Source of the DNA: Macrostomum lignano
Taxonomy: Eukaryota
Direction: 5' to 3'
Assembly (NCBI GenBank): GCA_002269645.1
Contig: NIVC01003898.1
Coordinates: 1 to 64,000 of the forward strand
Length of the DNA stretch: 64,000 nucleotides
Shown: positions 1-64,000 of the stretch, piece by piece
Layout: each line of letters starts with the position of its first letter
Numbering within the stretch: position 1 is the stretch's first letter
The notes under the pieces: generated by a model
The model's database searches: none
What the model was told of the DNA's origin: nothing
Seen by the model: the letters and a program-made list of their open reading frames with translations, nothing else
Program-made: the position numbers and the translations under genes

Positions 1-3000
1 CTTAAGCGGTGGTTCCTCATACACTGCTCGGGCCTTGTATGCTGCCTCAGAAGAGTTCAGGCTGAGAGGCAGACGTGCAGCCCATAAGGTATCCATCCTA
101 GTTACTGACGGCAGAAACAGTGGCAAAATGTTGATTAAGCCGGCAGTGAAGAGACTAAAACGCTATGCTGATACTTCCATCGTTGTTGGCATAGGACGCC
201 ACGTGAGCGAGAACGAAATGCGTCTAATTGCATCCGATTACGCCTCAGACGAAATCAGGATATCGAACTTTAGACAGCTAGCTGGAATTGTTGACAAGGT
301 AGTGAGAAAAATCTGTCCTAAGGAGGCAAGCCAGTCAGACCCAAGCCCGGACCAAAACCCGGACCCAAGCCTGGCCCACGACCAGGACCAAAACCAGGAC
401 CGACGCCAGTACCAGGACCCAAACCGGGACCGAAACCAGGACCAAAGCCGGGACCAAAGCCAGGACCAAAGCCGGGACCAAAGCCGGGACCATCAAAATG
501 GCATTGATCTTTACTTCGTTGTTGACTCAAGCAGTTCTGTAACTTCAGATGAGTTCAACTTGATCAAGCAATACATTAAGTCATATGTCAACTCTATCGT
601 AGTCTCGCCAGAAGACACTAGAGTCAGTATTATTCAATACTGGGATCAAGTAACAACGACAGTCGACATCGAAGAATACAGAACCGTGAATGATCTTATC
701 CCTGCGATTGAGAACTTGAAGTATTTCAACGGTCAAAGATCCGTTCTTGGCGATGCGCTAATCCCACATCCAAAATGATTGCAAGGAATGAGCGAAACGT
801 ACCAAAGGTTGTTATTGTTATCGCTGGAACACCGCCAACAAACGGGGAAGCAATCAAAGACGCTGCGCCGAAGCTTATCTACTACGCTGATAAGGTTATT
901 GCTATTGGCGTCAAGAACCACATGCCCAAGACTGAATTGCTGCTGATTTCTACTACCGTGGAGGACACTATCATTATTGAAGAGTACTCGAAACTGCACG
1001 ACACCATCCCTGTTATTATCGAGAAGACCAAGATCAGCGAGCGAAAGAAGCGACCTGCTCCTGGTGGAACTGGTCAAGACATCGTGTTCATTGTGGATAG
1101 CAGTGACTCAATTGGCCAGACCAATTGGAATGTGTACATCAAGGGCCTGCTTAAAGTAATCACTGAGTACGTTGTTGTCTCACCATCAGACACTAGGTTC
1201 GCACTTATCCAGTTCTCGAAGCCAGCACAGGTTGTATTCGGCTTCAAAGACTACACTGACGGAGAAAGTCTTCGAAGGGCTATCAATAAGCTGAAGCCAT
1301 ACCATAGAAGCACCTACCCGTCAATCGGAAACGCACTGAAAGTTGCGGTTGACTATGTCAAGACAAAGAAGCGTTCCGGTGTGCCAACTTCAGCCATTAT
1401 TATCACTGCTAGCACTTCCTCGCCAGAGTTGGGAAGCCGATTGAAGAGGTCATCACAGAAGTCCAAGAGGTGTTCGACTACATTATTCCGGTGGCCATCC
1501 GTAACCGAGTGGACTTGCCCGACCTAGAGAAGCTTGCCAAGCCGGATTCGTCGATGATTATCACCACAGAGGAGCTGGATGAATTGATTCCGCTATCTAA
1601 GCGAATCATTTCTCTTACGACAGTTCGGCTAAGGCAGAGGCCACTTGTTTGCAGAAAACGAAGTCGCGGTGACTTCATCTTTGTCATTGGAGCCGGCTCT
1701 GAAACTGTTAAGCATCGATACTTTGAAGAAATCAAGAGCTTTATTAAAGGTTTCTCATCTGAATACGAGATCGATGAGGGTGCATCCAGAGGTGGAGTCT
1801 TCATTCTGGGATCAAGCTCTCAGAAGGAAATTGGATTGAACATGTTTAGAAGCGACATAGACTTTAGGGCAAGCATCAATAGACTATCTGCTCCGAGCTC
1901 CAGCACAGTGCACTTCCGATCTGGAATGGAAAAAGTTGTGCGCTATGCCAGACGAAGCCGAACAAAAAAGAGACCAGCTACATTGATTTACATTTCGGAT
2001 GGCAGTGAAGTAACAAAGAATGTTTACTCTGTGGCTCCTAAGCTCGCGTCTTCAATCCGAAAGACAATTGTTGTTGGTCTTAAACCAACAATAAAGAGAA
2101 GAGCGCTTCTAAGAACAATGGTCACGGATGTTCGTAATGATTTTGTTAATGTACGTAGAATCCGGGATCTTAGACGAGTCGCGAAAACAATCTCTGGAAT
2201 GACTTGCACTAGAACTAAGAAAGCAGCTAAAGTTAAGAAAACAGAGCCAGGTGTTAAGCGCATCGTTATGAAAGAAAGTAAGCGCTCAGTCACCAAAAAC
2301 GGCTCTAAAAGGCAAAAGACAAAGACCACCAAACGAAAAACTGTCGCAAAGAAGCAGACAAAGAGACAGCGAAAGACGACAGTAAAAATCGAGGGCCAGG
2401 GAGGCAAAAATCGAAAGCGTATTTCCAAGAAGATTATTAAAAAGAATCGAAGAAAGATGAAAAAGAAGATGTCAGTTATCTACGGAACAACAATAATTAG
2501 GGGTTCGCCACGCAGATACATCAAGAAAATTAAATTCGGCAAACGATGGTTTAAGACTCGGGTGATTCGCGTCCTCAAAGGACATGGAAAGAGACGTCGA
2601 GCTAGACGATATCTGCAGATCAGATACAGGAAAAAATGGATTCGATTCAATGTCAAGCGAAAAAGAGTCCAGTTCAGACGCCGATGGTACAAAATCCGAG
2701 TTACACGTCGAAGATTTTTTATTAGAATGAGAAGAAGATGGCGTGCGCTCCAAACAGCAAGAGGAAAGGCATTTGTGACTATCAAGGGTCGAAAGCGCAT
2801 CCTGACTAACAGGAAGCGACGCAACCGAAGACAAAGGAAGCATCGACGTCATATCAAAATTAGATACACCACTAAGATCATAAAGCACAAAAAGATACGA
2901 GTTCCGTCGAACGTAAAACTCGGTTTCAAAAAGGTTCCAGTGAAAGTCGTTTCAAGAAACGGCGCAAAAAAAGGGAAAACGTATAAAACATTGATTCGCA

Positions 3001-4586
3001 TCGGTCGTCGTTGGGTGAGATTCAGTACTAGACAAAGGCGAGTAAGAATCGGAAAAGGATGGTTCCGAGTGACCTACAGAAGAAAAGGACCAGGTGTTGT
3101 GCATCGAAGAAGATGGTATAAGATCAGGGTGACAAAGAAAGGTTTCAAGATTCGCGTGGCAAGAAAATGGCGAGGTCTAGTTACTACTCGGCGAAAGCTC
3201 TATATTCAATATAGAGGAAAAATCTCCCGAGTTGGAAAGCCGCTTGTCGTTCGCTCGCTGAATGGAAAATTTAAGAAGAGAAACAAGAAAAAGCGAGTTA
3301 GCAAGAACCCAAAGCGGCGACATGGTCGATCTAGAAAAAGCAAAAGGCGCCACCGGAAAACAAATAAGAATATAAGTAGCAAAAAGCCAAAACGCCAGAG
3401 AAAAATCACAAAAATCAGTCGCCGAAGCTTCACCAAGGTGAGCGGACGACCTCCGATCCGAATCCGTTTCACCATGAGAAAGATTAATGGCAAGAAGGTT
3501 CGCGTACCCAAAACAGTCAGACTTGGCAGGAAGGTCGTTCCAGTGAAGATCCAACCACGAACCATCGTTAGACGAGGAAAGCGCATCGTCAAAAAAAGAG
3601 TCCTTGTTCGCATTCAAAAGCGCTGGCACCCGTTCAGCGTTCGTCGCAAAAAGATCAAGGTTGGAAAGACGTGGGTTACCGCATACTACAGGAAAAAAGG
3701 CTTCGGACTCAGATACAAGCGTAGATGGGTCAGAACACGCATCACAAGGAGAAAAATCAGAGTTCGTGTCACCGGAAAGTGGAGACAAGTCATCGCAAAG
3801 AGACGCAAAATTTACATCCGCGGGCGCAAAAACAAGCGATACTACACTGGACTAAAAATTCCCAAGCATCTAAGAAGACGAAGCCGAAAGATCCGCTTCC
3901 GCAAAGGAAAAGGCGTCGTGAGACGATCACGAAAGATCCGCTTCCGCAAAGGAAAAGGCGTCGTAAGACGATCACGAAAGATCCGCTTCCGCAAAGGAAA
4001 AGGCGTCGTAAGACGATCACGAAAGATCCGCTTCCGCAAAGGAAAAGGCGTCGTGAGACGATCACGAAAGATCCGCTTCCGCAAAGGAAAAGGCGTCGTG
4101 AGACGATCACGAAAGATCCGCTTCCGCAAAGGAAAAGGCGTCGTGAGACGATCACGAAAGATCCGCTTCCGCAAAGGAAAAGGCGTCGTGAGACGATCAC
4201 GAAAGATCCGCTTCCGCAAAGGAAAAGGCGTCGTGAAAAAGCTTGCTGGCAGACACTCGAAACACAAGGCCCGAGCTGCCTTCGTGAAGAGAAAATGGTA
4301 TCACACGAAAGGAGGAGTTGTCGTTGAGAACGGTCGCAAAATTGTCCTGAATCGGCGCGGAAAGATGCGCCGTAGCAGCAGTAGTCGCAAAATCATGACA
4401 AGTTCCCATAGCAGCCACTCGCACAGAATTAAATTTCACAAGTCAGGAAACGCCTCCGCTGGCTCGTCCTCCAGCAGCAGCATGACACACGAAAGCCACT
4501 CGGTTGTAATGGGCAAGCCAAAAGTGCACGACTCTGGTTGGATAACCACTCATAAAAGCTCGTCTACCTCCTCGAGCAAGACGTAA
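1..4586 (+). CDS. Multi-vWA-domain protein with very long Arg/Lys-rich C-terminal region (5'-partial, four apparent frameshifts; could be a pseudogene or assembly errors)
   Basis: Frame is open from base 2 (LSGGSSYTARALYAASEEF...KVSILVTDG = vWA C-half). Further vWA starts are IDLYFVVDSSSS (~500), DIVFIVDSSDS (~1078) and a degenerate DFIFVIGAGSE (~1670). Frame changes are needed at ~320, ~499, ~763 and ~1420. ORF 1470-4586 is uninterrupted. Basic region runs ~2208-4380, then a Ser/His-rich tail, stop at 4586 and AATAAA at 4647. Confidence 0.8.
322..498 (+). repeat. Coding Pro-Lys-Pro-Gly (12-bp) linker repeat between vWA domains
   Basis: The frame starting at 322 reads GGKPVRPKPGPKPGPKPGPRPGPKPGPTPVPGPKPG..., with variation mostly at third codon positions (cca/ccc/ccg/cct, aaa/aag, gga/ggc). 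Confidence 0.7.
3875..4235 (+). repeat. 45-bp coding tandem repeat, 8 copies (RRSRKIRFRKGKGVV)
   Basis: Near-identical units cgtgagacgatcacgaaagatccgcttccgcaaaggaaaaggcgt, in frame within ORF 1470-4586. Confidence 0.95.
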
Positions 4587-4646
4587 ATTTAATGTTGGCA
4601 AGCTACAGGACTAACCTAAATGATTGTGGCTAACAAAAACTCTGAC

Positions 4647-4652
4647 AATAAA
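4647..4652 (+). promoter_or_regulatory. Putative polyadenylation signal of the vWA-basic gene
   Basis: AATAAA about 60 nt after the stop codon at 4586. Confidence 0.55.
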
Positions 4653-6164
4653 GCGATAAACTCGAATTCTAATACTTTTTAAACGGTGTTATGGGTGTCG
4701 GTTGAGAACTTAAGAACCTTTAACGTATCCAAGTTTTCCTCTGATTCCAGTTTCAATTTTACTTTATTATTATTGTTCCATTTATTTGTGTTTTGATGAA
4801 GGGTAATGGGAAGCAGATCGATTTCGGAAAATTTCAAAGTTAGAACAAAGTTAAATAAAAGATTTTAAAATGCTAAGGCTCAAAACTCTCAGCTTGGATC
4901 TATCCAAAACTTTCTGCTGCTCAATATCCTGCTCAGCTCAGCCCATGCACGTATTGAAAGCTATTTACCAGGAATCCTATTTTCTCTCTAAAATTTACGC
5001 AACATTTTCTCTCAAATAAAATGACGAAAAAAGACAAAACGCAACGCTTGCTCACTCAATATAAATTTTAAAATGAATGCCTTTGCTGTCTTTTGTGTTG
5101 AAGATATCAATCAGATTTCAAATCCAGATGCATGCCGCAATCCTGCCGTATTAGAAACGCTAAGGGCATGTTAACTTACATGTAAGCACTGGAATTCAGC
5201 TAGGTAAAGTTATGAACCAAACCGATTACACTCAACTTGCTTGCTGGACTAGTCGACTATAGATTCTTCATCTTTACTAGGGGAATCGGTGTGTTGTTTA
5301 GCACTGATTTTTAAAGGTGCAGAAGTAAAATGAAGCGTGCATTGAAATTTTAAAAGATATCTAGAGCTTCTGAAGCTGCAACAATCGCACTGGTTTTTTA
5401 CACGCAGACCCATTAAATTAGCCTCTTCATCCTGTTATACCGACTCCAGACTGCCTTATAGTCAAAATTGTTTGAAAAGAAGAGAGATAAAGGGGTCACG
5501 CCATGGATGAATAAAACCCTAGCTGGATTGCTCGTTGGCCTTAAATTTCGGGCCGTAACGCGAAGCCTCTTTTACACTGATTGGCTACTGAAGATCCGTT
5601 AGTTTTCTATGGTAAAACGTTATAAGCTGCAGTGCTTTTGAACGGAAAGCTTAGTAAATAGCTCGTAACAGTTCTCTGGCTAGCAACTTGAAATGTATCT
5701 TCACATTAAGTAAATAATGTTTATACCAGCTACTTACGCTATCGTGTTATGGTAGTCAGAAAGAAAAACTAATGTTTATTTGCTAGTAAGTATTGTGTTA
5801 ATAGTAGATCTGGTGATTCCCCGTTGAAATCTCGCTATTCATTCACCAAGTTGTGCTAGGCCTAACTGCTCTATCTTACTAAACTGTCACTGAATTGTCT
5901 ACTTCCAATAGCGTTGTCTGCTTCGAACTACGATTTTTCCTTGAAATTCCTAATTCACGTGATTTCCTAGAAACCTCGTGATAGCGTGCAGTGCCCGAAC
6001 GGTATGACACTGTCTAATTTCCTAATTCAGTCCGGAAGTCTGCGTTTTCCGAGGATCAAGGGTGTCCAACGGTAGCTAATTTATTCCCTAATGCCTAATT
6101 TCTTAGCGCCTAATAAGTTTTATCAGCCTGCACGGCTTTCTTGGGGTCTGCACGACCTTAAATT

Positions 6165-6265
6165 TCCCCTTTTAGTCTCCTATTCTGGGTCTTCACGACC
6201 TTTAAGTTCTCCCTATTCTGACTCCTAACTCTGGGTCTCCACGACCTTTAGTTCTCCCTATTCAG
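6165..6265. repeat. Short diverged tandem repeat, ~45-bp unit, about 2.5 copies
   Basis: cacgaccttta...ttctccctattct...tctgggtct recurs three times. Confidence 0.6.
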
Positions 6266-6630
6266 TAAAGAAATAGCGAAACAAGTCTTAACGGAAGTTT
6301 TAGAGTTGAACTTCAAATTCTAAGAGTTATTAAGCGGTACCAGAGAACGAGTTATTTATTTTTTCCAGCCCAAACTGCTTCCTTAAGTTTCTTATATAGT
6401 AATTCACAAGAGGAGGAGGGGTGAGCAACATACGTTTAAACAGAAAAAGCAATGGAATTTATAACAAAATAACGTTTTAAATAAAATTTTACAATATTAA
6501 AACAAAAGGGGAGAATTTTTTTGATTGGTTGGGATCAATGCGCATGGTTAATTACTATAAGTAGAATGATTAGGTTATTTATACAACCCTGTCTCAATTG
6601 TTAAGTAGAGGATTAAACATACGTAGAAAT

Positions 6631-7003
6631 CAGGGACGACTAAAACACTCGAAACGAGCCAAATCATGAAAAAAAGTTAGGGGCTCGTTAAGTCTATGGG
6701 CGCCCAGTTTTTCATGCATTACGATCAGCTTAGCTGCTGAAAAGAGTAAAGCCACAGTTCTTTGTTCTTTAATTGTTCGGCTTTCTTCTGAGTTATGATT
6801 TCATCTGCAATTAAAAACGCTGCACTTTCTCGGCATTTTTTACATTCGCACAAGAGTTGAGAGGGCTTGTTATTTGCCCTCACACTTTTTGAGACTTGAG
6901 AGTTGCGATTGGAATGGCCATAGAACGCTGCTTTCAAACGAGCCCCCAACTTTTTCACCATCATTTGGCTCGTTTCGCGTCCCGAGTGTTTATAGTTGTC
7001 CCT
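6631..7003. mobile_element. MITE-like element with imperfect terminal inverted repeats
   Basis: 6631-6689 (cagggacgactaaaacactc-gaaacgagccaaatcatg-aaaaaagttaggggctcgtt) is the reverse complement, with small indels, of 6937-7003. Confidence 0.6.
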
Positions 7004-7032
7004 GGTAGAAATATCACGTGATATTATTAAAT

Positions 7033-7260
7033 TGATGAGGACGCACTTTTTTCCAAATCCCGCGCTAGCACATGGGCTCTAAACTTACTAGCCTACTAAC
7101 AGTGGGCAATGGGCATTTTTTATCCTTTTTCTGCAAATAGTCATAGAATCTATACTAGATATAATGTCTGGCCATACTAGTAGTCATAATAACATAGGCG
7201 CAGCTTTTTGGGTCATAAATCATCGCTTTCGAAGTTGGTCTGACAGCCACCTGCGCCTCA
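7033..7260 (+). mobile_element. Dispersed repeat, copy 1 (unclassified)
   Basis: Starts tgatgaggacgcactttt and matches 63783-64000 almost base for base, same orientation. Confidence 0.8.
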
Positions 7261-7530
7261 CTCAGTGTTGAGACGGGCGCCAGATGGTCTGAGAGGATGC
7301 GGGCGATAGCTTTTTTCTCATCATTTTGACAGGCCATCAAGATTTATGAGGTCAGAGCCTATTGTTCGTGTTCACTCAGGCGTGTGACAGCTTTGACAGC
7401 TATGCGTTTTACCCCTAAAAGTACTTTGGGATTAGCGATTAGCAATTTCTCTTCATTATCTTCACTTTCTATTTAATAAGAGCTTTCTAATGTATATTTT
7501 TTCATTAATTTTTGTCAATCCTACGCGGAA

Positions 7531-8964
7531 TGTCATAAATAATTTTGTTGCGATTTTGATTGATTTATGGCCGCACCTGTCATCTTTTTACGACCCTGTG
7601 GGAACTGATAGGATCTCCCGGTCACGTGATTCTGGGTGGCAACGAGCTTAGCCAATCAGAAAATTCGGCGCTCATTTTAACAAATCGGCTCAGCCAATCA
7701 GAATCGACGTGTTCCATTATAACAAACTGCGGTCCAGTTGGCGGCTATTTAAACCGGAGTTTTTGGCCCGCTCGGACTTCAACCTGCGTTTACCCTGGTC
7801 CCGGTTCAACCAACTTTTCTTGCGTCGGGCTGTCACGGCTGCACCGGCCAGGAATTGACCGTCGTTTCTTGATCCCCGGATCGCGACTCCCCCCATCATC
7901 ATCAAGGAAGAATCCCCCGGTCATCAGCAGTGAACATCAGAGTGAAGAGCATCACCTGCTAGCTATCAGCGAAGATTGTGACATCAGCAACATCCCGGGC
8001 CTACAGCTGCGAAGCACTAAGCCGATTCGATCACTGTGGATTACCTGGTCTCCGGCTGTTGAGTTTCTGATTGGTTGGGTGAGAGGCTACCTAGACTTGC
8101 TTGATTGGGTGATTCCCTATCTGTCCCCTGTTTCAGTAGCTGGATTAGGCGCACACTTTTGCTCATTTTTTTCAGTAGTGCTGTTGCTGAGGCAGAAATC
8201 ATTCAATAATACTGCTAGTAGTCTGAAACTCCAATTCAATCAGAAGTGCGAAGTGATTTGAAGAGAAGGCTAAATCTGACAGTTATTTTTATCGATTTTA
8301 TTTCTTTGTTCGCCGATGGCTCAGATGAGTAGCTAAGCTAGTAGGCGCCGGTCACAGTGGACCAATAGCAAGGCAGTTCTCAGTCGATCAATCAATCAAA
8401 TCAGTGAGCAAAACTGCCAGAAGTGCAGAATCGGCGCCAGAGATGTACTTTGTGCACTCTAGGCTAGCCAAGCGGCTCGGGTAATGAATCATGCGGTCTC
8501 TGAAGTTCGAGTTAGTCTATCTTCAGCGCTATGAGAGGCTAGTTGGCGCGTTGAAGGTCAAAAGTACAATTCTTCGTATTTAGCAATGTAATAGTACATG
8601 TAGCTACCCCATAGTCTCGCCACTGCAAGAATCCCCTGCACAAGTCCCCTCTGTACCTGCATGGCCAATTCGATCTAGTCCCAGCAGTGTCCCTTATCAT
8701 CGGCTATGACTTCGAGATTGACAGCAAAAAGACACTAGTTGGCAGGTAAGTGCAAAGCCCCTTCTAGTCGGAAGCCCGATTTCGAGAGTCCCGGTGTGGT
8801 GAGCCAGGACGTACGGGCTGGTGGCAGCGAGTTAGCTAACCTGCGGGTTAACTAATTTCTACCTTCAAAATTCTCCCTGCTTGTCTCTCGCTGTCCCTCT
8901 CTTAGCTATAGGACCTAGACTGCTCGCCACACGATCAAGCTACCATGGGGCTGACCATCTGACA
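7531..8964 (+). mobile_element. Possible LTR or LTR-retrotransposon remnant
   Basis: Begins TGTCA, and TGACA occurs at 8277 and 8960. Contains two gccaatcag CCAAT boxes and a TATA-like tatttaaa, as in the solo LTR at 44364. Flanks ggaa/ggag are only a 3/4 TSD match, so boundaries are uncertain. Confidence 0.3.
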
Positions 8965-10850
8965 GGAGTGGGGGGCCAGGACTCTAATTGATTTATTTCT
9001 GAGACCTGAGGCCCGAAGGCTTCCCCACAAAAGGGGGCCGGAAGATCGAACCCATCAAAATATTAACCATAGATCTTCTATAGGCACTAGATAGGCCACT
9101 CGATAGTGGCACCCAGCCAAACCATTGAGTCTATGGAAAGCATTCCAAGAAGCGGTGATTTTAGCTAGTTTTCAGTAGTTAATGTGCTTATTCTTCAGTA
9201 GTTGAAACGAGTATTAAATTACATTTTTATTCAGCCGTCTACGTCAGCGTAAGAATTTGGATGCCTTTGCATTACCAGGGTAAGATTATAATCAGCAGAG
9301 TGCGTTTTGAGAGAAATAAATCGTGTATAATTTTGCATCTCACGACAGCGCGAAAATTAACTACCGAACTCAATTTCGTCAGTAGTCTCTGCAGTGAATT
9401 CATGTTTGGCATCTTTGACAGAATTTGCAAATAATGACGCCATGGCAGTTGGCTCACCGTTCCATATTGCATGACAAATCGAGTTGTCTGTGGCTTGCTT
9501 TCTCGATTTGATTCAAACGCTTGGCCATTGAATTCTATAGCCGTTCCGTTTTGCATGCCCACTGTTCCACAAAAGCAATACACTACTGGCTAGTGACTAG
9601 TGACATGATATCATCAAGACTATGGCAAATAAAACGCTTGTAATTTAAAACAAAAAACGCTAACAAAATTACATACTTCGCTGCATCGCAAAACAGAATC
9701 GAATGCAGTATATATAACGTCGAGAAGGAAATATATTTATGTAATAGATATAACAAATTTACAATAAGAAACGTTGGACTAGATTATTTTGAATAAATTG
9801 CACGCGGATTAATGGCATTTATAAATAATAATTAGCTGCAAAGTTTAATAAACAAGACTATGTGTACAGGCACTCCATTGTTAATGAAGATTCGGGTGAC
9901 TTATATTAGTGGCTTATGAATTGCGTAAAACAAATATTTGAACAGAAAAACAATTATACTGCATGTGACCAGTAGCTCGTACTGTCGTAATCAAAAAGTA
10001 CTATATAGAGCTTTTAACAATAGAAAGCTTTCAATTTGGGATTGCTTCTAATTAAAGAATGGTATGCCGATTTTGTCAGACGTTTTTGGTTAGCATCAGC
10101 TATTTGTGATTCTAATCTGTTTTGTTTAGTTAAGGCTGTATAAACTAATCAGTGTTTTGACACTGAGAAACTAAAACCTATAACATATACACGTAGGTAA
10201 GCAAATTGATTTGTTATTTTAGATGGCTTTTATCTTGCAAAGCTCAGCTACTTCTAAGCCTTCTCTCCAGAGGGGAGACACCAATGTTGGTGCCTTCAAT
10301 GTTAATAAACGCTGAAATAAATATGAAATAATATCAAAAACAAACTAGATAAAATATATGGCATCGAATGTTCGGATAAGCGTTGATGCATAACGCAGAG
10401 GAAAGTATTCGTTAAAAAACTGCAGTAAAATATTAAATTTAGACAACATAAAAACCACAAATAACCGTCTTGCTTTTCGCTTTGTCGATTGTTTATAGTC
10501 AATTCGACAATTCACCATCTGTGTATCTGGAAGATCTTAATGAAACCTTTTATTTCCCGGAATCCTTGCAGATAGCTTTTGTTTTAAATAAAACAGTAGG
10601 CGTGGACTCGAACAGATATAAGGTATAAAAACACACGTTAAAATCCGTTTAACGAATCTAGCAGAGAGAAATTTTGCTTACAGATGAATCGCAGCAGTCT
10701 ATTTTAATGCATAGCAGGTCTAAATAAATTTGGTCAACAAGTGGGTTCGTACACAACCGACCAGTGCATCGGAAAGCCAGACTGACTGCAACAGGTGCGC
10801 AATGGAGCTTCCGATTCGGGTGAAATTTTTGGCTTCGTACCGCCACCGAC

Positions 10851-10857
10851 TCACAGG
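10851..10857 (-). CDS. SH3GLB1: Endophilin B putative terminal exon (Ser-Leu-stop) or 3-nt microexon
   Basis: Minus strand reads ttttcAG|CCT GTGAGT. With the phase-2 upstream exon this gives agc ctg tga if read through. Confidence 0.35.
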
Positions 10858-11038
10858 CTGAAAATGAGTGGCAGTTGTCAGCTTTCATTGCATTACATTG
10901 CAATCGATTACATTGCATTACATTGCATTCAGGCAAGATCGTGCGATTTCATATCCTGCTGTTTTTGGCAGGGCCGAGGTAGCTCAGCGTTAACTGTTGC
11001 CCTGACTTATCCAGGTGTAAAAGTTGCGAACCTCTCAC

Positions 11039-11139
11039 CTGCCAAGCTGGCGTTGCAGTTCCTGCATCCGGTTGAATCCCTCAGCGTAGTACTGCATCTG
11101 GGCGTCCACAAACTCGTTCAGACAGCGCAGATGATGAGA
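11039..11139 (-). CDS. SH3GLB1: Endophilin B exon 5 (end of BAR domain)
   Basis: SHHLRCLNEFVDAQMQYYAEGFNRMQELQRQLG+ag, matching endophilin B AHHLRCLNDFVEAQ. Flanked by ctgcAG and GTgaga. Confidence 0.9.
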
Positions 11140-11695
11140 CTGCAGACCAGTTGGGAAGGGATATTGCAGGTGTAGAAGCTGCCTCTAGATTGTATTTTTG
11201 ATTCGTTGAATTTCTGGACTGGCTCAATCATTTATGACTGGTTGAGCAGCAATACAAATTATTTTCCTACAAGCTGCAACGCACTTGAATTCCTGGAGGC
11301 CTGTAAGCTTGGATTTTTTTCTTGAGGACAGCTTGGAGAGAGCGGCTATACAGTATCTCCCTAGGGATTTTCTGCCTCGGAAAAAAATAATCCACTATAC
11401 CGGGAGAAGACGAATTGGATGCTCAGCCGACACAATTCTATCGATGTTTGAGCTATTCTTTGCTTCCTCATCAAAGCAATGCTGGTGCAGCTACTAGCAT
11501 AGTTTCGGATTGGAAGCATAGAAAAAAAATTGCTTTTGCAAAGAGTGGCGCATGGAAAGAGGGGGAGTATGGGAAAATTTGAAACCGATGGAGTCGCGGA
11601 CCGACTCATCCGAGTTGTCTCTTGCTGTCTCTGGAGCGACCCTACAGATTCCCGTAGCAGGAGAACAAGTAGGAGATTCTTCAATAAGCTTCGAG

Positions 11696-11697
<2 letters not shown>

Positions 11698-11749
<52 letters not shown>

Positions 11750-11800
11750 CTAAGACAGACAGACAGACAGACACTAAGACAGACAGACAGACAGACACTA

Positions 11801-11856
<56 letters not shown>

Positions 11857-11892
11857 TGACATATAGACAGACAGACAGACAGACAGACAGAT

Positions 11893-11929
<37 letters not shown>

Positions 11930-12105
11930 AACAGACAGACTGACATATAGACAGACAGACAGACAAACAGACACACAGACACTAAGACAGACAAACAGAC
12001 ACAAAGACACTAAGACAGACAAACAGACACTAAGACACTAAGACACTAAGACAGACAAACAGACACTAAGACACTAAGACACTAAGACAGACAAACAGAC
12101 AGAGA
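11698..12105. repeat. (CAGA)n microsatellite with cactaaga interruptions
   Basis: Directly visible. Confidence 0.95.
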
Positions 12106-12523
12106 CACAGGCGCATACTAAGCAATTTGGGATTCACAGTGTGAGCAGTAATCTCACACCGTGAATAATTAAGAAAACAGCGCATTAAGCAAGCAAGGGA
12201 ACTCAGAGCAGCTCAGAGCTCACATCGAAGTCGGGTTTGATCCCCAATCCAGCTTCCAATTACTTTTTCACTGCAGTTTAAACGCGCCTCCGTGATTTGG
12301 AAGGCAAATTATCTATTCGAGCTACAACAGGATTGGGTAATAAAAGTACAACCCAGGAGCTCAACGGGAAGCACTGCCCTGTCCAGTTGCAGTTGAGACG
12401 CGAGCGCGCGCAGATAAAAAGCAAATGCGTGTCCCGGATCGTGGTGGAGTAAACATATGTTTTTGCGGCAAGTAAAATTCTATGGGAAGCTCATATTTAC
12501 GATTGAAAACCGTTGGAACTCAC

Positions 12524-12613
12524 ATGCGAGGACTCCAAGCCCTCCAGCAGCAGCCGGGTCACTTCGAGCTGTTTTTCGAACTCAGCTTGTAGCCGTTCAC
12601 ATTCCTCCTCTGC
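12524..12613 (-). CDS. SH3GLB1: Endophilin B exon 4
   Basis: 90 nt, AEEECERLQAEFEKQLEVTRLLLEGLESSH, matching SEQELRITQSEFDRQAEITRLLLEGISSTH. Flanked by gacAG and GTgagt. Not in the ORF track. Confidence 0.9.
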
Positions 12614-12849
12614 CTGTCAATTGTCCGGTAAACAGAAACTTCAGGGGCCAATGAACGGTTGATTTGCCTTTTTTAGATTGAATCGGCTTAGATATGTGCA
12701 ATGCCTGCGATTAGAATTAAGTACGTAGACAGAATCCACAAATACCACTTCGATTGCTACAGATATCAACTTCAATCCTTGGATAAAAATGAGAATAATA
12801 TCGTTTAATATCAATTGAAGACCTCTAGACATCGACTTAAATCCCCAAG

Positions 12850-14478
12850 ATTCGAACTCAAACCCCTAGATACCAACTCAACTCCCGATGATACCATTTA
12901 AAATTTCCCCAGATACCAACTCAAATTCCATGGGTACCAACCCAAATCCCATAGATACTAACTCAAATCCCATAGACACCAGCTCAAATTCAATAGATAC
13001 CAGCTCAAATTCAATAGATACCAACTCAAATCCAATAGATACCAACTCAAATCCCATAGATCCCAACTTAAATCCCATAGATACCAACTCAAGTGCCCTA
13101 GATACCAGCTCAAATCCAATAGATACAAACTCAAATCCAATAGATACCAACTCAAATCCCATAGATACCAACTCAAATCCCATAGATCCCAACTTAAATC
13201 CCATAGATACCAACTCAAGTGCCCTAGATACCAGCTCAAATCCAATAGATACAAACTCAAATCCAATAGATACCAACTCAAATCCCCTCGATACCAACTC
13301 AAATCCCCTCGATACCAACTCAAATCCCCTCGATACCAACTCAAATCCCCTGAATACCAACTCAAATCCCCTCGATACCAACTCAAATCCCCTCGATACC
13401 AACTCAAATCCCCTCGATACCAACTCAAATCCCCTCGATACCAACTCAAATCCCCTGAATACCAACTCAAATCCCCTCGATACCAACTCAAATCCCCTCG
13501 ATACCAACTCAAATCCCCTGAATACCAACTCAAATCCCCTGGATACCAACTCAAATCCCCTCGATACCAACTCAAATCCCCTGGATACCAACTCAAATCC
13601 CCTCGATACCAACTCAAATCCCCTGGATACCAACTCAAATCCCCTCGATACCAACTCAAATCCCCTCGATACCAACTCAAATCCCCTGAATACCAACTCA
13701 AATCCCCTGGATACCAACTCAAATCCCCTCGATACCAACTCAAATCCCCTCGATACCAACTCAACTCCCGATGATCCCATTTAAAATTTCCCCAGATACC
13801 AACTCAAATCCCCTGAATACCAACTCAAATCCCCTCGATACCAACTCAAATCCCCTGAATACCAACTCAAATCCCCTGAATACCAACTCAAATCTCCTCG
13901 ATACCAACTCAAATCCCCTGAATACCAACTCAAATCCCCTGAATACCAACTCAAATCCCCTCGATACCAACTCAAATTCCCTGGATACCAACTCAAATCC
14001 CCTCGATACCAACTCAAATCCCCTCGATACCAACTCAAATCCCCTGAATACCAACTCAAATCCCCTGAATACCAACTCAAATCCCCTGAATACCAACTCA
14101 AATCCCCTGGATACCAACTCAAATCCCCTCGATACCAACTCAAATCCCCTCGATACCAACTCAAATCCCCTGGATACCAACTCAAATCCCCTCGATACCA
14201 ACTCAAATCCCCTGGATACCAACTCAAATCCCCTCGATACCAACTCAAATCCCCTCGATACCAACTCAAATCCCCTGGATACCAACTCAAATCCCCTCGA
14301 TACCAACTCAAATCCCCTGGATACCAACTCAAATCCCCTCGATACCAACTCAAATCCCCTGGATACCAACTCAAATCCCCTCGATACCAACTCAAATCCC
14401 CTGGATACCAACTCAAATCCCCTCGATACCAACTCAAATCCGCCGGATACCAACTCAAATCCTCTCAATACCAACTCA
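12850..14478. repeat. 21-bp minisatellite (gataccaactcaaatcccctc) in endophilin intron 3
   Basis: About 75 units in two blocks, each starting with the same non-unit header (actcccgatgat..catttaaaatttccccag at 12881 and 13764). Confidence 0.95.
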
Positions 14479-14493
14479 CAAACAGTCACTCAC

Positions 14494-14835
14494 CGCCTTC
14501 TTAGCGGGATCTTGCTTGGCCCGTTTAAGCCTGGCCTTGGCCGAGTCCAGATCCAGCCTGAGATTCTCCAGTGTCCGCCGCTCCCTCTGGATGGTTTTCA
14601 TGTCGCCAGCCAGAAACTGACGCATCGGTCGCAGCATGGCGGCATTGGCGGCGAAGATGAAATCGCGTTCCAGTTGCGCCAGTCGCTGCTCCGTTTGGCC
14701 AACTTTTACCAAGCTGTTGCCGTACTCGCTGCCCGGTCCCAACTCGTTGCCAGACGTTAGCAGAGCGGTACCCAGCTCCTCCAGGGGCGTGGGACGGTCG
14801 CGTTTGCCTCGTTCGAGTTTTTCGCACATCATGTC
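14494..14835 (-). CDS. SH3GLB1: Endophilin B exon 3 (BAR domain core)
   Basis: 342 nt, DMMCEKLERG...ELGPGSEYGNSLVKVG...DMKTIQRERRTLENLRLDLDSAKARLKRAK...KKA. Flanked by cgcAG and GTgagt. Confidence 0.92.
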
Positions 14836-15464
14836 CTGCGGATTGGGTGGGGGGGGGGTTAATATTAATAACTGCAGGAGAGCTGCTCGAGCAGACTTCG
14901 TCCTCCAGTTCCACCTTTGAGCGGGGGGTTCACAAGGTAGAAATTTCACAACGTCAAAAAACTCCCTTTTGAGAGGCTGCTCTGCCTATTCCGCTGACTC
15001 TGTGCCTGGGGGTGGGGGTTGGCCCTCATGGCTGTAAATCGCAAGACAAACCTCAACCGGTCAATTCCCAGATCATGCCAAATCAAGCTCCAGATGAATG
15101 TGGGCAGGGGTGCTTGTACCACCCTGTCTTATCCTTTAGTTAGTGTCTTATTGGCATTTGAAATGTTACAGGCTAAATCAGGGATTTTTCAAAGCCTCTC
15201 TATCCGGCCCTCGAGCGGATCCTTTAAAACTTCACATTAGCAATCCGGTCCGCTCAAGGTTTGCGTCTCTTCTCAGCTCTCTTCTCTCCCCTCATATATT
15301 TTCTTTTGTTCCTTCTCTCTCTCATCTTCTATTCCCTTTACTTTCCTCTCTCATCAGGCCGACCTCTGGGCTAAAGCAAGTCTATTTTTTATTAGAGGCA
15401 GGGGTTGTGTGCACCCTGGCGCACTTTAAGCGACATAGGCACACAACCGGCGAGAGGCATTACT

Positions 15465-15755
15465 GCCCATTCCGCCGACTCCCCTGAGCAGGCACACAAG
15501 CGCGCGGATACGTACGCAGTCATACGCACAGGCACACACTCACACAGGAGTGTACAGCGGCCCTAACTTTATTTTATCGTTAGGCATGTACACTTCACTG
15601 TGCCTTGAAGGGTTGGCTCTCAAGGCCGTTAATTGCACGAGCAGAGCCAAGCCGAGATTCCAATTCAGCCCCAAATTAATGTGACTGCACTTGGAATCGA
15701 GCCTGGGTCGCTGGCACACCAGAGCCTGCGCTAGACCGCTGGGCTACGGCCCCCA
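15465..15755 (-). mobile_element. tRNA-derived SINE, family A, copy 1
   Basis: Reverse complement of 48541-48835, with A-box (tagcccagcgg) and B-box (ggctcgattcc) in the head. Confidence 0.8.
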
Positions 15756-15812
15756 AAGCAAGACACATGAAAGCTAGTGTTGACATGTACAAATTCTGGT
15801 AAAGCAACTTGC

Positions 15813-15968
15813 CTCAACTCGATGAGCTGGATTCGGTTCGAGCACAGCCTCCGTGCTGGCCACAATTCGTTCCGTCCAGTTTTGAGCCTGGTCGGCTGCA
15901 TTAAGCAGATTCTCAAAGTCCGCATCGTACTCAGTTCGCTCCGCTTGGCCCAGCTTCTCTTCCGTGAA
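15813..15968 (-). CDS. SH3GLB1: Endophilin B exon 2
   Basis: 156 nt, FTEEKLGQAERTEYDADFENLL...VLEPNPAHRVE. Acceptor tccAG; donor GCaagt (GC-AG intron). Confidence 0.92.
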
Positions 15969-16592
15969 CTGGATCCAGGATGTTTTTTTGCCAGAAAAAT
16001 AATGAGAGTAAGTTTTTTTACACCAGTTTCTAGACATTTTTCAGTTTGTTCTATATTATATTTTTCTCCAGAGAATACCCACCCTATTCTTCGTAGGGAA
16101 GTGCTTAAACTTATTTTTTAGATTTTTATTTTCTAGGAGCTAACAGCATGTTCAATTTTACATCAATGAAAATTTCTAAAATTAATACAATATTGTTCAT
16201 TAAAATGTATGAATTAAAAAGCTATAAAATATTTTTTGGATCAAATAATTTTTACCCATAAACCGAAACAATTAAAATTCAAAATTTTTTGTTGCTAAAA
16301 TAGTCTTCTAAACCTTTTTAAATTCAAAGGCCAAAGAAAATTTAAAAAGCTAAAAAAATTTCACACTTATCATGCTATTGATTCTATAAATTATTTTGAC
16401 CCATTGTGTTTTGAAGTAGATTTTATTTCTCCATAAATTCATGTGCGTCCTCATATAATATCTTTTATTGCGCTGTACCTAAATTCTATAGAATTATATA
16501 ATGCAGGCATGAAAAATAAAATATTCGACGTAGTGACAATTTAAGCTTTAAGCTTAGCGACCCAATTGAAACTAAAACTTAGGAGTACCAAC

Positions 16593-16649
16593 CTGAACAG
16601 CACGGTTGAAAGAAGCGCTAATGTCCTCAGTAAACTTCTTAAAGTTCAT
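16593..16649 (-). CDS. SH3GLB1: Endophilin B exon 1 (amphipathic helix H0)
   Basis: MNFKKFTEDISASFNRAVQ then GTtggt. Matches endophilin B MDFNVKKLAADAGTFLSRAVQ and its RAVQ|FTEEK intron position. Confidence 0.85.
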
Positions 16650-17557
16650 TTTAATTTTCGCGGACGTTAATTCGAAAGAAAGAAGTATACGAGGGTATCA
16701 CAAAACAGTTTGAATTCGGAACGAACACTCAACACAGAGAGAAAGAGAAAAAGTTGTTTAGCGTTCTCCTTATAAAGATCGTTCTTTTCCAAATTTCCTT
16801 TCAGTTAGTTAACGTGCTGGGTGACGATGAATTTCGAAGTTTGAAGGGCAGTTGACTGAAAGAAACGAGTGTGTGTATGCGAATGCAAAATAAAATATAT
16901 TAAGGGGGATAAAATGATTTTTCGCATTGAATTTGTATAATTAAGTGTAAATAACATGATTTGAAAACTAACTGCTTTGAAACAAATGTTCAAATTTATC
17001 TATTTTATAATGATATTAATCTTTCTTATTAATAATTAACCAGTCTTACTAAACGTCCTAGCTTTTTTTATTTTGTTAAAACATGTTCAGTTAGCACGAT
17101 AACTCAAATGTTCGTAGGTATATTTGTTCCCATCAAATTTTTTCACTAAGTCAAGTTTCGTTGCTATAATCATAAACTTACGCTCTTTTATTTATGGAAT
17201 ACAAAATACGTTGCTATTTTTATGTATTAATTTAACTGCAAATACTTCCATGACGTCAGTTAATGGCAGACCAACGTCATATCATATATAAATGTGTAAT
17301 TCCATATCCAACAAATGTTGCATAGCATACGAATGAATTCGAATAAATTCGCATGATCGGATAAATTTACAAAACTAATAACCTTTTTATACAATTCATT
17401 TAAAATTATAACCATAAATAATCTTTAATGACATTCCAGTTTTCTGTTATTGCACAATTTATTGTACTTACCGGTACGAGCTGGAGCGTACCATGTACAT
17501 GTTAACGCTGTATGTACGCGTGTTTGACACAAGGACTATTCAAGTAACATATATATA

Positions 17558-18118
17558 GGACGCTACACTCGAAATCTATGGTAAATTTTTTGAAGGCAAA
17601 TTTTCGCTGAAAAATACACTATGGAGATAGAAGGTTTTAATTTTTTCAGCACAAAAATTGTTATTGCTTTTGATAGGAGGCAGATCCAGTGTTCATCTTT
17701 TTGATATGTTGTGCCTTTCTTATTGCTCGATCGATATTCATAAAGCTTTTCGTTCAGAAATAGTTTTAAAGGCAGGTTTCACCGGAAAAATACACTACGG
17801 AGATAAGAAATTTCACGATTTTCAACACTAAAACAGTGATTGGGTCTCTTAACAGCGTCAGAGAAAGTTCTAATCACACTATTTTGTGCCTCACATGCTG
17901 CTCTAACGACGCATTAATCGATTTTTCATGTTAAATTGGTCTCGTCATTTTTTAAACGCTTTTTTAAGTGACAGACCAAATTCAGAGCAGCATGTGAGGC
18001 ACAAAATAGTGTGATTAGAACTTTCTCTGACACTGTTAAGAGACCCAATCACTGTAGTGTATTTTTCGGCGAAAAGTTGCCTTCAAAACATTTACCATCG
18101 ATTTCGTGTGTTGCGTCC
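17558..18118. mobile_element. Foldback/MITE-like element 1
   Basis: Termini ggacgctacac...gtgttgcgtcc. Outer arms 17558-17625 and 18055-18118 are imperfect inverted repeats. Inner arms 17834-17904 and 17984-18054 are 71-bp inverted repeats with one mismatch. Confidence 0.8.
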
Positions 18119-18159
18119 TTCTACTTAAGTTGTTCTTGGTTTGACATGTACATGTACTA

Positions 18160-18647
18160 CACCTTTTTGCGTTCCATTTCGATAAAACTGCATTCAATTT
18201 CGGCAAACTGGCTTTTATCTTCGGCATCAGCTACGGCCGCACATCCAAATTGCATTCAATTTCGACAGCGCCAATCTAAAAGAAAAATAAAGACAGAAGA
18301 GAGGGATTCTTAGATTCTGCACAAGTACTGAATTTTGGAGTACAGTTAAGGTGTAATTGAACACGTAAAAACCTGTGCACTCATCAGCAAGCAGAACGAA
18401 CAAAGCGCATATCCAGAAACAATTTACACAGTATGTACATAGTATTTCGTGCACAAGTGATACGCATTCAATTACACCTTAACTGTACTCCAAATGCAAT
18501 AATTGTGCAAACTCTACCTAGGTCCTCTTTTTGTCTTTATTCCCCTTTTAGATTGGCGATGCCAAAATTGAATGCAGTTTCCCGAATTTGAATATCAGTT
18601 TGTCTAAATAAAAACTCGACTTGCCGAAATGGAAACGCAAAAAGGTG
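18160..18647. mobile_element. Foldback/MITE-like element 2 with TA target-site duplication
   Basis: TA|cacctttttgcg...cgcaaaaaggtg|TA. Arms of ~200 bp are imperfectly complementary and include a perfect 28-bp pair (18334-18361 and 18467-18494). Confidence 0.8.
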
Positions 18648-19363
18648 TACGAGTTACGGCTAAATATAAGGAAATTAAAAGTGTCCCAGAAGTTCATGTG
18701 TAACTTTGATTCATTAGAAAGATGTACTCGTAGTTGAAACGGTGGCTCTAAAAACACAAAAAATATACCAATGCACTTTTAAATTGCGAATTCTCCATCA
18801 ACCATGTAAGAGACAAGCGGTTAAAGCCCTTAATTACAAAAGTAGCCTTCAGAAGGGCTTTAGAACGAACATAAGAACTACATGTACGCAGTATAAACAT
18901 GTAAGTGGGCTAGCATCAGCTGACGACATTCGTCAGGTCCTACTCCCTGTCACACTAAGGTTCTGCTTTAATAATTCTTATAGAATCCAGCTTTCTGCAA
19001 CACGTACGCTGCTTTAAATGTAAGTGCAATCCAATGAATTACTACTTTCTGGCGTCTCTTTCTTGCCATGCTAATTACAAAATTTCAAATTTGCGTACCT
19101 GTATGTAACAACAAAAATATTTACGCTCATATTGACATGTAAAGAAAATTTAGAGTTCGCGATTTATAACAGTCAATATACATGCACATAAAGTATTCTG
19201 CAATTCTTTTTTAAAAGTTGCACCACAAGTACATGCGCTCTGAAGCGATGCTTAAGTACAAACTAAACATAATATTTTTAAAGCAGGTAGACACTGCTTT
19301 GTGTTTTCTATACACAGCCGACATTGATGGAAGTTGTATACAAGCGCGCTAATGGCATCGCGC

Positions 19364-19755
19364 TGGCGCCCCTGGTGCTGGCGCCCCTGGTGCTGGCGCC
19401 CCTGGTGCTGGCGCCCCTGGTGCTGGCGCCCCTGGTGCTGGCGCCCCTGGTGCTGGCGCCCCTGGTGCTGGCGCCCCTGGTGCTGGCGCCCCTGGTGCTG
19501 GCGCCCCTGGTGCTGGCGCCCCTGGTGCTGGCGCCCCTGGTGCTGGCGCCCCTGGTGCTGGCGCCCCTGGTGCTGGCGCCCCTGGTGCTGGCGCCCCTGG
19601 TGCTGGCGCCCCTGGTGCTGGCGCCCCTGGTGCTGGCGCCCCTGGTGCTGGCGCCCCTGGAGCTGGCGCCCCTGGTGCTGGCGCCCCTGGTGCTGGCGCC
19701 CCTGGTGCTGGCGCCCCTGGTGCTGGCGCCTCTGGTGCTGGCGCCCCTAGTGCTA
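19364..19755. repeat. 15-bp minisatellite (gcgcccctggtgctg), about 26 copies
   Basis: Directly visible; same family as 56057-56385 in the opposite orientation. Confidence 0.95.
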
Positions 19756-19761
19756 AAGCCC

Positions 19762-20515
19762 TGCTGGTGCTTACATGTAATCCTGGTGCTTACATGTAAT
19801 CCTGGTGCTTGCATGTAATCCTGGTGCTTACATGTAATCCTGGTGCTTACATGTAATCCTGGTGCTTACATGTAATCCTGGTGCTTACATGTAATCCTGG
19901 TGCTTACATGTAATCCTGGTGCTTACATGTAATCCTGGTGCTTACATGTAATCCTGGTGCTTACATGTAATCCTGGTGCTTACATGTAATCCTGGTGCTT
20001 ACATGTAATCCTGGTGCTTACATGTAATCCTGGTGCTTACATGTAATCCTGGTGCTTACATGTAATCCTGGTGCTTACATGTAATCCTGGTGCTTACATG
20101 TAATCCTGGTGCTTACATGTAATCCTGGTGCTTACATGTAATCCTGGTGCTTACATGTAATCCTGGTGCTTACATGTAATCCTGGTGCTTACATGTAATC
20201 CTGGTGCTTACATGTAATCCTGGTGCTTACATGTAATCCTGGTGCTTACATGTAATCCTGGTGCTTACATGTAATCCTGGTGCTTACATGTAATCCTGGT
20301 GCTTACATGTAATCCTGGTGCTTACATGTAATCCTGGTGCTTACATGTAATCCTGGTGCTTACATGTAATCCTGGTGCTTACATGTAATCCTGGTGCTTA
20401 CATGTAATCCTGGTGCTTACATGTAATCCTGGTGCTTACATGTAATCCTGGTGCTTACATGTAATCCTGGTGCTTACATGTAATCCTGGTGCTTACATGT
20501 AATCCTGGTGCTTAC
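19762..20515. repeat. 19-bp minisatellite (cctggtgcttacatgtaat), about 39 copies
   Basis: Essentially perfect array, contiguous with the 15-mer array and sharing the cctggtgct core. Confidence 0.95.
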
Positions 20516-20949
20516 TTTGCACGTAAATATATTCTATGCTGTTTAATTAACAAAATTACAAAAACAAAATTTGGTTGCATGAAGATTCGACATTGAATGA
20601 GCCTTGTTGTGGCAAAGTTAATACTAATTATGAAATATTTTAAAGGCAACACGCAGTGCTTCTGCATTACACGATTGAGAAACCAGTTTTTGCAAAACAT
20701 CAAGAGTGTGGGCCTTTAATATAAGGAGTTGTACAGTAGTTTGTCTTACAGCGCAAAAGTTTCCGTGGGAAACTTAGGCGAACGTTACATTGAATGAAAC
20801 TTTAATGTTTCCAAAGCAAGCAGTACGAGCGGACGTTCGGAAGAATACTTATAAAATGTTTTCATTGCTTCATATGCTTGCATGGTAAACTGACAACCAA
20901 TGGCTGATGACACCATTTGTTCCTCGATCTGTCTACTTGAAATATCTGC

Positions 20950-21345
20950 TACTCTTCCATCTCCTCTCTCCTCTCTCTCATTTCCTCTCTCCTTTCCTCT
21001 CTCGTCTCTTCTCTCTCCTCTCCTCTACCCTCCTCTCTCCTCTCCTCTCTCTTCTCCTCTACTCTCCTTTCCTTTCCTCTCCTCTCTTGTCTCCTTTCTC
21101 GTTTCCTCTCTCGTCTCTTCTTTCCTCTCCTCTCTCGTTTCTTCTCTCTCATCTCCTCTACTCTCCTCTCTCTCTCCTCTTCTCTATCCTTTCTTCTCTC
21201 GTCTCCTCTCTCCTCTCCTCTCTTGTCTCCTCTCTTCCTTCCTCTCTTCTCTCCTTTCTTCTTCCTTCTCACTCCTCTCTTCTCCTGAGTCTCTACAGTC
21301 TCTTGTATTATTCTACTCGAATCTCCTCTTTTCTTCCGCTTCAAC
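20950..21345. repeat. CT-rich low-complexity tract
   Basis: Polypyrimidine ctct/cctct degenerate repeats. Confidence 0.85.
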
Positions 21346-21849
21346 TCCCATTCCGGTCGATCAAGACTGAAAGCAACACACTAATATTTGTTATAATTCA
21401 GCTTTAAAATGTTCCAAAAATTTTTCAATCGCTTCAAAAAGAATTGCCAACGCCGCGATTCTTATAGCTCGCATTAAATCCGAGCATTAAAGCTGGCAGT
21501 GATTTACGACTTAGTCCACATAAAAATGGCTATTTTTCATCTTATCTCTTCTCATACTGGGCCCGGCTTGACCTTCAATCTATATAGTTGAGGCTAGAAT
21601 CTAGCGAATTGGGCCATTTACTACCCCGAGTATTTGCTCACCACTGTACGTTATAGCTAATGCTTCAGATAGCTAAACTAATGTTTGCACATTTGTGTAC
21701 ATGATCCATCCGGGATATTCATCAGGCTCAAGCTAGACTCCAGTCACTGTGTCTTAAGCTCAGTTGAGCAGTTCTCTGTTTGCGGCTATTTTATGAATTT
21801 ATTTATGATCCATCTATGCCAGAGGGGCTTACAGATATGAAGCCAAATG

Positions 21850-22320
21850 AGAGAAGAGTGGAGAGAGAGAGTAAGAAAGAGGAATGGGGAAGGAGGAAAG
21901 ACAGAAATAGGGGAGACGAGGAGAGATTATAATAGAGAAAATGTAAGAGATTAGATTAGAAGGAAAGGGGTGAGATGAGATTAGAGAGAAAGGGGTGAGA
22001 TGAGATTAGAAAGAAAGGGCTGAGATAAGATTAGAGAGAAAGGGATGAGATGAGATTAGAGAAAAAGGGGTGAGATGAGATTAGAATGAAAGGGGTGAGA
22101 TGAGATTAGAGAGAAAAGGGGTGAGAGGCCGAGAGGTACCAAACTTTACAACCCCAGGAAAACAGCTAAAAAAGGGGTTAAAATAAAAGGGGTGAGATGA
22201 GATTAGAGAGAAAGGGATGAGATGGGATTAGAAAGAAAAAGGGGTGAGATGAGATTAGAATGAAAGGGTGAGAGGCCGAGAGTGACCAAACTTTACAACC
22301 CCAGGAAAACAGCTAAACTG
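21850..22320. repeat. GA-rich degenerate repeat with an internal ~46-bp direct duplication
   Basis: gagatgagattagagagaaagggg units; gagaggccgag..accaaactttacaaccccaggaaaacagctaaa occurs at ~22123 and ~22270. Confidence 0.8.
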
Positions 22321-22744
22321 CTACATGCATGGTAAGCATCCAATTTTAAAGCATGTGATGATACATGTACATGTACATGCACGAGCGTACATGTACATCT
22401 ACCTCGAAAACTTGTACAAAACAAGATAGATGGCAAACAAGAAAGAAAGAAAATTAAAAAAAAACTGATAAACTTCGCTTTTAGGGTCGCGCTTCTTAGA
22501 TTTGCGATGCCAGAGTTACGTAACTGGTTCAGAAATCACAGAACAGTCTGCTTACGCAATATAGTCTCTTTTTACTAAGCAAATTTTAACGTTTGCTGCT
22601 GTGATTCGGTTTTGTTTGGAAATGTTTTAACATTTTCATTTTTTGACATTTGCACTGCATGCGTTTTTTCAAGTTTTTCCTGATTCCTCTTGCGGGAGCG
22701 CGTTGAAAACATTTTTGAAGATTGTTGAAAATGATTAAAAATGA

Positions 22745-22910
22745 TGTGGGGCGATTCTCTAAGATTGTGGGGCGATTTTCTAAGATGATGGGGCGATTCT
22801 CTAAAAGTGTCTTGGGGCGATTCTCTAAAAGTGTCTTGGGGCGATTCTCTAAGATTGCGGGCGATTCCCGAAGATTGTGGGCGATTCCCGAAGATTTTGG
22901 GGCGATTGTT
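22745..22910. repeat. Short ~21-bp tandem repeat (ggggcgattctctaagattgt)
   Basis: About 8 diverged units. Confidence 0.8.
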
Positions 22911-24542
22911 GGTGAGTCTGTAATACTATCCAGAGAATGTTTTCGACATTTTCAAGTGCAATATTCTAAGAACGTTTATAGGGCCGTTATTCAAGAGGTC
23001 CTCTAGGCCCTCCATCAAAATTTCGATGGTGATTGATCAAGATATTAACAAAGGCGATCTAATTAAGTCGATGCAGGCGCTTAATGATTGTCAAGAGCAT
23101 TTTAAGCTGTCAGGGATGTCATAAAAAACAAAGGAAGTGCTACAAGTTTACTGATTTAATATTTAATAATGCTTTATACTTTCTTCTAGAAAGTAAATAA
23201 TCTTTGCAGATATGCAGTTAGTAAATGAAGATAATTAATAATGTTCATTTCTCATTAAGCCTGCAGCAAAGCAATAAGTAACAAAACAAAAACAAATATT
23301 ACACAGATCCATCACTCAGTCAGTAGTTAGAAACAATTGCAAAATCCCATATCAATTAAGAGCAATAAATTACGAAGATAGCTGTTTGGTTAATTAGATA
23401 TTACTTATAAAAATACATTTAATGAAGTGCAGCATGCCAATGATGGAATAAACACATTCTGTGGATACCATAATTAAATTTCTTCCAGATGAAAACGTCA
23501 CTATAGTTTGTTGTCAAACAGATGAACTGTGGTTGGTATATAAAAATTAGCATTAAAAATGGCTAATTGCGTAAGCTGATACGATGTTATTTTGTAAGAC
23601 TGCTTTCAGACTAGATTTTGTTTAGCATAAAATAAGCTTGTGTCGCTGAAAATAATAACCAATGTACCTTAGTACCTTACCATAAATTTAGCAACAAAAA
23701 GACCACAAATGAAAAATTCATGCAAACGTAAAGACTCCAGAGTCTTCTATGGACAAAATAAATTTCTATAAACGTTTAGTTAGCTGTAAAGTGAGAATTA
23801 AAACAAATATTAAGGCCCAATGACATTCGCAACTTTACACAAGAATATCAGCTGCAATGCTAAGGCAATTAATATAAATTTAACAAAACATCTGCCTGGA
23901 TTATTAAACTACAACTTATAATAAATCTTAGTATACTCAAATTTCCACACCGAATCTTTGCTGATCGACGCACTATTTGACGGTGCGAAATCGTGTTAAA
24001 GGTTATAAAAAATAATTTACGCTCGTAGTAAGTTAATGATTGAAGCAGCTATTGATCCGAGTTAAAAAAAACTGATATATCCATAAACGTTAACAAAGCC
24101 ACAAAGATATTCCAGATAAAATGTATGCGATACGAAAGCAATATGAAACATTTGAATAGCTCGTATGCACACATTAAACAAATATCAGCTTGTTATCTGA
24201 TAATATCCAATGAAACAGTTTTCACCCAGAAAAATAGACGTACAAGTTAAGAGGTTGATGAAATATATCGGTACAAAATGCCTAAAGCAGGATGGAAGGA
24301 AGAGAGGTACAAGACAGATAGATGCATGAGATTTGAGGGCGAGGGAAGAGCTTGGAGGTCAAGAGGTGAGATTAGGGCGAGGGGGTGAGACTAGAGGGCG
24401 AGTGATGATGGGATCGAATGTGGGACTCGGATTGAATGAGAATAGAAGAAGGAAAAAACCTTACGGGGCAAGTTGAAGCGATCTTGAATCTTGAAGACGC
24501 AGAATGAAGAGAGTGCAAATAAACACCCAATGCTTCACTTCA

Positions 24543-24785
24543 CTAGGCTTGGTGATCTCGACTGCCCGTCAGACGATGAAACATTTGTTCGTTAATTTCC
24601 TGACTTCGGTCGGGCTTTCTCAGGCTGAGGAACACGTAGCCGCCGACCATTTCGGCCAGCGTTTTGCACACGGACAGCCGGGAGGCGAAGAATGGGCTGG
24701 GGACCAAAGTCATCTCGTGCGGCGGCCGGTTGAGGGTCAGACGGAAGCTCATTACCTCCCAGTTGACGGTCCAGGAGGCGAGTTC
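24543..24785 (-). CDS. FERMT2: Kindlin exon 3 (F3 subdomain C-terminus)
   Basis: ELASWTVNWE...CKTLAEMVGGYVFLSLRKPDRSQEINEQMFHRLTG, matching kindlin KQWNVNWE...HEFIGGYIFLSTR. Acceptor cccAG. The symbol marks the kindlin family, not a specific paralogue. Confidence 0.92.
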   Translation of the reverse strand, partial: ELASWTVNWEVMSFRLTLNRPPHEMTLVPSPFFASRLSVCKTLAEMVGGYVFLSLRKPDRSQEINEQMFHRLTGSRDHQA

Positions 24786-24943
24786 CTGGGTTCGAGTTGG
24801 AAACAAATTCAATGTGTTTGCTGATGATGATTAGGGCAACAAATTGGATTTACAATAGAAATTTTTCCCGGTTACAGGTAACATAGTTAAAAGACGACAG
24901 ATAGTTTCACGTAGCTAAAGCACCTGTTCCCGGCTATTCTCAC

Positions 24944-25210
24944 CTGGTATCGCCAGGTATTGAGAATATCCCCAGTCTGCACGTCCAGCCGCATAATCCT
25001 GTTAAACGCTACGCCAAACAGGGCGTCGTGATTTTTGCGTCGCTCTTTACGAAACTCGCTAAACGTCATCGGCTTGGAGCGACTCTCCGTGTAATTAACA
25101 AGGAAATACGCCACCCCGTGCATTGGCAATCGTTGCCAGGTGCGAATGTACTCCAGCTTCGACTCGAGTAAATTTAGACTCCGTACGTTTGCGTGGCGCT
25201 CCAAAATGCC
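24944..25210 (-). CDS. FERMT2: Kindlin exon 2 (end of F2, start of F3)
   Basis: 267 nt, GILERHANV...KLEYIRTWQRLPMHGVAYF...GVAFNRIMRLDVQTGDILNTWRYQ. Flanked by ctcAG and GTgaga. Confidence 0.92.
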
Positions 25211-25326
25211 CTGAGTACGAGGATTGAGCAAGCAAAATTTGTATTTATGCACAAAGTACTTAATAATCAGATTATCAGACTACAACTTCTACAACTTCAG
25301 CAAAACAAAATATCCGAAGTATTTAC

Positions 25327-27171
25327 CTGCAACAGAGCCCGACTCTTGTGCTTCTTCAGGCAGCGCAAGGCAACGAAATCGGCCACATCAATGTTGGGCA
25401 TGCTGTCAACAGTCAGCATTGGCTGCGGCCTTGGCGCCTGCATGTCCAGTCTTGTCAGGGTCTCCTTCAGTTCGCTGTCATAGAGACTCTTGCTAGCCAA
25501 AGTTTTGCCCCGAGACGCCAGGGAGATTGCAGCAACCCACTGGGCGTACTGGTCTTTGGTCTCGCAGCGGAGCCACACCTCTTGCATTAGTCCGGACTGG
25601 GTCAGGATGAACAAGCGGATGCCAAACTTTCTGGTAGTCATGTTCAAATCCGGCACAACTTCGGCATTTTTTAAATTGAACGACTCAACAAAGGCGGCCA
25701 TTTGACTAGCTGCGGCCTGGTCCGGGTACAGGTAGAGCGTCGTATCTCGCAGGGCAAAGAAGTACCGTTTGTAGTTCTTCAGAGTGAAACGTTTGGGTTT
25801 GAAAAATTTCAGGTAGCCAGAAAGTTCGGGCACCTCGCGCACCTCTGGCTGCTTCTGTTGAAGATGCTGTTGCTCCGACTGCTGACGCGACAAGTTCCCG
25901 ATGCCATAGTGCGCGTCCGACATCAGCGACATCTCTAGATCGGCCAGTGCAGCGTCGATTTCGTCATCGGCAGCCGTGTCCTCCTCTGTGACTGTAGCCG
26001 CCGCAGCGGCAGCGGAAGCCGCAGCGCCGGAATTTGACGATGTTGCTCGTTGAGGATCGTTTGCCTGTAGATGGCCCTGCAACTGCAGAGCAGCGAGCAG
26101 CATCATTTCCTCATCGGTGCAGTCGATCTCCTCAGTGAGAAGGGACCATTTGACCTGCTCGTAGATCTGGTTGATGCGAATAGCGTCATATTTGATGTTC
26201 AAATCGTAGAATGCAAAGTATTTGAATCGCAGCAGCAGTTCCTCTTCGCAGCCAGGTCGGACGCCCTGCTCCATTAGCGACTTGGACGAGTCCAGCCACG
26301 TGACTGACAGCATTGCTCGTTCGGTGTTGCTTCTCAACCGCTGAAGACCCTTCTCAGTCAGGGCCGTCTGCAACGGCACGTGTGGACTATTGGCCAAGTA
26401 GCTCTCGTCGGCACCCTCGAAAGCCAGCGAGTTGATGGACATCGGCGACATGAGGTTGGCGGACTCTCCTAGCCGAGGACTGCCAGGCGACTTTACCAGG
26501 CTGTCCGCTCCGTTTCCGTAGGGCAAAGTGCCCGCCGTCATTGAAGGCGCCTTCGGAACCAGCGGATTAAAGGCGTCGCTTCGTCTATTGTTCGATAGGC
26601 GCTTTCGCGAGTCCATAGTGTCATTGCCGCCGTTTCTATTGATCGATCGCGATCGGCGCATGCTGCTGAACCGGCTGGACTTGGTTGTCCCGACGCTGTA
26701 CGCGTAGCCGTCGCCGCCGCCGCCGCCGCCGCCCAGACCGAAATCTGCCGTGTCAATTCGGCGCTTCAGTGAGAGCTCTTCCGGGTGCCGGATGCCCAGA
26801 TCCTTGCAGATGCTCATCACTACGCTGAATACAGTCTGGGAAAAATTGACTCTAAGCTCCTTCTCCTGGAGATCGGGAAGCTGGAGGCGCAGCCAGTTGT
26901 GCATCCGATGGAATTCCAGCTTGGCGTCGGCTTGCACACCATTCTGGTCGAGAGTCTGTCGAGTTTTCAGCAGCCAACAGTTCCTCTCGGGCCACCAGAG
27001 CCCATGGTCCGACCAATCCAGCTTAACATCGATTGCTTCGACGAGTTTCAGCATGACGCCGCCGATGTGCGTCTCGCCGGAGACGCGGATGCGCTTGACA
27101 ATTTGCAGGTCTTCGACTAGTATGCTGAGCTCCCAGCTGCCGTCAACGTAAATTCCATGGCCGAGGTCCAT
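25327..27171 (-). CDS. FERMT2: Kindlin exon 1 (F0, F1, split F2, PH domain)
   Basis: ATG at 27171 in a gccATGg context. Contains DGSWEL, GETHIGGVMLKLVE, DWSDHGLWWP, WLDSSKSLMEQGV, LLLRFKYFAFYDLN and PH motif KPKRFTLKNYKRY. Donor GTaaat. The three exons join in frame to about 784 aa. Confidence 0.95.
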
Positions 27172-27687
27172 GGCGGAGAATCTCAGGCTCAAACTGAACT
27201 AGGCTGTCGACTGTGTTGTTTATAATATCGTCTGGTGGTTTTAGCTCGCGCGCTCGTGTCTTCTAAAAGCAAATGCTTTCTTGATCAAATTAGCTCAACT
27301 ATCCGTTGCTTTCGGAGTTGCAGAGTCCATAAGTAAATTTATTGATTCGTAAAATATTATAATAGATGCTTTTGCTAATAACTATTTTTTCGTCTCTCAA
27401 CGTAAACGCACTAAGCGCTGTCGATTGTATTTCCGTGCAGGAGTAAGTGAACGGCTTTTCCGCTTAGAGCAAAGCAGTACAACTCGCGATAGAAATGTAT
27501 GCTGGCAAACGGACCCTGGCACTAATACTACATATAAAGCCAAAGAAGAGCTCTCTTTTTTGTTTCTGCTCTTGAGTTCGTTTCCGTTCTACTCTTATCA
27601 GGCAAAGCCAGGCGTGCTTGAGCGGCCGCGAAGGGAGGGGGTTAGTGTTATTACAGCTCTCTCTCTCTCTCTCTCTTTGGTTTAGTC

Positions 27688-28640
27688 TGTATGTGGCGCC
27701 CGCCACTCCAAATATGTACGTCTTACAAACTGAAATTGGGGCGCTGGGCGGTGTGTCTCGGCTTGAAGAGGGGTGAGTGTGAGGAGGAGGGAGGGCCTGC
27801 TGGGGTGGTGGGGTTGGGGAGGGGTTCCGTGGAATGCGAGCAACACCCCCCCCCCCGGCCGCCTGGCCTGAACCAGGCTATAAAATAGAGAAAAGAGGGG
27901 TTGGATTCAGTGCCGGGGGACTGGGAGCCCCGCCCTCCCCTAATAAGGTAACGGCCTGTCTATGCAAGGCGAGAGGGTTAGAGAGGTGCGGAGGGGGTTT
28001 ACAAAGGTTTGGCGGCTGTTGGGGCAAAGGCCTGCCCTCCTGGCTTACATTGGGGAATTCCCATTGGCGCGTACACACGGAGGGGGGGGGCTCAGGGCCT
28101 GACCCGATTTTTTTGCCAGACCTGTATTGCCTGGCTGCCTGTCTGTCTCTTCTGGAGGGGGAGAGGGCGTTGGAGAGAGAAGGGAGGGAACTCGGGAGCA
28201 AAGAGGGGAAGAGATAAGAAAAAATTGTTGTATTGAGGTAAAAGAAGGACTGGGAAGGGAGGGGAGGGCGTCACCGCCAGTCATAAGTTCCTCTTTTTCT
28301 CTCCAGCCGGTTCGCCAGTAAAAATTAGGCCCTATCCAAATGGATACTTCTACTGTACTCTGCTGATGCTTCGTGCATCCGAGGGGGTGGGGCAAGTTTG
28401 ATGGGGAATGGCAAACTGGACTGCATCCCCCATTTCCTAATCTCTCTCCATGCAGGGGTCAGTTAGTAGAAGAACAGGAGAGGCAGACGGACAGACAGAC
28501 AGGCGGAGATAAAGGCGGGAGAGAAGTGTGAAGCCCCCAGGATAAGGCCACTTCACTTCCCCTCCACTTTTTTGTCCCTTCCCCATCCCCAATCTCCCCT
28601 CTTCATCTGCTAATCCCTTATAATATCTACACTACAGAAC
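27688..28640. other. GC- and purine-rich block of unknown class, possibly LTR-like
   Basis: Sharp compositional change. Starts tgta and ends taca, with a TATAAAA at ~27878 and G-runs. No TSD found. Confidence 0.25.
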
Positions 28641-29235
28641 TGACCCGCACAGGCTTAGTAACTAACGCCAGTCAGTTTCAGGTCTTGGGAGAGGCATCAG
28701 CAGTGGGTCTGCAGAGCAATAACAATTTTCCTCTAGCCCTAATTCTTCCCCAATTTCCGACTGTCCTGAACAAAGAAGATGGGATCCCATTTTGTTGGCT
28801 GTTGCTAAGCGGTTCGTTCAAGTATCCGTTTCCCCGAATCCCCGGCCGTAGCTATGGGTCGGATCCAATGCTAAGTTGCATCTTCCTTCAGTGACTGACT
28901 TGCAACTGTAGCGGCCTTACTTGAATGAGCATAATTTACTGTGGTAAAATCACGCCGCCATATCGAGGGTGTTTTAATAAGGCCAAGGTGTACTTATGCG
29001 GCGTCGAATTCTATACAACTGCTGTTATTATTGTTGATTGGCACACCAAGCGTTGCTGATGGCAACGAATACCAGATACGAGCGTACAAATTAACGAAAG
29101 GGAAAATACATACAAAAAAGTTAGTGAAGACTCGGGGCAAGTTGCATTCTTGTTTGTGTCATGTCTCTGACAAAATTGTCTAAAATTTTCATTGATCTTT
29201 ATTAGTAATAATTAAGGTAAAACACTATCCGTGAT

Positions 29236-30165
29236 TTCCTACTCCCTGACATTCAGTGGGGTTGCTACTCCCTGACATTCGGTGGGTCAGTGGATTGCTA
29301 CTCCCTGACATTCAGTGGGGTTGCTACTCCCTGACATTCAGTGGGGTTGCTACTCCTTGATATTCAGTGGGGTTGCTACTCCCTGACATTCAGTGGGGTT
29401 GCTACTCCCTGATATTCAGTGGGTCAGTGGATTGCTACTCCCTGACATTCAGTGGGGTTGCTACTCCTTGATATTCAGTGGGGTTGCTACTCCCTGACAT
29501 TCAGTGGGGTTGCTACTCCCTGATATTCAGTGGGTCAGTGGATTGCTACTCCCTGATATTCAGTGGGGTTGCTACTGCCTGACATTCAGTGGATTGCTAC
29601 TCCCTGATATTCAGTGGGGTTGCTACTGCCTGACATTCAGTGGATTGCTACTGCCTGATATTCAGTGGATTGCTACTCCCTGATATTCAGTGGGGTTGCT
29701 ACTCCCTGACATTCAGTGTGGTTGCTACTCCCTGATATTCAGTGGGGTTGCTACTCCCTGATATTCAGTGGGGTTGCTACTCCCTGATATTCAGTGGGGT
29801 TGCTACTCCCTGACATTCAGTGGGGTTGCTACTCCCTGATATTCAGTGGGGTTGCTACTCCCTGATATTCAGTGGGGTTGCTACTCCCTGACATTCAGTG
29901 AATTGCTACTCCCTGACATTCAGTGGGGTTGCTACTCCCTGACATTCAGTGGGGTTGCTACTCCCTGACATTCAGTGGGGTTGCTACTCCCTGACATTCA
30001 GTGGGGTTGCTACTCCCTGACATTCAGTGGGGTTGCTACTCCCTGACATTCAGTGGGGTTGCTACTCCCTGATATTCAGTGGGTCAGTGGATTGCTACTC
30101 CCTGATATTCAGTGGGTTGCTACTCCCTGATACTCAGTGGGGTCAGTGGATTGCTACTCCCTGAC
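29236..30165. repeat. 26-bp minisatellite (gctactccctgacattcagtggggtt)
   Basis: About 34 units with recurring gtcagtgga insertions. Confidence 0.95.
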
Positions 30166-30959
30166 ATGACATTCATTAGGTAATGGCTACATGTATTCTA
30201 GTCAACAATATTAGAATCCATAATTTACCAAAAGTTCTACTAGCAGTAGCAGCGCCAAGTACTGCTTCATTTATATTTTAGTCAGACAAGATTGTTATGC
30301 ATACTACTTGTACATGATATATCACTACGCTTTTATAACACAATTTCTTGTACAAGACAAACTGATTGCTTGGTTAATGAAACCGCGTCTGTAGGTTGTC
30401 TGCAGGTAGCTATAGAATGCGACAATAATATTCATTTAGTATAGCAACAGCTCCTGTCTCAGCTATATACTTAAACGCTCTCGCAGACTTCCTCCTTATC
30501 AGTTTTCTCCCTCTAGGCCATCCAATTATATAGGGAAATGCTCCGATATCAAATTAGTTTATCCAACATTGCAAAAGCAAGTCCTACACTATGCAGAAGA
30601 CGTTTATGTCAGCTCTTGCAGTGAAAGTGGGCGGCCGCATCTGCGGCAACAAAAATGAGAATTGCAGATGAACTGGGAAATAAATTGCTATTGCAGCATT
30701 CTGAGGGCTCTGAGCAACAGACAGAATAATTTCATTTTCCCTCGAGTCCTTGCATTTACGAGTAGTCTAGAGCAGAATTCTAAACGAATCTTGATTGATA
30801 GTTACTACTGCTGAAGATGTTGCTTCTGAACTGACTATTGAACAAAAAGGTCATCTTCTTACAAATACCCTACTGACTCTCAGGTTGAGCACCACCTCCC
30901 ACCCTACTGACTCTCAGATTGAGCACCACCTCACACCCTACCCTCTGCCTTTCTATTTC

Positions 30960-31490
30960 AGCGGTAGCTCAGTGAAGGACACAGCATGGAATGGCGGTAG
31001 CTCAGTGAAGGACACAGCAGGGAATGGCGGTAGCTCAGTGAAGGACACAGCAGGGAATGGCGGTAGCTCAGTGAAGGATCAGCAGGGAATGGCGGTAGCT
31101 CAGTGAAGGACACAGCAGGGAATGGCGGTAGCTCAGTGAAGGACCAGCAGGGAATGGCGGTAGCTCAGTGAAGGACACAGCAGGGAATGGCGGTAGCTCA
31201 GTGAAGGACACAGCAGGGAATGGCGGTAGCTCAGTGAAGGATCAGCAGGGAATGGCGGTAGCTCAGTGAAGGACCAGCAGGGAATGGCGGTAGCTCAGTG
31301 AAGGACCAGCAGGGAATGGCGGTAGCTCAGTGAAGGACCAGCAGGGAATGGCGGTAGCTCAGTGAAGGACCAGCAGGGAATGGCGGTAGCTCAGTGAAGG
31401 ACACAGCAGGGAATGGTGGTAGCTCAGTGAAGGACACAGCAGGGAATAGCGGTGGACACAGTAGGGAATAGTGGTAGTGGTAGCTCAGTG
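30960..31490. repeat. 33-bp minisatellite (ggcggtagctcagtgaaggacacagcagggaat)
   Basis: About 15 units; each contains a tRNA A-box-like ggtagctcagtg. Confidence 0.92.
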
Positions 31491-31638
31491 CTGGGTAAGA
31501 TTCAGATTCAACTTTTACTTAGATCTATTTGAGTTGGAAATCGAGCCACTTATGAGTGGATCTATAGCATTATAGTGCAGTTAACAATGTAGCGCAGTGA
31601 TGCTCAGTTACGAAAGAGCTTAGTAATCTAAAAAAAAA

Positions 31639-32307
31639 TCAGTTTGTGATGACTACAGCATCCGCGTCCGAATCAATGTCTTCAATAGATTGACTCTCTG
31701 TTCTTCTATCTTTCCTTTGTTGCAGCAGGAAACTCTCTTGCCGATCGAACAACCTAGCTAGCTGCTCCTGCGTATCCAGCTGCCTGTCAGCGAGTCGCCG
31801 GATTTGCGTTGACAGATGCTGCTGCTGTTGCTGCTGCTGCTGGTGCTGATGAGCTTCTGTATGCAATTGGCTATACGCGATATCGTGAGTGCACGATTGA
31901 TGCAGCTGGTGCTGATGCTGATAAGAGTACTGCTGGTGCGTGAAACGGCGCATAGCGTAGCTCTGACAGCAGAGACATCTTAGCCAGATATCTCTCCAGC
32001 GAGCTTTCCATGACATGGCTTTATTTCTATCCACGCTCCTGCCGCTGCTGCTGCTGCCGTACCTTCCGCGGCGCTGGCAGTTGTTAATGAAGGAGCCATC
32101 TTTCGGAAGCAGTCGGATAAAGCAGAGACTAGTTAGAAGCCACAGTCCAGCCAGAAGGTTCAGCGGTGGAGGCGGCAAAGTTGGCCTCGACGCGGAGCCA
32201 GACCTTGACGCTCGATATCGTCGAAGAAGCCAAGCATCGTAGTTTGCTCCTTTCTGATTGGTTGACTCAACACCGCTTCTATGACTGTCCAACGTCAGAA
32301 CCATCGA
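31639..32307 (-). CDS. Ankyrin/TRPM-like channel exon 2 (end of S6, TRP helix, coiled coil)
   Basis: Acceptor ttttcAG|tcg atg. Contains AWLLRRY...RPTLPPPPLNLL (TRPM W..QRY...RP.LPPP), a polyQ tract and heptad-like LSTQIRRLADRQLDTQEQLARL. Confidence 0.8.
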   Translation of the reverse strand, partial: SMVLTLDSHRSGVESTNQKGANYDAWLLRRYRASRSGSASRPTLPPPPLNLLAGLWLLTSLCFIRLLPKDGSFINNCQRRGRYGSSSSGRSVDRNKAMSWKARWRDIWLRCLCCQSYAMRRFTHQQYSYQHQHQLHQSCTHDIAYSQLHTEAHQHQQQQQQQQHLSTQIRRLADRQLDTQEQLARLFDRQESFLLQQRKDRRTESQSIEDIDSDADAVVITN

Positions 32308-32495
32308 CTGAAAATTAAATTAGGAAAAGCAGATGTTAGCAAATTGTCTGCTGCTGTAATTTAAGCAATTCATTTTCTCCTACCAAAGAAAAGATCCCAG
32401 TAGGATAACATCAGAAAAGTCTGTGAATTTAAATAAATTAATATCGAGCAAAAGCTGCTCCCCTTTTAAGCGTCGACCAGTAGACACAGACTCAC

Positions 32496-35059
32496 AGTAA
32501 GAAGGACAATTGCTAGTCCGCAAGCTAGACCAAGCAGAACTGCTCCGCCAGCGGGTTCTAAACTCAGTAGATGGCCAGAAGGACGAAAGTTATTGCTCGA
32601 ATTAGCATTATCATTGATCGCTAAATCATTAGACATAGGAGTGTCTTTGAAGGTGCTGAACCACTGTAGCATTGGAGTGGCCAGCAGGGCAATGCAGACG
32701 GTTGCTGGCCATAGACATTGGCCCAGGGCCGAAGCTTCAACGCGCACGAGAGAGGGGCCTAGCAATGGAGTGGCCAAACACCAAGTCTGCGCTATCCACA
32801 GCCAAGTCACAGTCAGAGCTGTTGTAATCAGAACCGGAAAAAGGAGGCCATCGGGTTGGATCCACAGAATCAGCAGTGCCGCATAGCCAAGCAGAAGGCT
32901 AGAAAGCTGAGCCCAGCGTCCCTGATCGTTCAAGCGCATAGAGCAAATGCAGATGTAGCGAATCTTCCCAATCAGGGATTGATGGAGCCGCTGCTTTCTT
33001 GAACCGCTCCTACTCCCAAAATTTTGGGCCAGCAGCCTAGTCAACTCTTCGCAAGCAACTCCGATCAGGAAAGTTATACTGTAACACCAGAATATTGGGT
33101 GACTGCTCAATCCGGCAACACCCATCAGAGTAAGAAATAAGACATACATCAGTTGAAAACCGCACCAGAGCCAATATTGAGCTATTGGTCGAGTCAGGAT
33201 ATCAGTGAGTGACGAGATATTCTTCAAGGTCGAGGACTTCACAGCTTTAATTTTGCTTGAACGCTTTCTACCCAGTGCGGCCACCGTTGATTCCTCAATA
33301 ATAACCTCGCTACTCTCCATATCGCCACCGATCGCGGCAGTCTTGCTTGCTTTGTCTGCCTCAAACTCGTCGTTTTCAAAGCTTCCAGCTGTGCCACCGT
33401 CGTCCAATTCGATCCCGCTGTCCCCGTTCCAGTCGGCTATCGCAGCTGATCTCATCGCTGGCAAGAGTCGCAATCGAAACCCGCCAGGTACTGAAACCAT
33501 GTCCAACAGTGACAATCCGCCAATAGAGGGCCAAGGGCAGCGCAGGAAGGCGTTGCTACCAGACAGATCTGCAACGGCGCTGACCAACTCCAACGTCCAG
33601 CTTTCGCAAGCATCTGCGTCAGCCTCCGCGGAGTAATCGCACTGGCTGCTGTCTCTAAGTTTGCCCCGTGTCGGTGGTTTCGAATGAGACAGCAGGTGAG
33701 CACCGCTGCCGGAAGCGCGTCTAGATGCTCGCGACGAAGTAATCGGTAAGCCAGGCCGCGGCGTCCACTCAGGGCAGCCCACAAAGTCAGGCTGGACAGG
33801 CGAGAGAGGGACAGTTCGTCAAAACCGCACGTCAGGGCTGCCAGATGACGGGCCTTCGCGTCATCAGAGAGGTCTGCTGGGACCGATCGAGTGCTGTACA
33901 GCGCATGCAGCTTTTCTTCCGTTTCTAATCTTGGACGCAGCCGCTGCCAAAGAGGCGGACTCGAGGCCACTGCGTCAACGAGTCGATCTTGACCTCGCAA
34001 TAGTCCGTGAATAGCGACCAGCTCGGCTAGGTTGTCCAGGGTATCTGGGCAGCGAGTCAGACTCCGGATCAGAGACGGCGATGCGGATTCGAGTTGACGC
34101 GCTAGCGCCATCGGATCGGGGCGGCGACCGAACAGCAAGCGACGAAGCGTCTCAGATGTTGTCGAGAAGGATGGTGAAATTGTAGCGGAAACTGTGGCTG
34201 GGGTCAACGCTGGCGGCGTTGGGTCCTCACCAAACCTGATAAGCCTGAGGCTGGCGTGAAACTGACTAGCCCAGTCATTTTGACAGTCGTCTAATGGGTC
34301 AAGATTGTCATCGGCGTGCCTATCGTTCCGTCTGATTAAATGTCGTTGATCGGCGTCGCTACAGAGGTGACGCGCCAGGCTAAGAATAAGAGGCCCCGCG
34401 CAAGCAAGACGCGGCAGCGCCGTCGCGGTAGCATCTAATGCGGTCGCTCCGCGCCGATCCCTGGCGCCCAGCTCGGCGCGCAACTCCAACAAAAGTGCAA
34501 AAAGTGGCGCATCAGCTCGAATTGCAGCGACGTGAAGCGGACGCTCGCCTGCGCAGCCCTCCGCGTTTACCAGCGACAGATCGTGGCGCGCCAAGCAGTT
34601 AACGGCAGCAAGGCTGCCAGCCAAACAGGCTCGGTGCATCGCCGTGTCTCCGTCGGCGTCTACAGCTGCGGAATCGGCGCCGTGCAGCAGCAGTAGACGC
34701 AGGCAGCCGGTGGAGGCAGCCGACGCGGCCAAATGCAACGGCGTATCGCCCCGAGTGTTCACCGGGCCCGGGCGCGCGCCTAGAGCAAGCAGAGCGCTGG
34801 CTGCCTCGACTGCGTCTGACCTGGCGCAGTAGTGTAGGCCGGTATCGCCGAAACGGTCGCGAACCTCTGCATCGCCGCCGTGCTTGCCGACTAGGCGGAC
34901 AATGTCAGCCCGGTTGTCGGCGCACGCCTGGTGCAACAGCCGGGCTCCGGTGGCTTCGTCTACAGGCGCATTGATCGGCCGGTCGTTGGCGAACAGGGTC
35001 TCTTCCAGCTCGTTGATGACAGACAGTCGGGGCGTTCGAGGACCGGTCGAAGTTGACAT
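32496..35059 (-). CDS. Ankyrin/TRPM-like channel exon 1 (5-6 ankyrin repeats, MHR3/4-like region, S1-S6), with a -1 frameshift at ~33620-33700
   Basis: ORF 33452-35059 has GDT(P/G/A)(L/M)H ankyrin repeats and LTLWAALSGRRGL. Overlapping ORF 32466-33782 has pre-S1 and six hydrophobic segments (PIAQYW, ACEELTRL, LLGPSL). Donor LLT|GTgagt. The exon is 2564 nt, one base short of an in-frame length. Confidence 0.8.
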
Positions 35060-35342
35060 GATGGTGGCAGCTATGGGCTGCTGAGGACTTGCCAGAGAGC
35101 TTTTCCTTTGAGACGGTTTAGTGCGTCTGTCTTCAAATCGTCACGTGAGAAGTGGTACAAATGAACTCGACCGGCGAGTCCTTATTGGCTAGCAGCCTGG
35201 AAAACTGTTAGCAGAGGCCTTTTTCAGGATTATTATTTTTAGGCTTGACACTTGAGCCAATCTTACGACTCAGGCTATTTATTACACTTGCTCTAATGAG
35301 CCGATGTGCAACCGACAACTCGGCGCATCTGAAAGCTGCGTA

Positions 35343-35532
35343 CGGCTGTTCAGTCCAAGGTCTGGGGGGTCACCACACACCCTCAATTACCCCAGCTAAT
35401 GCTGGTACCAATTATACAGCAGAGTGGACTGAGTTTTTTGCTCAAGGACACAAATTGTTCCGAGTGGGCCGAGAATCGAACCCCCAACCTTTCATTTGTG
35501 AGTTGGGCGCTCTAACGCCTAGGCTACAACCC
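35343..35532 (-). mobile_element. tRNA-derived CORE-type SINE, family B, copy 1
   Basis: Head gggttgtagcctaggcgttagagc...ggggttcgattctc, then ttgtgtccttgagcaa. Homologous to 48934-49135. Confidence 0.75.
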
Positions 35533-36477
35533 TTGCCTTGGGATTGATACAATAGAAATAAGGTTTGCCTAGGGGATATAAAACCCACCATGACTTTATT
35601 AATTCTCGTCCTCGTATATCTTCTGATACGGTAGTATCGCCAGAAACTATAAGTTAAGCACATTTGGCCGCGGTTAGCTTCAATGTACTTTTAAAGTGGC
35701 GATGCACATTTAAGAGCCGGATCGGATTAGTGATTTCATCCAAGAAAATTAATCCTCAAAACTACAGGTTGGATGCACTGTCCAAAAATAACCAGGAAGA
35801 AGTATAAAAATCGTTCCCTACAGAGGTTTCGATCGGTTAAAGGGGTTGCTGAGAAAAAGGCTGCAAAAAACGACGAGATAGGCAACTTGAAGCGCCTTTA
35901 CCACCAGAGCTCTCGTGCGCGCGATGGCGATCCGGGCCGCTGGAATTAATTGGATTTTCTAGAAACCATCGGCCACCGACTCTGCGCACTCCTCACTGCA
36001 TCCTATACTCTTCATCACGTTCCCGCTCATATCTCTTCGCACTCTCACTTTCTTTTCTTCTTCCACTTTGCCTCCTGTCTCTCTCAGTTTTCTACTCGGA
36101 TCTCCCTCCGATTTTATTATTCCCGGCCTCCTCTCCACTCTCTCAAACTTCTCGCGTGCTCTGGACATTTTTGTCTGAAAGTCGGGCTCCCCTCACCCGT
36201 CCACCCAGGTCGCTATCTGGGTCTCCGCACTTCTGAAAAATGAGGACAGTCTGAAGCAGCAGCCTTGTTGCTCATGGGCTCGCCAGTGCTCTTTACCGAG
36301 TGAAAAACTTTTTTCCCATCTTATTCTGAGTCTCTATGCATCCAGTGTGTTATTTGGGCGCCGTTTTGCAGCTAAAACTAATCTAATAATTCTATTAGCT
36401 ATGAGGAATCCGTTTAAGCTAATGAGAACTGTGGCCCAGGCCTGTACCTCATAAACTGCTTTGCTGACTTACTATGC

Positions 36478-36780
<303 letters not shown>

Positions 36781-37629
36781 TGTTAATGGGCTCATCCAGA
36801 CGTTTAATTATGAGAATGCGTAAGCGCTTGCTGTTAGTAGTAACGATTGAGGTCGCCCATAACTAGGCTTATTTTCTAAAGAAGAAAAGTCTAATGCGTG
36901 CATTATATTTGAGCTTTACCTGTCTGTCAGAATCAGTTTTCTTTGTCACCTCTAAGGATCAAGCCGATTAACTTTTGAGTTGATGCAAATGTTTTGGTGC
37001 CTTCGTATTGAAGAAATGTTTTTTGAAATGTTTTTTGAAGTCTATAACAAAATCTAAACTTATAAGAGCTACTTGTTTTTATAATTGATAATCATCATTC
37101 AAATTGGTTTGCCACATAAAACTACTATACATGGCAATAACAGTAGCTGATACAACTAAAAAAAAGTATCATAGCTACATTATGCAAACGAATTCCATGC
37201 AATTGCAGCTTTTCCTGAATAAATTCTTTTATTCTATTCCGGCAATATTTGGAGCAATGGGTGGCGGGAAATGTCTTTGAACCAGCTGATGCCCAGCCGG
37301 GTTGCCAAACAGCTTGAAGATAAGCTGGTTGCATAATTTAGCAGTGAGCCTGCCACGCAGATAAAATGACATGAGGCCATTTCAAAACGAGCCTTACGGA
37401 TAACCAGTAGCTGCAGAATACAGCTGGCTCTGTTCCTGAACAAAATTAATAATATCTGGTCACTGAGTGTCTCTTCAATTATTTGGATTGATGCGTTGAG
37501 TATATGCAAAATTATTAAGTATTACACAAACAGCCAACTCAAGAAGGGCTCTTCACACGAAAATATCTGTGCACTGCAGGCCCGTTTTTGGCTGCAAAGT
37601 GCATTGGCTGTTTGGTAGATAGGCAGACG

Positions 37630-38160
<531 letters not shown>

Positions 38161-38932
38161 GAAAAGGGAATAGTAATACGTTTGAAAATAAAATCCATCA
38201 ATAAACAAAGTGCTCGAAGTCTATTTCATGATTTACACAAGTATGTGTGTAATGAAAAATTAGAAGTTATATACAGCTGAACTCATAATGGCCATCGAGA
38301 AAATTGAGAAAGTTGATATTCTAAGAGAACAGTACATGTACACCACATTGTACATTACGGCTACATCATCCCAGCACTTAGAACTCCTGTCCAATTGGCA
38401 GAGCAATGTTAATCACAAATCGATGTTTTTTTCCAGATTTTAAGCTTCTCCTATTGTATCGGCCGAGAGTCAAGTGACTTCCTGTCTGTCTAAAGTCGAC
38501 TGCAAAAAAGCTGAGTCAGTCTGGGTGAATTCAGAAGGGAAACCGTATGAGATGCATGCATATTGTCGCGGTGGCATTCTCTCAGCGACAATAAGAGCTA
38601 GCTAACCCTACAAAAATCGCTGGCTCCATTGTTTTTCAAAAGCAGCGAACACTGTAAATGCATTTAGCTAGTAAAATTCTACTCACTCTTGCCGAAATGA
38701 GAGGCCGAAAAAAGCAGTGCATGCCTAAATAATGCGAGGTAGCGATTGCATTGAGTGCCAGCCTCTCTAACCCCCACCATTCGTCAGCCTAAAAATTGTT
38801 CCCATCTGCCTCAAAGCTGTTGCCGTCCCCGCATGCAATATCCTATCACGAGCTGGCAGACAGACCAGCGGCTACATGGATAGATCTTTATAGATAGATT
38901 AGATAGACAGGCTCAATCGATCGCGGGCGGCA

Positions 38933-39529
38933 ATGTCAAACCGTCATCACCAACAAATTCGAATTTACCAGCAGCAGGCCCAGCATCAGCAATTCGTGTG
39001 GGATCTGCTGCCCAGTTCTGCGGCAACCGCTGCCGCCAACAACTTGGTCGCTCCGAGCGCCGAGGTCAACCGGGCGAGGTCGGCCACGTCGCATCAGCCG
39101 CGAACGCAGGCGCTGTCGCCTCCGCCACGGCTGATGTCAGGCGAGGAGGCGGCTCGCTTGGCGGAACTCTACAAGAGGAAAGTGGCGAAAAATTCGAACA
39201 ATTCCAAATCGGCTGAGAGACGCTACGAACTCGTGGCCACTTTTGCTTTGAAAAACGGTCGAATAACATCTTATTATTCGCATAGAAACCGACCGGACGC
39301 GGTGCCGTTCCAAATCACCGAGAGGCGCAGACGAATCCTCAGGGAGTATTACAGTCGAGGCGAGCAATGGATCGCTCTGTACGTCAACGAGATGGAATTT
39401 GAGCACTACATGCCCCTGCTCTGGTGCCGGGCCTCCACTATGGCTGATACAACGGCGGCAAATCAGCCAGCCTGCAATAACAGACGACGCGTCTCGAATA
39501 GTCTTAAGAACATTTTTGGACTTCGATGA
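38933..39529 (+). CDS. Single-exon hypothetical protein, 198 aa
   Basis: GC-rich ATG-initiated ORF standing out from AT-rich flanks. Gln/Ala-rich N-terminus as in neighbouring genes, and a complex aromatic-rich C-terminal half. No family recognised. Confidence 0.6.
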   Translation: MSNRHHQQIRIYQQQAQHQQFVWDLLPSSAATAAANNLVAPSAEVNRARSATSHQPRTQALSPPPRLMSGEEAARLAELYKRKVAKNSNNSKSAERRYELVATFALKNGRITSYYSHRNRPDAVPFQITERRRRILREYYSRGEQWIALYVNEMEFEHYMPLLWCRASTMADTTAANQPACNNRRRVSNSLKNIFGLR

Positions 39530-39609
39530 ATTCGCCAATTCTTTTTGAGAAAATTTACGTTCAGATGTATAATTTTAATAATTAACTTTATAATCGTAGC
39601 TAAATATTT

Positions 39610-40298
<689 letters not shown>

Positions 40299-41716
40299 TT
40301 TCATTTAATTTCGGCGTCCGAATGAACAGAATGATAGAATTCGATTCCTCAGTCATGCGTTCAAAACTGTAGATTCGTTAATTAAAAATCATAATTTTGT
40401 TACAAATATTCAATTGAAGGCCTCTCAGCCATTGACAAACATTTATGAGACATTATTTGCCGCATCCTACTTCTAGTAGTCGTTAAATTGAACTGTCAGA
40501 ACTCCTTCTAGAATCTAGAGCCCCATGAAGGTTCAGGAAAAGCTTATTTCATGCGTAGCAGAAAATATTGCATATGCCATTGACGATGGATCCAAGGGAC
40601 CATTAACTGTCTAGAAATCTAATTTTTCTTTACCGGTTTGTCGTTTCTAAGAAAATCTAATTCGAAGAGTAACAATAGCTTTTTTTTCCTGTTTCTTAAG
40701 CACAATATAACGATGGTTTTTTATTTAAAATTAGGGTCCGGTTTAATTACAGACGATAAGGGAATTAATCCGACGATGTACACACTTCTGTTATAATAGA
40801 TCTACGCGTATTGCAACAAAATTTTAACATTCAAAGATACGTCAGTCGAAGGAAAATTAAAAAAATCATCAAACGGATCTTCTACGAATTGATGAAAATC
40901 ATCTTTGCGGTATCTCAATGCTGCTCTGCATGACTAGAAACTTACTGCTTGTAATTTTTTTACGCCGGGTTTGCAGCAATTTCAAAAGCATGCTTCGCCC
41001 ATTCGATTCCTGTATAACAAAACTTGTCAAGTAGGGGTTGCTGTCTCATTTATAGGGCCTACCGATAATTGGTTGAGATAGTTGGTGCATACTACTGTTA
41101 AGATGTACTACTGTAAATAGAGACTCACAACTAGGTACATCTATACAGAAAACTATGTTGTGGAAACTACGAGCATTCACAAGCAAATGACACTTAGCAA
41201 GAGGCAGGCTACCAATGTGTACTGTTTAAAATGATCGATCTCACAACAGAGGACAGAGAATAGCTTTGACTATGCAGCTTTGGAGATTTAGAATATGGAC
41301 ACACCAAGTTGAGGGTCTATAGAACAAAGACAACAGGCAATTTTCGACTGAGAAGCTCGACAAAGAGACCTATAGCATTAGCCTAGCAAGCTTCGCATTA
41401 AACATTCAAACTTGCTTTGAAAAAAAAAACGGAGGGTAAGCATTATTCAAGAGAGCGTATTTGTGCGGAAAACCTCGATTCACTCTGGCCGTAGAGCTTG
41501 GAATTAGCAAGTACAAGCTAGCAACCGAAGTCAGTGTTCCCTTATGACAAAGAGCTTTTTGTGTAAGACTTTTAATGAATTCCTTGTGCGGGAGTTCAAA
41601 GTCTAAGACAGTTCCAAGACAGACCCGAGTGTTGGACGCGTTACCGTGCTGTCGATCTTTTCAATAAATTTAAAGGCGCTGAGTTCTGTCTTAAAGAAAA
41701 TCTCTAACAACGTGAG

Positions 41717-42025
41717 TCACATATCCGCGGTGGCGCAGATGCTGTCTGAGTCGTCTCTGTGAGCGTTCAGCTGCACCATCGACAGGCAGTCTCCGCTGGT
41801 TCCGTCCGCATCTTGGTTATCGTCTTTGTTCCGAGGAATTTTTGAATATTTCGCAGCTAGGAGTGGCATATTCTGCTCAGATTTTCTGTTGTTATTAATC
41901 GGATGCGAGCCCAGGTTGTGGGCCGCGGCAGCAGCGCCTGCGGCGGCTGCGAAGTGGCTGGCGGGGGCCGGCGACTGGACGCAGCTGCGCTGGAGGACAC
42001 TGCCTGTCACCGGCTGGACAAAGCG
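41717..42025 (-). CDS. Neuropeptide GPCR exon 5 (C-terminal tail)
   Basis: Acceptor cccctcAG|cgc, in frame after the phase-0 exon 4. Reads RFVQPVTGSVLQ...CATADM*. Confidence 0.7.
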   Translation of the reverse strand, partial: RFVQPVTGSVLQRSCVQSPAPASHFAAAAGAAAAAHNLGSHPINNNRKSEQNMPLLAAKYSKIPRNKDDNQDADGTSGDCLSMVQLNAHRDDSDSICATADM

Positions 42026-42262
42026 CTGAGGGGCCGGAGATGGAGGTGCATTCAACGGCTTTTATACATTTCGCCGTCATCCCGAGTTCCCTTCCAGTTG
42101 CTTCTTCCAATTGATCTCCAAAATCGTCTCTCATCCCAGAATATTGTCTCTTTTAAGGAATTTGGACTCCCTACAGGTCGTGTACAAAGAAGCTAAGAAA
42201 CCAACAATCCCCCTTCTGGATTCCGAGTCTCCTAAAGAGAGTAATCTCAAACTCGAACTCAC

Positions 42263-42533
42263 GCATCTCAGTGTGTTGAGAAAATTAGTCCGATAGCTTT
42301 TGCTGAAGGCGCAATAAATCCAGGGATTAACGCAGCAGTTGCTGATCCCAATCCACTGTACCAGCGATGGCAGCGCGGGACCAAAGGATTCCATGTAGAC
42401 TCGCACTGTCCGGGAGAAGAACAGCACGGAGATGAGGTGCAGCGGCAGCCAGGAGATGGCGAAGATGAGCACAACAGTGACCAGCATCTTCACTAGACGG
42501 CTCATCTGCCTGCGATCGTTGGCTGTTGACGAT
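42263..42533 (-). CDS. Neuropeptide GPCR exon 4 (TM6-TM7, helix 8)
   Basis: VKMLVTVVLIFAISWLPLH...ISNCCVNPWIYCAFSKSYR. Flanked by ttccAG and GTgagt. Confidence 0.92.
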
Positions 42534-42871
42534 CTGGAATGCGAGGAAGATGTGAACATACATGAAATCGAATTTTCATTTAATTATCTATCATATAATT
42601 AAATTTAGAGTAAGTTGTCCCAGTTACTACTGATGAGTAATACAGCTAGAATGCGTGTTTTTATCGAAAATATAACATAGTGATTTCAGATAAACAGATT
42701 GTGTACAGATTGTACAGCGCTGAGAATAATTAAATGACCAACCTGAATAACAACTGTTGGTTCTGCAGAGCGGCGACCCTATCACAACATGGGAGACTGG
42801 AACTCAACATCAAAAACACGGTACGTCGTACCTCCTGGAACGCACACAACATAACAGTCATGAAAAAGTCC

Positions 42872-43190
42872 AATTGCAGTCCCGCCACATCCTTGCAGTC
42901 CTGACACATCCTTGCAGTCCTGACACAACCATCCTTGCAGTCCTGACACATCCTTGCAGTCCTGACACATCCTTGCAGTCCTGACACAACCGTCCTTGCA
43001 GTCCTGACACAACCATCCTTGCAGTTTTGACACAACCATCCTTACAGTCCTGACACAACCATCCTTGCAGTCCTGACACAACCATTCTTGCAGTCCTGAC
43101 ACAACCATCCTTGAAGTCCTGACACAACCGTCCTTGCAGTCCTGACACAACCATCCTTGCAGTTTTGACACAACCATCCTTACAGTCCTG
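42872..43190. repeat. 19/23-bp minisatellite (tccttgcagtcctgacacaacca)
   Basis: The core tgcagtcctgacac is the reverse complement of the core of the array at 43600-43862. Confidence 0.9.
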
Positions 43191-43599
43191 ACAGGGGTTA
43201 CTCTGTCCCAATCACAGGATGAAAAAGCTTCAATATTCTTTGTTGCCATTTATTAAATACGATAACTCTGTAAAAATGAATTTCCAGCAGGGATCGGCAG
43301 TTCTCAATTTAGAATTAGGCCAAAGATAGAAGGATGCGCGGCAGAAAATATTCGTACATCCAATTAAAGGTGGACAGGAGACTCTCGAGAGCGCACTTTT
43401 AATCCCTCGGAATGGAATTTGCAGCCTCTCCCCAGACCTGGGGAGAAAGAAGGGCCTAGCTACTGAGAGGCTTGAGAGGGCCTTGAACTGTAGAAGTTGA
43501 TATCTTGGAGAGCCGATCCTTCGTACACGCCTTCATTTTCATTTTCATTTTCATTTTCAGGTCATTCCTCTGACCCCTGAGCACGCAGGCACACTGTGT

Positions 43600-43862
43600 C
43601 AAGGCTGCAGTGAGTGCGACAGGACTGCAGTGAGTGTGTCAGGACTTGCAGTAAAATGTGTCATCACTGCAGTGAAATGTGTCAGGACTGCAGTGAAATG
43701 TGTCAGTACTGCAGTTAAATGTGTCAGGACTGGCAGTAAAATGTGTCATCACTGCAGTGAAATGTGTCAGGACTGCAGTGAAATGTGTCAGGACTGCAGT
43801 GAAATGTGTCAGGACTGCAGTAAATGTGTCAGAACTGGCAGTGAAATGTGTCAGTACTGCAG
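43600..43862. repeat. ~21-bp minisatellite (gtgtcaggactgcagtgaaat)
   Basis: Inverted relative to 42872-43190. Confidence 0.9.
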
Positions 43863-44184
43863 GGAGCACAAAAAATCAATTAAAGATTTCGTAAAAAATC
43901 TTATAAAAAAAGATTTTTTCCATCTTTTCTTTTTTCAAGTAAAATTCGAAGGTAAAAACCCGGTGAAGGCCTGGGACGAGAAACAAGAGTTAAAAGAACC
44001 TTTTATCCATTTCATCTGCACGCAATTATAAACTTGTCACTCTTAATTTAGTAACTCGATTGGAATACAGATTTTCCAATTTCTAATTCTGGCGCTAAAA
44101 AGTACAGCTTTGCGCGAAATGTACATTTTATCAATCTGTGATTTTCATTTAAGCACCTCATCAAAAAAAATTGCGCAAGTAAGC

Positions 44185-44363
44185 ATCCCAATGACCAATT
44201 TGGAATCCTATAATGACCAATTTGGCATCCCAATGACCAACAATTTGGAATCCTAATGACCAATTTGGCATCCTATAATGACCAAGTTGGCATCCCAATG
44301 ACCAACAATTTGGAATCATAATGACCAATTTGGCATCCTATAATGACCAATTTGGAATCCTAA
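44185..44363. repeat. ~20-bp minisatellite (tggaatcctaatgaccaatt), left part
   Basis: Continues at 45562-45975 after the LTR insertion. Confidence 0.9.
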
Positions 44364-45561
44364 TGTAGTGTGAGCATCTTTGCGTGTATTTTGTTGTAAA
44401 TTGACTGCATTAGTTTCTATATTGTTATTGAATTGTTATTTTGCTTTAGTTTAGTCATACGTTTTTGGTGTACTTTTTCCTTGTTAGTTGGAATCAATTT
44501 TGCGTAAACAGGTTAGACGTCAGACGCCATTTGTGACTCAGCGGAGGGTTGAGTTTGTCTGCGAACCCCAGCTTTGCGCGGCCAGCCAATCAGAACCGGC
44601 CTGGACCCTGGCACGCGGCAAGTTTCAATTCTACCCGGCGCCGCGGGCACAGTGCAATTCGGCTTAAGCAAGCGGCCGGCCAGACGACCACCACCCGGCT
44701 TGAGGGGGGTTTTGAGGGGTTGTGACTCTGACTATATATGAAAGTGTGTTTTGGCAATCGGATCTCGCCTTCTTCTCGCTCCCTTTCCCCGGTTTTGTCT
44801 TGTCCAGTTCCCGGCCGGTGGCCCGATTTCTCCTCTCTTGTTGGTTCGCGCTTTGAGGCGCCTGAATTCATCACCCCCGGTCCATATCTTTGTCCCCGCC
44901 CAACCGCAGTAGTCTTGTGGCGTAACGTCTACGGCAAATTTCTGTCTGAAGTCGTCGCTATCAAGCGCGGTTAGATAGAGACTGTCGGATCTGATCAAGT
45001 ACGCGGCCTCGACCCCGAGGGCCTCAGTGTTACACTGAAGGGCAGTGCCGATAGAATTTAGTCGGTACTCCGTTGAACGGTCGGTTCGGCAGGGCTCTCG
45101 TTTGAGTGTAGGTTCTGGCTTAGGCCAGGGGTTAGGAGTCTTTCTCCGTGGTCCTGTGTTCGGTGCCTCCTTCTTCTTCTTCAAGCTGAGATCCGCTTGT
45201 CAGTGCGTAATATAATCATTATTATTAATCGTTATTATTCGTTATCATCAGTCTAATTATCTGCGTCGCGAATTTGCTTGAATCCTGTAACTTGAGTAAT
45301 CAAATTAAACCGTCTAGCCAATCATCAGTGGCATCACATAGGATTATCACTCTCTAAATCTTTCGGTTTGTGTTCCCTCGTGTTCTTTCTTTTCTTGTAC
45401 TGTACCTGCGGCTATTGGAGAAAGACTGGTAGGACTCGCCGACCGGCGATAGGCGATTAGGATTAATAGCTTTAAAATCTCTGACGCTCCAAGTAGGTTT
45501 GTCTAGGGCCTAATTAATTGCTCGCCGTGCATGCTATTTATCTAATTGCCTATTTATCACA
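44364..45561 (+). mobile_element. Solo LTR (1198 bp) with 4-bp TSD CTAA
   Basis: ctaa|TGTAG...TCACA|ctaa. TG..CA termini, CCAAT box (gccaatcag ~44585) and TATA-like tatatatg ~44733. Splits a minisatellite. Confidence 0.8.
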
Positions 45562-45975
45562 CTAATGATCAATTTGGGATTCTAATGACCAATTTGGCAT
45601 CCCAATGACTAACAATTTAGAATCCTAATGACCAATTTGGGATCCCAATGACCAATTTGGCATCCCAATGACTAACAATTTAGAATCCTAATGACCAATT
45701 TGGGATCCCAATGACCAATTTGGCATCCCAGTGACCAACAATTTGGAATCCTAATGACCAATTTGGAATCCCAATGACCAATTTGGGATCCTAATGACCA
45801 ATTTGGAATCCTATAATGACCAATTTGGAACCCTAATGACCAACAATTTGGGAACCTAATGACCAAAAATTTGGAATCCCAATGACCAATTTGGAATCCC
45901 AATGACCAATTTGGCATCCCAATGACCAATTTGGCATCCCAATGACCAATTTGGCACCATATGACCAATTGAGCA
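45562..45975. repeat. ~20-bp minisatellite (tggaatcctaatgaccaatt), right part
   Basis: Same unit as 44185-44363. Confidence 0.9.
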
Positions 45976-46779
45976 TCCTACTTAGTCGCAGATAAAATGA
46001 AAGCTTAGACGCCAGCTTTTCAAGTACTAAATAATCTTCCTATCTAATAAATCATCCCTGTGCACTTACTCTCAAGCGCTCAAACTGACTTCAGTCACAG
46101 GAATGAAATTTGCAGGCCAGTTCGTACTTGCAAGTCCCCAGGACCTCCTGGGGTGCTGCTGCGACATAATTTCTGCTAAGACAAGATTTGGATTAATCAA
46201 AGTGCCACATCTATAAAAGAAATTGCTTGGCCAGCTTCCATAGTGCCGGTTTTTAATCTAAAAATCTACTTTCGCGGTTGTTTTTGGCTTTTGTTTAGTT
46301 CTTTGCTTGTCAAGAAGAGACTTGCGTCAAAGGGGGCAAGAAATTGTGGACAGCTTCACCATGGACTACTAAAATTGCAGCTTTCTGATGCAGTCATGGA
46401 CCACTAAAATTGCATCCCTGTGATACAGTCATTGTGATACTAAATTGCCGCCTCGTAATTCAGTCATAGCCTGCTAAAATCGAGTACACAGAAATGAGTG
46501 GCAAAAAATGAATGGCTCATTTTACAGTTCCTCTCGCTAACGTAAGTTCACTTATCAGTCTGTTTAACAAATTTTTCAGTTGGTAGAAAACCGTTGTTTC
46601 ATAACTAAGGCTAAATATTTGATAGCAGCTATGCCATTGTGTACTCGGGTTAAGCGCCTTTAACAGAAAACCTCTCGCTGTCCCCCAGGTTAAGCAACAG
46701 AGTCATTGGTTGCTTCTGTAACGTGAAAAGAAGGCCCACGGGTCATGCATCATAGCCTAAATCATTAGTTCAGAGGGCG

Positions 46780-48042
46780 CCATTTCATCTGAGGGGAGAG
46801 TCATTTCATCTGAGGGGAGAGTCATTCATCTGAGGGGAGAGTCATTCATCTGAGGGGAGAGTCATTTCATCTGAGGGGAGAGTCATTTCATCTGAGGGGA
46901 GAGTCATTTTATCTGAGGGGAGAGTCATTTCATCTGAGGGGAGAGTCATTCATCTGAGGGGAGAGTCATTTCATCTGAGGGGAGAGTCATTTTATCTGAG
47001 AGGAGAGTCATTTCATCTGAGAGGAGAGTCATTTCATCTGAGGGGAGAGTCATTTCATCTGAGGGGAGAGTCATTTTATCTGAGGGGAGAGTCATTTTAT
47101 CTGAGGGGAGAGTCATTCATCTGAGGGGAGAGTCATTTCATCTGAGGGGAGAGTCATTTTATCTGAGGGGAGAGTCATTCATCTGAGGGGAGAGTCATTT
47201 CATCTGAGGGGAGAGTCATTCATCTGAGGGGAGAGTCATTTCATCTGAGGGGATAGTCATTTCATCTGAGGGGAGAGTCATTTCATCTGAGGGGAGAGTC
47301 ATTTTATCTGAGGGGAGAGTCATTCATCTGAGGGGAGAGTCATTTTATCTGAGGGGAGAGTCATTCATCTGAGGGGAGAGTCATTTCATCTGAGGGGATA
47401 GTCATTTCATCTGAGGGGAGAGTCATTTCATCTGAGGGGAGAGTCACTTTATCTGAGGGGAGAGTCATTTCATCTGAGGGGAGAGTCATTTCATCTGAGA
47501 GGAGAGTCATTTTATCTGAAGTGAGAGTCATTTCATCTGAGGGGAGAGTCATTTCATCTGAGGCGAGAGTCATTTTATCTGAGGGGAGAGTCATTCATCT
47601 GAGGGGAGAGTCATTTTATCTGAAGTGAGAGTCATTTCATCTGAAGTGAGAGTCATTTCATCTGAGGGGAGAGTCATTTTATCTGAGGGGAGAGTCATTC
47701 ATCTGAGGGGAGAGTCATTTCATCTGAGGGGAGAGTCATTTCATCTGAGGGGAGAGTCATTTTATCTGAGGGGAGAGTCATTTCATCTGAGGGGAGAGTC
47801 ATTTTATCTGAGGGAAGAGTCATTTCATCTGAGGGGAGAGTCATTTTATCTGAGGGGAGAGTCATTTTATCTGAGAGGAGAGTCATTTCATCTGAGGGGA
47901 GAGTCATTTCATCTGAGGGGAGAGTCATTTCATCTGAGGGGAGAGTCATTTTATCTGAGGGGAGAGTCATTTCATCTGAGGGGAGAGTCATTTTATCTGA
48001 GGGGAGAGTCATTTTATCTGAGAGGAGAGTCATTTCATCTGT
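46780..48042. repeat. 21-bp minisatellite (tcatttcatctgaggggagag), about 60 copies
   Basis: Directly visible; lies in GPCR intron 3. Confidence 0.96.
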
Positions 48043-48123
48043 CATCGAGTGAGGTAGGCAAAATTGCGTAAGAAAAAGAACTCAAAGCCAATCAATACAG
48101 CTTGCTTAATTCAAACAGCTCAC

Positions 48124-48447
48124 TTTCTAAGAAACTCCTCCTGCTGAGCGGTTCGCCTGCTCAGCTTGGCTGCCACGAGCCCGTAGCAGACGGTGATGAA
48201 GGCCAGAGGAGCGGCGTACAGCAGGCAGAAGATCACGCCAATTTGGTAGCCCTGTGTGACCGATTCTGTCATATTGTTGACGCACCACAGATACAGGGTG
48301 CGGTTGTCCGGACTGATAATGGTTGTATCATAGTTGAAGGCCCAGGGCAGCAGCAGCAACAGGCCGTAGATCCAAATGCAGGCCAGGATTACGATGGATT
48401 GTTTCTTGGAGAAGTGTCGCCTCAGCGGGTGGCACACGGCCAGGAAC
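48124..48447 (-). CDS. Neuropeptide GPCR exon 3 (ICL2, TM4, ECL2, TM5)
   Basis: (R)FLAVCHPLRR...IWIYGLLLLLPW...LWCVNN...LLYAAPLAFITVCYGLV. Flanked by cttcAG and GTgagc; phases are compatible with both neighbouring exons. Confidence 0.92.
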
Positions 48448-48540
48448 CTGAAGTGTTGGGGTTGGTTGATGTTTCTTAATGATAGCCAAGGACAACTGAG
48501 GCATTTGAAGGCTGGTGTTTTTCAAACAGATTTTGCAAGT

Positions 48541-48835
48541 GGGTCCGTAGCCCAGTGGTCTAGCGCGGCGCTCTCCAGCGGCCCAGGCTCGATTCCAAGT
48601 GCAGTCCCATTAATTTGGAGCTGAATTGGAATCTCGGCTTGGCTCTGCTCGTGAAATTAATGCCATTGAGGCCCAACCCCCCAAGGCACAGTGAAGTGTA
48701 CATGCCTAACGATAAATAAAGTTAGGGCCGCTGTACACTCCTGTGTGAGTGTGTGCCTGTGCGTATGACTGCGTACGTATCCGCGCGCTTGTGTGCCTGC
48801 TCAGGGGAGTCGGCGGAATGAGCAGCAGTTTTTCG
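48541..48835 (+). mobile_element. tRNA-derived SINE, family A, copy 2
   Basis: gggtccgTAGCCCAGTGGtctagcgc...GGCTCGATTCC (A and B boxes). Body is highly similar to 15465-15755 in reverse. Confidence 0.82.
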
Positions 48836-48933
48836 GTATCACTTTCAATGTCGCCTAATAATAATAATAATTGATTACCTGCCCTAATGGGTAGATGTGC
48901 AACCGACAGCTCAGCCGCAGCTATTGCTGAGTT

Positions 48934-49135
48934 CGGCTGTTCAGTCCAAGGACTGGGGGGGTCGCCACGCACACACTCAATTACCCCAGCTAGTGCTGGC
49001 ACCCATTTTACAGCTGGGTGAACTGAAGCAATGCAGAGTTATGTGTCTTGCTTAAGGACACAAATTGTTCCAGTGGGATCGGGAATCGAACCCCCGACCT
49101 TCAGTTCATGAATCCAACCACTAGTCTACAACCCC
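48934..49135 (-). mobile_element. tRNA-derived CORE-type SINE, family B, copy 2
   Basis: Minus strand TGTGTCCTTAAGCAAGACACATAACTCTGCATTGCTTCAGTTCACCCAGCTGTAAAATGGG aligns colinearly to the MIR CORE consensus as I recall it. B-box gggggttcgattcc lies upstream. Confidence 0.75.
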
Positions 49136-49744
49136 CACAATGACGCTTAAAGACAAAATTTTTGCGCAAGGGGCCATTGATATAGAATTTCTGGCAAAAG
49201 TACATCCATGTCTGACAATAATCTACAAAAGCGACATTGTTGTCAGAAAAATTGTTCCAAGGTATAGTGCTGAACGATAACTAGAAGGCAGACATGGCAT
49301 GTATTTTTTGTTAACATTCTGCTGTCGCTTTTGTTAGCGAATTGCCGAAAAACAAATGCTTTTTCGTTAAATGGATTGTCTTTCTTAGAAGATCCGTTGA
49401 CATCGGGGATGCTGTTTTGGAAGCCAGCCACTTTCACCCTCAAAATGTATGTTTTCTTTGCTATCTGTCTGCAACTTATTTTAGTGTCCATTTTGTTAAA
49501 GTAAGCTGGCTCAGCGCCAATGCTGATATACGACGTAGTTACAAAGGTTTGCTGATGGCAAAATAATTCAATTAGTTAGAAAATCTGGGATGAGGTAGCC
49601 GGGCAGCTGATCCAGGAGAAGTAGATAGTAAGACTAGGTGAATCAACATATGTATGTAGAGTAAAAATGGTGAATAGTAATGGTCGTTGAAGTAGATAAA
49701 ATAGACAGTTTTAGAAGGTAAGGTAAGTAAGTTAGACCAGTTAG

Positions 49745-50390
49745 AGTAGCTGAAGTCTGTAGGGTAGACACAGTAGGGTAGCTGAAGTCTGTAGGGTAGA
49801 CACAGTAGGGTAGCTGAAGTCTGTAGGGTAGACACAGTAGGGTAGCTGAAGTCTGTAGGGTAGACACAGTAGGGTAGCTGAAGTCTGTAGGGTAGACACA
49901 GTAGGGTAGCTGAAGTCTGTAGGTTAGACACAGTAGGGTCGCTGAAGTCTGTAGGGTAGACACAGTAGGGTAGCTGAAGTCTGTAGGTTAGACACAGTAG
50001 GGTCGCTGAAGTCTGTAGGGTAGACACAGTAGGGTCGCTGAAGTCTGTAGGTTAGACACAGTAGGGTAGCTGAAGTCTGTAGGTTAGACACAGTAGGGTC
50101 GCTGAAGTCTGTAGGTTAGACACAGTAGGGTAGCTGAAATCTGTAGGTTAGACACGGTAGGGTAGCTGAAGTCTGTAGGAATTAGACACAGTAGGGTAGC
50201 TGAAATCTGTAGGTTAGATACAGTAGGGTAGCTGAAGTCTGTAGGTTAGACACAGTAGGGTAGCTGAAATCTGTAGGTTAGACACGGTAGGGTAGCTGAA
50301 GTCTGTAGGAATTAGACACAGTCGGGTAGCTGAAATCTGTAGGGTAGACACAGTATGGTAGCTGAAGTCTGTAGGGTAGACACAGTAGAC
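49745..50390. repeat. 32-bp minisatellite (tagctgaagtctgtagggtagacacagtaggg)
   Basis: About 20 units. Confidence 0.95.
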
Positions 50391-50834
50391 AGCCTGGGTA
50401 GATAGAGTTCAGGCAGTATAAATATCTTCTCCCACACAAGAAGCCGCAAAAATTGCATGGCCAAGCGATTACTTTCAGTTCTCCCCCATTCAATTAGTCG
50501 AATTTCGACTATCTCATTTGTTTTAATTAGTTGAAGAAAACAGTCACGGAAGCACTGCTTAAACCACGAATTGGTTGCTGTCAAGTTGAGACCCCTTGGC
50601 GTCAACTGAGCAGGGATCTCTCATTCTTATTAACTCTTCACTGCTCATTTTTGTTGCAAATTGGCCTGTTTGGGGATGGCTCATTTTCTGCTGATTGAGC
50701 AGGCAGCATCAATTGAGAAGGCGAGCTCACAAATACTTCTTATTTAATGCATGAGCTTTGCGCACAGAGTGTGTACCCGGTTGAAAAGTACATTTCAGTG
50801 GGTTGAAAAATATTTTGGTAAATACATCATAAGT

Positions 50835-51100
50835 GACTTCAATCACTCATATTCATTCGGTCACTCTATTAGAATCACTCACACTCAGTCTGTCACTATA
50901 GTAGAATCACTCACACTCAGTTTGTCACTCTATTAGAATCACTCTCACTCAGTCTGTCACTCTATCAGAATCACTCACACTCAGTCTGTCAATCCATTAG
51001 AATCACTCACACTCAGTCTGTCACTCTATTAGAATCACTCTCACTCAGTCTGTCACTCTATTAGAATCACTCACACTCAGTCTGTCACTCTCACTCTAGA
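50835..51100. repeat. 32-bp minisatellite (tattagaatcactcacactcagtctgtcactc)
   Basis: About 8 units. Confidence 0.9.
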
Positions 51101-51161
51101 ATTACTGATGGATGATTTTTTTCCTAAAAATAATACAACGATTATCTGTCGCTCAACTGAC

Positions 51162-51261
51162 CTGTCGAACGCGATGAAGCTCAAGGTGGTAACTGAGGCG
51201 GCAACCGCAACGCCCTGCAGGTAGGGCAGTGCCTTGCATAGGGTCCGGCCGACCATCCAGT
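51162..51261 (-). CDS. Neuropeptide GPCR exon 2 (ECL1, TM3)
   Basis: 100 nt, (N)WMVGRTLCKALPYLQGVAVAASVTTLSFIAFD(R). Flanked by ctgcAG and GTcagt; phases 1 and 2 fit the neighbours. Not in the ORF track. Confidence 0.92.
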
Positions 51262-51354
51262 CTGCAGTGGAAGAAAGTTCGAGGGTAGCAAGTCTGAACT
51301 CGAAATCCTCCAGTGAGCAAATTCGAAAGAAATGCTCACCAATGTTCGGCAGTC

Positions 51355-51632
51355 TACTTCTCTCTAGTCTCTGCTCTGTCTACTTCCCTATCTACTCGGT
51401 CTACTTCCCTATCTACTCTGACTATTTCCCTATCTTCTCTGGCTATCTACTCGGTCTACTTCCCTATATACTCTGTCTACTTCCATATATACTCTGACTA
51501 TTTCCCTATCTACTCTGGCTACTTCCCTATATACTCTGTCTACTTCCCTATCTACTCTGACTACTTCCCTATCTACTCTGACTACTTCCCTCTCTACTCT
51601 GTCTACTTCCATCCCTACACTGTCTACTTCTT
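51355..51632. repeat. 21-bp minisatellite (ctacttccctatctactctgt)
   Basis: About 13 diverged units. Confidence 0.88.
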
Positions 51633-51967
51633 TTGTCCCCTAATCTTATTAAGGACGTTTTCCATTTCTTTCTAGGCAAATGAATAGAAAACCGGCTCTG
51701 TGCCTTGCCTTAGGAACTTGGCTAGCTAGTCAATTGTCAGCTCAAACCCCCATTTAGGCAACACTGTTACCCTCTGGTGAGTGACACTTTTGTTCGGAAA
51801 AGCTTTGCTCCGATATGTCAAGTGGCGAGAGAGCGACTGACTACAGAGCTCAATTTGCAGCCGCAAACAGCTGTGACGCTTAGTTTAGAGTATGTTCAAG
51901 TGAAAAATGCTTTGCAAATAGCAGTAGGCGAGAAAGAGTTTCAGCTTTCCTATGGGTACGAATTTAT

Positions 51968-52860
<893 letters not shown>

Positions 52861-53290
52861 ATTGAATTATCAAATGAAAAGCAAGCTAGGATTAGCGGAG
52901 ATTCGGTGACGAGCAGATGGCAGGGAATCGAAGGTTAGAAAGCCCAGACAATTAGACCGCGTCAGTGCATTCGGTACCCTCAAATTATTTGATTTCGGAT
53001 TATTAGACAGATTAAGAAGATTTACGTAAGCAGATAGAAATGCTGAAAAGAAAATGATGATAAGACGGGTTCAGGCGGGAGAGAAGGCGGCAGCCATGCC
53101 ACAAGCTCCTGCATCTGCTGAGTCTCTTCTTTAAGGTATGCGACACCACGCTTGCAGTGCTGTGCTTATCGATCTGCTTTGCTTGCATGTTAACTTCTTC
53201 CCAGTCTCTCACCTTGTACAAATACTTCTCTAAGGGTTGTCCATGAAGAGCCAGTCAGTAGTGGGACAAGTCGAGAGTCATATAGCGATT

Positions 53291-53324
<34 letters not shown>

Positions 53325-53399
53325 TAGAAAGACTGAAATCGAGAGCTTATTAGTGTAGATATTTGAAATCTGGTAGATAAATGCAGAGGCGAATAAAGT

Positions 53400-53945
53400 A
53401 ATGACAGAACAGATAGACAGATTAGAGAAAATATGCTGAAATTAGAGAATAGACATAGAGATTTGAGAATAGATTGAGAGATTAGAGAATAGGCAGAGAG
53501 ATTAGAGAATAGACAGATACATTAAAGAAAAGATAGAGAGATTAGAAAATAGATAGAGAGATAAGAGAAAAGATAGAGAGATTAGAGATTAGACAGAGAG
53601 ATTAGAGAATAGACAGAGAGATTTGAGAATAGAAAGATAGATTTGAGAATAGAAAAAGAGATTTGAGAATAGACAGAGAGATTAGAGAATAGACAGAGAG
53701 ATTTGAGAATAGACAGAGAGATTTGAGAATAGACAGAGAGATTAGAGAATAGACAGAGAGATTTGAGAATAGACAGAGAGATTAGAGAATACACAGATAG
53801 ATTAGAGAATAGAAATAGAGATTAGAGAATAGAAATAGAGATTAGAGAATAGACAGAGAGATTAGAGAATAGACAGATACATTAGAGAAAAGATAGAGAG
53901 ATTAGAGAATAGACAGAGAGATTAGAGAATAGACAGATAGATTGC
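53400..53945. repeat. 20-bp minisatellite (gattagagaatagacagaga)
   Basis: Directly visible. Confidence 0.9.
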
Positions 53946-54317
53946 AGAGCCAAGAGGACCAAGCACTAGGAAATAACGAGGATTATAACATGCATTTCAT
54001 GTTGGAATAAATTTTCTAAATTCCATTCCACCAAAAGCCATGCAGCTTCTACGGACCGCAGTTCTTTTCGGCGTAGCTTATTAGCTAAAATTACATTTTT
54101 TGAAGAAAACTGGCCATATGTCTTTCTGAAAACCCCAATAGGATTATAATCCCAAATGCATTAGCTGCGAAAGAGCCTTTTCTTGGGCTGGAAACAGGAA
54201 GAAGTGAATTTCTGCAGTTTTTTTATTCGCAGTGCCCGGGGCCATCTGTTGTTTGCCAATCTAATACCGCAGTCCCCAGTTCTGTTCCATTGATAAATAC
54301 GTCTTGCTATGCTACTG

Positions 54318-55135
54318 CCTCTTACACTATGTCACTCCCTCTTACACTATGTCACTCTCTCTTACCCTATGTCACTCTCTCTTACACTATGTCACTCTCT
54401 CTTACACTATATCATTCTCCCTTACCCTATGTCACTCTCCCTTACACTATGTCACTCTTTCTTACACTATGTCACTCTCCCTTACCCTATGTCACTCTCC
54501 CTTACACTATGTCACTCTCCCTTACACTATGTCACTCTCTCTTACACTATGTCACTCTCTCTTACACTATGTCACTCTCCCTCGCACTATGTCACTCTCC
54601 CTCGCACTATGTCACTCTCCCTCGCACTATGTCACTCTCCCTCGCACTATGTCACTCTCCCTCGCACTATGTCACTCTCCCTCGCACTATGTCACTCTCC
54701 CTCGTACTATGTCACTCTCCCTCGCACTATGTCACTCTCCGTGACACTATTTCGCTCTCTCTCGCAATATTTCACTCTCTCTGTCTTACACTATGTCACT
54801 CTAACTCGCACTATGTCACTCTACCTCGCAGTATGGCATTCTCCGTCACACTATGTCACTCTACGTCTCGCACTATGCCACTCTCCGTCACACTATGTCA
54901 CTTTCCGTCCCACTATGTCACTTTCCGTCCCACTATGTCACTTTCCGTCACACTTTTTCACTCTCCGTCACACTATGCCACTCTCACTCTCCATCACACT
55001 ATGTCACTTTCCGTCACACTATGTCACTTTCCGTCACACTAGGTCACTATTTGTCACACTATGCCACTCTCCCTCACACTTTGTCACTTTCCGTCACACT
55101 ATGTCACTCCCCGTCTCACCATGTCACTGTGGCAC
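54318..55135. repeat. 20-bp minisatellite (cttacactatgtcactctcc) with gradual unit drift
   Basis: The variant changes along the array from cttac to ctcgc to cgtca. Confidence 0.93.
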
Positions 55136-56056
55136 TGTACATTAGGCGGTGAAAGAAAGTTCTTCCATTTCGATCTACTTTAGCTGGGCAGACAGGAGAT
55201 TTCGCAGAAACCAGCGGTTTTTTTTCATTCTAAGCATCGGTTTTTATAACTTCATTTCAAAAGCCATCCGAGAAAAACTCTACTTCAGCTCTCACTTCCT
55301 TGAGCCATGGTTTCTTTCCTGCAGTCCCAGTTTCACGAAGGACAGGGGAGACTGCCGGTCTTGATTGATTTGATCGCCGCGCCCGAGTGACACTCGCGAT
55401 CTGCTGGCTGCTTCTATGTGACGAGTTTTTCCTATTAACAATCGCCGGGAGTGTTGGCAAAGCAAAAAAAAGTATACCAGAGGCGGAGCCTAATAGTGTA
55501 AATATTAAATTTGCTCCTCTAACAGCTTCGGAAAAGTTTGAAAACTGCAAATAGAAAAAGCCAGGTTACTTGAAGAAGACGTAGCAGCTCCGTAAACTAA
55601 TTGTACAAAATCCTGACAGAAGTCAAATGCACACAAAGAAGACAGTTCACAACAATGCCAGAAGCCATGAGGCTTCTCATGAGAAGCCATGAGAGGGAGA
55701 AAAAAATGTCAACTGAAAAACAGGAAGTGAAAGACGGAAAGTGCAGGTGCGGTGTGACTGAGAACTGTCAACCTAGCGACTGGGGCTGCTGACATGCGGC
55801 AGGTAGTAGCTATGGCACTTCAGCTCAGAGTAAAGATTCTTCTGCAATATGTCTTTTTCTGTCCTTTTTAGCATTTCCATAGAATATTGAGCTGTCGATA
55901 GACTTTATAACCCATTGTGTGTGCCGATTTTTTGACGCATTTTGTCTTTCAGTTTTGATTTCTAGTAGAAGATGTTAGGGTCAGGGTCTAGCAGTTGGTT
56001 ACTGAGCACCCATTCACTAAAATATCTAAGAATCAAACCGGACGCATGAGATTCAA

Positions 56057-56385
56057 CACCAGGGGCTTTAGCACCAGGGGCTTTAGCACCAGGGGCTTTA
56101 GCACCAGGGGCTTTAGCACCAGGGGCTTTAGCACCAGGGGCTTTAGCACCAGGGGCTTTAGCACCAGGGGCTTTAGCACCAGGGGCTTTAGCACCAGGGG
56201 CTTTAGCACCAGGGGCGCCAGCACCAGGGGCCTTAGCACCAGGGGCGCCAGCACCAGGGGCCCAGCACCAGGGGCGCCAGCACCAGGGGCGCCAGCACCA
56301 GGGGCGCCAGCACCAGGGGCTTTAGCACCAGGGGCGCCAGCACCAGGGGCTACGGCACCAAAGGCGCCAGCACCAGGGGCCTCAA
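56057..56385. repeat. 15-bp minisatellite (agcaccaggggcttt / agcaccaggggcgcc)
   Basis: Reverse complement of the family at 19364-19755. Confidence 0.95.
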
Positions 56386-57060
56386 AGCTGCTTTCTCTCT
56401 GTAAAGAGCGCCTATATTTTGCCAGCTCTATTGAGGTGGGGGCGGCCCTCCTTGCCCTTGTTCCGGGCTTCGCCCTGAGCGAGCCTTACGAATGTGTGAT
56501 ACGGAAGAAATATTCGATTGAAGGCTCCTTCTGAGACAGCAAAGTATTTAAAACGAAATTCTAGGTTAAGTTCACTGTAATGCAGTTTCGATAACTTTTA
56601 TGATGAAAAGGCAGTTCACAAGTTTGATGTTTAAAAATTTCGAAGACATCATGAGGACAGTGTAGATGAGACGAATCAAGACAAAGTTCGCACGAAGCTC
56701 AGCTACTACGAGAGTATTGGGGGGAGGGTTAAGCTTCTCATCTAATAGCAAATTCCTGTATGAATCCCGACGCCCGCCTCATCATTTCTCCGGTGGACAG
56801 ATTCCTTAATAATTTAGTTCATATCCCCAACGGAGAAGAGACTGGGAGCCAAAGACGGTCCAGGAGATGGGGTAGAGTTTAATGAGGCCGAGCATCCTCT
56901 CTTGTCCAAGCAGTTTTGTCAATTTTAGTCTTGAACCTGCGTCAGACTGAGTAAGTAAGAAAAGCTATGAGCACAGATTTTCTCTGCCAAAAAGACGTTT
57001 GTTGGAGAAAGTAGTCAGAGTGTGCAATGTCAGTAATCCTTCACTATCTATTGCTTGAGT

Positions 57061-57063
<3 letters not shown>

Positions 57064-57113
<50 letters not shown>

Positions 57114-57127
57114 GAGAGAGAGGGGGG

Positions 57128-57160
<33 letters not shown>

Positions 57161-57218
57161 GTAGAGAGAGAGTGAGGGAGAGGGGGAGAGAGGGAGAGGG
57201 AGAGAGATAGAGGGGTAT

Positions 57219-57281
<63 letters not shown>

Positions 57282-57350
57282 GAGAGAGAGAGGTAGAGAG
57301 AGAGTGAGAGAGAGAGGGAGAGAGGGAGAGGGAGAGAGAGAGAGAGGGAG
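57064..57350. repeat. (GA)n microsatellite
   Basis: Directly visible. Confidence 0.95.
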
Positions 57351-59214
57351 ATGAGATTCAAAAGTGAAAGTGCACTCTCGTACTTTTGGCAGCGAGAACA
57401 AACGACCCCCAAAAGTGTCTCGTGGGTCCAATAAACGCATATTATAAGAGGCAAGCAAGATCGATGCGTTAACCATCTTATAGAATAAAGTGTCAGGGCA
57501 CTGTCTGCGTGTGTGTCCTCATCCTCAGGAGAAAGCCGGCTGGCATGTAGGTCGATTTTAATATTGCTTTTTTTCAGGCCAGATACTCCTGGGCCTCCTG
57601 CCGACATGGCCGCGCTGATGAAGGACAAAGTGACGCGGACTTCGCCGGCTCAGCAAAGTTATTGCAAAGAAACATTGCTCCAAGGGCCAAGCTTATTTGC
57701 ATTGCTGAAGACAGACCGCTAATTTGGCCTAATAGGATATTCTGACTAATGATTTTAAAGGCACTCATTTGCAAGTTTCTTTCAATATTGGTCCCAGAGC
57801 GCTCTTTTTTAACGTTTTGTGCCTCAACTTTACGAAGGTCGAAATTTGAAACTCTTCTTGCCCCCCCCCCTGTATGAACCAATGTACTTTTCCAGTCATT
57901 TTCAAGCCTCAATTTGGATTTTTACAACCATCTTTGGTCCGTCATTATATTACCTTTAATCCCCATTTTTCCTTATTTACTTAAATATCCCATAATTAGC
58001 ATTGTGACATCGAGAATACCTACACAGACAAAACCTGTTTTTTTTAACATTCCCTAATCTTAAAACTCGAGCCACAAATTCCTAATAAGGTTATTTTTGG
58101 CCAGCTAAGATAACCAATTTGCATAAGCCGCATCGAGCTGGCTTCTTAAGCTGCTATTCGCGTCACAGGTGTCACCTGAAATTTTGTGCATTAATTAGCA
58201 AAATTGTTGGCTCATGTCGGGGCCTCTGCGTCTTGTTGGTCAAAGATCATCAATTAGTCTCAGATCTTGGCAAACACCGAGTTTCCCTGAATTGGAAATT
58301 ATTGTCTTGTTTTTTGCCCCGTAGTTACCCCATAGCAAACGAACTCACACAGGGTGTTGCCCCAACACCTACCGCTCAATCTGACACTGTAGATTATTGT
58401 TGCTAATGTCAAAGAAATGAACTCTGACACTAAGTTAACTAAGCTCATTCATTGAAGTAAGATATTGCTGATTGGTTAACTTCTTTAAATGCTCAGCAGA
58501 TTCAGTCCTAACCCATACGACCTGAGAATTTCCCTGCAACAATATAATCTCTTTGGTGCGCGGACAGCTGCCAACTCGACCGAGTCATTCATTTTTTAGC
58601 ATGCCAGATTTGTCAGAAGGAATCTCGTTTGATCGCGTATTGAGAGAGAGAGAGAAATTTTTATTTTGTCCACGACTGAAGTACTCGCGCCTTTGTGACA
58701 GGAACGTCACAAAAGAGCGGCTATAAAGCTCCTGCTTCACTTGCTTCTAGACTAGATTCCTCTCAAATAGCCTTATTGATGAGCCTTGAAGCAGCTTGGT
58801 ACACGGGTCTAATAGCGCTTGTCAGAGAAAAGCAGCTAGCTAGGGATCAATCGGACTCTTTGTGCTCAAATGAATAACCTTTTTGCCTAAGCTGGTATGC
58901 GACCGACTGCTTTATAAAGATCTCTCAAGAAATATTTGTAGAGCGAGTAGCTTGAACGGGAGGCTCATCAAGTCCTACCGACTTTCTCTCAAATATTTCC
59001 CCGAAAGTTGTCTGCCTCCATTTCACGGTTGGACTGGCAACAGCTTGAAGGACTGCATAGTGACGGTAAAGCATCAGTTTTCCACGCTGGATACTCGTAA
59101 ATGAAAAATTGTCTTTTTCTAGGATTGCGACTGCTTCAGTCTCAACTTTATTTCAGGGGCACCTGGGACTGCAGGGATTGAAGCTGACCATGAGTGCCTG
59201 GAGGTATTCACCTA

Positions 59215-59460
59215 CCAGATCATCCCTTCACCTACTTGATCACCCATTCACCTACTTGCTCACCCGTTCACCTACTTGATCACCCATTCACCTACTTGAT
59301 GACCCATTCACCTACCTGATCACTCATTCACCTACTTGATGACCCATTCACCTACCTGATCACCCATTCACCTACTTGATGACCCATTCACCTACCTGAT
59401 CACCCGTTTACTTAATTGATCACCCACTCACCCACTTAATCATTTACCTATTCGATCACT
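59215..59460. repeat. 20-bp minisatellite (cacctacttgatcacccatt)
   Basis: About 12 units. Confidence 0.88.
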
Positions 59461-59673
59461 CAAACCAGCCCCAGACCCGAGTTTCCAAATAAATGGGGCG
59501 AATGTGGGAATCGAACCCATGAGCCTGGATATGACCTAACCCCAAAATTTCTCTATCTATGTACGCTAAGTAGCTCGCTCAGAACCCGGTTACTTTTAAA
59601 TTCAATCAACTAAAAGCAAACCAGTTAATTTTACAGATGAAAAACAGAACAGCATGATCGAGTCTAATCTCAC

Positions 59674-59938
59674 TGGTAAAGGTGCTCGAGATCAGATTCA
59701 ACGGCAGGCAGAAAATAGCAACCAGTGTGTCTGCTGTGCTCAAATTGCAGATAAAATAATTAATCGCCGTGTGCATCGAGGGTATCCTGTAGACGGTTGC
59801 TATGACAACAACGTTACCGATGATTGACAGAGTGAATACCACGGTGTAGGCCAGCGAGAGAAATGCAAGCATTGGCGGTGTCTGCTTGAGCTCCCACATG
59901 TTCGACGCTTCCAAAGGGGCGCTGTCGTTAGTGTCCAT
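59674..59938 (-). CDS. Neuropeptide GPCR exon 1 (N-terminus, TM1-TM2); RFamide/SIFamide/NPFF/orexin-receptor-like class A GPCR
   Basis: MDTNDSAP...AYTVVFTLSIIGNVVVI...MHTAINYFICNLSTADTLVAIFCLP. Donor GTgaga, phase 1. Five exons total 1269 nt (422 aa). Confidence 0.9.
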
Positions 59939-59989
59939 GATTGAGGCGGCTGGCAAAGCTTAATGGCTATAAAATAAGCTTAGCGTCTT

Positions 59990-60722
59990 TTGGTGTCGTC
60001 TGTTGTCGTCTGTTGTCTGTTGTAGTTTAGTGTTGTCTGTTGTCGGTTGGTGTCGTCTGTTGTCGGTTGGTGTCGTCTGTTGTCGTTTGGTGTCGTCTGT
60101 TGTCGTTTGGTGTCGTCTGTTGTCGTTTGGTGTCGTCTGTTGTCGTTTGGTGTCGTCTGTTGTCGTTTGGTGTCGTCTGTTGTCGTTTGGTGTCGTCTGT
60201 TGTCGTTTGGTGTCGTCTGTTGTCGGTTGGTGTCGTCTGTTGTCGTTTGGTGTCGTCTGTTGTCGTTTGGTGTCGTCTGTGTCGTTTGATTTCGTTTGCT
60301 GTCGTTTGTTGTCGTCTGTTGTCGGTTGGTGTCGTCTGTTGTCGCTTGGTGTCGTCTGTTGTCGTTTGGTGTCGTCTGTTGTCGTTTGGTGTCGTCTGTT
60401 GTCGTTTGGTGTCGTCTGTTGTCGTTTGGTGTCGTCTGGTGTCGGTTGGTGTCGTCTGGTGTCGGTTGGTGTCGTCTGTTGTCGTTTGGTGTCGTCTGTT
60501 GTCGTTTGGTGTCGTCTGTTGTCGTCTGTTGTCGTCTGTTCTCTGTTGTAGTTTAGTGTCGCCTGTTTTCGTCTGTTGTCTGTTGTCGTGGTGTCGTCTG
60601 TTGTCGTTTGGTGTCGTCTGTGGTCGGTTAGTGTCGTTAGTTGTCGCCTGTTGTCGTTTGTTGTCGTCTGTTGTCGGTTGGTGTCGTCTGGTGTCGTTTG
60701 ATGTCGGTCGCTCGGTGTCGTC
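59990..60722. repeat. 20-bp minisatellite (tgtcgtctgttgtcgtttgg)
   Basis: Directly visible, immediately upstream of the GPCR start. Confidence 0.95.
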
Positions 60723-62564
60723 TCTTATTAATTTCTGTCGTTTGCTATCGGTTTCTGACGTTTTTTTTCAACGGACAAATTTACAGCTACAAAGAATAGA
60801 AGCGAATTCTTTGCTTTTTATTCTGAAATCCATGGCTTTAGGGAGCGACAAACCGCTTGCGGATTGGTCTCTGCAGGCCGCACCACTGGGGAAGAGGGTT
60901 AACAGCGATTCACGTTGTGACTTCTTTTCTCACCTCCTCCTCTGCACCCCAGCACTGCAGTACCCGTAGCTACATAGCTGTGAATGCAACGAAGTTGTTC
61001 AAGCGATAATCAGGATTACGTGTGTAGATACGAGCCTGCGATTGAGTTAAGCCCTATGGAGCGATCATTTTATTTAGCAGCAGGACTGGAGGCAACTACA
61101 TGCATGCGGAATAAATCCAGAAAAAATAGCTTCAAAGTAGACAGAAACTGAGACAAAAGACATGGCCTAATGCCTTGAAGTCGTACAAGACAACGCGTGT
61201 CATAAAAGTGTCATAAAAGTATTAGAAAAACTCACGCGGCTAATCCTGCGGTTTAACAGATGTAAACAAAACTTTCTTCTAACTTTTATTTAATAGGATT
61301 ATTAAACTGCTCTCAATCAATCGACCTCTTTAGCTCGATCGAGTCGCAATGCTGATACGTTATGCACTCTATCTGTGCAAGATCCGCAGAAAGACCCTTA
61401 CAGCTTCATCTCATCGCATTCCCGTACTAATTTTATTAGGCTAGACTTCTATTCTCACACATTGACCAAATGCGGGTCGAAGTGCCAGGGAGAGGGAGAG
61501 GCCCAAGCTTTTCCTGTTGGAGAAAAAGAAACCTTATTTGGTCCGCGATTTGGACTCTACCGCGTGCCCAGTTTTCAAATTCCACTTCGACACGCTTCTC
61601 CGCAGATTGTTTGGACTGTGACGAATAAATAAACTCATCTGCTACGACCCGGATCAGATCCTGTCATATTCTCAATTGATGGATGAGTGATGGCAACTTT
61701 TTTTCTTATTATTTCATGCCGAACTTCTGATTTTCCACTCAGATGATTTTGATAAATAAATAAAGCTAGATGAGTTGTGGAGATTAATCTTCGAGTAAAT
61801 AATGATAATAATTAATTAAAAGTGCAAGAGCGCTTGGGACGGGTTGTCGCTGCAAAATTAATTAGTCATCGGAGTATCAAGTCAGTTGGATGCTTTTGCA
61901 CTAAACTTCCACCCTCTCTCACCTTTTGCAACTTCTCTCAAGTGTTTTTTCCTGAGATTTTTCTTTGTAAGTTGATCCAAATAAGTACATATAAGTCCAA
62001 AAGAGGATTGCGGAAAAAACATCGAGCCGTATAGTTGTTTTCGCTACGCAGAAGCCATAATAAAAAAGGTATGACGACTACAGAGACATTGTATCATTTC
62101 ATTCTTCTTTTATTCGGTAGTTCAATTTTCATCTAGTAAAACTGTCTCTGTTTGCTTTATATGCGATGAAGCATGACTTTCTCGGGAGCTGAATATATCA
62201 TAAAAATCTTCGGATCTATAAATAACTACTTTAGAATGCATGTGTTTATTTCCTGAACATAGAGCTAGAAATTCTCTAATAACTTCTGTTAGTGACATAC
62301 GCTCGTGCAATAGTCTATGGCCGCTGCGCCTCCCTCATCCCTTCCTAATATATAAGTGTCCTACCTTCATAATCTTGTTACAACCCCCGCTAACATTAAT
62401 GTGGTCCTAAAGCCAAATAAACAAGCAAAGCAAGATACGAGCTTCGTTATTCATCAAGCACTAGAGTTGCCATCAGAGCATCACAGTTAGTCTCTTAAAT
62501 GTTTTAAAAAATATGAACTTTATTTGGAGTGGCTGGAAAATTTTTGTGTCTTCGTTGGCACTAG

Positions 62565-63345
62565 TGTCTCTTGGTGGGCGCCTCCTGTCTTTTGGTGGGC
62601 GCCCCTGTCTCTTGGTGGGCGCCCCTGTCTCTTGGTGGGCGCTCCGTCTCTTGGTGGGCGCCCCTGTTTCTTGGTGGGCGCATTGTCTCTAGGTGGGCGC
62701 CCCTGTCTCTTGGTGGGCGCCCCTGTTTCTTGGTGGGCGCATTGTCTCTAGGTGGGCGCCCCGTCTCTTGGTGGGCGCCCCTGTTCTTGGTGGGCGCTTG
62801 TCTCTAGGTGGGCGCCCCGTCTCTTGGTGGGCGCCCCTGTCTCTTGGTGGGCGCTCCGTCTCTTGGTGGGCGCCCTGTTTCTTGGTGGGCGCATTGTCTC
62901 TAGGTGGGCGCCCCTGTCTCTTGGTGGGCGCTCCGTCTCTTGGTGGGCGCCCCTGTTTCTTGGTGGGCGCATTGTCTCTAGGTGGGCGCCCCTGTCTCTT
63001 GGTGGGCGCCCCTGTTTCTTGGTGGGCGCATTGTCTCTAGGTGGGCGCCCCTGTCTCTTGGTGGGCGCCCCTGTTTCTTGGTGGGCGCATTGTCTCTAGG
63101 TGGGCGCCCCTGTCTCTTGGTGGGCGCCCCTGTCTCTTGGTGCGCGCCCCGTCTTTTCGTGGGCGCCCCTGTTTCTTGGTGGGCGCCCCGTCTCTTGGTG
63201 GGCGCCCCTGTTTTTTCGTAGGCGCAGTGTCTCTAGGTGGGCGCCCCTGTCTCTTGGTGGGCGCCCCTGTCTCTTGGTGGGCGCCCCGTCTCTTGGTGGG
63301 CGCCCCCGTCTCTTGGTGGGCGCCCCGTCTCTTGGTGGGCATCGT
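62565..63345. repeat. 20-bp minisatellite (ttggtgggcgcccctgtctc) with 59/79-bp higher-order units
   Basis: The marker variant gcattgtctctaggtgg recurs every 3-4 units. Confidence 0.95.
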
Positions 63346-63782
63346 GTCTCCATCGACGATGTCAACATTGGATTAGACGTATATCTACTACTGTAGTAGC
63401 TTTATTCAGCAATTGGCAAGGTGAGATTCTCAATTTATAGCCAAAAAAACCTGAAAACTTTCTGACGCGGATTTGGTGGCAAAAGTGCAATTACTAGTGC
63501 AGAATCATTCTACTTTAATGGTGCATGGACGCGTCAGAATACCTGGATTTATTTGAAACAATCGTCAGCAATTCAAATTTAAAATTGATGAGTTGCAACT
63601 TTATGAGTTTGAAAGTTAAAAGCAAGTTTAAACAAATGCATCAAGAAATCAAATTTCGAGCTAAAGTTGCAGCTTAACTTAATCTTCTCATGGCAGTCAC
63701 TTTAATAATTTTAACAAAATTTATATCCACCAAGTTAATTTAATACTTTGTGTTGCTAGCAATCAAATTGAAAATCGCAGTC

Positions 63783-64000
63783 TGATGAGGACGCACTTTT
63801 TCCCAAATCCCGCGCTAGCACATGGGCTCTAAACTTACTTGCCTACTGACAGTGGACAAGGGGCATTTTTATCCTTTTTCTGCAAATTGTCATAGAATCT
63901 ATACTAGATATAATGTCTGGCCATACTAGTAGTCATAATAACATAGGCGTAGCTTTTTGGGTCGTAAATCATCGCTTCCGAAGTTGGTCTCACAGCCACC
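63783..64000 (+). mobile_element. Dispersed repeat, copy 2 (runs off the window end)
   Basis: Near-identical to 7033-7260. Confidence 0.8.

What the first reader, a model, noticed from the sequence alone, without database searches (positions are those of the whole stretch)
1..4586. Tandem vWA domains fused to a ~750-residue polycation: candidate glue, matrix or defence protein
Seen: at least four vWA domains, then a basic region in which 644 consecutive codons (2394-4325) encode no Asp, Glu or Cys, ending in a Ser/His-rich tail. The DxSxS MIDAS half-site is intact in domains 2 and 3 and lost in domain 4. Known: vWA domains are common extracellular cross-linking modules (e.g. mussel byssal PTMP1). 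The flatworm adhesive Mlig-ap1 has Lys/Arg-rich regions but uses vWD, C8 and lectin domains rather than vWA. Inference: this may be an undescribed secreted cohesive or coacervating protein (adhesive, mucus, rhabdite, egg capsule) that pairs with a polyanionic partner.
Basis: partly seen in the sequence, partly recalled or inferred. Interest (0 to 1): 0.75.

Follow-up and report, generated by a model that had tools for sequence, protein, structure and literature searches.

The report
vWA array fused to orphan polycation
The end of an animal gene encodes at least four collagen-VI-like vWA "docking" domains followed by a ~730-residue, acid-free, tryptophan-punctuated basic repeat region with no detectable relatives; it looks like a secreted glue or matrix protein, but its reading frame is broken twice in this assembly and no function has been tested.

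Summary
The stated features are all present at the stated coordinates. There are four vWA domains (the first cut by the window edge). A run of 644 codons (2394-4325) has no Asp, Glu or Cys and is 44% Lys+Arg. A Ser/His-rich tail follows, then a TAA stop at 4584-4586 and AATAAA at 4647-4652. Shuffles of the same DNA give about 36 stops and 71 D/E/C codons, so frame 3 is a real coding frame.

- The coding sequence sits in three frames. Two 1-nt deletions, near 772-775 and 1423-1431, break vWA2 and vWA3. Only the end of vWA3, vWA4 and the polycation share one open frame (1413-4583). This is either assembly error or a recently inactivated copy.
- No complete domain has a full MIDAS site.
- The polycation is organised. 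It has three diverged modules with four Trp each at 16-18-residue spacing, then eight identical 15-residue units whose DNA differences are all synonymous.

The vWA array is closest to collagen VI alpha3 and mussel PTMP1. The basic region has no true relative among 1.84 billion representative proteins, Pfam or PDB.

A secreted cohesive or matrix polycation is the best reading. It parallels the Lys/Arg-rich regions of flatworm glue proteins, but it is untested. The N-terminus, any signal peptide, expression and source organism are unknown.

The parts
2..325 (+). vWA domain 1, C-terminal two-thirds only (cut by the window edge), frame 2. It keeps the 'VTDG' Asp and the C-terminal Cys (KICPKE).
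   Evidence: Pfam VWA stretch; alignment
326..499 (+). 58-59-residue Asp/Gln/Ser/Arg-rich linker (D13, Q14), encoded by a degenerate 12-nt tandem repeat (338-492), frame 2. Frame 1 would read (PGPK)n but is closed by stops on both sides.
500..1005 (+). vWA domain 2: DSSSS present, 'TDG' replaced by IAGT, no terminal Cys pair. Interrupted by frameshift 1.
   Evidence: contiguous Pfam match 1-162/174 once one base is restored
757..778 (+). Frameshift site 1, frame 2 to frame 1, equivalent to a 1-nt deletion. The simplest repair is A4 (772-775) to A5, giving ...GDALIPHPKMIARNERNVPKVV... As assembled, frame 2 ends at TGA 776-778.
1072..1628 (+). vWA domain 3: DSSDS present, 'TDG' replaced by ITAS, no terminal Cys pair. 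Interrupted by frameshift 2.
1423..1431 (+). Frameshift site 2, frame 1 to frame 3, again equivalent to a 1-nt deletion and not in a homopolymer of 4 or more. Frame 3 is open from 1413; frame 1 runs on to a stop at 1525-1527.
1650..2213 (+). vWA domain 4: DxSxS lost (GAGSE), 'SDG' Asp kept, N- and C-terminal Cys kept. It lies in the same uninterrupted frame as the polycation.
   Evidence: Pfam E 8.4e-11; phmmer hits to collagen-VI-like proteins at 22-26% identity; alignment
2214..2405 (+). Lys/Thr-rich low-complexity spacer (about 42% K+R, with the last few acidic residues).
2394..4325 (+). Run of 644 codons with no Asp, Glu or Cys: 44% K+R, 8.7% W/Y/F, calculated pI about 12, net charge about +282.
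2406..2789 (+). Basic module 1 (shorter). Trp at ORF residues 360, 390, 406 and 424.
2790..3392 (+). Basic module 2 (Trp 515, 531, 549, 567) plus a K/R/N/S/H-rich spacer (about 3240-3392).
   Evidence: AF2 model is all beta-hairpins but pLDDT is only 46.5
3393..3866 (+). Basic module 3 (Trp 719, 735, 753, 771), about 40% identical to module 2 with identical Trp spacing (16, 18, 18).
3876..4235 (+). Eight tandem 45-nt units, each encoding RRSRKIRFRKGKGVV. The protein copies are identical, and every nucleotide difference is synonymous in frame 3 (Ser AGC vs TCA; Val GTG vs GTA).
4326..4583 (+). Ser/His-rich tail (86 residues, S 30%, H 9%).
4584..4652 (+). TAA stop (4584-4586) and AATAAA polyadenylation-type hexamer (4647-4652).

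Best explanation
This is the intron-free 3' 4.6 kb of a metazoan gene. Its 5' end lies outside the window. It encodes a large extracellular matrix or secretion protein.

The N-terminal part is an array of at least four diverged collagen-VI/PTMP1-type vWA domains, which serve as protein-protein or collagen docking modules. Continuous with vWA4 is a lineage-specific polycation of about 730 residues.

The polycation is an ordered repeat, not amorphous low complexity. It has three modules of about 130-150 residues. Each module holds four Trp at 16-18-residue spacing, within short 'hydrophobic-Arg-hydrophobic' segments joined by Lys/Arg/Gly turns. Eight identical 15-residue units and a Ser/His tail follow.

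Proposed mechanism (inferred): after secretion the vWA array anchors the protein to other matrix or glue components. The polycation binds polyanions multivalently through charge and cation-pi contacts. Candidate polyanions are sulfated glycans, acidic partner proteins, polyphosphate or charged surfaces, and possibly its own Ser tail if that is phosphorylated. The result would be a condensed or cross-linked cohesive gel or coacervate, in the way the Lys/Arg regions of flatworm Mlig-ap1 and ap3 are thought to work.

Shown: the domain content, the composition, the repeat order, translation-level constraint on the 15-residue units, and the absence of homologues.

Inferred: secretion, binding partners and material function.

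Caveat: as assembled, two 1-nt deletions break vWA2 and vWA3. This copy is therefore either mis-assembled at two bases or a very recently inactivated allele or paralogue.
For: - Coding reality: 0 stops and 0 D/E/C codons in 644 codons, against 36 and 71 in shuffles. The frame-3 stretch of about 1057 codons (1413-4583) ends in TAA followed by AATAAA.
- Constraint: the eight 45-nt units differ only synonymously, including a Ser AGC/TCA switch.
- vWA identity: Pfam E 2.4e-75 with 4 stretches. The best solved relatives are collagen VI alpha3 (4e-70) and mussel byssal PTMP1 (2.6e-18). The best database relatives are collagen-VI-like multi-vWA proteins of sharks, amphioxus and molluscs.
- Extracellular hint: the N/C-terminal Cys pair is kept in vWA4, and the C-terminal Cys is kept in vWA1. 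These are the positions where the collagen-VI-like hits aligned alongside also carry Cys.
- Ordered polycation: modules are about 40% identical with invariant W, F and G positions. Trp spacing is 16/18/18 in modules 2 and 3. AF2 predicts beta-hairpins throughout, though at low confidence.
- Furin-type RX[KR]R sites are depleted, 7 against 17 +/- 3.6 in shuffles. This is weak, but it fits a protein that must survive the secretory pathway.
- Precedent: Mlig-ap1 carries more than 3,600 residues of Lys/Arg-rich regions with pI above 14. Heparin blocks attachment in that system (PMC6410801). ap3 of Minona and Theama is a stand-alone secreted GRK(HS) polycation (PMC9229212). vWA domains occur in the byssal and stolon adhesives PTMP1, P-UF1 and ASP-1 (PMC12817120).
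Against: - Two frameshifts lie within 650 nt. They do not fit a simple homopolymer-error model: there are 8 runs of 4 or more bases in 1-1469, against 63 such runs and no shift in 1470-4586. The neighbouring kindlin gene reads through cleanly. A real inactivation is therefore plausible.
- The N-terminus and signal peptide are unseen, and there is no transcript or protein evidence.
- No MIDAS is complete, so metal-dependent ligand binding of the classical kind is unlikely.
- The structure model is low confidence (pLDDT 46.5).
- There is no global lag-2 hydrophobic periodicity (z 0.6), so the beta-hairpin picture rests on local patterns.
- Sequence relatedness to the flatworm KR regions could not be tested directly, and the exhaustive search found none.
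- The source organism is unknown.
Confidence: 0.45

Rival explanations
1. This locus is a recently inactivated pseudogene, or a degenerate allele or paralogue, of such a gene. The two 1-nt deletions are real. Translation from upstream stops at TGA 776-778, and the polycation is not made from this copy.
For: - There are two independent frame breaks inside conserved vWA cores, with no intron-like insert.
- They are over-represented in the homopolymer-poor 1.47 kb relative to the homopolymer-rich 3.1 kb: 8 against 63 runs of 4 or more bases.
- Other genes in the window read cleanly, for example kindlin with short introns.
- Exact look-ups found no ORF of this window in the 15-billion-protein collection, and word-index searches returned nothing. 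No annotated model of this gene was therefore found.
Against: - Apart from the two shifts, every segment is fully open in the correct frame, with strong vWA scores.
- The frame-3 stretch of about 1057 codons has no lesion, although any indel there would expose stops (21-31 per 644 codons in the other frames).
- Differences among the 45-nt units are all synonymous.
- Both lesions are single-base deletions. From my own knowledge, this is also the commonest residual error of long-read assemblies.
- Even if true, this reading says what the copy is, not what the gene family does.
Confidence: 0.35
2. It is a defence protein. The polycation, whole or cut into Trp/Arg-rich peptides, binds and disrupts negatively charged microbial envelopes or immobilises microbes in mucus. 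The vWA array tethers it to the mucus or matrix.
For: - The composition is extremely cationic and rich in Trp, Arg and aromatics. Motifs such as RRWYKIRV and RRWVRTRITRRKIRVRV resemble Arg/Trp antimicrobial peptides (resemblance from my own knowledge; sequences).
- There are eight identical 15-residue units, as in multi-copy peptide precursors.
Against: - Furin-type processing sites are depleted rather than placed regularly between units.
- There is no acidic pro-region adjacent to the cationic part.
- No similarity to any known antimicrobial family was found.
- At about 730 residues it is far larger than typical precursors.
Confidence: 0.12
3. It is an intracellular nucleic-acid or chromatin-binding protein, for example in sperm chromatin condensation or RNA packaging, that happens to carry vWA domains.
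For: - A net charge of about +282 with no acidic residues would bind DNA or RNA avidly.
- From my own knowledge, some vWA proteins are intracellular.
Against: - The vWA domains are of the PF00092 extracellular type closest to collagen VI, PTMP1 and von Willebrand factor. They keep the terminal Cys pair in vWA4.
- No histone, protamine or RNA-binding family matched, even at E<=1.
- The Trp-periodic module has no counterpart among known nuclear basic proteins in the searches run.
Confidence: 0.06
4. The basic 'protein' is not coding. It is a purine-rich, T-poor non-coding or satellite stretch that happens to lack stops in one frame.
For: - The strand is purine-rich (AT skew 0.355, GC skew 0.106 at 2001-4000).
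- The window is 25% tandem repeats.
- Long spurious ORFs occur on the opposite strand.
Against: - Shuffles that preserve base composition never give fewer than 18 stops in 644 codons.
- Only frame 3 is open, and it is continuous with vWA4.
- Arg uses both the CGN and AGR codon families.
- Modules have diverged to 40% identity yet keep W, F and G positions and the frame.
- Repeat-unit differences are synonymous.
Confidence: 0.02

Closest known systems
Collagen VI alpha3-type N-terminal vWA arrays (best PDB match 9han_C; database hits annotated 'collagen alpha-3/4/6(VI) chain-like')
   Same: Tandem PF00092 vWA domains, several with degenerate MIDAS. The N/C-terminal Cys pair is kept in vWA4. This is the best sequence match (E 4e-70 over the array; 22-26% identity for vWA4).
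   Different: No Gly-X-Y collagenous segment follows the array, so this is not a collagen. Instead there is an acid-free polycation with no counterpart in collagen VI. The domains are only 17-26% identical to each other.
Mussel proximal thread matrix protein 1 (PTMP1, PDB 4cn8)
   Same: It is a secreted structural or adhesive-material protein made of tandem vWA domains. It is the second-best solved-structure match and covers two consecutive domains (E 2.6e-18). It is described as a byssal matrix protein with two vWA domains (PMC12817120).
   Different: PTMP1 is about 450 residues with two vWA domains and no polycationic extension. Whether the present protein binds collagen or sits in a fibre is untested.
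Flatworm temporary-adhesion polycations: KR regions of Macrostomum lignano Mlig-ap1, and ap3 of Minona ileanae and Theama mediterranea
   Same: They have very long Lys/Arg(/Gly/His/Ser)-rich, essentially acid-free secreted regions with extreme pI. These are proposed to give cohesion by binding polyanions and to be released by a small anion (PMC6410801, PMC9229212, PMC8621496). Composition and scale are alike.
   Different: Those proteins pair the polycation with C-type lectin, vWD, C8, TIL and EGF domains, or with nothing, and never with vWA. They are described as low-complexity GRK repeats, whereas this one has Trp-periodic modules rich in Val and Ile. No sequence similarity was detectable. 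A direct comparison was impossible because the Mlig-ap1 sequence is not held as text. It is not shown that the window comes from a flatworm.
Polybasic components of complex-coacervate glues (sandcastle-worm Pc-1/Pc-2 type) and cation-pi self-coacervating mussel proteins (analogy from my own knowledge)
   Same: High density of basic plus aromatic residues. A Ser-rich segment could supply phosphoserine counter-charge.
   Different: There is no sequence relation and no DOPA or Gly-rich motif pattern. Phosphorylation and coacervation are untested here.

Membership tests
vWA domain family (Pfam PF00092) | Significant match to the VWA profile above the curated cut-off | tested here: met
   Scores of 104.6, 101 and 42.8 bits against a 23.8-bit cut-off in the three frame pieces. 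253 bits and 4 stretches after two 1-nt repairs.
vWA domain family: MIDAS-competent subclass | Complete DxSxS...T...D metal-ion-dependent adhesion site | tested here: not met
   vWA2 and vWA3 have DxSxS but lack the 'TDG' Asp (IAGT, ITAS). vWA4 has the Asp but GAGSE in place of DxSxS. vWA1 is truncated.
Extracellular collagen-VI/matrilin/VWF-type vWA | Cys near the N-terminus and Cys at the C-terminus of the domain (disulfide clasp) | tested here: inconclusive
   Present in vWA4 (LVC...MTC) and at the C-terminus of vWA1 (KIC). Absent from vWA2 and vWA3.
Collagen VI | Gly-X-Y triple-helical segment after the N-terminal vWA array | tested here: not met
   Translation from vWA4 to the stop codon contains no Gly-X-Y run, and Pfam finds only VWA. 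The 5' part of the gene is unseen.
PTMP1-like byssal matrix proteins | Secreted protein of two vWA domains that binds collagen in a byssal thread | not testable with these tools
   Only sequence similarity could be shown (4cn8, E 2.6e-18). The architecture differs (at least 4 vWA plus a polycation). Secretion and collagen binding are untested.
Flatworm ap1/ap3-type cohesive polycations | Very long, acid-free Lys/Arg-rich region with extreme pI | tested here: met
   644 codons without D/E/C, 44% K+R, calculated pI about 12, about +282 charge. Compare pI above 14 and more than 3,600 residues in Mlig-ap1 (PMC6410801).
Flatworm ap1/ap3-type cohesive polycations | Sequence homology to Mlig-ap1 KR regions or ap3 | tested here: inconclusive
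   No hit to residues 300-800 in 1.84 billion representatives. It is not known whether ap1/ap3 are in that library, and HMMER's composition correction penalises such matches. The Mlig-ap1 sequence was not retrievable.
Flatworm ap1-type cohesive protein | Core of C-type lectin, vWD, C8, TIL and EGF domains | tested here: not met
   Pfam finds only VWA in the 4.6 kb present. Upstream sequence is unseen.
Secreted adhesive or matrix proteins in general | N-terminal signal peptide; expression in gland cells; presence in the secretion | not testable with these tools
   The window begins inside vWA1, and no expression or proteome data are available.
Processed or unitary pseudogene | Frame-disrupting lesions in otherwise homologous coding sequence | tested here: inconclusive
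   There are two 1-nt deletions but no other lesion in 4.6 kb. Without reads, they cannot be told apart from assembly errors.

The most novel reading that the evidence does not exclude
The Trp-periodic, acid-free module is a previously unrecognised polyanion-binding or self-assembling beta-repeat. It has four Trp per module at 16-18-residue spacing and the pattern hRhx-[KR]2-3-W-hRhxh. Under this reading the intact gene encodes the cohesive or gel-forming component of an invertebrate secretion (glue, rhabdite or mucus rod, egg-capsule cement). This would be a new architecture in which collagen-VI-type vWA docking domains are coupled directly to a structured polycation. It would found a new protein family with no relatives in current databases.
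Probability: 0.25. Interest if true: 0.7.

Novelty: new variant of a known kind. Interest (0 to 1): 0.5.

Why it matters
Secreted polycations are central to the only molecular model of reversible animal adhesion, that of flatworm ap1/ap3, and to coacervate glues. The known examples are described as featureless low-complexity sequence, and their mechanism remains enigmatic.

A polycation with ordered Trp-containing modules, attached to well-understood vWA docking domains, would be a tractable object. Single modules could be expressed and tested for polyanion binding, folding and phase behaviour.

It would also show that vWA arrays, known from byssus and collagen VI, have been recruited to charge-based cohesion.

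If the locus is instead a dead copy, it is still a marker for finding the live paralogue.

Tried and rejected
- Word-index homology searches with the 1038-residue ORF and with vWA2-3 found nothing at E<=1e-3. The first probably saturated at 8000 low-complexity candidates.
Exact look-ups of 10 window ORFs found none in the collection. Rfam and tRNA scans of the window were empty. The organism is therefore unknown beyond metazoan. Compatibility with Macrostomum lignano (repeat-rich, PacBio-based assembly, PMC5730564) is only circumstantial.
- The phmmer hits on residues 803-926 (P0011, P0039 and others) and on the tail (a Paenibacillus protein) were inspected. They are repeat-versus-repeat or low-complexity artefacts.
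- The search for related loci with the module alignment found no tblastn-confirmed relatives in metagenome or viral contigs.
- AlphaFold2 on module 2 with the three-row internal alignment gave pLDDT 46.5. This is too low for a fold search, so none was run.
- A global amphipathic beta periodicity was tested and not found (lag-2 z = 0.6). Only nine local alternating segments exist.
- Programmed ribosomal frameshifting was considered. Site 1 (A AAA TGA) would need a -1/+2 shift. Site 2 has no slippery sequence or nearby stop. It was rejected as unsupported.
- Tiny introns at the shift sites were rejected. The vWA alignment is continuous with no extra bases.
- The alternative (PGPK)n reading of the vWA1-vWA2 linker is closed by stops on both sides.
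- Opposite-strand and alternative-frame ORFs have no Pfam match and are explained by base composition.
- tblastn of the ORF against the rest of the window found no paralogue.

Full report
**What the window is.** The 64-kb window is animal genomic DNA. Tandem repeats cover about 25% of it (66 TRF rows). It also holds several other genes:
- a kindlin gene, with Kindlin_2_N, FERM_M and PH domains and short introns;
- a BAR-domain exon;
- an ankyrin-repeat gene;
- a rhodopsin-type GPCR fragment.

No Rfam family or tRNA was found. I could not determine the species. The homology search meant for that purpose timed out three times and exhausted the cap. Ten window ORFs are absent from the 15-billion-protein collection by exact look-up. 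The repeat load is compatible with what is published for Macrostomum lignano, where simple and tandem repeats make up 15% of a PacBio-based assembly polished with Pilon (PMC5730564). That is not evidence of origin.

**Checking the observation.**
- Pfam VWA (PF00092) matches all three coding pieces.
- The longest D/E/C-free run in frame 3 is exactly 644 codons at 2394-4325. It contains R158, K124, V63, G53 and I52, and is 44% K+R.
- The net charge is about +282 and the calculated pI about 12.
- The last 86 residues are 30% Ser and 9% His.
- DxSxS reads DSSSS in domain 2, DSSDS in domain 3 and GAGSE in domain 4.

The run is far beyond chance. In 1000 shuffles of the same 1932 nt, the mean was 36 in-frame stops (minimum 18) and 71 D/E/C codons (minimum 45). 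The observed counts are 0 and 0. The other two forward frames contain 31 and 21 stops. The ORF ends at TAA 4584-4586, with AATAAA at 4647-4652.

Coding runs in frame 2 from the window edge to about 774, where TGA follows at 776-778. It then runs in frame 1 to about 1428, and in frame 3 from 1413 to 4583.

Both changes lie inside vWA cores, and the domain alignment continues without extra residues. They are therefore single-base deletions, not introns.
- Adding one A to the A4 run at 772-775 gives ...GDALIPHPKMIARNERNVPKVVIVIAG...
- Adding one base near 1427 gives ...IIITASTSSPxVGKPIEEV...

With these two repairs, Pfam reports four VWA stretches at E 2.4e-75. Domain 2 then matches profile positions 1-162 of 174 in one piece.

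I cannot decide whether the deletions are assembly errors or real. Evidence against simple homopolymer error:
- The first 1469 nt hold only 8 runs of 4 or more bases yet carry both shifts.
- The 3117-nt ORF holds 63 such runs and carries no shift.
- Site 2 is not in a homopolymer.
- Kindlin reads cleanly.

Evidence against an old pseudogene:
- Every segment is otherwise fully open in its proper frame.
- The polycation ORF has no lesion, although any indel there would expose stops at once.

I put about 0.35 on a real, very recent inactivation of this copy.

**The vWA array.** The four domains are only 17-26% identical to one another, so the array is old. No complete domain has a full MIDAS.
- Domains 2 and 3 keep DxSxS but have lost the 'TDG' Asp (IAGT, ITAS).
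- Domain 4 keeps the Asp (ISDG) but has lost DxSxS.
- Domain 1 keeps VTDG, but its N-terminal half is outside the window.

Domain 4 keeps a Cys before strand beta1 and a Cys at its C-terminus (LVC...MTC), and domain 1 ends in KIC. These are the positions where the collagen-VI-like reference domains aligned alongside also have Cys. From established knowledge of VWF, matrilin and collagen VI A-domains, this pair forms a disulfide clasp in extracellular vWA domains.

The best solved relatives are collagen VI alpha3 (9han_C, E 4e-70 over the array) and mussel proximal thread matrix protein 1 (4cn8, E 2.6e-18 over two domains).

An exhaustive phmmer search of 1.84 billion representatives gave 78 hits. 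Nearly all fell on domain 4 at 22-26% identity. The ones looked up (ten) are annotated as collagen-VI-like or are uncharacterised multi-vWA proteins of sharks, amphioxus, bivalves and abalone. No Gly-X-Y segment follows the array, so this is not a collagen.

A 58-59-residue Asp/Gln-rich linker separates domains 1 and 2. It is encoded by a degenerate 12-nt repeat.

**The polycation is ordered.** After a Lys/Thr-rich spacer come three modules, at ORF residues about 313-440, 441-641 and 642-800. Modules 2 and 3 are about 40% identical. All three share invariant W, F, G and R positions.

Trp falls at residues 360/390/406/424, 515/531/549/567 and 719/735/753/771. The spacing is 16, 18, 18 in both full modules. 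Each Trp sits in the same context, roughly h-R-h-x-[K/R]2-3-W-h-R-h-x-h. This reads as short strands joined by basic or Gly turns.

AlphaFold2 with the three-row internal alignment predicts beta-hairpins throughout, but at pLDDT 46.5. I treat that as weak support only and ran no fold search. A global lag-2 hydrophobic periodicity is absent (z 0.6). Only nine local alternating segments exist.

Eight tandem 45-nt units follow, at 3876-4235, each encoding RRSRKIRFRKGKGVV. The eight peptides are identical. The nucleotide differences are all synonymous in frame 3: Ser AGC against TCA in unit 1, and Val GTG against GTA in units 2-3. This is direct, if small, evidence that this frame is the one under selection.

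Arg uses both CGN and AGR codons, so the region is not a simple purine microsatellite. Furin-type RX[KR]R motifs are fewer than composition predicts, 7 against 17 +/- 3.6. This is a weak hint of selection against convertase cleavage.

**No relatives for the basic part.**
- There is no hit to residues 300-800 in the exhaustive search.
- The hits on the 15-mer array and the tail are repeat or low-complexity artefacts.
- Pfam and PDB gave nothing, even at E<=1.
- Metagenome and viral contigs gave no confirmed relative.
- There is no paralogue elsewhere in the window.

**How it most likely works.** The best-supported reading is a large extracellular protein with two parts. The vWA array docks onto other matrix or secretion proteins. 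The polycation supplies multivalent electrostatic and cation-pi bonding to polyanions, producing a cohesive gel or coacervate. Aromatic residues make up 8.7% of the polycation. The Ser/His tail could add phosphoserine counter-charge or metal cross-links.

Only the anatomy is shown. Secretion, binding partners and material role are inferred.

The closest functional precedent is flatworm temporary adhesion.
- Mlig-ap1 has more than 3,600 residues of Lys/Arg-rich regions with pI above 14.
- In that system, heparin blocks attachment and added cations block release (PMC6410801).
- In Minona and Theama the polycation is a separate secreted protein, ap3, with a GRKHS motif (PMC9229212).

Those proteins use lectin, vWD, C8, TIL and EGF domains, never vWA, and are described as low complexity. 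vWA domains do occur in other adhesives, such as PTMP1, P-UF1 and ASP-1 (PMC12817120). I could not compare sequences with Mlig-ap1 directly because its sequence is held only as an image.

**Rivals.**
- A recently dead copy (0.35). This is compatible with the functional reading for the gene family.
- A defence polycation or peptide precursor (0.12). The Arg/Trp motifs and identical 15-mers favour it. The depleted processing sites and the size count against it.
- An intracellular nucleic-acid binder (0.06). The extracellular-type vWA domains count against it.
- A non-coding artefact (0.02). This is refuted.

I rate it a new variant of a known kind: a secreted Lys/Arg polycation of adhesive or matrix type, here in a new architecture with an ordered, orphan repeat. 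Interest is 0.5.

Noticed in passing
window 24560-27192 (-): A kindlin (fermitin-family) gene. It has a 631-codon first exon with Kindlin_2_N, FERM_M and PH domains, followed by at least two further exons separated by introns of about 90-130 nt. It reads through without frame breaks. GC3 is 0.69, much higher than the vWA/polycation gene (0.43-0.53).
   Followed up: partly
window 32466-35059 (-): An ankyrin-repeat ORF (535 aa, 33452-35059) overlaps by 331 nt, in a different frame, a 438-aa ORF (32466-33782) that looks hydrophobic and membrane-like but has no Pfam hit. This may be one gene with a frame change or an unrecognised intron. If it is a frameshift, it would bear on the assembly-error question.
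   Followed up: no
window 12835-14949: A 1.6-kb minisatellite (21-nt unit, 78 copies, 90% matches) directly abuts a BAR-domain (endophilin-like) exon at 14476-14949 (-).
   Followed up: no
window 42134-42559 (-): A C-terminal fragment (TM5-TM7) of a rhodopsin-family GPCR (7tm_1, E 8e-14), flanked by 21-23-nt minisatellites at 42888-43193 and 43595-43862.
   Followed up: no
whole window: About 25% of the window is micro- or minisatellite. Examples are long perfect tetranucleotide arrays ((AGTA)172 at 39610-40298, (GATA)133 at 37630-38160, (TAGA)222 at 51969-52858) and many 19-33-nt minisatellites of 0.3-1.6 kb. GC content swings between 0.31 and 0.55 per 2 kb.
   Followed up: partly
window 338-492 (+): The DNA encoding the vWA1-vWA2 linker is a degenerate 12-nt repeat. 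It reads as an Asp/Gln-rich acidic linker in the open frame but as (PGPK)n in frame 1. Given the frameshifts elsewhere in this gene, the true reading of the linker deserves a check against cDNA.
   Followed up: partly
window 38933-39529 (+): An ATG-initiated 198-codon ORF, Gln/Ala-rich at the N-terminus, with no Pfam match. It lies between two long tetranucleotide arrays and may be a small orphan gene or an exon.
   Followed up: no

What the first reader, a model, noticed from the sequence alone, without database searches (positions are those of the whole stretch)
31639..35059. TRPM-type channel body carrying N-terminal ankyrin repeats instead of the SLOG/MHR1-2 domain
Seen: the reconstructed ~1077-aa protein has 5-6 ankyrin repeats followed by segments that align in order with TRPM hallmarks. 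LETEEKLHALY matches LT..RLEELY; LTLWAALSGRRGLAYRLL...LPAAVLTCCLIR matches LFIWAILQNKKELSKVIW...LAALGASKLLK; FLRCPWPSIGGLSLLDMV...AIADWNG matches LLVYSCEAWGGSNCLELA...LSKQWYG. Then come S1-S6, W..RRY..RP.LPPP and a C-terminal coiled coil, with no Nudix or kinase domain. Known: ankyrin repeats typify TRPA, TRPN, TRPC and TRPV, whereas canonical TRPM lacks them and begins with MHR1-4. Inference: a domain-shuffled, possibly undescribed TRP architecture. It is nearly intronless, which could mean retrogene origin. Ankyrin-bearing members of TRPM/TRPS clades may already be reported, so this needs checking.
Basis: partly seen in the sequence, partly recalled or inferred. Interest (0 to 1): 0.8.

Follow-up and report, generated by a model that had tools for sequence, protein, structure and literature searches.

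The report
Orphan ankyrin-bearing TRP-like channel gene
An unannotated but evolutionarily constrained gene of the flatworm Macrostomum lignano encodes one protein with ankyrin repeats followed by an extremely divergent TRP-channel-like body; the body leans weakly towards the melastatin (TRPM) family, a combination not described for that family.

Summary
On the minus strand, 35059..31639, there is a two-exon gene with one 188-nt GT-AG intron. It encodes about 1078 aa: 5-6 ankyrin repeats, a helical linker of about 325 aa, six hydrophobic segments, a TRP domain (WLLRRY...RPTLPPPPLNLL) and a long C-terminal helix.

The window is Macrostomum lignano contig NIVC01003898.1. The gene is unannotated there and in two homeologous contigs. 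The frameshift is a 1-nt deletion in a G run. One homeolog carries an intact 1079-aa reading frame, with ankyrin repeats and S1-S6 in a single 868-aa ORF. dN/dS among the copies is 0.17-0.24 (p 7e-5 to 9e-11), so this is a real, constrained gene.

Outside the ankyrin repeats it has no detectable relative in billions of proteins, Pfam or the PDB.

Home-made family profiles give a weak, consistent TRPM-leaning signal: 7 bits, 0 of 500 local shuffles, three collinear blocks. TRPC, TRPN and TRPA1 comparisons give nothing. However, TRPM, TRPC and TRPN profiles score each other at 31-141 bits, so this protein lies far outside every family. The pore loop is short and lacks the canonical filter.

"TRPM body with ankyrin repeats" is partly supported. 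TRPM membership and retrogene origin are not.

The parts
31639..35059 (-). Whole coding region of the TRP-like gene, from ATG at 35059 to the stop codon at 31639-31641
   Evidence: start context GCCACCATCATG with an in-frame upstream stop
32496..35059 (-). Exon 1: N-terminus, ankyrin repeats, linker and S1 to mid-S6. It is interrupted in this copy by a 1-nt deletion.
   Evidence: uninterrupted 868-aa ORF in homeolog L001 2524..5130
34346..34957 (-). Ankyrin repeats 1-6 (residues 35-238; five clear, the sixth degenerate)
   Evidence: Pfam Ank_2 1.3e-36, Ank_5, Ank_4, Ank_3, Ank; coordinates
33381..34345 (-). Helical linker of about 325 aa between the ankyrin repeats and the membrane domain, about 14 predicted helices. 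Its length is comparable to MHR3+MHR4 rather than to a TRPC linker.
   Evidence: DSSP of the AF2 model (low confidence); TRPM profile 6.8 bits on residues 231-484, 0 of 500 shuffles. The length comparison is from known TRP structures (my knowledge).
33648..33832 (-). MHR4-like block LSRLSSLTFWAALSGRRSLAYRLL...LPAAVLTCCLIR, the best family-specific match
   Evidence: TRPM profile domain score 5.1 bits, per-comparison E 3e-4; hhalign P 0.06
33666..33667 (-). Frameshift site. The G run is GGGG here, GGGGG in L002 and GGTGG in L001, so one base is missing in the window copy.
33423..33467 (-). LLPAMRSAAIADWNG, the counterpart of the (A/S)(H/Q)P.vQ..L...W.G motif that closes the linker in TRPM, TRPC and TRPN alike
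   Evidence: multiple alignment; hhalign with TRPN P 0.1
33204..33380 (-). Acidic, probably disordered insert before pre-S1. TRPM4 and TRPM7 have an insert at the same place.
32781..33194 (-). Pre-S1 (TRPIAQYW) and S1-S4. S2 ends in ACEELTR (TRPM: CEE(L/M)RQ). S4 has no charged residue.
   Evidence: hydropathy; TRPM profile block; coordinates
32658..32765 (-). S4-S5 linker with the LGP motif (LLGPSLVRVEASALG) and S5
   Evidence: alignment; G and P are invariant across the TRPM/TRPC/TRPN alignment
32550..32657 (-). Short pore loop of 35-36 aa (STFKDTPMSNDLAINDNANSSNNFRPSGHLLSLEPA). It has no FGQ- or LFW-type pore-helix/filter motif.
   Evidence: alignment
32308..32495 (-). Intron (GTGAGT...TTTCAG, phase 0) inside S6, present in all three copies
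31639..32307 (-). Exon 2: end of S6, TRP domain, re-entrant helix, rib-like helix, His/Gln-rich tract, coiled coil, acidic tail, stop codon
32152..32232 (-). TRP domain: box 1 WLLRRY and box 2 RPTLPPPPLNLL
   Evidence: TRPM4 S6-TRP alignment 5.9 bits, E 1.6e-4 for a single comparison
32107..32157 (-). Hydrophobic helix after the TRP domain (LLAGLWLLTSLCFIRLL), in the position of the re-entrant helix of TRPM and TRPC
   Evidence: hydropathy; position by analogy (inference)
31702..31815 (-). Putative coiled coil LSTQIRRLADRQLDTQEQLARLFDRQESFLLQQRKDRR
   Evidence: Part of the long helix 955-1055, which has the highest pLDDT of the model at 56-68. The heptad pattern was judged by eye (inference).

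Best explanation
This is a genuine, selectively maintained protein-coding gene of Macrostomum lignano. It is present in three homeologous copies and missing from the annotation. It encodes one polypeptide of about 1079 aa with 5-6 ankyrin repeats, a long helical linker, a six-helix membrane domain, a TRP domain and a C-terminal coiled coil. It is an extremely divergent member of the group-1 TRP superfamily (TRPM/TRPS/TRPC/TRPN). Its residual residue-level similarity is closest to TRPM in three places: an MHR4-type block, the pre-S1/S1/S2 region and the S6-TRP domain.

Inferred mechanism: four subunits assemble through the membrane domain and the C-terminal coiled coil. The ankyrin and linker layers form a cytoplasmic ring that receives a signal such as a protein partner or force. 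The conserved S4-S5 LGP elbow and the TRP helix tryptophan couple that ring to S6. The pore loop is short and non-canonical (F-K-D-T-P where TRPM has F-G-Q-V/I-P). The protein is therefore either a channel with unusual permeation or a non-conducting or modulatory subunit.

Shown: the gene structure, the intact ORF in one copy, purifying selection, the ankyrin repeats, the TRP-domain signature and the absence of close relatives. Inferred: TRPM affinity (weak statistics), tetramer formation, gating coupling and conduction.
For: Species and locus: my 3-exon reconstruction of the neighbouring kindlin gene is identical to M. lignano PAA49365.1. The window equals NIVC01003898.1.

Intact copy: L001 has an 868-aa exon-1 ORF plus exon 2, giving 1079 aa. 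Both frameshifts (window and L002) are single-G losses in G runs.

Selection: dN/dS is 0.18, 0.24 and 0.17. Synonymous/nonsynonymous counts are 29/16, 19/14 and 38/20. Binomial p values are 2.7e-8, 6.7e-5 and 9.2e-11. Synonymous changes exceed or roughly equal nonsynonymous ones in every domain, against a 3:1 neutral expectation, and the only other coding indels are in frame.

TRP identity: collinear motifs appear in the alignment. A generic TRPM/C/N profile gives p about 0.01. The TRP-domain pattern is unique in the window and absent from 78 decoys.

TRPM leaning: the TRPM profile scores 7.0 bits with 0 of 500 shuffles reaching it. The TRPC profile reports nothing, and the TRPN profile scores -2.4 with 149 of 500 shuffles at or above it. 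The protein ranks first of 79 against the TRPM profile. With MAFFT --add, 0 of 120 shuffles reach the real score for TRPM, against 14/120 for TRPC and 24/120 for TRPN. Single-sequence phmmer gives TRPM4 0/300, TRPM7 1/300 and TRPM2 5/300; the TRPC, TRPN and TRPA1 references show nothing, while TRPV1 is borderline (2/300 at -0.3 bits).
Against: No standard method recognises the non-ankyrin part: Pfam, PDB phmmer, a word-seeded search of 5.8 billion proteins and an exhaustive phmmer search of 1.84 billion representatives with the membrane region. The TRPM score of 7 bits is tiny beside cross-family scores of 31-141 bits. TRPM8 alone gives no signal, and global hhalign shows no excess. My family profiles were shallow and uneven: 7 TRPM, 8 TRPC and 3 TRPN sequences, all but one of them vertebrate. 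No structure-based confirmation was possible, because the AF2 models have pLDDT 42 and 49 and Foldseek found nothing. There is no annotation in any of the three contigs, so expression is unproven. Two of the three copies carry frameshifts as assembled. The pore helix/filter, the S4 charges and most residues of the TRPM Ca2+ site are not conserved.
Confidence: 0.6

Rival explanations
1. It is a divergent descendant of an ankyrin-bearing group-1 TRP lineage (TRPC- or TRPN-like, or a family of its own) that never had a SLOG domain. The TRPM-like matches would then be motifs shared by the superfamily, plus long-branch noise.
For: Ankyrin repeats x4-6 + helical linker + TRP boxes 1 and 2 + re-entrant helix + rib-like helix + coiled coil is the TRPC plan (my knowledge of TRPC structures). 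The linker-closing W.G motif, LGP and P.P(F/L)N(L/I) are shared by TRPM, TRPC and TRPN. The best hhalign hit to TRPN (P 0.1) is as good as the individual TRPM hits. The protein lies outside all three families.
Against: TRPC and TRPN profiles and single sequences give no excess over shuffles, while TRPM does in four different tests. Box 1 ends in R-Y and box 2 starts R-P, as in TRPM. The linker length matches MHR3+4 rather than a TRPC or TRPN linker.
Confidence: 0.25
2. It is a decaying pseudogene or a non-functional relic of a TRP gene.
For: Frameshifts are present in the window copy and in L002. There is no annotation although the M. lignano proteome is in the database. The pore is degenerate. 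The gene is flanked by satellite arrays.
Against: An intact 1079-aa frame exists in L001. dN/dS is 0.17-0.24 with p down to 9e-11. Both frameshifts are single-base losses in G homopolymers, the classic long-read consensus error (the error interpretation is an inference). The other coding indels are multiples of three. Splice sites are conserved.
Confidence: 0.08
3. It is not a TRP homologue at all, but an unrelated ankyrin-repeat membrane protein whose TRP-like motifs are coincidental.
For: No significant hit by any standard sequence or structure search.
Against: Six hydrophobic segments are followed at the right distance by a two-part TRP-domain signature that is unique in 128,000 translated residues and absent from decoys. 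The blocks are collinear. Empirical p values are 0.002-0.01.
Confidence: 0.06
4. The ankyrin ORF and the membrane ORF are two separate genes.
For: In the window they are in different frames.
Against: They form one continuous ORF across the junction in L001 (868 aa) and in L002. Constraint is similar on both halves.
Confidence: 0.01

Closest known systems
TRPM (melastatin) channels, e.g. human TRPM4, TRPM2, TRPM7; M. lignano TRPM_PZQ
   Same: Weak collinear similarity in an MHR4-type block, pre-S1/S1/S2 (P-I/V..F/W; CEEL), the S4-S5 LGP motif and the S6-TRP domain (W..RRY, RP.LPPP). A long helical linker of MHR3+4 size. A hydrophobic helix after the TRP domain, and a C-terminal coiled coil.
   Different: No SLOG/MHR1-2, with ankyrin repeats instead. 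No Nudix or kinase domain. No FGQ filter or pore helix. No S4 arginine or histidine. The Ca2+-site residues are mostly replaced. The family profile scores it 7 bits, against about 900-1100 bits for members and 67-128 bits for TRPC and TRPN.
TRPC (canonical) channels, e.g. TRPC5, TRPC6
   Same: Overall architecture: a few N-terminal ankyrin repeats, a helical linker ending in the W.G motif, LGP, TRP box 1 and a proline-rich box 2, a re-entrant helix, and rib and pole helices.
   Different: No residue-level signal with the TRPC profile or with single TRPC sequences. No TRP_2 domain hit, no EWKFAR, no LFW pore motif. The linker is about twice as long.
TRPN (NOMPC)
   Same: Ankyrin repeats upstream of a helical linker. 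The linker end aligns (hhalign P 0.1). Box 2 is P.P(L/F)NL.
   Different: 5-6 rather than 29 ankyrin repeats. The TRPN profile shows no excess over shuffles. From my knowledge, TRPN lacks the C-terminal coiled coil.
TRPS (soromelastatin, ced-11-like)
   Same: It is the sister family of TRPM with a divergent TRP box 2. It would be a natural home for aberrant TRPM-like proteins.
   Different: TRPS has SLOG and Nudix domains and no ankyrin repeats (PMC7306681). No TRPS sequence was available to me for a direct test.

Membership tests
TRPM | N-terminal SLOG / MHR1-2 domain | tested here: not met
   The N-terminus is ankyrin repeats (Pfam). There is no LSDAT/SLOG hit even at E<=10.
TRPM | MHR3-MHR4 helical region | tested here: inconclusive
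   The TRPM profile (MHR3 to TRP) scores the linker 6.8 bits with 0 of 500 shuffles. The best block is at the start of MHR4. Pfam PF25508, found on TRPM hits, is not detected.
TRPM | Recognised by family-level sequence models at member-like scores | tested here: not met
   7.0 bits, against 896-1133 bits for members and 67-128 bits for TRPC and TRPN. No PDB TRPM hit.
TRPM | Pore helix and FGQ(V/I)P-type selectivity filter | tested here: not met
   The S5-S6 loop is 35-36 aa, and F-K-D-T-P aligns to F-G-Q-V-P.
TRPM | TRP box WK(F/Y/A)QR(Y/H) followed by (R/K)P.(L/A)(P/A)PP | tested here: met
   WLLRRY-(9 aa)-RPTLPPP, met in relaxed form: W, R, Y and RP.LPPP are conserved and the spacing is one residue longer.
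TRPM | C-terminal coiled coil (pole helix) | tested here: inconclusive
   A long helix at 955-1055 in a low-confidence model. The heptad pattern was judged by eye only.
TRPM | Phylogenetic placement inside TRPM | not testable with these tools
   There are no orthologues, and about 17-21% identity over 294 alignable columns, so any tree would be dominated by long-branch artefacts.
TRPC | Four ankyrin repeats plus a linker helical domain with the TRP_2 motif | tested here: inconclusive
   Ankyrin repeats are present. There is no PF08344 hit, and the TRPC profile does not report the linker.
TRPC | EWKFAR box, LFW pore motif and family-profile recognition | tested here: not met
   Only the W and R of the box are kept, there is no LFW motif, and the TRPC profile gives no score.
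TRPN | About 29 ankyrin repeats and family-profile recognition | tested here: not met
   5-6 repeats. The TRPN profile scores -2.4 bits, with 149 of 500 shuffles at or above that.
TRPS | SLOG and Nudix domains and a TRPS-type TRP domain | tested here: not met
   No SLOG or Nudix hit. The TRPS-type TRP domain was not compared because I had no TRPS sequences.
Group-1 TRP superfamily (TRPM/S/C/N) | Six TM segments, the S4-S5 LGP elbow, and a TRP domain with boxes 1 and 2 directly after S6 | tested here: met
   a generic profile gives p about 0.01

The most novel reading that the evidence does not exclude
The gene represents a previously unrecognised TRP lineage that combines ankyrin repeats with an MHR3/4-type linker. 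One possibility is a surviving offshoot of the ankyrin-bearing stem that preceded SLOG acquisition in the TRPM/TRPS ancestor. That would speak to the ankyrin loss before the TRPM-TRPS split inferred in PMC7306681. The other possibility is a flatworm invention in which SLOG was replaced by ankyrin repeats and the pore was remodelled.
Probability: 0.15. Interest if true: 0.8.

Novelty: new variant of a known kind. Interest (0 to 1): 0.55.

Why it matters
TRPM and TRPS are described as the group-1 TRP families without ankyrin repeats. A constrained gene that joins ankyrin repeats to a TRPM-leaning body would therefore bear on how the melastatin N-terminus arose. It would also add a very divergent member to the flatworm TRP repertoire, which is of pharmacological interest because TRPM_PZQ is the praziquantel target.

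The gene also shows that a transcript-based annotation can miss a 1079-aa constrained gene in all three homeologous copies. Its remodelled pore makes it a natural test of which parts of a TRP channel are dispensable.

The practical limit is that the family assignment rests on weak statistics and expression is unproven.

Tried and rejected
- Full-length homologue search: swamped by generic ankyrin proteins and uninformative.
- Non-ankyrin part against 5.8 billion proteins: nothing at E<=10.
- Membrane region against 1.84 billion representatives by exhaustive phmmer: nothing.
- Pfam on ORFs and sub-segments up to E=10: nothing relevant.
- PDB phmmer: nothing.
- Exact-sequence look-ups of the ORFs: not on record.
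- AlphaFold2 without an alignment, on the full length and on the TM+TRP segment: pLDDT 42 and 49. Foldseek on both found no match below E 0.5. TRPC4 and TRPC5 appear only at E 5-8, which is meaningless.
- I did not feed AlphaFold an alignment of TRP channels, because that would be circular.
- hhalign in global mode and pairwise global alignments: uninformative.
- The last homologue search, with a mixed TRPM/TRPC/TRPN profile, returned 825 hits, of which only the best 120 were listed, all vertebrate TRPC3/6/7, TRPM8 and TRPM2. No flatworm or TRPS sequences could be obtained.
- Rfam scan of the window: no hit.
- Retrogene origin: rejected, because there is a conserved intron and the neighbours are equally intron-poor.
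- Two separate genes: rejected, because the ORF is continuous in the homeologs.
- Pseudogene: considered unlikely, given dN/dS and the homopolymer context of both frameshifts.
Full report
**What is in the sequence.**
On the minus strand, three long ORFs cover 35059..31639: 35059..33452 (535 aa), 33782..32466 (438 aa) and 32304..31639 (221 aa). The first two overlap in different frames, so a frameshift lies near 33650. The second and third are separated by a canonical phase-0 intron, with GTGAGT starting at 32495 and TTTCAG ending at 32308. The ATG at 35059 has a GCCACC-like context and an in-frame stop upstream.

Pfam finds only ankyrin repeats (Ank_2 E=1.3e-36, five stretches). By eye there are five clear repeats and a degenerate sixth, at residues 35-238. 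Hydropathy gives six membrane-length segments between residues about 630 and 865, and one more after the TRP-like motif. There is no SLOG, Nudix, kinase, Ion_trans or TRP-specific Pfam hit, even on sub-segments at E<=10.

**Where the window comes from.**
The neighbouring ORF at 25297..27192 is a kindlin. I rebuilt its three exons (27171..25327, 25210..24944, 24785..24543). The 784-aa product is identical to Macrostomum lignano PAA49365.1, which has two further homeologous copies. The window is bases 1-64000 of contig NIVC01003898.1 of GCA_002269645.1. No gene is called in the 10 kb upstream of kindlin in this contig or in the two homeologous contigs. The M. lignano proteome is in the protein database, yet neither the full protein nor its parts are found there. 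The gene is therefore unannotated.

**The gene is real and constrained.**
The homeologous loci L001 (NIVC01000012.1) and L002 (NIVC01001779.1) carry the same gene upstream of kindlin.
- In L001, exon 1 is a single uninterrupted 868-aa ORF containing the ankyrin repeats, the linker and S1-S6. With exon 2 it gives an intact 1079-aa protein. The junction reads ...CLIRNHRHGGKLRDSSQCDYSAEADAD....
- The window copy lacks one G in a G run at 33666. L002 is intact there but lacks one G in another G run, at the position equivalent to 34752.
- Single-base losses in homopolymers are the typical error of long-read assemblies. I regard both as probable assembly errors, which is an inference.
- The other coding indels are a 9-nt insertion and a 3-nt deletion in L001, both in frame.

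Nei-Gojobori dN/dS between the copies is 0.18, 0.24 and 0.17, with dS of 0.024-0.049. Synonymous/nonsynonymous counts are 29/16, 19/14 and 38/20. The deficit of nonsynonymous change has binomial p values of 2.7e-8, 6.7e-5 and 9.2e-11; the three comparisons are not independent. Intron and flank divergence (1.1-3.7%) is similar to dS. Variable codons are mostly synonymous in the ankyrin, linker and membrane parts alike. This rules out a long-dead pseudogene and two separate genes.

**No close relatives.**
The full-length search returned only generic ankyrin proteins. The non-ankyrin 672 aa found nothing at E<=10 among 5.8 billion clusters. The membrane region found nothing at E<=0.001 among 1.84 billion representatives read exhaustively. 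PDB phmmer found no TRP channel at E<=10. AlphaFold2 without an alignment gave pLDDT 42 for the full length and 49 for TM+TRP, and Foldseek gave no meaningful match. M. lignano also has a canonical, well-conserved TRPM_PZQ (PMC9910428). The divergence seen here is therefore specific to this gene and not a general property of the species' TRP channels.

**Is it a TRP channel?**
I assembled reference sequences for TRPM2, TRPM4, TRPM7, TRPM8, TRPC5, TRPC6, TRPA1 and TRPV1. Each was checked against PDB chains at about 2.1-2.3 bits per residue. I added TRPN proteins and further TRPC and TRPM proteins from the database.

In a multiple alignment the M. lignano protein lines up collinearly with TRPM, TRPC and TRPN at these points:
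- the last linker helices;
- the linker-closing motif (LLPAMRSAAIADWNG, against ..P.vQ..L...W.G);
- pre-S1 (TRPIAQYW), S1 and S2 (ACEELTR);
- the S4-S5 LGP elbow and S5;
- S6 (IVLLTSMVLTL, against ILLVNLLIAM);
- TRP box 1 (WLLRRY) and box 2 (RPTLPPPPLNLL).

A generic three-family profile scores it above about 99% of local-composition-preserving shuffles. A generic TRP-domain pattern hits 114 of 123 true TRP proteins, none of 78 decoys, and only this site in all six frames of the window (the pattern was written post hoc). I put homology to group-1 TRP channels at about 0.9.

**Which family?**
- Family profiles. A TRPM profile covering MHR3 to the TRP domain scores residues 231-940 at 7.0 bits, with 0 of 500 shuffles reaching it. 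The linker alone scores 6.8 bits, also 0 of 500. The three blocks are collinear: the start of MHR4, pre-S1/S1/S2 and the TRP domain. The TRPC profile reports nothing, and the TRPN profile is within the null.
- Decoys. Against 78 unrelated real proteins, the M. lignano protein ranks first for the TRPM profile only, by a small margin of 5.8 against 3.4 bits.
- MAFFT --add. Adding the real or shuffled sequence to a fixed nine-sequence alignment gives an excess only for TRPM: 0/120, against 14/120 for TRPC and 24/120 for TRPN.
- Single-sequence phmmer. TRPM4, TRPM7 and TRPM2 give 0, 1 and 5 of 300 shuffles at or above the real score. TRPM8 and the TRPC, TRPN and TRPA1 references show nothing; TRPV1 is borderline, with 2 of 300 shuffles at a real score of -0.3 bits.
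- Best pairwise alignment. The S6-TRP domain of TRPM4 aligns at 5.9 bits, E 1.6e-4 for one comparison.

The signal is consistent but weak. The same profiles score members of the other families at 31-141 bits. Over 294 alignable columns the protein is 14-21% identical to any reference, while TRPM8, TRPC5 and TRPN share 23-28% with each other. It therefore lies outside all three families. 'TRPM-leaning' is as far as the data go.

**Points against a simple 'TRPM with a swapped N-terminus'.**
- Ankyrin repeats + helical linker + TRP boxes + re-entrant helix + rib-like helix + coiled coil is also the TRPC plan, and most of the matching motifs are shared by the whole superfamily.
- The S5-S6 loop is only 35-36 aa, with F-K-D-T-P where TRPM has F-G-Q-V/I-P.
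- S4 has no charged residue.
- The S2/S3 Ca2+-site positions are mostly replaced.

**Points in favour.**
- The linker is about 325 aa with about 14 predicted helices. That is the size of MHR3+4 and roughly twice that of a TRPC or TRPN linker (the size comparison is from my knowledge of the structures).
- Box 1 ends in R-Y and box 2 begins R-P.
- An acidic insert sits where TRPM4 and TRPM7 have one.

**Literature.**
TRPM and TRPS are stated to lack ankyrin repeats, with loss inferred before their split (PMC7306681). A 2026 survey of TRPM domain gains and losses mentions ankyrin only as the cryptic repeats inside MHR3/4, and does not cover flatworms (PMC13143021). A mollusc survey repeats that TRPM has no ankyrin repeats (PMC12980990). 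I found no report of this architecture.

**Retrogene idea.**
The gene has a conserved spliceosomal intron inside S6. The neighbouring kindlin has only three exons with short introns. Intron poverty is therefore local or genome-wide and is not a mark of retroposition.

**Verdict.**
This is a new, constrained, unannotated TRP-like gene with ankyrin repeats and a weak TRPM affinity, far outside every known family and with a remodelled pore. Its family placement and function need orthologues, transcripts and expression experiments.

Noticed in passing
window 24543-27171 (-): Kindlin (fermitin) gene with only three exons (27171..25327, 25210..24944, 24785..24543). Its product is identical to M. lignano PAA49365.1, which identified the species and the contig.
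   Followed up: yes
window 35-4586 (+): ORFs with von Willebrand factor A domains run into a 1038-aa ORF that is extremely rich in Lys and Arg. That ORF ends in about eight tandem copies of RRSRKIRFRKGKGVV. Its function is unknown, and it is unclear whether it is one gene.
   Followed up: no
window 29239-30143, 30961-31453, 36478-36783, 37630-38160: The TRP-like gene is bracketed by satellite and microsatellite arrays: a 26-mer x34, a 33-mer x15 directly 3' of the stop codon, (ATCT)n and (GATA)n. The (ATCT)n array is much longer in homeolog L001.
   Followed up: partly
window 11696-12110, 12835-14478, 51969-52858, 53441-53943, 54324-55128: Further large tandem arrays: (CAGA)n, a 21-mer x78, (TAGA)n x222, and two 20-mer arrays. 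They explain the extreme GC-skew windows and the overlapping both-strand 'ORFs' there.
   Followed up: partly
window 33666; L002 position equivalent to window 34752: Both frameshifts among the three homeologous copies are single-G losses in G homopolymers. This suggests residual long-read indel errors in assembly GCA_002269645.1, which would break gene models elsewhere too.
   Followed up: partly
L001 19184-22652, L002 20244-22634, L003 20523-22629: A BAR-domain gene lies downstream of kindlin in all three homeologous contigs. Synteny (TRP-like gene, kindlin, BAR gene) is therefore conserved among the copies.
   Followed up: no
L001 about 3250 (9-nt insertion, LKL) and about 5030 (3-nt deletion, Ser): Copy-specific in-frame indels in the linker and in the pore loop of the intact homeolog. 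The pore loop tolerates a length change.
   Followed up: no
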